In this document: positions 1-61,695 of the stretch, one piece after another
How positions within the stretch are numbered: the first letter of the stretch is position 1
How the letters are laid out: the number at the start of each line of letters is the position of its first letter
Source of the DNA: Escherichia coli
GTDB lineage: Bacteria; Pseudomonadota; Gammaproteobacteria; Enterobacterales; Enterobacteriaceae
Reading direction: 5' to 3' (one strand)
Length of the DNA: 61,695 nucleotides
Assembly: GCF_003334385.1 (NCBI RefSeq)
Contig: NZ_QOWN01000027.1
Position numbers and translations under genes: made by a program
Notes under the pieces: generated by a model
Told to the model about the DNA's origin: nothing
The model's input: only the letters and a program-made list of their open reading frames with translations
Database searches by the model: none

Positions 1-2040
1 GCAGCGAAGACATCCGAAACGAACGCGAAAGCGTCGGAAACCAGCGCAGAATCCTCAAAAACGGCTGCCGCATCGTCCGCCAGTTCGGCGGCGTCATCGG
101 CATCATCTGCGTCTGCTTCAAAAGATGAGGCGACCAGACAGGCGTCAGCAGCGAGGGGCAGCGCCACGACGGCATCCACGAAGGCGACAGAGGCTGCTGG
201 CAGTGCGGCAGCGGCAGCACAGAGCAAAAGTACGGCAGAATCCGCAGCAACGCGCGCTGAGACAGCGGCAAAACGTGCAGAGGATATTGCATCCGCCGTG
301 GCGCTTGAGGATGCAAGTACGACGAAAAAGGGGATAGTACAGCTCAGCAGTGCGACCAACAGCACATCTGAAACGCTTGCCGCGACACCGAAGGCAGTTA
401 AAGCAGCGAATGACAATGCGAATGGCAGGGTACCATCTAACCGAAAAGTTAACGGGAAAGCACTGACTGCGGATATAACATTAACACCGAAAGATATTGG
501 CACTTTAAATTCAGTAACGATCTCTTTCTCTGGCGGGGCAGGGTGGTTCAAACTGGCAACGGTTACCATGCCACAAGCGAGTTCCATCGTTTACATCGCA
601 TTGATTGGTGGCGCTGGTTACAACGTCGGCTCCCCACAGCAGGCAGGCATTTCAGAACTGGTTCTACGAGCAGGCAATGGAAACCCCAAAGGGATTACCG
701 GAGCTTTGTGGAAGCGTACAGCCGTCGGATTAACGAATTTCGCCTGGATCAACACATCCGGCGATACATATGATATTTACGTTGAGATTGGCAATTATGC
801 GACGAGTGTAAATATCCATTGGGATTGTACTACAAATGCGTCAGTTTCTATTTATACCTCGCCAACATATTCAGCGAGTAAGCCTTCCAGCGTTACCGGT
901 GGTGTTGTTTATACGATGTATAGCTCACATCAGAAACCTACACCATCAGATATTGGAGCGCTGCCAACGACTGGAGGGACTATTTCAGGTCCGTTGTCTG
1001 TTACTGATGGGATCACCGGGGCACTGAAGGGGAACGCCGATACCGCGACGAAACTTGCGGCAGCCCCAAAAATTAACGGTGTTAAGTTTGATGGCTCGGC
1101 GGATATTAACCTCACGCCGGAAAATATTGGTGCATTTGCCCGACGTTCGACGGGGGCTTATGCGGATTCGGATGGAGCCGTTCCCTGGAATGCCGAATCA
1201 GGCGCTTACAATGTCACCCGCTCTGGCAACAGCTATATTCTGGTTAACTTCTATACCGGAGTCGGAAGTTGCCGGACCTTGCAGATGAAGGCACATTACA
1301 GAAATGGAGGTCTGTTCTACCGTTCCTCAAGAGATGGCTATGGTTTTGAGGAAGACTGGGCAGAAGTTTATACCTCGAAAAATCTTCCACCAGAAAGCTA
1401 CCCAGTCGGCGCACCAATCCCGTGGCCATCAGATACCGTTCCGTCTGGTTATGCCCTGATGCAGGGGCAGACTTTTGACAAATCTGCTTACCCGAAACTT
1501 GCAGCCGCTTATCCGTCAGGTGTGATCCCTGATATGCGTGGCTGGACGATTAAGGGCAAACCTGCCAGTGGTCGGGCCGTATTGTCTCAGGAACAGGACG
1601 GCATTAAATCGCACACCCACAGCGCCAGCGTATCCAGTACGGATTTGGGGACGAAAACCACATCGTCGTTTGATTACGGCACTAAATCCACGAATAACAC
1701 TGGTGCGCATACCCATAGTGTTAGCGGTACGGCTGCTTCAGCCGGTGCACATACCCATTCGATGACATTTGTTTCAGGTGGTTCCAGTGGTGCTCCGGGA
1801 AGTGGATCACCTGATTATTCTAAATACAGTGTTAACACTTCTTCTGCAGGCGCTCATACGCACTCTGTATCGGGTACTGCTGCAAGCGCAGGTGCACACG
1901 CACATACTGTCGGTATTGGTGCTCATACGCACTCCGTTGCGATTGGTTCACATGGACATACCATCACCGTTAACGCTGCTGGTAACGCGGAAAACACCGT
2001 CAAAAACATCGCATTTAACTATATTGTGAGGCTTGCGTAA
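1..2040 (+). CDS. stfQ: Prophage side tail fibre protein, 5'-partial (reading frame open from base 1 of the window)
   Basis: Frame 1 is open from position 1 and is continuous with the 580-aa ORF 298..2040. Ala/Ser-rich N-terminal region, tail-fibre-like motifs ([25 protein letters not shown]), His-rich C-terminal repeats. Stop overlaps the tfa start (TAATG). Symbol inferred from adjacency to tfa/pin/ydfK/ydfJ. Confidence 0.75.
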
Positions 2041-2615
2041 TGGCATTCAGAATGAGTGAACAACCACGGACCATAAAAATTTATAATCTGCTGGCCGGAA
2101 CTAATGAATTTATTGGTGAAGGTGACGCATATATTCCGCCTCATACAGGTCTGCCAGCAAACAGTACCGATATTGCACCGCCAGATATTCCGGCAGGCTT
2201 CGTGGCTGTTTTCAACAGTGATGAGGCATCGTGGCATCTCGTTGAAGATCATCGGGGAAAAACCGTCTATGACGTGGCTTCCGGCGACGCGTTATTTATT
2301 TCTGAACTCGGTCCGTTACCGGAAAATGTTACCTGGTTATCCCCGGAAGGGGAGTTTCAGAAGTGGAACGGCACAGCCTGGGTGAAAGATGCAGAAGCAG
2401 AAAAACTGTTCCGGATCCGGGAGGCGGAAGAAACAAAAAACAGCCTGATGCAGGTAGCCAGTGAGCATATTGCGCCACTTCAGGATGCTGTAGATCTGGA
2501 AATCGCAACGGAGGAAGAAACCTCATTGCTGGAAGCCTGGAAAAAGTATCGGGTGTTGCTGAACCGTGTTGATACGTCAACTGCACAGGATATTGAATGG
2601 CCAGCACTGCCGTAG
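2040..2615 (+). CDS. tfaQ: Tail fibre assembly protein (191 aa)
   Basis: 191-aa ORF immediately downstream of the tail fibre gene with a 1-nt stop/start overlap; length and context fit the Tfa chaperone family. Confidence 0.8.
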
Positions 2616-2712
2616 GGTAAAACATATAAATTCTATAATTAGATGTATCTTTCCATTTACGGCAAGGAAGGGGGCTTGGAAGACGTAAAGCATCTCACAC
2701 CGAGATTATTTT

Positions 2713-3303
2713 TTATATGTCAGGTGTCTGAAGTTTTGCTTTGGCTCTTAAAATGGTTTGCCGCGAGGTTTTGAATTCCCGGGCAATGGCACTTATACTT
2801 ACACCTGACTTAATTCGTTCGAATACCACCTGTTTCTGTTCTTCATTTAACACAGGTGGTCGACCAAAACGTTTCCCTGCGCCGCGGGCTCTTACTATCC
2901 CGGAATGAGTGCGTTCAAGTAAAAGGTCTCGTTCAAATTCAGCGACTGCTGAAATTACGTGCATCATCATTTTTCCTGTTGGACTGGTCAGGTCAATGCC
3001 CCCCAATGCTAAGCAATGCACTCTGATACCTGTTTCGGTCAGTTGTTCCACTGTTTTCCTGATATCCATTGCATTACAACCAAGGCGATCCAGTTTTGTC
3101 ACAATCAATTGATCACCACATTTCAGGCGAGCAAGCAACCGGTTAAAACCAGGACGCTCACTGGTTGCTGCTGAGCCGCTAATGTGTTCTTCGATTATTT
3201 GCTGAGGTTTGATTTTAAAACCTGCACTTTCGATTTCCCGGCGTTGATTTTCGGTGGTCTGATCCAGCGTTGATATCCGACAGTAAGCAAAAATTCGAGA
3301 CAT
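2713..3303 (-). CDS. pinQ: Serine-recombinase DNA invertase Pin (196 aa)
   Basis: N-terminal [20 protein letters not shown] with the catalytic Ser in the CRIST motif typical of Hin/Gin/Pin invertases; C-terminal helix-turn-helix; convergent with tfa. Confidence 0.85.
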
Positions 3304-3434
3304 AGTGAGACTCTATACGAAATTGGTGTTCATATCATAATGCATCTCAGAAAATAATTTTGATTATTTTTGTGCATATTTGTATGTACACGTTCGAAAA
3401 TAAACGAATGCGTATGCAACCCCGTAACTTTGGT

Positions 3435-3460
3435 GAGACCCAAAATCGATTTTGTGAAAA
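3435..3460. promoter_or_regulatory. Perfect 14-bp palindrome CAAAATCGATTTTG (3441..3454) about 138 bp upstream of the pin start; candidate invertase crossover site or operator
   Basis: Palindrome read directly from the sequence. Half-sites CAAAA/TTTTG resemble gix/hix-type crossover half-sites. Function is not established. Confidence 0.3.
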
Positions 3461-3619
3461 ATGGCTTTAACTCGGTTTGTTTTTCGAGTTCCGGGCGGAC
3501 TCAAGGAAGAAGAATAGTGTTGCGTGTTATTTTAACCAGATTTCAAGTTGTTTGGTCGTGGAAAAGTGGAGCAAAATGTTGTTAAAGTGGAAAAATGATA
3601 AAAAAGTAAGTTTATTATA

Positions 3620-3853
3620 TTACATTTTACCATTTAAATTTTGGTTGTCTTTAAGAACTGATATCGCTGTTTGTAATAATTCTTTGTTATCCAGCCATGA
3701 TTTTTTCTTTATGTTTCCTTCAATGTAATCAAGCAATGTTCTGGTATTGATAGGTCTTCCCTGTTTTGCTACTTCCACTACAGCATCCCCTAGGATAATT
3801 CTTACTTCAGGAAGCTGCGCAGGGAACCACTTTAGGGTGTCTTTTGATTTCAT
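3620..3853 (-). CDS. ydfK: Prophage cold-shock-associated small protein YdfK/YnaE family (77 aa)
   Basis: Protein recognised as YdfK-like from memory of the K-12 sequence. Start taken at the internal ATG (MKSKDTLKW...), which gives 77 aa; the ORF track extends to 3886. Confidence 0.65.
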   Translation of the reverse strand: MKSKDTLKWFPAQLPEVRIILGDAVVEVAKQGRPINTRTLLDYIEGNIKKKSWLDNKELLQTAISVLKDNQNLNGKM

Positions 3854-4636
3854 GAAGATATTCCTTAAAATATTATTGATTTTCATTGCGATATTGTATG
3901 TCTGATTCAGGATATGTTGACTTATACATCGGTTTTGTCTGGGTTATTGGATATGCCAATCCCTAATTTTATTAGGGCATGACTAAAAATGCTGAATATG
4001 ATAAGGAGAGAAGTGATTATCAGTATGCTGTTCATATAGCCTCGAATTAGTAATGTGTTATATATGATATAGTTGACAATTTTATCTTGGGTGTTCTTAA
4101 AGTTCGTAGATAAACATTGTCGTTTCAGGTATACAGGAATGCTAACAGGTGGCGGCAAAAATCAGGCGGTTTATGGCGCAATCTGAAGTGGCAACTGCAA
4201 ACTATCTTATGCAGAGACTCTACACGGATTGGGTTTAAAAGTATACATAGATAACAGTTTTTATCTGAAGAAGAAAAATATCAAGGTGATATAGCCTATA
4301 TGCCTTTGATGTGGAGGAATGAATGTGATGGGAGTGATGTATCTGAATAGTTGAAAAACCGCAGACACACCTTATGCAAGAACGTGCTGCGGTTGGCTGG
4401 TAAATTTTTCGATAGTGCGAGTATTGAATGATTTCCAGCCGTTATTGATTTTACGCGTAAATCCATGAAAAAACTACTTATCTGTTGGGGAGTTTTTTGG
4501 GGCATATATGGGACAGAAATAGGCCCCAGATAGACACTGAGATCGAACTTAGGATGCTTTTAAAAAAATGCAACTATCTGAAAAAACCTAGAAAACGCCA
4601 AGGAAACCACAGGATGGGAAAAAACACCTGTGAATT

Positions 4637-5920
4637 ATGGATTTCCAGTTATATTCGCTCGGCGCAGCGTTAGTGTTTCATGAAATATTTTTTCCTGAAT
4701 CATCAACGGCAATGGCGTTAATTCTGGCAATGGGAACCTACGGTGCAGGTTATGTGGCGCGTATTGTCGGAGCATTTATTTTCGGCAAAATGGGCGACAG
4801 AATAGGGCGTAAAAAAGTGCTCTTTATTACCATCACCATGATGGGGATCTGTACCACCTTAATTGGTGTGTTACCGACCTATGCACAGATTGGTGTTTTT
4901 GCACCCATCTTGCTGGTGACGTTGCGTATTATTCAGGGGTTGGGTGCAGGTGCGGAAATTTCCGGTGCCGGTACGATGCTGGCGGAATATGCGCCAAAAG
5001 GTAAGCGCGGAATTATCTCCTCATTTGTGGCTATGGGAACTAACTGCGGAACCTTGAGCGCAACGGCAATCTGGGCCTTTATGTTCTTCATTCTCAGTAA
5101 AGAGGAACTGCTGGCGTGGGGATGGCGTATACCGTTCCTGGCGAGCGTTGTCGTGATGGTCTTTGCTATCTGGTTGCGTATGAATCTGAAAGAAAGCCCG
5201 GTCTTTGAGAAGGTTAACGACAGTAACCAACCGACAGCAAAACCTGCACCTGCTGGTAGCATGTTCCAGAGCAAATCCTTCTGGCTGACAACAGGGCTGC
5301 GTTTTGGTCAGGCGGGTAACTCCGGGTTAATTCAGACTTTCCTTGCAGGCTATTTAGTGCAGACGTTATTGTTTAACAAAGCAATTCCAACAGATGCATT
5401 GATGATCAGTTCGATTCTCGGCTTTATGACCATTCCGTTCCTTGGTTGGTTATCCGATAAAATTGGTCGCCGGATCCCGTATATTATTATGAATACCTCC
5501 GCGATTGTGCTGGCATGGCCAATGCTTTCTATCATTGTAGATAAAAGCTATGCCCCGAGCACCATTATGGTTGCACTGATTGTGATTCATAACTGTGCGG
5601 TGCTGGGATTATTTGCTCTGGAAAACATTACCATGGCAGAAATGTTCGGCTGTAAAAACCGCTTTACCCGGATGGCTATTTCTAAAGAAATTGGTGGTCT
5701 TATCGCTTCCGGTTTTGGTCCTATCCTGGCGGGTATTTTCTGCACCATGACGGAATCCTGGTATCCGATCGCCATTATGATCATGGCATATTCAGTGATT
5801 GGTTTAATCTCTGCGCTGAAAATGCCAGAGGTGAAAGACCGTGATTTAAGTGCGCTGGAAGACGCTGCGGAAGATCAACCGCGTGTTGTAAGAGCTGCGC
5901 AACCTTCCAGAAGTCTGTAA
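4637..5920 (+). CDS. ydfJ: MFS transporter YdfJ, probably N-terminally truncated at the prophage junction
   Basis: 427-aa ORF with MFS motif A (GKMGDRIGRKK) only about 50 residues from the N-terminus, suggesting the first transmembrane helix is missing. Upstream DNA is AT-rich prophage-like sequence. Confidence 0.7.
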   Translation: MDFQLYSLGAALVFHEIFFPESSTAMALILAMGTYGAGYVARIVGAFIFGKMGDRIGRKKVLFITITMMGICTTLIGVLPTYAQIGVFAPILLVTLRIIQGLGAGAEISGAGTMLAEYAPKGKRGIISSFVAMGTNCGTLSATAIWAFMFFILSKEELLAWGWRIPFLASVVVMVFAIWLRMNLKESPVFEKVNDSNQPTAKPAPAGSMFQSKSFWLTTGLRFGQAGNSGLIQTFLAGYLVQTLLFNKAIPTDALMISSILGFMTIPFLGWLSDKIGRRIPYIIMNTSAIVLAWPMLSIIVDKSYAPSTIMVALIVIHNCAVLGLFALENITMAEMFGCKNRFTRMAISKEIGGLIASGFGPILAGIFCTMTESWYPIAIMIMAYSVIGLISALKMPEVKDRDLSALEDAAEDQPRVVRAAQPSRSL

Positions 5921-5928
5921 ACCCTTAA

Positions 5929-5960
5929 TCCCTTCTCTTACCGGAGAGGGGATTTTTATT
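5929..5960 (+). terminator. Rho-independent terminator downstream of ydfJ
   Basis: Stem TCCCTTCTC / GAGAGGGGA with a 6-nt loop, followed by TTTTTATT. Confidence 0.7.
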
Positions 5961-6008
5961 CATATAACAAAACATATAGCTTGCCATATTTATATTTAAG
6001 GAATTGTT

Positions 6009-7469
6009 ATGGGAAATAATTTGTTATCAGCAAAAGCGACACTCCCTGTTTATGATCGTAATAACCTGGCTCCAAGAATTGTTCATTTAGGCTTTGGTGC
6101 ATTTCACCGTGCGCATCAGGGTGTGTATGCCGATATTCTTGCTACGGAACATTTCAGTGACTGGGGATATTATGAGGTCAACTTAATCGGCGGCGAACAG
6201 CAAATTGCCGATTTACAACAGCAAGATAATCTTTATACCGTTGCGGAAATGTCGGCCGATGTGTGGACGGCTCGCGTCGTTGGCGTCGTTAAAAAAGCCT
6301 TGCACGTACAGATAGATGGCTTAGAAACCGTGTTGGCAGCGATGTGTGAACCGCAAATCGCGATTGTCTCTCTGACAATCACCGAAAAAGGGTATTTCCA
6401 CTCTCCGGCGACCGGACAGTTAATGCTCGATCACCCGATGGTAGCTGCCGACGTGCAAAATCCCCACCAGCCGAAAACAGCAACAGGGGTGATTGTTGAG
6501 GCGCTGGCTCGCCGTAAAGCGGCAGGACTTCCCGCATTTACCGTCATGTCATGTGACAACATGCCAGAAAACGGTCATGTTATGCGTGACGTTGTCACTT
6601 CCTACGCACAAGCCGTTGATGTAAAACTGGCACAATGGATCGAAGATAACGTGACTTTCCCATCAACAATGGTGGACCGTATTGTGCCCGCAGTGACAGA
6701 GGATACGCTGGCGAAAATCGAACAACTTACCGGTGTGCGCGATCCTGCGGGCGTTGCCTGTGAACCTTTCCGCCAGTGGGTAATAGAAGATAACTTTGTT
6801 GCCGGACGTCCGGAATGGGAAAAAGCGGGAGCCGAACTGGTTAGCGATGTGCTGCCTTATGAAGAGATGAAGTTGCGCATGCTCAACGGCAGTCATTCAT
6901 TCCTGGCGTATCTGGGGTATCTTGCAGGATATCAGCACATTAATGACTGTATGGAAGATGAACATTATCGTTATGCGGCGTATGGCTTGATGTTGCAGGA
7001 ACAAGCGCCGACGTTGAAAGTGCAGGGCGTTGATTTGCAAGATTACGCTAACCGATTAATTGCACGCTATAGCAACCCGGCGTTACGTCATCGAACCTGG
7101 CAGATTGCGATGGATGGTAGCCAGAAATTGCCACAGCGGATGTTGGATTCTGTTCGCTGGCATCTGGCGCATGACAGCAAGTTCGATCTGCTGGCGCTGG
7201 GCGTCGCGGGTTGGATGCGTTATGTCGGTGGTGTTGATGAACAGGGAAATCCGATAGAAATCAGTGACCCACTGTTACCTGTTATTCAGAAGGCTGTACA
7301 AAGTAGTGCCGAAGGGAAAGCGCGCGTCCAGTCATTGCTGGCGATTAAGGCGATCTTTGGTGATGATTTGCCAGACAATAGTTTGTTTACTGCAAGAGTG
7401 ACGGAAACGTACTTGTCTTTATTAGCGCATGGCGCGAAAGCGACCGTGGCAAAATATTCCGTGAAGTAA
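6009..7469 (+). CDS. ydfI: Mannitol-dehydrogenase-family oxidoreductase (486 aa)
   Basis: N-terminal Rossmann motif [12 protein letters not shown] typical of long-chain mannitol/mannonate dehydrogenases; position between ydfJ and ydfZ. Confidence 0.8.
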
Positions 7470-7496
7470 AAAAGCAATGCCGCCATCGGCGGCATT
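7468..7496 (-). terminator. Stem-loop terminator between convergent ydfI and ydfZ
   Basis: Hairpin AATGCCGCC-ATC-GGCGGCATT preceded on the plus strand by AAAAAAGC, which is a U-run on the minus strand, 8 nt past the ydfZ stop. Confidence 0.55.
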
Positions 7497-7503
7497 CACA
7501 CGC

Positions 7504-7707
7504 TTAGTTCATGCCGAGACGAATCAGGTCCAGTGGTGCCAGTTTCTCTTCACAACCTTCAACAACTACGGTTTTTCCGCGGCGGATTTGCTCAGCGGTC
7601 AGACCTTCAGTATCAATCGACAGGATCTTGCCAGTGTGACCGGTGCCGCTAACCATAACACGGCTGCCAGTGGTGATTGCGTTACGGTTACGATCGTAGG
7701 TCGTCAT
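7504..7707 (-). CDS. ydfZ: Small conserved protein YdfZ (67 aa)
   Basis: 67-aa ORF; length and context match ydfZ. Confidence 0.75.
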
Positions 7708-7883
7708 AGGTGTTTTCTCCTTTCTGATTTACAGTCGAAGCCCACGTAACGGGCGCAATATAAATACTCCTGTCGAGTGAAATGTTTTTTGTTTTTGATC
7801 AAGCTCACATCTTTTTTGATGCATGCATGAGCCATAAGGCGGGGGAAAAGACTCTCACCCCGGATGGGATGAGAGGAAATGAA

Positions 7884-8570
7884 TTACTCTTCGCTAAACC
7901 AGTCGCTGTTTTCCTGGCGGATCTGGCGCACGGATTCGCTGATTTCCTGCAAATGTTGCGTCATTGCACGTTCTACCGCATCGCCATCACGTTTTTGCAG
8001 GGCAGAGAAAATATCAAGATGCTGGCGTAACAGCATTTCTGGTGGAGAAACGTGGTCGAAACTCATATAGCGCACGCGATCAACGGTCGCTTTCAGGTTC
8101 TCAATGGTATCCCACGCCAGTTGACAGTCGGCAATCTGCGTCAGGAGTTGATGGAAGTTGTCATCAAGTTCAAAAAAATCATCCAGTTGCTTGCGCTCAA
8201 TGGCAATGCGTTGCTGGTGAAGATTTTGTTCCAGTTGATAGCACTGGCTTTCGGTAATCATGCTCGCCGCCCGACGCGCCACCGCGCACTCAATGGCCTG
8301 ACGGATAAAACTGCCGTTGCGCACCTGGGCCATGGAAATTTTGTTGACGTAGCTGCCACGTTGCGGACGAATTTGAATCAGGCCGTTTTCCGCCAGTTTA
8401 ATAAAGGCTTCACGAACCGGCTGGCGTGACACATTGAAACGAACAGAAACTTCTTTTTCCGACAACGGTGTGCCTGGAGCAATCAGGCAATGGACAATGT
8501 CGCGACGAAGAATACGATAAATCTGCTGATTGACAGGCTGTGTGGGATTAAGTTGCGTTTCGACGGTCAT
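7884..8570 (-). CDS. rspR: GntR-family transcriptional regulator (228 aa)
   Basis: N-terminal winged-HTH followed by an FCD-type effector domain; matches YdfH/RspR in length and context. Confidence 0.8.
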
Positions 8571-8658
8571 TCGTTCTTGCTTGTGAGTGAGTTAACTGCA
8601 TGAGTCTACCACTTTTTTGTGACAAGCAATAACCCGGCAGTTACGCCGGGTATAAAAA

Positions 8659-9405
8659 TTACTGACGGTGGACATTCAGTCCGGCATAGCTTTGGGTAAC
8701 CGGCATCATTTCCAGGGTATTGATATTGACGTGAGCAGGCAGCGTTGACACCCACCAGACGGCTTCGCTGACATCTTCTGGCGTCAATGCAACGGTATTT
8801 TGATAGGTTTTTTCTGCTTTACCGTCATCGCCTTTAAAGCGGACATTGGAAAACTCGGTACCACCCACCAGACCCGGTTCGATGTCGGTGACGCGCACCG
8901 CCGTACCATGCAGATCCGTACGCAGATTCAGGCTAAACTGACGAACAAACGCTTTCGTCGCACCGTAAACGTTACCACCGGCATACGGCCAGCTACCTGC
9001 CGTTGAGCCAATGTTAATAATATGACCATGATTACGTTCAACCATACCCGGTAAGACGGCGCGCGTCATATATACCAGGCCTTTGTTGTTGGTATCAATC
9101 ATCGTTTCCCAGTCTTCAACGCTGGCTTTATGCGCAGGCTCCATGCCCAACGCCAGGCCGGCATTATTTACCAGGATATCAATATTGCACCACTCGGCAG
9201 GAAGCGATGCCAGCATCTCTTCAATAGCGGCGCGGTTGCGAACGTCCAGTTGGGCGATATACAGATTATCTCCCAGTTCGTCTTTTAACTCCTGCAACCG
9301 TTCCTGGCGACGGCCAGTGGCGATAACTTTATGCCCTTGTTGAATAAAACGACGAGTAATGCATTCACCAAAACCTGCCGTTGCTCCAGTTACTAAAACG
9401 ATCAT
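8659..9405 (-). CDS. ydfG: NADP-dependent short-chain dehydrogenase (3-hydroxy acid dehydrogenase), 248 aa
   Basis: SDR motif MIVLVTGATAGFG at the N-terminus. Start set at the ATG that gives 248 aa; the ORF track extends 5 codons further. Confidence 0.8.
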   Translation of the reverse strand: MIVLVTGATAGFGECITRRFIQQGHKVIATGRRQERLQELKDELGDNLYIAQLDVRNRAAIEEMLASLPAEWCNIDILVNNAGLALGMEPAHKASVEDWETMIDTNNKGLVYMTRAVLPGMVERNHGHIINIGSTAGSWPYAGGNVYGATKAFVRQFSLNLRTDLHGTAVRVTDIEPGLVGGTEFSNVRFKGDDGKAEKTYQNTVALTPEDVSEAVWWVSTLPAHVNINTLEMMPVTQSYAGLNVHRQ

Positions 9406-9541
9406 CTCACTGTTCCTCAACGCTTTTGTGTGTCAATAACATAGCACGGGATGCTTAAGAGCGGGTAATACTGGATTGCAAGATTGCACTCCGTTATCAG
9501 TAAGCCTACGCTATGGAACACCTCGCGTTCAGGAGAAGAAA

Positions 9542-20035: not shown

Positions 20036-20326
20036 TCACGGTTTAATGACGTTCAGGGAGGTCTGGCGTTTTGGCGGTTGCGGGTATAGCGTGTCGTTAC
20101 CCCGAAAAGAAGTCCTCTGAATATATGATAAGTTGTCAAGGTTATTAAATATCTTTTTTGTGGCTGAGTTGATGTTTAAAGACGTGCGCCACTCTTCATT
20201 ACATATTATTGTACTAAGTGCATCAATAAAATCCTTTAAAACTTCTTTTACCTGCGGTGCAATATTACGTACGGGAAAATCATCAGGAAGAGATATGTAA
20301 TTGCTGATGCTTACTGGCGTAACCAT
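20036..20326 (-). CDS. Hypothetical 96-aa ORF, unassigned (possibly a remnant)
   Basis: ORF from the track only; AT-rich, no recognisable domain. Sits where I expect yneK in the K-12 reference. Confidence 0.2.
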   Translation of the reverse strand: MVTPVSISNYISLPDDFPVRNIAPQVKEVLKDFIDALSTIICNEEWRTSLNINSATKKIFNNLDNLSYIQRTSFRGNDTLYPQPPKRQTSLNVIKP

Positions 20327-20403
20327 ATTTGCCCCATATAGTCATAAGTCATCGGAACATCACTATATAGAGCATATTAACCGCAAGAACTATCAAAAAT
20401 AGC

Positions 20404-21285
20404 TCATTGATATCCCTGTCTTGCCGAGTCAGGCACATCCAGCAGTTGAATAAATGCCTCGAGCGGACGTGTTTTCGCACCACGACGCCAGACCAGCCAG
20501 GTTGTTAACCAACGCCATTGCTCAGCTAACGGCCACGCTTCAACCTGGTGATGCCCCGGCATACTTTCCAGCATAGAGCGCGGAATAAGCGCAATGCCTG
20601 CTCCTGCGATCACACAGGCCAACATTCCGTGATAAGACTCCATCTCATGGATAGTTCCCGGAGCGGCACCGTCAGCATGAAACCAGCTCTCGAAGTGGCG
20701 ACGATACGAACAATTGGCGCGGAAGGCATAAATGTTACTGCCATTAACCTGACTGGCACGGGTTACTGGCGCATATCCTTGTGGCGTGACGATCATCAGT
20801 TCCTCGCGGTATACCGGTATCCCGTCGATGGCAGTATGGTTAATGGGTCCATCAATAAACGCCGCATTCAGTTTTCCCTCCAGTACACCATCCAGCATAG
20901 TGCCGGAAGGGCCGGTGGAAAGTGAAAACTGAATTTTGGGATAACGACGGTTGAATTCCGCCAGCGTGGCTGGAATGCGCACTGCAGCGGTGCTTTCCAG
21001 CGAACCAAGAGAAAATAAACCTTGCGGCTCATCGCCAGCGACAACGCTCCGCGCTTCATCCACTAACGCGAGAATTTGTTGGCTATAGCGTAAAAAGTTA
21101 TGCCCGGCAGGAGAGAGACGTAAACGCTGATTCTCGCGAATAAACAGATCAACCCCCAGTTCTGTTTCCAGCTGGCGCAGACGGGTAGTGAGATTCGACG
21201 GCACGCGATGCACTTTTGCTGCAGCCTGGGTTATGCTGCCAGCTTCGGCAACCGCGTTGAACATCTCCAGTTGGGTCAGATCCAT
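20404..21285 (-). CDS. yneJ: LysR-family transcriptional regulator (293 aa)
   Basis: N-terminal HTH ([35 protein letters not shown]) and LysR substrate-binding domain; divergent from sad. Confidence 0.8.
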
Positions 21286-21385
21286 AGCATTCTCGATTCG
21301 TGAATAAGTGGCTTAATATTATTCATTTTAAAGCAAGAGTAAATCTGCGTATCTTCATACCATGACTCATAAAGGAGATACCCCG

Positions 21386-22774
21386 ATGACCATTACTCCG
21401 GCAACTCATGCAATTTCGATAAATCCTGCCACGGGTGAACAACTTTCTGTGCTGCCGTGGGCTGGCGCTGACGATATCGAAAACGCACTTCAGCTGGCGG
21501 CAGCAGGCTTTCGCGACTGGCGCGAGACAAATATAGATTATCGTGCTGAAAAACTGCGTGATATCGGTAAGGCTCTGCGCGCTCGTAGCAAAGAAATGGC
21601 GCAAATGATCACCCGCGAAATGGGCAAACCAATCAACCAGGCGCGCGCTGAAGTGGCGAAATCGGCGAATTTGTGTGACTGGTATGCAGAACATGGTCCG
21701 GCAATGCTGAAGGCGGAACCTACGCTGGTGGAAAATCAGCAGGCGGTTATTGAGTATCGACCGTTGGGGACGATTCTGGCGATTATGCCGTGGAATTTTC
21801 CGTTATGGCAGGTGATGCGTGGCGCTGTTCCCATCATTCTTGCAGGTAACGGCTACTTACTTAAACATGCGCCGAATGTGATGGGCTGTGCACAGCTCAT
21901 TGCCCAGGTGTTTAAAGATGCGGGTATCCCACAAGGCGTATATGGCTGGCTGAATGCCGACAACGACGGTGTCAGTCAGATGATTAAAGACTCGCGCATT
22001 GCTGCTGTCACGGTGACCGGAAGTGTTCGTGCGGGAGCGGCTATTGGCGCACAGGCTGGAGCGGCACTGAAAAAATGCGTACTGGAACTGGGCGGTTCGG
22101 ATCCGTTTATTGTGCTTAACGATGCCGATCTGGAACTGGCGGTGAAAGCGGCGGTAGCCGGACGTTATCAGAATACCGGACAGGTATGTGCAGCGGCAAA
22201 ACGCTTTATTATCGAAGAGGGAATTGCTTCGGCATTTACCGAACGTTTTGTGGCAGCTGCGGCAGCCTTGAAAATGGGCGATCCCCGTGACGAAGAGAAC
22301 GCTCTCGGACCAATGGCTCGTTTTGATTTACGTGATGAGCTGCATCATCAGGTGGAGAAAACCCTGGCGCAGGGTGCGCGTTTGTTACTGGGCGGGGAAA
22401 AGATGGCTGGGGCAGGTAACTACTATCCGCCAACGGTTCTGGCGAATGTTACCCCAGAAATGACCGCGTTTCGGGAAGAAATGTTTGGCCCCGTTGCGGC
22501 AATCACCATTGCGAAAGATGCAGAACATGCACTGGAACTGGCTAATGATAGTGAGTTCGGCCTTTCAGCGACCATTTTTACCACTGACGAAACACAGGCC
22601 AGACAGATGGCGGCACGTCTGGAATGCGGTGGGGTGTTTATCAATGGTTATTGTGCCAGCGACGCGCGAGTGGCCTTTGGTGGCGTGAAAAAGAGTGGCT
22701 TTGGTCGTGAGCTTTCCCATTTCGGCTTACACGAATTCTGTAATATCCAGACGGTGTGGAAAGACCGGATCTGA
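21386..22774 (+). CDS. sad: NAD-dependent succinate-semialdehyde dehydrogenase (462 aa)
   Basis: Aldehyde dehydrogenase family (ELGG motif; catalytic Cys in GQVCAAAKR). Start at ATG 21386 preceded by AAAGGAGA. Confidence 0.85.
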
Positions 22775-22837
22775 CGCGACATATTCAGCTCTGATATACT
22801 CGCAGGTCTTTTCAGACCTGCGGTCCAGGAGTAGAAA

Positions 22838-23764
22838 GTGGCAGTCGCCATGGATAATGCAATTTTAGAAAACATCTTGCGGCAAGTGCGGCCGCTCATT
22901 GGTCAGGGTAAAGTCGCGGATTATATTCCGGCGCTGGCTACAGTAGACGGTTCCCGATTGGGGATTGCTATCTGTACCGTTGACGGACAGCTTTTTCAGG
23001 CCGGAGACGCGCAAGAACGTTTTTCCATTCAGTCTATTTCCAAAGTGCTGAGTCTCGTTGTCGCCATGCGTCATTACTCCGAAGAGGAAATCTGGCAACG
23101 CGTCGGCAAAGATCCGTCTGGATCACCGTTCAATTCCTTAGTGCAACTGGAAATGGAGCAGGGTATACCGCGTAATCCGTTCATTAATGCCGGTGCGCTG
23201 GTGGTCTGCGATATGTTGCAAGGGCGATTAAGCGCACCACGGCAACGTATGCTGGAAGTCGTGCGCGGCTTAAGCGGTGTGTCTGATATTTCCTACGATA
23301 CGGTGGTAGCGCGTTCCGAATTTGAACATTCCGCGCGAAATGCGGCTATCGCCTGGCTGATGAAGTCGTTTGGCAATTTCCATCATGACGTGACAACCGT
23401 TCTGCAAAACTACTTTCATTACTGCGCTCTGAAAATGAGCTGTGTAGAGCTGGCCCGGACGTTTGTCTTTCTGGCTAATCAGGGGAAAGCTATTCATATT
23501 GATGAACCAGTGGTGACGCCAATGCAGGCGCGGCAAATTAACGCGCTGATGGCGACCAGTGGTATGTACCAGAACGCGGGGGAGTTTGCCTGGCGGGTGG
23601 GGCTACCGGCGAAATCTGGCGTTGGTGGCGGTATTGTGGCGATTGTTCCGCATGAAATGGCCATCGCTGTCTGGAGTCCGGAACTGGATGATGCAGGTAA
23701 CTCGCTTGCGGGTATTGCCGTCCTTGAACAATTGACGAAACAGTTAGGGCGTTCGGTTTATTAA
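22838..23764 (+). CDS. glsB: Glutaminase 2 (308 aa)
   Basis: Serine-dependent glutaminase family, 308 aa. Confidence 0.85.
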
Positions 23765-24123
23765 TGCAGTCTCTCGATCCACTCTTCGCGCGTTTATCCC
23801 GTTCAAAATTTCGCTCTCGCTTTCGTCTGGGCATGAAAGAGCGTCAGTATTGCCTGGAGAAAGGCGCGCCAGTCATCGAACAACATGCGGCGGATTTTGT
23901 CGCTAAACGTCTTGCTCCGGCATTACCGGCTAATGACGGTAAGCAAACCCCCATGCGCGGGCATCCGGTGTTTATCGCTCAGCACGCCACCGCGACCTGC
24001 TGTCGCGGTTGTCTGGCTAAGTGGCATAACATTCCGCAGGGTGTTTCGTTAAGCGAAGAACAACAACGTTATATCGTGGCGGTAATCTATCACTGGCTGG
24101 TTGTACAGATGAATCAGCCATGA
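23764..24123 (+). CDS. yneG: Conserved protein YneG (119 aa), translationally coupled to glsB
   Basis: TAATG stop/start overlap with glsB; 119 aa. Confidence 0.7.
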   Translation: MQSLDPLFARLSRSKFRSRFRLGMKERQYCLEKGAPVIEQHAADFVAKRLAPALPANDGKQTPMRGHPVFIAQHATATCCRGCLAKWHNIPQGVSLSEEQQRYIVAVIYHWLVVQMNQP

Positions 24124-24234
24124 GAATTGCGGAAAACGACAAAATAGCATTCCCAGGGTACCTTTATTTGCCGCCGCTGTCAGCGAACATGCTATCTTGG
24201 TTCGGTCAGTATTGATAGTCTGGATTTCTGGCCT

Positions 24235-25182
24235 TTGCTTGCGGACTGGTTCAGTGAGCAATTCTCAACGGGCGTGTTGATCGTGCCTTGTATGCTGACG
24301 TTGGCTATTCCTGGAGTGCTGCCGCGCTTTAAAGCAGAACAGATGATGCCCGCCATCGCGCTTATTGTGTCGGTTATTGCCTCGGTAGTCATTGGCGGAG
24401 CGGGGAGTCTGGCGTTCCCGCTGCCTGCATTAATCTGGTGTGCAGTGCGCTATACGCCGCAGGTAACATGTCTGTTGACCTTTGTCACCGGTGCGGTGGA
24501 AATCGTACTGGTGGCAAATTCGGTGATTGATATCTCGGTCGGTTCGCCGTTCTCCATTCCGCAAATGTTCTCCGCACGTCTCGGTATTGCCACGATGGCG
24601 ATATGCCCAATTATGGTTTCTTTTAGCGTGGCAGCGATCAATTCGCTAATGAAGCAAGTTGCGCTGCGAGCCGACTTTGATTTTCTGACTCAGGTTTACT
24701 CACGGTCCGGTCTTTATGAGGCGCTGAAAAGTCCATCGCTGAAACAGACACAACATCTGACTGTCATGCTGCTTGATATCGACTATTTCAAAAGCATTAA
24801 CGATAACTATGGACATGAATGTGGCGATAAAGTGTTAAGCGTGTTTGCCCGGCATATTCAGAAGATTGTCGGTGATAAGGGGTTGGTGGCGCGAATGGGC
24901 GGCGAAGAATTTGCTGTTGCAGTGCCGTCGGTGAATCCTGTCGATGGTCTGCTAATGGCGGAAAAAATCCGTAAAGGCGTTGAACTGCAACCATTCACCT
25001 GGCAACAAAAAACGCTTTATCTCACGGTAAGTATTGGCGTCGGTAGTGGTCGCGCATCGTACCTAACGCTGACCGATGACTTTAATAAATTGATGGTCGA
25101 AGCCGATACGTGTCTGTATCGCTCGAAGAAAGATGGGCGCAACCGTACCAGCACTATGCGTTACGGTGAGGAAGTTGTCTGA
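24235..25182 (+). CDS. dgcF: Membrane-anchored diguanylate cyclase (GGDEF), 315 aa
   Basis: N-terminal transmembrane segments and a C-terminal GGDEF domain with the RMGGEEFAV motif. Confidence 0.8.
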   Translation: MLADWFSEQFSTGVLIVPCMLTLAIPGVLPRFKAEQMMPAIALIVSVIASVVIGGAGSLAFPLPALIWCAVRYTPQVTCLLTFVTGAVEIVLVANSVIDISVGSPFSIPQMFSARLGIATMAICPIMVSFSVAAINSLMKQVALRADFDFLTQVYSRSGLYEALKSPSLKQTQHLTVMLLDIDYFKSINDNYGHECGDKVLSVFARHIQKIVGDKGLVARMGGEEFAVAVPSVNPVDGLLMAEKIRKGVELQPFTWQQKTLYLTVSIGVGSGRASYLTLTDDFNKLMVEADTCLYRSKKDGRNRTSTMRYGEEVV

Positions 25183-25408
25183 CATCTTTATTCATTACGC
25201 GCGATTTGAATGCAATGTGTTCTACCACTTTATGATCCAGGAAAAGGCGTTTTTCCTCGATTAAACCATGATCCGCGCCACACTTTTCTCATAAAACTGC
25301 TCATTAATCATCAGGAGTTGATCAAAACAGGGGTTCGGCGTATTAAAGTTTGCTAACCTGTCGTACCAATTTAAACAGGTTGTATGACTAATCAGAAGGG
25401 AACCCATT

Positions 25409-26860
25409 GTGAAAACACTAAATCGTCGCGATTTTCCCGGTGCACAGTATCCAGAACGTATCATTCAGTTTGGTGAAGGTAACTTCCTGCGCGCCTTTGT
25501 TGACTGGCAAATCGATCTCCTGAATGAGCACACCGATCTGAATTCTGGCGTGGTCGTTGTTCGTCCGATTGAAACTTCATTCCCGCCGTCACTGAGCACG
25601 CAGGATGGTCTGTACACCACCATTATCCGTGGCCTGAATGAGAAGGGGGAATCGGTCAGCGACGCGCATCTGATTCGCTCGGTTAATCGTGAAATCAGCG
25701 TCTACAGTGAATACGATGAATTCCTGAAACTGGCGCACAACCCGGAAATGCGCTTTGTTTTCTCTAACACCACCGAAGCGGGTATCAGCTACCATGCGGG
25801 CGATAAATTCGATGACGCGCCAGCGGTAAGCTATCCGGCAAAACTGACCCGTCTGCTGTTCGAACGCTTTAGCCATTTCAACGGTGCGCTGGATAAAGGT
25901 TGGATCATCATTCCGTGTGAGTTGATTGACTACAATGGCGACGCGTTGCGTGAACTGGTGCTGCGCTATGCGCAAGAGTGGGCACTGCCAGAAGCATTTA
26001 TTCAATGGCTGGATCAGGCTAACAGCTTCTGTTCTACGCTGGTGGACCGTATCGTTACCGGTTATCCGCGCGATGAAGTGGCTAAACTGGAAGAAGAACT
26101 GGGTTATCACGATGGTTTTCTCGACACCGCTGAACACTTTTACCTGTTTGTGATTCAGGGACCGAAATCCTTAGCGACTGAACTGCGTCTGGACAAATAT
26201 CCGCTCAACGTGCTGATTGTTGACGATATTAAACCGTACAAAGAACGCAAAGTGGCAATCCTCAACGGTGCGCACACCGCGCTGGTGCCGGTGGCGTTCC
26301 AGGCAGGGCTGGATACCGTAGGTGAAGCGATGAACGATGCTGAAATTTGCGCATTCGTTGAAAAAGCTATCTACGAAGAAATTATTCCGGTACTGGATTT
26401 GCCTCGTGATGAACTGGAATCTTTCGCCAGTGCAGTCACCGGGCGTTTCCGTAACCCGTACATTAAGCATCAGCTGCTGTCTATCGCGCTCAACGGTATG
26501 ACCAAGTTCCGCACCCGCATCCTGCCACAGCTGCTGGCAGGGCAGAAGGCAAACGGCACACTTCCGGCGCGCCTTACTTTCGCATTAGCGGCATTGATTG
26601 CGTTCTATCGTGGTGAGCGTAACGGCGAAACATATCCGGTACAGGACGATGCACACTGGCTGGAACGTTATCAGCAACTCTGGAGCCAGCATCGTGACCG
26701 TGTTATCGGCACCCAGGAACTGGTAGCGATTGTTTTGGCAGAAAAAGACCACTGGGAGCAGGACCTGACGCAAGTGCCTGGTCTGGTCGAGCAGGTTGCT
26801 AATGACCTGGATGCGATTCTCGAAAAAGGGATGCGCGAAGCTGTACGTCCGTTGTGCTAA
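25409..26860 (+). CDS. uxaB: Altronate oxidoreductase (tagaturonate reductase), 483 aa
   Basis: Mannitol-dehydrogenase-family motif [13 protein letters not shown] at the N-terminus; 483 aa. Confidence 0.85.
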
Positions 26861-26877
26861 TAACACCGTTACTTCTG

Positions 26878-26905
26878 AACCCGGTTTCGACCGGGTTTCT
26901 TATTT
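26878..26905 (+). terminator. Rho-independent terminator of uxaB
   Basis: ACCCGGT-ttcg-ACCGGGT hairpin followed by TTCTTATTT. Confidence 0.7.
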
Positions 26906-27066
26906 CACCATATTAGTTACAACATCCTATATGCCTTTATCATTAACAGGTGCCACATGCAACGCCTGCTAATGTTGTAAGCTTGTAGGTAATTTGTAAG
27001 TAGCGTCTTGAGAATGTGATCGTAATCACGTTTAATAGGGCGACTTTTCCACGCCTGAAGATAACC

Positions 27067-27981
27067 ATGATTGTTCGTCCACAACAACACTGGCTGCGCC
27101 GTATTTTTGTCTGGCACGGCTCAGTATTATCCAAGATATCCTCGCGCTTACTACTCAATTTTCTCTTTTCTATCGCTGTTATTTTCATGCTGCCCTGGTA
27201 CACGCATCTGGGCATCAAATTCACCCTCGCACCGTTCAGCATTCTCGGTGTCGCCATCGCCATTTTTCTTGGTTTTCGTAATAATGCCGGGTACGCCCGT
27301 TACGTTGAAGCGCGAAAACTTTGGGGGCAGTTGATGATTGCCTCACGGTCGTTACTGCGCGAGGTAAAAACGACATTGCCGGATTCGGCAAGTGTAAGGG
27401 AGTTTGCCCGGCTGCAAATCGCTTTCGCCCACTGTTTACGCATGACATTACGCAAACAGCCACAGGCGGAAGTGCTGGCTCATTATCTCAAGACTGAAGA
27501 TCTTCAGCGTGTACTGGCTTCGAACTCTCCAGCTAACCGTATCTTGTTAATAATGGGAGAATGGTTGGCGGTTCAGCGCCGCAATGGACAGCTTTCAGAT
27601 ATCCTGTTTATTAGCCTCAACGATCGGCTTAATGATATTTCAGCGGTCCTGGCAGGATGCGAGCGCATTGCCTATACGCCAATTCCCTTTGCCTACACCC
27701 TGATTTTGCATCGTACCGTTTATCTGTTTTGTATCATGCTGCCGTTCGCGCTGGTCGTGGACCTGCATTACATGACGCCTTTTATCTCTGTGCTGATTTC
27801 CTACACTTTTATTTCGCTGGATTGTCTGGCGGAAGAACTGGAAGATCCGTTCGGTACTGAAAACAATGATTTACCACTGGATGCCATCTGCAACGCTATT
27901 GAAATTGACCTGTTACAGATGAACGATGAAGCCGAAATTCCAGCAAAAATTCTTCCCGATCGTCATTACCAGCTGACGTGA
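27067..27981 (+). CDS. yneE: Bestrophin-like membrane protein (304 aa)
   Basis: Start at ATG 27067 (MIVRPQQHW...), giving 304 aa; the ORF track extends 17 codons upstream. Confidence 0.7.
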   Translation: MIVRPQQHWLRRIFVWHGSVLSKISSRLLLNFLFSIAVIFMLPWYTHLGIKFTLAPFSILGVAIAIFLGFRNNAGYARYVEARKLWGQLMIASRSLLREVKTTLPDSASVREFARLQIAFAHCLRMTLRKQPQAEVLAHYLKTEDLQRVLASNSPANRILLIMGEWLAVQRRNGQLSDILFISLNDRLNDISAVLAGCERIAYTPIPFAYTLILHRTVYLFCIMLPFALVVDLHYMTPFISVLISYTFISLDCLAEELEDPFGTENNDLPLDAICNAIEIDLLQMNDEAEIPAKILPDRHYQLT

Positions 27982-27984
27982 TAT

Positions 27985-28743
27985 TTACTCCATACGCCGG
28001 GCAACAATAAACAGACGCGGAAATGCCAGCAGTATCTGTCCGTTCTCTTGCAGTGGATACTGCTCTTCCAGCATCTGATGGTAGCGCTTAAGAAAAAGCT
28101 GCTGTTCGCTCTCGGTCAGATCCTGTAACCACGGACGTAATCCAGTGGCAGTCACCCAATCGATAATCGCCTGGTGTGACGGCATCTGGTGATAGTAGGT
28201 GGTTCGCCAGATATCGACCTCACATCCGGCTTCGCTCAAAATATCGTAGTAAGCATGAACGCCAGCCAACGGCTCACGCCCGCGATCCGGGTAGTTTTGT
28301 TCCCAGGCAACTTCGCGCATGAGCACATGGGTCGGCTCCAGCCAGTTATCTGGCATCTGTACTGCCAGCACGCCCTGCGGATTAAGTAAAGAAACCAGAT
28401 GAGGAAACAATTCGTAGTGGTCGGGCAGCCATTGCAGTGAGGCATTAGCAAAAATCAGATCGAGTGCCTGTACCGGTTGCCAGTTGCGGATGTCTGCTTC
28501 CACGAACTGGCAGTCTGGCAAAGCACTGCGCGCTTCAGCAATCATCGCCGGAGACGAGTCGATGCCTGTTATCCTGGCCGCAGGCCAACGTTGTTGTAGA
28601 AGGGCGGTGCTGTTACCTGGGCCACAGCCAAGATCGGCAACATATTCGACATTTTCCAGCGGCACTCTGGCAAGCAGCTCCACCGCCGGACGCGATCGTT
28701 CAGCGGAAAAGTGTAGATATAAAGAGGGGTTCCAGTCAGACAT
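27985..28743 (-). CDS. tam: Trans-aconitate 2-methyltransferase (252 aa)
   Basis: SAM-methyltransferase motif ([12 protein letters not shown]); 252 aa. Confidence 0.85.
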
Positions 28744-28799
28744 TTTTTTACTCCCGTCAGCGCGTTACCCCAATTGTAGATAAAATTGATAAATTCGCC

Positions 28800-29090
28800 T
28801 CACGGCATCAAACCATTGAACAGACGTTTTTTACGCGGCCCGGTCATTAAAGATTCCAGTTTCGCGACACAGGTTTTGTAGTGGGGCGTGGTTTTATGGA
28901 ACGCCACTGCGTCTTCATCTTTATAGGCTTCGTAGATATAAAAGCGCGAATTCACTTCCGGGTCCTGTAAGACATCGAAGCGCAAATTGCCTTCTTCCTG
29001 TACAGAGCCCAGGTGGTTCTGGCGAAAAACTTCGATAAACTCGTCAACCTTGTCTTCATGAACGTTAATTTCAACCAGTGTGACGTGCAT
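28800..29090 (-). CDS. lsrG: Phospho-DPD isomerase LsrG (96 aa)
   Basis: 96-aa ABM-fold-like protein at the distal end of the lsrACDBFG operon. Confidence 0.85.
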
Positions 29091-29113
29091 AATTCTTCTC
29101 CTTAGATCCGCAG

Positions 29114-29989
29114 TTACTGTTTTTCACTCAGATAGAGTTCATATGCCCGATCAGCCGTTTCGTTATGGTGAACCACCGCCTGTACGGCTTTCATCATCGC
29201 CACCGGATGGTCAGACTGGAAAATATTACGCCCCATATCCACACCAGAAGCGCCCTGATCGATAGCCTGCCAGCACATTTCCAGCGCCTCGCGCTCCGGT
29301 AATTTTTTACCGCCAGCAATAACAATGGGTACCGGACATCCGGCAACAATCCGTTCAAAACCTTTTTCGACATAATAGGTTTTGATAATTTGCGCCCCCA
29401 TTTCAGCGGCGATTCGAGTCGCGAGCGAGAAATAACGCTGATCGCGCACCATATCTTTGCCCACGCCAGTCACGGCCATGGTCGGCATTCCCACTTTCAT
29501 TCCGGCATCAACCAGCTGAATAATATTTTTGATCGACTGATGTTCATATTCGCTGCCGATATAAACCTGCGCCGCCACCGCGCAACTGTTCAGGCGCACG
29601 GCGTCATCCATCGATAACGCCACGGCTTCATTACTTAATTCCGCCAGAATAGAGTTCGCACCTGACGCCCGCAGTACCACCGGCCTATTGGTCGCAGGGG
29701 GAACTACGCTGCGCAAAATGCCGCGCGTACACATTAATACATCGGCATGTTCAAACAGCGGGGCGATATTTATATCAATGCGTTCAAGTCCGGTAGTCGG
29801 TCCCTGAAAATAACCATGGTCAAAAGCCAGCATCACGGTTTTACCCGTTTTCGGATTAAATATCCGCGATAAGCGTGACTGCATTCCCCAATCCAGCGCA
29901 CCGCAACCTTTCAGGGTAAAAGGGATATTTTTTTGCGGTTGATCGGTACGAAAATCTTTACCATCTTTAATATCGTCTAAATCTGCCAT
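29114..29989 (-). CDS. lsrF: 3-hydroxy-5-phosphonooxypentane-2,4-dione thiolase LsrF (291 aa)
   Basis: Class I aldolase-like, 291 aa, in lsr operon order. Confidence 0.85.
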
Positions 29990-30015
29990 AACTTACTCCG
30001 GTTAAGTAATGCACA

Positions 30016-31038
30016 TCAGAAATCGTATTTGCCGATATTCTCTTTGTTGAATATCACGCGCTCCGGTAACAGTACGATGCCATTACCATCCGCTTCGTAG
30101 TCATAGCCCTGAACGCTGTTTGGCGAGACTTCAACCTGACCTACGCCCTTGATATCCAGCTTGTCGCCCGTTTTCATTGATCCTTTTTTCAATAATGCAT
30201 CCGCGACATACACTGAAATTTTGCCTTGCTGAACCACATCCCACAGGCCAAATTCTTTCACCGTGCCGCGCTCTACATACGGGCGCATCACATTTGGCGT
30301 ACTGAATCCGACAATCGCTACTTTGTCATTTTTCAAGTTTTCTGCGGCTTGTGCGGCAGCGGGCAGGGCGTTGGCATCGGGGGCGATAATGGCGTCGAGA
30401 TCGCTATACGCTTTTAATATTCCTTCTGCGGTTTGTAACGATTTAGTGGCATCGTTATAGCCAAACTGCGTAGTGACAATTTCCCAGCCTGGATGCTCTT
30501 TGGCGATTTTCGCTTTCGCTTCTTTCACCCACTGGTTTTGGTCCGTAACGGTGGGGCTTGAGTAGAAAAACGCGACTTTGGCTTTGTCTTTATTCACCTG
30601 ACGCGCCGCCATATCCACCAACATACCTCCTAACTGGGCGGGCGTTCCCTGATTAATGTAGTAAGAGCGGCACTCCGGTTTAGTATCAGAGTCCCAGGTC
30701 AGCACTCTCACACCACGTTGCATGGCGCGTTTCAGTGCCGGACACAAGCCATCAGGCGAAACCGCAGAAACGATAATGGCGTTATAACCTTGATTGACGA
30801 AGTTATTAATCAACTGTACCTGACCAGAAACACTGGGTTCTGTCGGCCCGTCGTAGGTCACATCAACGCCCAGCTCTTTACCCGCTTGTTGTGCGCCGTT
30901 GCCACCGCTGGTAAAAAATCCCACGCCAACCAGTTTGGGAATAAATGCAATACGCTCTGCGGCCTGCACATTCATAGAGATTGCGGCAATGCCAAGAGCG
31001 CTAAGTAAGGCGATTTTCTTAAAGCGATGAAGTGTCAT
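30016..31038 (-). CDS. lsrB: Autoinducer-2 periplasmic binding protein LsrB (340 aa)
   Basis: Signal peptide plus periplasmic sugar-binding fold; 340 aa. Confidence 0.85.
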
Positions 31039-31049
31039 GAAGATATCCT

Positions 31050-32042
31050 TTATGGCAATGGGTTATTGGCCCGACGCGCCAGCCACTCTTTAATTTGCTG
31101 GCGATGCAGGCTAACGGAACGACCTACGACAACGACGATAAGTAGCGCACCGGAAAGGGCGCTGGACACCTGATTTGGCACTCCTGCCATTTGCAAACCT
31201 TGTTGCAAATATCCCACTAATAAAACCGCAATGGCGGTGCCGATAATGGAACCGGAACCACCATAAATATTGGCCCCGCCAAGCACCACGGCGGTGATGG
31301 CGGGCATCAGAAACGACGCACCGAGATCGGAACGTGCTGAACCAAAATACGATACCAGCAGCACAGCGGCGACCGCAGACGCCAGCCCCGTCATGGCATA
31401 GAGCGCACATAAGGTACGGTTAACTGGAATCGCGCTATAAAGCGCCACGCGCGGGCTTTGCCCAATCAAAAACACATTACGTCCGGCATGGGTTTTATGC
31501 AGCCAGAGCCAGAAAACGAGGAGACATATCAGGAAGATAATCAGCGGAACGGGGAGTCCCAGCACATCCAGGTTAGCGAAATCTGTAAACGCCATCGGGA
31601 ATCCACCAATACCTTCGTACCCCGTCGCTCCGGCCATACCGGAAAGCAGCAGAGCGCTTCCGGCAAACAGATACAGCGTGCCAAGCGTAATCACCAGCGG
31701 GTTAACTTTGGTATAGATAATTAATCCGGCGTTGATCAGCCCGCACAATGCGCCGAGCAGTAAGGTCAGGAGTATCGCCAGCGGCATCGGCACACCACTT
31801 TGAAACAGTACGCCCAATGCAATGGCGCAGAGGCCGATGGTCGAACCAAACGAAATATCGATCCCGCCACTGACAATCACCATCGTTAGCGGTAGGGCGA
31901 CAATGCCAATGCAGATAAAGTCACTGGTGCTGAACAGCAACATATTGAGATCTAACATTCGCGGGTTAATTGCACCAAATGCGACAATCTCAATAACGAG
32001 CAGTGCGGCAAGAGCCAGTTCCCAACCGTAGCGAATACGCAT
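31050..32042 (-). CDS. lsrD: AI-2 ABC transporter permease LsrD (330 aa)
   Basis: Ribose-type ABC permease; operon position. Confidence 0.85.

Positions 32043-61695: not shown

Follow-up and report, generated by a model that had tools for sequence, protein, structure and literature searches.

The segment at positions 1594-1990 very probably encodes the needle, consisting of a stem and a tip, with which the side tail fibre (Stf) of a Qin-type, lambda-like Escherichia coli prophage ends on its receptor-binding side; the fibre would be a trimer. This assignment is drawn from sequence comparisons of the window, which is the whole stretch of 61,695 nucleotides that was analysed. In the proposed reading, the histidine repeats of the fibre would serve as a conserved structural scaffold, and receptor specificity would reside in the tip insert between the third and fourth H-x-H motifs. 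The H-x-H needle of this Stf is real but ordinary, and needles of this kind are already known.

The stf gene and its neighbours

The 5' end of the window holds the end of stf, its assembly gene and an invertase gene.

1..2040, plus strand: 3' part of stf (679 codons and the stop codon), Qin-type lambdoid prophage; identified from the open reading frame, a 99.9% identical locus and PHROG tail fibre families
2040..2615, plus strand: tfa (tfaQ), tail fibre assembly chaperone; identified from lambda Tfa, T4 gp38 and PHROG matches
2713-3303, minus strand: pinQ, serine invertase; identified from PHROG 125 DNA invertase (E 2e-69) and annotation

ORF analysis showed that frame 1 is open from base 1 of the window to the TAA at 2038-2040. 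Because it is open from the first base, 1-2040 is the 3' part of a gene that begins 5' of the window. In a near-identical genome, the complete stf is 3108 nt long, encodes 1035 residues and is annotated as a "prophage tail fiber" CDS. The first 4.6 kb of the window are 99.9% identical to many E. coli chromosomes, and hundreds of E. coli genomes have this same stf allele in their annotation. The gene order in a 99.9%-identical genome is J (gpJ)-lom-stf-tfaQ-pinQ-ydfK-ynfT-ydfJ, in which ydfJ is N-terminally truncated; the J-lom part was read from that genome and lies beyond the 5' end of the window. Comparison with lambda showed that stf takes the place of a Stf gene, after J and lom and before tfa. 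This gene context is directly observed, and judged by it a lambdoid prophage at the Qin site (ydfJ) has its right-hand end here.

The start codon of tfa overlaps the stop codon of stf (TAATG). The product of ORF 2040-2615 has 95% identity to lambda Tfa and 29% identity to T4 gp38 (E 6e-19), and it matches PHROG 105, tail fiber assembly (E 4e-100). A dedicated Tfa/gp38 chaperone gene is thus found directly 3' of stf, which is the arrangement of gp37/Stf-type tips. The gap between tfa and pin is only 97 nt. An invertible host-range segment of the Mu G, P1 C or e14 P type was considered because the pin invertase adjoins the fibre genes. No inverted repeats of the invertible-segment kind were found in 1-3700, and the palindromic site at 3439-3456 occurs a single time in the window. 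Membership in this class of switches was rejected because flanking inverted repeats and alternative exons are missing and there is one palindromic site.

The H-x-H motifs

Seven H-x-H motifs are encoded on the plus strand, and each of them aligns with a histidine pair of T4 gp37.

Residue 538, nt 1612-1620, plus strand: H-x-H 1, KSHTHS, aligned with T4 H883/885
Residue 570, nt 1708-1716, plus strand: H-x-H 2, GAHTHS, aligned with T4 H915/917
Residue 584, nt 1750-1758, plus strand: H-x-H 3, GAHTHS, aligned with T4 H929/931
Residue 619, nt 1855-1863, plus strand: H-x-H 4, GAHTHS, aligned with T4 H966/968
Residue 633, nt 1897-1905, plus strand: H-x-H 5, GAHAHT, aligned with T4 H980/982
Residue 642, nt 1924-1932, plus strand: H-x-H 6, GAHTHS, aligned with T4 H989/991
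Residue 651, nt 1951-1959, plus strand: H-x-H 7, GSHGHT, aligned with T4 H998/1000

The preliminary description had listed seven motifs, and exactly seven are present in the listed order within the last 142 residues. They contain 14 of the 17 His found in the 679 visible residues. When the last 150 residues were shuffled with their composition, itself rich in His, unchanged, H-x-H motifs numbered 1.2 on average, and only 3 of 200,000 shuffles contained seven. This result indicates that the H-x-H pattern did not arise by chance. The 14 motif histidines are also conserved, which is a direct observation: each is kept in 105-113 of 113 close homologues (93-100%), which are those with a complete C-terminus. 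The earlier concern that the motifs might not be conserved in homologues was therefore not borne out. The motifs had also been described as evenly spaced. In the sequence they are not, since the start-to-start spacings are 32, 14, 35, 14, 9 and 9 residues; even spacing holds roughly for the order that the motifs are inferred to take along the folded axis.

Homology to T4 gp37 and domain architecture

A phmmer search of PDB chains with the 679 residues retrieved 2XGF, which is T4 gp37 785-1026, with E = 6e-88. Query residues 465-679 align with chain positions 27-242, with one 1-residue gap and one 2-residue gap, and tblastn against T4 gave 69.4% identity. The two proteins share the same module from the collar to the C-terminus (215 versus 216 residues at 69% identity) and end in an identical 15-residue sequence. 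All seven H-x-H motifs share columns with T4 883, 915, 929, 966, 980, 989 and 998, and a homologous chaperone gene comes next in both cases (gp38 or Tfa). The homology and the motif correspondence are directly observed. The likeness to the gp37 tip, which had been put forward as an analogy, is stronger than claimed, as it is the same module with its seven motifs in register. There are also differences. The Stf of the window is a siphovirus side tail fibre from a temperate lambdoid prophage, whereas T4 gp37 is a myovirus long tail fibre, and the two are unrelated upstream of residue 465. The chaperone of the window is of the lambda Tfa type. The tip of the window allele, at 26 residues, lacks 2 residues relative to that of T4 and is the part where the 2XGF alignment matches poorly, so its receptor may be a different one.

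In T4 gp37, the collar is formed by residues 811-881 and 1010-1026, the stem (882-931 and 960-1009) is inserted in the collar, and the tip (932-959) is inserted in the stem (PMC6957217). These T4 limits were carried across through the alignment, giving the following borders.

1393..1608, residues 465-536, plus strand: N-terminal part of the collar, equivalent to T4 gp37 D10 811-881; from Pfam and the 2XGF alignment
1609..1758, residues 537-586, plus strand: ascending strand of the needle stem with motifs 1-3, equivalent to T4 882-931
1759..1836, residues 587-612, plus strand: tip (head) subdomain, 26 residues, hypervariable, equivalent to T4 932-959
1837..1986, residues 613-662, plus strand: descending strand of the needle stem with motifs 4-7, equivalent to T4 960-1009
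1987..2037, residues 663-679, plus strand: C-terminal return to the collar, equivalent to T4 1010-1026, 97-100% conserved in the 113 close homologues

Pfam Collar (PF07484) was detected at residues 470-517 with E 9.4e-12. Together with the conserved C-terminal return strand at 663-679, it places the needle as an insertion in a collar. PF03335 (Phage_fiber repeat) gave six motif-centred matches. All six are weak (E 0.038 to 4.9), since this profile covers just 14 positions; nearly all of the homologues have PF03335 in their precomputed domain lists. Residues 465-679 were also modelled as a monomer with AlphaFold2 from an alignment of 30 sequences, and the model was uninformative (mean pLDDT 54.7, pTM 0.21). 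Low monomer confidence is expected for an obligate intertwined, metal-bound trimer.

Proposed structure of the needle

The T4 needle contains seven irons along its length, each held by histidines of three chains, and replacement of H929 or H931 by alanine abolishes plaque formation (PMC6957217). The T4 gp37 tip contacts the receptor, and gp38 is needed for gp37 folding (PMC6957217). A cryo-EM study from 2025 showed that the chain doubles back at the head and forms a six-stranded needle barrel, in which seven di-His motifs coordinate Fe along the needle (PMC12609058). The trimeric state, the identity of the metal and the axial geometry proposed for the window Stf are inferred from the crystal structure and mutagenesis of T4 gp37.

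By this comparison, the chain would exit the collar and follow the fibre axis outward, and this ascending strand would hold motifs 1-3. After forming the small distal tip of 26 residues, the chain would return, with motifs 4-7 on this descending strand. The needle built by three chains doubled back in this way would have six strands. Each H-x-H motif would act together with the corresponding motifs of the other two chains, and their six imidazoles would surround a single metal ion on the three-fold axis. The metal is iron in T4, and seven motifs would give seven metal sites stacked in the core. These stacked ions would take the place of a hydrophobic core, for which the needle is presumably too thin, and would rivet it together. 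Residue counting suggests the collar-to-tip order 538, 651, 642, 633, 570, 619 and 584, with intervals of approximately 6-9 residues; this order follows from arithmetic on the T4 domain borders and is no measured value. In the ascending strand, the long stretch without His would then lie opposite the three closely spaced motifs of the descending strand. Folding of the needle would require the downstream chaperone Tfa, as gp37 requires gp38.

Variation of the tip

Sequence variation among the homologues is confined to residues 587-613. Identity to the window protein in the 113 homologues is 90-100% in the stem and 16-55% in residues 587-613; over the tip subdomain it drops to 0.34-0.40, compared with 0.9-1.0 on either side. 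A similar pattern was found in DNA: compared with K-12 stfR, nt 1723-1836 are 20-40% identical, and both sides are 97-100% identical, through tfa and pin. The borders of this cassette between the window allele and K-12 stfR lie inside the conserved H-x-H stem DNA. This cassette structure is directly observed. The stf module has matches in 3904 of 5426 genomes of an E. coli genome collection, in up to 6 places per genome, and many of the alleles there give two separate matches to the query that leave out its middle. The tip sequence of the window allele is unlike those of T4, lambda and StfR.

These findings suggest that the conserved His repeats are the constant scaffold and that the variable, His-free tip is a swappable cassette. 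Variability of the tip is expected if it contacts the receptor, as in T4 and as predicted for Ur-lambda with OmpC. Residues 587-612 are a candidate receptor-contact cassette. Variation appears to come mainly from swapping of the tip, by way of the conserved stem DNA, among alleles that belong to different prophages.

The same data bear on the location of the histidines. His-rich surfaces can bind metals or phosphates, and the His pairs might in principle be surface-exposed ligand or metal-sensing sites that touch the receptor, for example through LPS-bound cations, and not an internal core. Nothing specific to this fibre favours such an arrangement, and it is extremely improbable. In the T4 structure, which is 69% identical, the histidines face the axis and bind iron. 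The histidines are the most conserved residues, while receptor contacts are expected to be variable, and the variable tip is His-free. In addition, the same H-x-H stem is found in phages of Escherichia, Salmonella, Yersinia and Vibrio, in which the tip differs in both sequence and length. An internal row of metal-binding histidines is the preferred reading.

The repeats and recombination

The motifs had been described as embedded in near-identical repeats of approximately 60 nt. This is correct for the peptide, in which two 20-residue repeats are identical at 18 of 20 positions, and incorrect for the DNA, in which 1701-1762 and 1848-1909 are identical at 39 of 62 positions (63%). Nearly every codon differs synonymously between the two copies, and among these are serine switches of the AGT/TCT and AGC/TCG types. 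No array in the H-x-H region was reported by Tandem Repeats Finder, even with the score threshold set to its minimum, and a repeat search of the region gave only 20-nt units at 70-90% identity. The longest exact repeat within 1594-1990 is 14 nt long (at 1852 and 1921). Tandem repeats at the DNA level are therefore ruled out, as no array was found, and the repeats are diverged peptide units. Synonymous divergence under a constant peptide points to an old duplication that selection has held at the protein level.

It had further been suggested that the repeats drive recombination. As a recombination device, near-identical direct repeats within the gene would expand, contract or reshuffle the tip and thereby vary receptor specificity. 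The copies are poor substrates for intragenic homologous recombination, because they are 63% identical in DNA and their longest match is 14 nt. RecA-dependent exchange needs roughly 20-30 nt, and 14 nt falls below this length. Some observations nevertheless support a weaker form of the suggestion, namely the position of the tip cassette borders inside H-x-H stem DNA, the variation in motif number, the paired extra units of the eight-motif alleles and one deletion. Whether repeat number varies among alleles was checked, and it does: among the close homologues, 2 alleles have 5 H-x-H motifs, 8 have 6, 87 have 7 and 6 have 8. The Rac StfR has seven. The number ranges from 4 to 9 in phages of Vibrio, Yersinia and Salmonella and in phages of P2-like, T4-like and Felixounavirus types. 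The deletion was found in one natural allele (L012/P0080), a singleton in a rearranged contig. Here 147 nt are missing in frame, exactly between the two repeats, and the junction lies at a microhomology of 8 nt, GGTGCACA; the tip and two motifs are lost with them. Because the whole tip and two metal sites are lost in such a context, this deletion looks like damage and not like variation. Going by their titles, studies by Tetart et al. from 1996 and 1998 reportedly describe host-range change via gp37 duplications and recombination between conserved motifs; exchange of the tip between prophage alleles is in line with these titles. The 1996 study reportedly places the duplication endpoints in His-containing motifs. 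A literature search found no paper that uses the term "His box" with gp37.

A recombination device is nonetheless quite unlikely. Almost all codons of the copies have changed synonymously, no tandem array exists, the sole deletion found resembles damage, and seven motifs, no more and no fewer, are retained in 87 of 113 alleles. Recombination at conserved flanks, between alleles from different prophages, matches this pattern; a built-in intragenic switch does not.

The locus also allows a reading as a relic, in which a decaying cryptic prophage no longer makes the fibre and the His repeats have no present function here. Qin is a defective (cryptic) prophage in K-12, and the locus has the Qin position, with tfaQ, pinQ, ydfK and a truncated ydfJ. 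Moreover, pinQ no longer has any invertible segment, and many database homologues are fragments or odd fusions. However, all 679 visible codons are in an intact frame, and the 1035-residue gene lies in an intact-looking J-lom-stf-tfa tail module of a 99.9%-identical genome. Conservation covers all 14 His as well as the stem, and almost all differences between the repeats are synonymous, a pattern that indicates long purifying selection on the protein. Loss of function is thus unlikely, though less so than an intragenic recombination device, and it would bear on the present use of the element and not on its identity as a Stf needle.

Number of metal layers

The alleles with eight motifs, which are lambda and four prophage alleles, contain an extra 10-residue, His-free unit, FDYGTKTTxS, in the ascending strand. 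The same alleles also gain a 9-residue HxHxVxIGA unit in the descending strand. The presence of both extra units together suggests paired indels that would make the needle longer by one layer. According to published work, needles with more di-His motifs may be correspondingly longer (PMC12609058). It can be tentatively hypothesized that the number of metal layers is an adjustable, selected trait, and that needle length (4-9 layers) and the swappable tip are tuned to the depth of the host surface (O-antigen or capsule). This hypothesis is speculative and rather more doubtful than probable. If it is true, the tip of the window allele could define an uncharacterised receptor specificity.

Status and related systems

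Lambda-like sequences gave rise to gp38 and to the C-terminus of gp37 in T4 (PMC3157838), and the T4/lambda receptor-binding family has already been described (PMC9659904). The H-x-H iron needle, the homology of gp37 and Stf, the Tfa/gp38 chaperones and the proposed relation of di-His number to needle length are all published (PMC6957217, PMC12617516, PMC3157838, PMC12609058). The present finding adds little that is new beyond annotation of the Stf allele. Its practical value lies in that annotation, which fixes the borders of the collar, stem and tip. The 78-nt tip cassette is the piece to swap or mutate in host-range engineering on a lambda or T4 chassis.

The comparison with the T4 gp37 and lambda Stf tips that had been proposed was carried out, and collar, needle and tip architecture is shared by all of them. 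The Stf of Ur-lambda, which is represented by orf-401/orf-314 in lambda PaPa, resembles the window Stf in the gene order J, lom, stf, tfa, in its 95% identical Tfa and in the same C-terminus. Lambda Stf differs in having eight H-x-H motifs, with one extra 10-residue unit (FDYGTKTTGS) in the ascending strand and one extra 9-residue unit (HxHxVxIGA) in the descending strand relative to the window allele. Its tip is longer than the window tip and unrelated to it. In both sequence and structure, lambda Stf is similar to the gp37 tip, and it is reported to bind OmpC, the receptor predicted for Ur-lambda (PMC12617516).

StfR of the Rac prophage in E. coli K-12 (b1372), which is accompanied by TfaR and PinR, has the same stf-tfa-pin arrangement and the same number of motifs. 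Its tip cassette, corresponding to nt 1723-1836, differs from that of the window in sequence, as given above, and by 4 residues in length. The mid-fibre region at nt 420-1158 of the window is without a counterpart in stfR. The chromosomal sites are also different, as the window stf is at the Qin site (ydfJ) and stfR is in Rac.

Membrane-piercing spikes such as P2 gpV, Mu gp45 and their relatives have one H-x-H per chain, and in the trimer these motifs make up an octahedral site for a metal on the three-fold axis (PMC11821841, PMC12609058). They share the chemical logic of the metal site with the window needle. In contrast, the spikes have a single site at the apex of a triple beta-helix, and the window needle would have a stack of seven in a doubled-back, six-stranded structure. 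No sequence homology between the window needle and the P2 gpV/Mu gp45-type spikes was detected in this analysis. The Stf module itself is common to siphoviruses, T4-like and P2-like myoviruses, Felixounaviruses and others, with 696 matching records in the phage collection.

Needle length in natural alleles of the side tail fibre

Eight H-x-H motifs occur in the alignments in lambda (L003, 1824–2471) and in the homologous proteins P0061, P0104, P0105, and P0113. The ascending strand of these alleles carries an additional 10-residue FDYGTKTTxS unit, alongside which the descending strand carries an additional 9-residue HxHxVxIGA unit. These findings suggest paired indels by which the needle is longer by one metal layer. 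The six-motif proteins P0112 and P0114 are arranged differently, with two FDYGTK units and ascending motif 3 missing.

A natural deletion allele (Logan contig ERR3061932_142, L012 988–1902, encoding P0080) was compared with window 1701–1909. It has a 147-nt in-frame deletion between both peptide repeats, whose junction is the 8-nt microhomology GGTGCACA, and through which the hypervariable tip and two H-x-H motifs are missing. This allele is a singleton, and the N-terminal part of P0080 is fused to unrelated sequence with a TMP_2 match.

Upstream fibre and stf–tfa junction

The fibre part upstream of the collar (window 1–1392) is a mosaic. Stf residues 84–149 and 375–470 have matches in two structures of tail fibre protein S from phage Mu, 5YVQ (whole-chain E-value 4.5e-10) and 8JU3 (1.4e-33). 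The following domain lies in this part:

Stf residues 106–145, Pfam match to Phage_fiber_2 (PF03406)

The K-12 Rac fibre gene stfR lacks a counterpart of window nucleotides 420–1158, whereas both flanks are 92–98% identical. At the other end of stf, its stop codon overlaps the start codon of the assembly chaperone gene tfa (TAATG, window 2038–2042), which suggests that fibre and chaperone are translationally coupled.

The pinQ locus and prophage boundary

Three features lie downstream of tfa, with pinQ at a distance of 97 nt:

2713–3303, minus strand, pinQ serine invertase (PHROG DNA invertase match, E-value 2e-69)
3439–3456, 18-nt near-palindrome CCCAAAATCGATTTTGTG, roughly 135 nt before the start of pin
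4637–5920, ydfJ, MFS transporter gene

An invertible segment beside pinQ was rejected, since no flanking inverted repeats were found in window 1–3700 and alternative exons for the fibre or for tfa are absent. The near-palindrome is present as a single copy in the whole window and may be an orphan crossover site. In the annotation of a near-identical genome, ydfJ lacks its N-terminus at the prophage boundary, which is what would be expected if the Qin-type prophage had inserted into this gene.

Collinearity with E. coli N18-04097

E. coli N18-04097 is collinear with the window (99.9%). The two differ at or around insertion sequences (IS) of that strain, at about window positions 20084–20093, 39375–39379, and 45432–45484. 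In N18-04097, yneK is interrupted by IS1 and an ECSE_1600-family autotransporter gene by IS2, whereas the window has neither insertion; the region around the IS1 near hipA differs too. Because that IS2 is missing, the autotransporter may be intact in the window.

Follow-up and report, generated by a model that had tools for sequence, protein, structure and literature searches.

The window analysed here is a stretch of 61,695 nucleotides of Escherichia coli DNA. Phage genes (tail fibre, tail-fibre assembly, Pin-type invertase and ydfK) fill its first 4.6 kb, and chromosomal ydfJ, ydfI and onward follow. Between ydfK and ydfJ, a first-pass annotation made from the letters had marked a prophage/chromosome junction, an apparently truncated ydfJ and small ORFs without an assignment. 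This region holds the following features:

3620 to 3853, minus strand: ydfK, encoding a 77-aa cold-shock protein, the downstream partner of ynfT (RefSeq in near-identical genomes; mass from mass spectrometry)
3854 to 3921, minus strand: ynfT-ydfK spacer, 68 nt, with a promoter-like site, a Fur-box-like AT-rich stretch and the ydfK Shine-Dalgarno sequence
3922 to 4035, minus strand: ynfT coding sequence, 37 aa, YnaM/YnfT family (RefSeq annotation, NF041477, PF23676)
4040 to 4043, minus strand: GAGG Shine-Dalgarno sequence of ynfT, 4 nt before the ATG and kept in the Salmonella copy
4044 to 4358, minus strand: non-coding prophage DNA upstream of ynfT, about 320 bp (consensus scan and gSELEX peaks)
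4359 to 4392, minus strand: hairpin and then UUUUUC, an orphan intrinsic terminator (-17.4 kcal/mol, z = -2.65)
4356 to 4634, no strand: attP-derived arm of attR, with ~90% identity to a different prophage integrated at ydfJ
4631 to 4645, no strand: att core TGAATT(T)ATGGATTTC, from the alignment of attB (L002), attL (L003) and attR (the window)
4637 to 5920, plus strand: ydfJ', a 5'-truncated pseudogene of an MHS-family MFS transporter, 427 of 455 codons, its ATG being native Met29

In a genome whose ydfJ site is free of prophage, the gene is intact, encodes 455 aa and lies between rspB and ydfI. Comparison with this uninterrupted copy, a check proposed in the first-pass annotation, placed the junction at the core. 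The empty site (attB) reads GCGCTTGAATTTATGGATTTCCAGTTAT around the breakpoint and the window reads CACCTGTGAATT-ATGGATTTCCAGTTAT across the junction (attR). The opposite prophage end (attL) lies outside the window and was taken from the K-12-like genome L003, where it reads CTTGAATTTATGGATTTC up to the boundary and AAGAGTCATGCGTGTTAA beyond it. As TGAATT(T)ATGGATTTC is shared among the three sequences, it represents the common core. The empty site has a single copy and each of the two prophage ends carries it too, and the ungapped identity with attB comprises TTATGGATTTC at 4635-4645. A tyrosine integrase pseudogene adjoins attL in the K-12-like genome. Together, the intact 455-aa ydfJ elsewhere and the core common to attB, attL and attR bear out the predicted prophage/chromosome junction. 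The 9-mer GATTTCCAG at 4430-4438 appears again at 4640-4648, across the boundary between core and chromosome; this pair could be due to chance or could mark an integrase-related site. Short repeats in the att arm were also considered as integrase arm sites and were dropped because their frequency is at chance level.

A 201-nt probe spanning attB was uninterrupted in 2009 of 5426 complete E. coli genomes (~37%). As it was broken at the core in the majority of the others, ydfJ is a common prophage integration site. Megablast with positions 3600-4700 gave matches in 5351 of the 5426 genomes, and the same right end beside ydfJ was present in 2017 (~37%), counted as genomes with one place covering at least 80% of the query. 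The annotated features under these matches are ydfK, ynfT (YnaM/YnfT family protein) and ydfJ. Over the same positions the window is ~98.7% identical to K-12-like genomes, one of which shows the order pinQ, ydfK (234 nt), ynfT (114 nt) and a ydfJ flagged 'incomplete; missing N-terminus'. Both the split ydfJ and ynfT are part of current E. coli annotation, and the junction finding is correct but ordinary.

The ydfJ ORF of the window encodes 427 aa and carries the MFS motif A, GKMGDRIGRK, at residues 50-59, in agreement with the earlier estimate of about 50 residues from the ORF start. Its first codon corresponds to native Met29 of the 455-aa intact gene, so that 28 codons are missing. Full-length homologues do not begin at the window's ATG, the intact protein having 455 aa, and the 5' part of the gene is absent from the window. 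RefSeq flags this copy as a pseudogene. The TIGR00883 profile (metabolite/H+ symporter) matched the window's YdfJ with 452.8 bits (cut-off, 443.45) from profile position 7 on, but this copy does not have a complete N-terminus with TM1 of the 12-helix core. As the first hydrophobic segment of YdfJ spans approximately residues 13-46 by hydropathy and 28 residues are missing, the prophage cut inside TM1 and not after it. A loss of the first transmembrane helix by prophage insertion had been proposed; whereas the truncation by insertion stands, the loss of exactly one whole helix does not, as the missing part comprises the cytoplasmic N-terminal tail and about the first half of TM1.

The K-12 ydfJ pseudogene, split by Qin, shows the same breakpoint, the same core and the same 427-codon 3' fragment 'missing N-terminus', and its 5' fragment is annotated as ynfP; the attL end of the window's own prophage lies outside the stretch. 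At attL of the K-12-like genome (L003, 2580-2690), the first 31 ydfJ codons run through the duplicated core into five prophage codons. The YnfP peptide is listed as MTIEKHERSTKDLVKAAVSGWLGTALEFMDF followed by KSHAC (PMC6001520). As the ORF at attL is this 36-aa YnfP, the insertion made a small fusion ORF besides the pseudogene. Recombination at the core parted the first 28 ydfJ codons from the remaining 427, and the 28 codons stay at the other prophage end, where they are annotated in K-12 as the fusion peptide ynfP.

The interval between ydfK and the ydfJ ORF measures 750 bp with a ydfK start at 3886 and 783 bp with the true start, 3853. Its GC content is low (0.33-0.40 over 3890-4640 compared with 0.44-0.52 inside ydfJ), which agrees with the AT-rich interval of about 750 bp described before. 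On the ydfJ side, the last ~280 bp (4356-4645) are ~90% identical to a different prophage at ydfJ that is devoid of pin, ydfK and ynfT; this segment represents the attP-derived arm. The hairpin at 4359-4392 is kept in two further prophages (L006 and L007), and its counterpart in a related prophage at prfC directly follows the end of a dinI-like gene. As the dinI-like gene of the related prophages is missing here, the hairpin is an orphan terminator. The Rfam model of CssrB, a Shigella small RNA, matched the plus strand with 22.8 bits (gathering score, 76), and only the 4359-4392 hairpin fitted the model well. We rejected a CssrB identity, the match being sub-threshold and just a common hairpin; a literature search on CssrB returned nothing relevant. 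Two ORFs in the gap, 4296..4505 on the minus strand and 4485..4673 on the plus strand, were dropped as they have no credible family match.

Upstream of ynfT, the best promoter-like match in a consensus scan was TTCAGA-18-TATACT at 4269..4240; such matches occurred at chance level (7 found compared with 5.6 expected from shuffles). Published in vitro gSELEX experiments placed RNA polymerase peaks upstream of ydfK/ynaE at low resolution (PMC3946193, PMC5493296), and by our own coordinate conversion these fall at ~4209-4311 in the window. On the basis of a chance-level consensus match and low-resolution in vitro binding, the ynfT promoter probably lies within 4044..4358. The same segment is unconserved in Salmonella (0.3-0.47 identity). 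The 750-bp gap is fully accounted for; read from the junction inwards, it is prophage DNA made up of the attP arm, the orphan terminator hairpin, a probable promoter region and ynfT. Upstream of pinQ, a promoter-like TGTACA-16-AATAAT lies at 3363-3390 on the minus strand, and the same hexamer pair was proposed for pinQ and pinR in a published gSELEX study. In the phage part of the window, Rfam IS009 (RF02111) matched 2383-2581 on the plus strand with 226.8 bits (gathering score, 117). This match falls within the 3' portion of the tail-fibre assembly gene and is present in every related prophage or phage locus examined.

The minus-strand ORF at 3922..4035 was reproduced as first described, including the GAGG at 4040-4043, the 4-nt spacer and the exact peptide. 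Its description as unassigned, in an interval with no confident gene, had to be revised: RefSeq annotates it as ynfT, encoding a YnaM/YnfT family protein, NF041477 matched the product over profile positions 1-34 of 34 (63.9 bits; curated cut-off, 35) and Pfam PF23676 (YnaM) over positions 1-37 of 37 (E = 7e-28). YnaM was the only family in a Pfam scan of YnfT at E <= 10. The peptide has a GRAVY of 0.99, a mean hydropathy of 1.9 over residues 1-28, one predicted transmembrane helix at approximately residues 4-28 and a conserved polar tail, SNNPDKTD; a membrane location is suggested by hydropathy. In K-12, ynfT (Qin) and ynaM (Rac) encode the identical 37-aa sequence at the same place, directly upstream of ydfK and ynaE, respectively, and beside the prophage right end. 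The window's ynfT shows no difference of substance from them and represents another strain.

The identical 37-aa peptide is among the SPA-tagged small proteins detected in MG1655 by chromosomal epitope tagging and SPA-tag immunoblots (VanOrsdel et al. 2018, PMC6001520). Its exact sequence is listed there twice, as ynaM (Rac) and as an ORF between ydfJ and ydfK (Qin), and both copies were positive in a tetracycline ribosome-profiling screen, which bears on the proposal to look for ribosome profiling of the 37-codon ORF. YnaM-SPA exceeded most newly found small proteins in abundance (Weaver et al., 10.1101/511675), and the tagged protein accumulates in exponential and stationary phase in LB (10.1101/511675, PMC6001520). 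Weaver et al. observed no start-codon peaks for YnaM (10.1101/511675), and we infer that reads from the two identical copies were discarded. YnfT is a known, translated 37-aa protein of the YnaM/YnfT family. It was still uncharacterized in a 2024 survey (PMC11551758), and our literature search found no published functional study or phenotype of ynfT.

Comparison of the E. coli and Salmonella copies of ynfT showed 20 differing codons, 12 with synonymous and 8 with non-synonymous changes, giving a dN/dS of 0.07-0.11 (Nei-Gojobori), with dS at ~1.0-1.6, near saturation, and dN at ~0.1. This equals ydfK, which has a dN/dS of 0.08 relative to its Salmonella copy. The 12-residue tail of YnfT is invariant despite five silent changes, and ORF length, start, stop and Shine-Dalgarno sequence are all kept. 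Nucleotide homology between the two species extends from 10-20 nt before the ynfT ATG to just past the ydfK stop, and the DNA upstream of it shows random-level identity. The ORF carries a translation signal, the GAGG, that the Salmonella copy retains, and conservation, purifying selection and detection of the K-12 peptide by tagging confirm the prediction of a real, hydrophobic gene product.

The family is narrow: an exhaustive representative search yielded 4 representatives with E < 1e-3 among 1.84 billion proteins, and at 90% identity these fall into one E. coli cluster and one Salmonella cluster. Such a distribution, together with the lack of a reported phenotype in the literature, would suit an ORF that is translated but functionless and hitch-hikes in a young, nearly clonal prophage module. 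However, the excess of dS over dN arose while ORF length, start, stop and Shine-Dalgarno sequence were kept and while the flanking non-coding DNA fell to random-level identity over the same period, and we regard a functionless ynfT as highly improbable.

Small size and hydrophobicity had also led to the suggestion of a type I toxin or small membrane protein. As a type I toxin, YnfT would be a membrane-damaging peptide repressed by an antisense or divergent small RNA of the same locus. In favour are its 37 aa, its strongly hydrophobic character and its location on a prophage, amid AT-rich DNA in which no further gene is annotated. A weak plus-strand promoter-like TTGATT-16-TAAAAT at 3844-3871 could drive an RNA antisense to ynfT, and the weak CssrB-like match lies divergently upstream. 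However, the Hok, Ldr, TisB, Ibs and Fst families were absent from the Pfam scan at E <= 10, and PADLOC returned no match at the ynfT locus. The search for an antisense RNA partner yielded no Rfam family at gathering score, the CssrB match being confined to the terminator hairpin, and comparison of the E. coli and Salmonella cassettes showed no conserved non-coding stretch outside the ORFs. RNA folding showed no excess structure relative to shuffles on either the sense (z = -0.86) or the antisense strand (z = -0.09), and the promoter-like sites occur at chance frequency. There is one ynfT copy per prophage, with no tandem repeats, and the chromosomally tagged protein accumulates in both growth phases. 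The ready detection of tagged YnaM in LB speaks against a tight block on its translation in normal growth, and the literature contains no report of toxicity for the untagged peptide. However, accumulation of the tagged protein is no proof of harmlessness, as a toxic peptide might have lost its activity through the C-terminal SPA tag. YnfT shares with Hok/Gef, Ldr, TisB, ShoB, Ibs and ZorO its small size, a single hydrophobic helix and a location on a mobile element, but it differs from them in having no family match, antitoxin RNA match, conserved untranslated region or tandem copies, and in being detectable in normal growth. Overall, the small hydrophobic protein of the earlier suggestion stands and the toxin is unsupported; we consider a toxin very unlikely, also in the form of a peptide that is toxic when untagged or is held in check by an antisense RNA confined to the ORF.

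In every copy, ynfT lies on the same strand as ydfK and directly upstream of it, with a spacing of 68-74 nt. Both genes occur in the identical 13 phage records, at 16 places, and among 5426 E. coli genomes each has a count of 2803, with 3380 places for ynfT and 3371 for ydfK; in tblastn with YnfT, the hydrophobic N-terminus is masked and the alignment covers residues 23-37 only. The pair is found in lambdoid phages between the tail-fibre genes and att, and in Salmonella P2-like prophages beside sopE. New here are the purifying selection on ynfT, its strict linkage to ydfK and a cassette common to lambdoid phages of E. coli and P2-like phages of Salmonella.

As the published intact mass of YdfK from top-down mass spectrometry, 8772.78 Da (PMC5594050), equals that calculated for the 77-aa form (8772.80 Da), ydfK starts at the ATG at 3853 and not at 3886, where the mechanically called ORF of 88 aa begins. 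The ynfT-ydfK spacer is therefore 68 nt long. It contains a promoter-like TCAACA-16-TACAAT at 3920..3893 (consensus scan, not above chance), shares 57-67% identity with the Salmonella copy and adjoins the ydfK/ynaE start at which a Fur cluster has been predicted (PMC2189734). PADLOC, Pfam-A and NCBIfam gave no match for YdfK, and its predicted fold resembles YmgB/AriR. The ycgZ gene lies in the same operon as ymgB. Overexpression of ydfK and of ycgZ reduced ytfK expression in a published screen. This suggests YdfK as a connector-type regulator, which we treat as a lead and not as a finding. Reported ydfK 'mutations' under phage stress (PMC12844343) were set aside as probable mis-mapping between the Rac and Qin paralogues.

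The arrangement raises the question of whether ynfT might act through its translation only, as a leader or upstream ORF on an mRNA shared with ydfK, governing the cold induction of that gene while the peptide itself is functionless. The constant order and spacing, the strict linkage and the upstream orphan terminator, which isolates a ynfT-ydfK unit, would fit such a leader, and cold-shock mRNAs typically have long regulatory leaders. However, purifying selection is as strong on the peptide as on ydfK and acts over its full length, above all on the tail, and no ynfT-like ORF precedes the distant YdfK homologues (55-64% identity); both observations disfavour a leader. In addition, we found no match to a cspA-type thermoregulator or another Rfam leader and no excess structure of the leader region relative to shuffles, and the tagged peptide is stable and fairly abundant (10.1101/511675). 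We therefore consider a leader function to be very unlikely.

YnfT may act jointly with YdfK. The missing ynfT-like ORF upstream of the distant homologues shows that YdfK can do without YnfT, which weakens the case for joint action. These distant homologues, in E. coli, Enterobacter and Limnobaculum (L014-L016, ~2170-2740), have no preceding ynfT and lie divergently beside a gene for a YnfU-like zinc-knuckle small protein (PF23499). Given this neighbour, small-protein genes are found next to ydfK repeatedly, in arrangements that differ.

As judged from its sequence features, YnfT most likely is a small membrane protein with a single pass, belonging to an accessory cassette of the prophage. In our model, the lysogen would express ynfT and ydfK as an accessory ('moron') cassette of two genes. 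YnfT would be a non-toxic, single-pass inner-membrane small protein whose conserved polar tail probably contacts a partner protein. In size, in having one transmembrane helix and a short conserved polar tail, and in stable accumulation, YnfT presumably resembles the small inner-membrane regulators MgrB, AcrZ, MgtS and SafA. It has no sequence relationship to them and, unlike them, is phage-borne and restricted to Escherichia and Salmonella. Taking the junction, the ydfJ truncation, the identity of ynfT, the purifying selection on it and its linkage to ydfK as established, we think it likely that a Qin-type lambdoid prophage integrated site-specifically into ydfJ and that this segment is its attR end, jointly with this reading of YnfT and its cassette.

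That a toxin can be set aside is a useful negative outcome. Approximately half of sequenced E. coli genomes carry YnfT, and the purifying selection on ynfT together with its linkage to ydfK provides a concrete starting point for its study.
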